Below are positions 1 through 64,000 of a stretch of DNA of 64,000 nucleotides, in pieces. Every line of letters begins with the position of its first letter. Within the stretch, counting starts at the first letter, position 1. The stretch lies in the NCBI GenBank assembly GCA_964016885.1, contig OZ024752.1, positions 39,866,001-39,930,000 on the forward strand. The letters are read 5' to 3'. This stretch comes from Eledone cirrhosa (Eukaryota). The notes beneath the pieces are model-generated. The model ran no database searches and had not been told where the DNA came from. It saw only the letters and a program-made list of their open reading frames with translations. The translations under genes and the position numbers were made by a program.

Positions 1-1380
1 AATCACTAAGTCATCTACTATACCAATCACTAACTCATCTACTATACCAATCACTAAGTCATCTACTATACCAATCACTAACTCATCTACTATACCAATC
101 ACTAAGTCATCTACTATACCAATCACTAACTCATCTACTATACCAATCACTAAGTCATCTACTATACCAATCACTAACTCATCTACTATACCAATCACTA
201 AGTCATCTACTATACCAATCACTAACTCACCTACTATACCAATCACTAAGTCATCTACTATACCAATCACTAACTCACCTACTATACCAATCACTAAGTC
301 ATCTACTATACCAATCACTAAGTCATCTACTATACCAATCACTAACTCATCTACTATACCAATCACTAAGTCATCTACTATACCAATCACTAACTCATCT
401 ACTATACCAATCACTAAGTCATCTACTATACCAATCACTAAGTCATCTACTATACCAATCACTAAGTCATCTACTATACCAATCACTAACTCATCTACTA
501 TACCAATCACTAAGTCATCTACTATACCAATCACTAACTCATCTACTATACCAATCACTAAGTCATCTACTATACCAATCACTAACTCATCTACTATACC
601 AATCACTAAGTCATCTACTATAGCAATCACTAACTCACCTACTATACCAATCACTAAGTCATCTACTATACCAATCACTAAGTCATCTACTATACCAATC
701 ACTAACTCATCTACTATACCAATCACTAACTCATCTACTATACCAATCACTAAGTCATCTACTATACCAATCACTAAGTCATCTACTATACCAATCACTA
801 AGTCATCTACTATACCAATCACTAAGTCATCTACTATACCAATCACTAACTCATCTACTATACCAATCACTAAGTCATCTACTATACCAATCACTAACTC
901 ATCTACTATACCAATCACTAAGTCATCTACTATACCAATCACTAACTCATCTACTATACCAATCACTAAGTCATCTACTATACCAATCACTAAGTCATCT
1001 ACTATACCAATCACTAACTCATCTACTATACCAATCACTAAGTCATCTACTATACCAATCACTAAGTCATCTACTATACCAATCACTAACTCATCTACTA
1101 TACCAATCACTAAGTCATCTACTATACCAATCACTAAGTCATCTACTATACCAATCACTAACTCATCTACTATACCAATCACTAACTCATCTACTATACC
1201 AATCACTAACTCATCTACTATACCAATCACTAACTCATCTACTATACCAATCACTAACTCATCTACTATACCAATCACTAAGTCATCTACTATACCAATC
1301 ACTAAGTCATCTACTATACCAATCACTAAGTCATCTACTATACCAATCACTAAGTCATCTACTATAGCAATCACTAGCTC
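1..1380. repeat. 24-bp minisatellite (aatcactaa[g/c]tcatctactatacc), ~57 copies, truncated by the window start
   Basis: Direct reading of the period; two main single-base variants. Confidence 0.97.
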
Positions 1381-1511
1381 AGTACAGTTTCTATGGTGAG
1401 AGTGACAATGGATTGTCTATAACTTGGTTGGGTTGGCTTTGTTAAAAAAAAGCACTGTTTTTCACTACTGCTTACATGTTTTGCAGATATATGCTTGAAG
1501 ATATAAATATT

Positions 1512-1736
1512 CATACATACCTACATACATACACAAAAACACACACACAAACATTTTTTATATATATATATGTATATATATATATATAAATATGTATATA
1601 TATATATAAATATGTATATATATATATATACACATATAAATATGTATATATATATGTATATATATATATATAAATATGTATATATATATATATATATGTA
1701 TACATATAAATATGTATATATATACATATAAATATG

Positions 1737-1785
<49 letters not shown>

Positions 1786-1880
1786 GTATAAATATGTATA
1801 TATATATATATATGTATAAATATGTATATATATATGTATAAATATGTATATATATATGTATAAATATGTATATATATATA
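1512..1880. repeat. (TA)n/(TATG) compound microsatellite
   Basis: Direct reading. Confidence 0.95.
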
Positions 1881-2185
1881 TTGGCCTTGCAATCGAAATG
1901 TTGTGAGTTCAATTATCAGACCGGGTGATGTGTTGTTTCCTTGAGCAAGACACTTTATTTCACATTGCTCCAGTTTACTCAGCTGTAGAAATGAGATGAT
2001 AGGGACTGGGGTCCATATCATTCCACTGCAAAGTGGTCGTGGAGGTGCCACGGCAAAAAAAGCACCCAGCACTCACTGTAAATGAGGTTGCCGTTAGGAA
2101 GGGCATCCAGCTGTAGAAATCAAGCCAGAATCAGTTCTCGTCCCACCCTTGCAAGCAGCGAAAGGCAGACGTAAAATGATGATGA
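1880..2185 (+). mobile_element. tRNA-derived SINE (family 2), 5'-truncated, (GAT)n tail
   Basis: B-box-like gagttcaatt, core 'ccttgagcaagacactttatttcacattgctcc'; near-identical copy at 52490-52825. Confidence 0.75.
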
Positions 2186-2202
2186 TATATAAATACATAT
2201 AT

Positions 2203-3031
2203 ACAAATATAATTTCAGTGCGATCGTATTTCGGCGGCAGCCAAAACAAAACAAAACGCAATTTTTGAGATATACCGGCAAGCGTTCAATGGACTAGGAA
2301 GCAGCCAGAACAATTAACATACATTATAAGGGCCAGACACATTATAAAAATGGCTGTGAAGTGACAAGCCAGGCAGCCGAGAAAACTAGCAAGCTAAACA
2401 GGTTAACAAAAAATTTACCTGGACCTTCCAGGAACTTGGTGGTAAAATCCAGTGGGATGTTTCTGTGACTCCTAAATCAAGTATACTGTTTGTTTTCGTT
2501 GTAAGCTTTTGGTATAATGATCAAACAAGGTAGACACTTCGTCAACAGGTTTTTGCTCTCAACTGCCTACCAGGTTCAAATGAAGCATTAGTGAAGCCGC
2601 TACCTCATGTGGTTACCCTGGAAGGGAGGTAACCCCTGTTTTTGGTGGGTGGAATCAAAATGTGTAAAGGAATTACAAAAAAATTGCAAAAAACAATGCA
2701 CAAATTGAAGTAAGCTCTCGACCGGGTTGTTTTTAAATAAACTTAAGCAATTAATCAGTCAATAGAATTGTCTAATTGAATTAACTAATTAATTGCTAGG
2801 CCCGGGAGATTAATACAAATATAATTTCAGCGGCAGCCAAAACAAAACGCAATTTTCGAGATATGCCAACAAGCGTTCAATGGACTGGGAAGAAGCCAGA
2901 ACAATTAACATATGTTATAAGGGCCAGACACATTATAAAAATAGCTGTGAAGTGACAAGCCAGGCAGCCGAGAAAACGAGCAAGCTATACAGGTTAACAA
3001 AAAATTTACCTGGACCTTCCTGGAACATGGT
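2203..3031. mobile_element. Element with ~220-bp terminal direct repeats (2203-2441 / 2813-3031); LTR-like or Penelope pseudo-LTR remnant
   Basis: Two diverged copies of tacaaatataatttcag...cggcagccaaaac...cctggaccttcc.ggaac.tggtg flank ~370 bp. Confidence 0.55.
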
Positions 3032-3035
3032 GATG

Positions 3036-3083
<48 letters not shown>

Positions 3084-3086
<3 letters not shown>

Positions 3087-3472
3087 TCATCATCATCATT
3101 CGTCGACTACTGTCGAGATGACGGATCTCACTCTCATGCCCCAGAATTCCCTGTCCCCCATCGCTGCCCCCAGGTCTCATCTACTGATTCCCATATCACT
3201 AGAGATAACGTCAGGGAATGACAGCTTCCTACTCCTAGTCAGGCTGGAGTCAGGGTTCCAGAGCAAGAGAGCGGATATGATTTCATTGCTGGCACGGTGA
3301 CAGTGGCCAGCAAATTGAGCTCTCCGGGATTTTAGAAGGGCATCACAACTTGAGAGGAGATTGGATGGCACATATACCCGCCTCTTAATGAGAGTGCAAA
3401 ACCTATCCTGGAAACGACATCCCACCTTGTCTAAAATCTATGGCAAACTCCCTCGAGCCTCTGCCCTTCTAA

Positions 3473-3473
<1 letters not shown>
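3084..3473 (-). mobile_element. RTE-clade LINE 3' fragment with inverted 5' segment
   Basis: Minus: ALLKSRRAQFAGHCHR...AAMGDREFW + (GAT)n tail. Plus 3340-3473: LDGTYTRLLMRVQNLSWKRHPT...RASALL. Confidence 0.75.
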
Positions 3474-3505
<32 letters not shown>

Positions 3506-3711
3506 CATTACATACACACACATACATAGCTGGGATTGTTAAAAAATAACACAGTAACATTCAACAGGCACCGGGTAATTACCTCCCTTAGCGAGTTATA
3601 TCATGTTCACCGGTGGCAATGCCTTTACCATCTACAATCAGTATGCATAGCGATGTGATGTTATAATACCCTCTCCAAGATTTGTAATTAAGGACCTAGC
3701 CATCGGAACAT

Positions 3712-3752
3712 CTACCCCTGATGATCCCCTCTGGGTGAAACATGTGTAAGAG
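3712..3752 (+). ncRNA. Hammerhead core with decayed stem I
   Basis: ccc-CUGAUGA-u-ccc(cucu)ggg-u-GAAA-caugug-UA-agag; core and stems II/III present, stem I mismatched. Confidence 0.45.
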
Positions 3753-3837
3753 CTATATAAAGATATGTTTTAACGGTTTGTAACTCTTTCATTCACTCAT
3801 TCATTTGGTTATATATCATCATCATCATCATCATCAT

Positions 3838-3870
<33 letters not shown>

Positions 3871-3871
<1 letters not shown>

Positions 3872-4115
3872 CAGAGGAGACTGAGGTTAGCTGGACATGC
3901 TCACCGACATCCAGAGTTGACATTGCACTCAGTGCTCCTTTCGGAGCCCCTACATGGACACACTAGAAGAGGAAGACCAAGGTTAACGTATGTTGATGCC
4001 CTAAGGACAGACACTGGTCTGTTGGAGACGCAGGACATGGCAGCGATAATGAGGGACAGAGACCGCTGGAGAGAACTCGTTCATGGATCTCTGGAATTTT
4101 ACCCGCCTTAGATAG
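3871..4115 (+). mobile_element. RTE-clade LINE 3' fragment
   Basis: RRLRLAGHAHRHPE...RRGRPRLTYVDALRTD...MRDRDRWRELV. Confidence 0.75.
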
Positions 4116-4706
4116 ATATAACAAAGAGGGTGTGGTAAGATACCAGGTGGACCATAACGCATCAGAGTACTCAATACTTGGGCTAGTAGAGTGGATCTAG
4201 CTATCGAAAGGGTTGAACCTCAGCCATCGGGGTCCTGAATCTTTTCATATATATCTATATATGAGAAATCTGCCTCCATGACCCTTTTAAAATGATGATT
4301 ATTTTTCAAGTTTCACTTGGGAAGGAAGGTAAGGGTGGAGAGAAAAGTGCTGCCCCCCACCCCACCCCACCAGTACATTTGCTGAAAGGTGGGTGAATGT
4401 GGCAAGAATAGCTCATGTGAGTGGGCCTACTCTGATCATGCGCCTGTAGGTGGGTGAATTTGAGGAAGAGAGGGGTGCCCTTCCCGGGTGCTCTCGAAGG
4501 CGTTGGGTCATTCAGGATTGGTAGGGTACTTGAGTGAACCCTGGACGGTCATACCCCTATTGGGGAATTTTCCCTGTTGTATTTTTATTGTTATTTATTT
4601 TGTTTACATATTGTATATGTAAACCCCACTGTCCCTGTCTTTTGTATTGTCCCCTACATGTCAGCCCTTGAGGCCAATAAATGAAACTATAATAATAATT
4701 ATTATT

Positions 4707-4894
4707 ATTTCTACTTTTGGCACAAGGCCAGCAATTACCCCAGTGTATTACTGGTACTTTATTTTATCGACCCCCGTAAGGATGAAAGGCAAAGTTAACC
4801 TCGATGGGATTTGAACTTAGAATGGAAAGGGCCATAACTCTATACATCAAACCATGGCGTCCGACCCTCTACCGATACTACCAATCCGCCGCCC

Positions 4895-4895
<1 letters not shown>
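4707..4895 (-). mobile_element. tRNA-derived SINE (family 1)
   Basis: Reverse complement of the 7921-8110 element. Confidence 0.75.
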
Positions 4896-4930
<35 letters not shown>

Positions 4931-4932
<2 letters not shown>

Positions 4933-5613
4933 TTCAATGTGCAGTCCTATAGCGCCAACTGAATACCTAAACAGGCATGACAGAGCTGCACAATACATAC
5001 ATTGGATAATGTGTAAGCATTTTGACCTGCCCCATCAAAAGAATTGGTGGGAGCATCAACCACCTCCCATGCTTGAAAAAGATCACATCTCAATCTTGTG
5101 GAACTTTAGCATCCAAACAGACTGAAAAATAGATGCAAATAGACCTGATATAATACTGAAGGACTTTAAAAAGAGGGTATGCCTGCTAATTGATATGTCT
5201 GTTCCAATAGACAAGAATGTATCTATAAAAACATTTGAAAAATTGAGCAAATATAAGGACCTGGAGATAGAAATTGGAAAAATGTGGAAATTGAGAACTA
5301 AAACAATACCAGTGGTTGTAGGCGCTCTAGGAATGATACCTAAGGGGTCTAATGATTACTTATCGCAAATCCCAGGAAACTCGCGTATAGGAGAAATACA
5401 AAAGATAGTACTAATGGGAACTGCCCATATACTAAGGAAGATTCTGTCAATATAAGTACATCACAAGTCTAACCACCTAAAGATGCATGTGTGTGTATGT
5501 ATGTACTTTCTTGAACATGGCGGACCTTGTTGTCTCTTGAGGTCACTGGTTGTGACTTGGTGATAACTCGTATGAACATAAAGCAAGATAAATGCAACTG
5601 TAATAATAATAAT
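4931..5613 (+). mobile_element. R4/Dong-like non-LTR retrotransposon 3' fragment (restriction-like endonuclease), inserted in (TAA)n
   Basis: YLNRHDRAAQYIHW...RPDII...LIDMSVP...EKLSKYKDLEIE...PVVVGALG; one in-frame stop at 5123; (TAA)n on both sides. Confidence 0.82.
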
Positions 5614-5800
5614 GAAATTATTCTGTACAGTTCTCAGGTGCACTACAACTCCTCCAAGATGCATGTATAGTACATAGAATAATGTATAAATGTCAGGAAA
5701 ATGAATAATGTATGAGTCATGATATACATTTGTGCATGTGTATGGAGGGGGATATCAGGTGTAGTGTTGGCGAATTTCAGGAAGCATGGGAGTTTTAAGA
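5608..5800 (-). mobile_element. CR1/L2-like LINE 3' end fragment
   Basis: Reverse complement matches 48030-48235. Confidence 0.6.
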
Positions 5801-5934
5801 TAAGATTATTTTAATATACTTTGGGAGGGTCATGTTGTTAATAAAAACACACACACCCGTTGGTTTTCACTTCAATTTATTATAAATTTCCGGTTGGTTG
5901 GTTGATTCGATAACCAAAAGGTTGTTTATATATT

Positions 5935-5976
5935 GTCAAAGCTCTTTCATCACACATTCTGTGACCTCCTCAGTGA
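5935..5976 (-). ncRNA. Hammerhead motif, second copy of the 50362 family
   Basis: Minus strand: uca-CUGAGGA-g-gucaca(gaaug)ugugau-GAAA-gagc-UU-ugac; flanks match the 50360-50460 element. Confidence 0.6.
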
Positions 5977-6052
5977 GAAATCTCGCAAAACAAATTCCAA
6001 AACGAATTATTTTAATGTTTTGTATTCATATTCTTTTATTTTTATATTTTAG

Positions 6053-62649
<56,597 letters not shown>

Positions 62650-62737
62650 GTAATGTGTTTTCATTTTGCTTATAACTTTGAAAGTAAATTGATAAAACAT
62701 TTGATTGATTCCTTTCAAGGTGATTGGTAGTATATAC

Positions 62738-62790
<53 letters not shown>

Positions 62791-62807
62791 TTTCTTTATT
62801 AATAATA

Positions 62808-63107
62808 ATAAAAAGTAACCGATACCAGGGTTTAAAGTGGGGGTTAAAAAGGATTTGGAACAGCCATGAAATCAAGGTCGTCCCGATTGTCATAGGAACA
62901 CTAGGTACTATCTCAAAGAGTTTCCAATGATGGTTAAAGAGTTAGTCCAGCCTCATTTTTTGGAACACTTCAAAATGCATGCTTGCTGGGAACAGCAAGA
63001 ACCCTCCGATACGTCCTGAATGTCTGAGGCTTCAGGTAACGGCTTGATATTCATTTCACCAAACTTTCCAGTTAACTAACATCAATGACTGAGACTCAAA
63101 GAACAAC

Positions 63108-63110
<3 letters not shown>
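62808..63110 (+). mobile_element. Diverged R4/Dong-like 3' fragment in (TAA)n
   Basis: YQGLKWGLKRIW...VVPIVIGTLG...ACLLGTARTLRYVL; flanked by (TAA)n. Confidence 0.65.
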
Positions 63111-63145
<35 letters not shown>

Positions 63146-64000
63146 TTTCTTTATTGGCCACAAGGGCTGACATCAAGAAAAACATTACAGACGGCACAGG
63201 ACGGTACGATGGGGATTTTGTGCGTGTAAATATTTTTATTATTTATATAAGTATCGGTAGAGGGTCGGACGCCATGCTTTCCAGCATAGTTACGTCCCTT
63301 TACGATCTGAGTTCAAATCCCGCCGAAGTTCACGTTGCCTTTCATCCTTATAGGGTCGATAAAATAAAGTACCAGTAATGCACTGGGTAATTGCTGGCCT
63401 TGTGCCTAAAGTAGAAATAATTATTTATATAAGAAACGAAAAAGAAAAAAAAAGACATAGAAACATATATATATATATATATAAACAATAAAAATGAAAA
63501 TTCAAACAATGAAAAATTCCCCAATAGGGGGGGGGGGGGGTAGATAATGGTTTCTTTATTGGGCACAAGGGCTAACATGAAGAAAAATATTACAGATGGC
63601 ACAGAACAGAACCGGATGATACAAAGTGGATTTTGGGCCATGTAAAAAGGTTATAACAAGAAGATAGAAATGTGTAAAAACAAATCAAAAAAATTCAAAC
63701 AACAAAAATTTCCCCAAAAAAGGGGGAAACCTCCGAGGGTCACTCATGACGAAAACCACACAAAAGACCACGGCCACCCTGACCACCAGGGCAAGCGCCC
63801 TCTCTCAGTTTTCCCTCTCCTCAGTCTACAGTCACATACTCAGAGCAGACTTGCCACTTTCACCCACCATTCAACACACTTACTAGAAGACAGTACTTGC
63901 CTCTCCATCTTGATATTTTCTTCAAGTGAAATTTGAAATAGTAATGATTTCTAGTATAGACACAAGGCTAGCAATTTGAGGGGAAGGGGAAAATCGATTA

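Follow-up and report, generated by a model that had tools for sequence, protein, structure and literature searches.

Minimal hammerhead ribozymes in introns of an Eledone cirrhosa cadherin gene as probable ends of Penelope-like elements

Metazoan Penelope-like elements (PLEs) carry minimal type I hammerhead ribozymes in their pseudo-LTRs, and the published examples cleave weakly and solely as dimers (Cervera & de la Pena 2014, PMC4209133). In PAc, a Poseidon element of Anolis carolinensis, RT can start at two internal sites beyond the hammerhead, which defines a tail, the AT-rich target is cut on both strands, and insertion in vitro proceeds without the hammerhead, whose cleavage needs protein (Frangieh et al. 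2024, PMC11167929). A promoter within the pseudo-LTR is also expected from published PLE work. Recorded numbers exceed 6,000 hammerheads in one coral and reach 120,000 retrozyme copies in the axolotl (PMC7229834), whose genome measures about 28 Gb (bioRxiv 10.64898/2026.07.22.740005). A Penelope expansion in coleoid cephalopods is already known, and the giant squid genome yields 235 Rfam hammerhead hits (PMC6962438); a literature search of main texts found nothing on hammerheads in octopus genomes beyond those 235 hits.

Here we analyse 64,000 nucleotides of the Eledone cirrhosa genome (assembly GCA_964016885.1, contig OZ024752.1, positions 39,866,001 to 39,930,000; hereafter the window), in which 13 hammerhead motifs had been predicted. 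All 13 are present. The original prediction gave their low-coordinate ends; we number each by its core C3, at 3718, 7358, 35480, 37050, 38418, 50366 and 61777 on the plus strand and 5973, 30818, 31280, 38089, 50674 and 61668 on the minus strand. Five of them (5973, 30818, 31280, 50366 and 61668) combine a canonical core with three paired stems in type I order, and the hammerhead at 31225-31286 has a stem I of 6 bp, a stem II of 10 bp and a palindromic stem III. The remaining eight fall outside this definition, being decayed or variant in core: stem I is lost (0 bp) at 3718 and 7358; GACA replaces GAAA at 61777; 37050 has GAUA (A14U) with G17; 38418 and 38089 pair a U3-A8 core with GCAA (A13C); 50674 is U3-A8 with a stem I of 2 bp; and 35480 is U4C. 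A search of the window against Rfam gave no match at gathering score, and hammerheads are absent among the E-value matches listed (best 150 of 246). The expectation that ordinary annotation is blind to these motifs is borne out, as is their identification as minimal type I hammerheads of the Penelope or retrozyme kind. The predicted density of one motif per ~5 kb holds if degenerate copies are counted, whereas intact canonical motifs occur once per 13 kb.

We are confident that these motifs are hammerheads of the minimal type I kind and belong to pseudo-LTR ends from about ten PLE families, lying in the introns as 5'-truncated, often inverted copies beside (TA)n tracts and likely inert for the gene (Table 1).

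Table 1. Hammerhead-bearing copies and the host gene in the window
Feature	Positions	Strand	Description
Family E PLE 3' end	3525..3812	+	core 3718, stem I lost; 5' boundary approximate
Older family C relative	5815..5976	-	canonical core 5973, stem I 3 bp
Decayed family A relative	7352..7412	+	core 7358; stems I and II broken
Family F PLE 3' end	30722..30885	-	canonical hammerhead 30756-30826; adjoins (TA)n 30652-30725
Inverted 5'-truncated family F arm and tail	30940..31125	+	second half of hammerhead only; boundaries approximate
Family B PLE 3' end	31178..31345	-	hammerhead 31225-31286, best formed in window
Inverted family B tail	31346..31405	+	runs up to (TA)n 31406-31457
Family G PLE 3' end, terminus inverted	35304..35628	+	U4C hammerhead 35477-35511
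Family I fold-back	36922..37199	.	hammerhead-derived motif 37047-37086 (+), GAUA and G17 family-wide
Family H2 fold-back (96%)	37937..38570	.	U3-A8/GCAA cores 38415-38451 (+) and 38056-38092 (-)
Family C PLE 3' end	50227..50555	+	canonical hammerhead 50362-50404
Family H PLE 3' end	50575..50725	-	U3-A8 hammerhead 50641-50677; boundaries approximate
Family A fold-back, centre is stem I	61620..61769	.	intact hammerhead 61621-61677 (-)
Family D copy	61770..61925	+	hammerhead 61770-61815, GACA; joined directly to family A tail
Host cadherin-repeat gene	6036..62652	+	17 or more short exons in window; extends beyond both edges

The genome assembly (3.0 Gb) was searched with each motif and its flank; the H2 arm as query gave no match, probably through the filtering of common words, and H2 copies were recovered from a genome sample and with an upstream query. 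The 13 motifs resolve into ten repeat families, each with numerous near-identical genomic copies: A (61668 and 7358), B (31280), C (50366, with the 5973 element as a 77% identical relative), D (61777), E (3718), F (30818), G (35480), H (50674), H2 (38418/38089) and I (37050). For each searched family, 40 copies were scored from 352-2394 first-look candidates and are mostly 83-100% identical; F and B sequences are also highly repeated in four sequencing runs (contigs). Further hammerhead families that are absent from the window are numerous (L325-L403) in a content-blind genome sample of 790 kb, made up of 79 stretches of 10 kb each at round coordinates of large contigs. Among them are U3-A8 and U4C families with a long palindromic stem III, such as L401:740+, L375:3954+ and L400:5020-.

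Comparison of copies separates family traits from individual damage. The core reads CCGAnGA in 25/25 loci of family G, a very young family whose copies are 99-100% identical, and in 18/25 loci of family E, and it reads TTGAnAA in 23/25 loci of family H. GCAA was found in all six copies of H2 in the genome sample, four of which are 99-100% identical to the window copy, while GAUA with G17 characterizes the 25 copies of family I inspected. Across the copies compared, the odd cores of G, H, E, H2 and I are family-wide traits. Most family D copies read GAAA and have a palindromic stem III, so the GACA of the window copy appears to be largely private damage.

Longer members of eight of the ten families (B, C, E, F, G, H, H2 and I, which account for 10/13 window motifs) carry a GIY-YIG-type ORF that stops ~0.2-1.2 kb upstream of the hammerhead, and long copies of C, E, G, H2 and I retain the RT part as well. 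The upstream ORF was found in 15/25 loci of G, 7/25 of E, 6/25 of I, 2/25 of H, at least 6/30 of C and 1/25 of F, with two additional F copies (L316 and L345). The links for B (L095) and H2 (L409, one of two fetched copies, with RT and GIY-YIG ORF pieces upstream) rest on a single copy each, in which 1.2 kb separates the stop codon from the motif; for families A and H2, two of the 40 listed places each were inspected (upstream queries). ORFs of other families beside L170, L194, L206, L219 and L239 were left out of these counts. In the family G ORF, Pfam matches to RVT_1 (E 4e-15) and GIY-YIG (E 2e-5) pass the cut-off, those in C, I and H fall near or under it, and the B and E ORF pieces gave none; these pieces share 34-40% identity with the endonuclease regions of I or E. 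Two copies preserve more extended arrangements: L317 (family I) is a motif-ORF-motif tandem plus an inverted copy, and L347 holds two C motifs in tandem 4.3 kb apart, with RT and endonuclease matches upstream of each. Because longer family members carry GIY-YIG/RT ORFs, the short copies are read as truncated ends of ORF-bearing PLEs. As predicted, no PLE ORF is visible in the window itself (tblastn with 8 natural ORF pieces). The proposed genome-wide linkage to RT/GIY-YIG ORFs was found for these eight families and in neither A nor D, and the idea of an independent small non-autonomous population does not hold for most of the motifs, with 10/13 belonging to families with GIY-YIG (and RT) ORFs.

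The ends of the copies are also those of PLEs. A (TA)4+ tract lies within 200 nt downstream of 55/60 sampled motifs versus 540/2713 random positions, a few of these tracts being element-internal TA. Most families have two fixed 3' ends before (TA)n, at C3-to-(TA)n distances of 104/201 nt (B), 189/249 (C), 149/193 (G), 99/164 (H), 158/303 (I) and 92/264 (E). These bimodal 3' ends are the tail signature of PLEs. In the window, where the predicted (TA)n adjacency and fold-back arms are both evident, the arms are truncated copies arranged head-to-head; the plus arm of the family A fold-back is internally deleted and includes part of the tail. The inverted and tandem pseudo-LTR arrangement and the optional tail that mark PLEs are both seen. 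Copies that are cut short at the 5' side to varying extent, stop at one of two fixed 3' positions before (TA)n and are in part inverted head-to-head have the anatomy of PLE pseudo-LTRs. The PLE's own endonuclease and RT likely placed the copies in the cadherin introns: following published PLE work, the GIY-YIG domain would nick AT-rich DNA on both strands and the RT would begin at either of two internal positions past the hammerhead, yielding the optional tail.

At the other end, 5' breakpoints cluster in four families. Relative to C3, they lie within -6..+3 in 28/29 copies of A, -54..-75 in 22/29 of B, -57..-74 in 19/24 of F and -32..-46 in 18/24 of H; the search ranked copies covering the query, which trims shorter copies from these sets. 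No sharp hot spot was seen in C, D, E, G or I. Promoter-like motifs were read against the TATA and Inr consensus sequences. A TATA-like heptamer, with a background of 0.0014 per position, occurs in long copies at -36 (A), -98 (B), -73 (H) and -75 (H2), ~30 nt upstream of the breakpoint cluster in each, in a test that was post hoc and in which H and H2 are related families. An initiator-like YCA is found at -68 (B), -69 (F), -41 (H) and -43 (H2); no TATA-like box was found in family F. The breakpoints could alternatively reflect RT stalling or template switching at a structure. We regard them as likely to mark the pseudo-LTR transcription start. RNA would begin ~30 nt below the TATA-like box, and many of the shortest copies would be run-off cDNAs extending from the internal RT sites to the RNA 5' end. 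Such copies would be dead on arrival, because run-off at the RNA start leaves the promoter out.

An alternative origin for the short elements is that all of them are self-propagating, non-autonomous retrozymes, cut to monomers and passing through circular RNA, that borrow PLE enzymes. The best case for it is family D, a ~339-nt tandem unit without ORF: none of 30 loci has an upstream ORF, 10/30 copies continue upstream for at least 147 nt and there enter the tail of the unit itself, and 3/30 hold two cores 323-339 nt apart. An ORF-less tandem unit with hammerheads in consecutive units, the sequence definition of a non-LTR retrozyme, was found in family D only, and this unit would be non-autonomous, likely mobilised in trans. 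The flank upstream of the first D hammerhead in L128 was tried as element sequence and rejected, since walking upstream gave only two matches. Family A, in which no ORF was found in six long copies, is probably non-autonomous as well; most of its copies fold back at stem I, and its 12 cores in the genome sample include two with native upstream sequence and seven with a visible fold-back junction. Short copies also far outnumber ORF-bearing ones, an endonuclease match lying within 1.6 kb upstream of 7/71 sampled motifs. Against this, eight families are continuous with ORF-bearing copies, tandem arrays of these units are absent from the window, and the ends are not those of cleavage-defined monomers, because 5' ends lie upstream of the hammerhead, away from the cleavage site, and 3' ends fall 90-300 nt beyond the core. 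We therefore consider a retrozyme origin for all short elements unlikely and retain their origin as truncated PLE ends; the small, ORF-less, non-autonomous elements foreseen in the original prediction are real for family D and compatible with the lack of an ORF in A, and do not extend to the other eight.

The predicted placement in introns of a cadherin gene is upheld. The host, a cadherin-repeat gene with multiple exons, runs along the plus strand and extends into both 10-kb flanks, AG/GT-bounded cadherin-like exons being found there and in the window; Pfam Cadherin matches to single exons are weak (best E 7e-5, below cut-off). All 13 motifs are intronic, seven sense and six antisense to the gene. 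Such placement, with one intact canonical motif (50366) in sense orientation, is what co-option for processing or regulating the cadherin pre-mRNA would call for, but the other four intact motifs are antisense, several window copies bear private damaging changes relative to their own families, and the 20 kb of flanking cadherin introns hold no canonical motif. Moreover, the density of canonical motifs equals that of the genome sample, at 0.78 per 10 kb in the window and 0.76 (bootstrap 0.51-1.03) in the sample. With equal density elsewhere in the genome, the cadherin locus is incidental and not specially enriched; co-option is very improbable, and the hammerhead-bearing copies likely do nothing for the gene. 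The ribozymes in these introns are ordinary transposon debris. Extrapolated from large contigs to 3.0 Gb, the sample density corresponds to ~230,000 canonical motifs (150,000-310,000).

Shuffled controls, one of the checks proposed with the original prediction, place the motifs far above background. A strict descriptor found four perfect-core motifs in the window against a mean of 0.03 and a maximum of 1 in 60 local dinucleotide shuffles, and a looser one found five canonical and one U4C motif against 0.02 and 0.00 in 100 shuffles. The genome sample holds 60 canonical, 9 U3-A8 and 2 U4C motifs against 0.25, 1.1 and 0.08 in 12 shuffles. Covariation, a second proposed check, was examined in 14 family A homologues (12 found by BLAST in the genome sample and two from the window), whose relatedness was uncontrolled: 89% of stem cells are paired, slid pairings give 31-46%, and in two stem I pairs both partners have changed, a count that 2/500 shuffles reach. 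D-type relatives also exchange a stem I pair. An origin of the motifs by chance, in DNA rich in AT and repeats, has a negligible probability: looser patterns do yield random matches and the U3-A8 class has a background of ~1 per 790 kb, but the shuffles (5 versus 0.02 in the window, 60 versus 0.25 in the sample) already refute it, and family structure and compensatory stem pairs contradict it. One such random match, a CUGAUGA...GAAA pattern at 11786(-), was rejected; it lies antisense inside the cadherin exon at 11747-11929.

Helix III is self-complementary at 62-100% of positions. In monomer folds, P(15.1-16.1) is at most 0.04 in 12/12 motifs and stem III is unformed; a short palindromic helix III that is absent from the monomer fold is the mark of the minimal PLE hammerhead. 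Predicted dimers (ViennaRNA) favour an intermolecular helix III in 2/12, under an energy model that ignores the catalytic core. Because stem III is a short palindrome, weak cleavage is expected, and the intact motifs would cleave as dimers or with help from PLE protein. Changes at A13, A14 and H17 impair hammerhead cleavage. The cores of H2 (A13C) and I (A14U/G17) are probably dead, judging from these substitutions, and a young family would thus appear to amplify with a probably dead core, which is possibly new.

The window contains other repeats beside these copies. At 61750-61800, the family A tail is fused to the family D hammerhead, a two-family PLE-type chimera in one insertion, and beyond the fold-back at 36922-37199, a TA-rich tract of ~550 nt is followed by a second family I 3' end with tail (37745-37900). 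The family E insertion and (TA)n separate fragments at 3090-3470 and 3872-4111, which we take to resemble the 3' part of an RTE-type LINE ORF. A non-LTR element with the motif of a restriction-like endonuclease, presumably R4/Dong-like, has left nearly identical 3' fragments beside (TAA)n tracts at 4935-5455 (+), 16513-17433 (-) and 17720-18250 (-). Young intronic satellites (94-99% identity) occupy 40367-45058, 55756-57614, 13420-14406, 45635-46865, 47371-48043 and 1-1376, with units of 58 bp x81, 81 bp x23, 55 bp x18, 114 bp x11, 61 bp x11 and 24 bp x57; the 81-bp unit stems from a dispersed repeat. A perfect 149-bp fold-back with a TA-rich centre (52962-53320) has more inverted partial copies nearby, and in a (TA)n-bounded, partly palindromic dispersed element at 35654-35986 the descriptors found no hammerhead core. 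Three tRNA-like heads at 32545-32602, 34796-34853 and 34962-35019, slightly under the Rfam gathering score and two of them inverted around (CA)n/(TG)n, are probably SINEs.

A broader reading, which we offer tentatively and would not yet favour over its negation, is that the genome holds ~200,000 intact-core hammerheads, the densest on record; that RT starting past the hammerhead of the 5' pseudo-LTR runs off at the TATA/Inr start and leaves promoter-less stubs that map the promoter; and that families with canonical, U3-A8 and U4C cores amplify side by side with families whose A13C and A14U/G17 cores seem dead, which would show cleavage to be unneeded for PLE transposition in vivo. A direct test of the role of the PLE hammerhead is offered by young families, whose cores are canonical in some, variant in others and probably dead in others still.

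The hammerheads described here resemble the minimal motifs of PMC4209133 in their short helix I, extra nucleotide before helix II and palindromic helix III, in the coexistence of divergent families per genome, mostly as single motifs from truncated PLEs, in opposite-strand pairs 100-700 bp apart, and in the U3-A8 core variant, of which ~1,300 occur in Schistosoma. They differ in number, with 2,000-9,000 per genome there and ~230,000 estimated here, under descriptors that differ, and the family-wide U4C, A13C and A14U/G17 cores have no counterpart in the main text of that paper. The C-terminal GIY-YIG and (TA)n targets are like those of the EN+ PLE clades Hydra and Neptune (Craig et al. 2021, PMC8557442), as are the tandem and inverted pseudo-LTRs with a tail at one end; tails measure 40-170 nt here versus 30-40 nt there. 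The ORFs of B, E and I have a CxCX5C linker, with a near match in F, as in the definition of the Hydra clade, and those of C, H and H2 have a CX4CxxC linker, with cysteines inside the GIY-YIG, of the Neptune/Nematis type (PMC8557442), both calls being motif-based and leaving family G unassigned.

Family D is like non-LTR retrozymes (PMC7229834; bioRxiv 10.64898/2026.07.22.740005) in its ORF-less ~339-nt unit, two-hammerhead tandem copies and PLE-like ends. It is unlike them in that dimers make up 3/30 copies with no long arrays seen, and it is known from DNA copies alone; the nine other families are not tandem units and differ from non-LTR retrozymes in this respect. The bimodal 3' ends match the tail that PAc derives from two RT starts, a likeness drawn here from sequence only, and the 5'-end hot spots below a TATA-like box have no counterpart in the parts of PMC11167929 compared; our literature search of main texts found no direct description of a TATA-defined pseudo-LTR start. 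Earlier papers already describe PLE hammerheads of the minimal kind and their U3-A8 core, as well as targeting to (TA)n, tails and inversions. What is possibly new is the young family with a probably dead core; the 5' breakpoints below a TATA-like box, which appear to mark pseudo-LTR transcription starts; and the scale, an estimated 150,000-310,000 canonical motifs that are invisible to Rfam and exceed the published counts cited here, with descriptors differing between studies.
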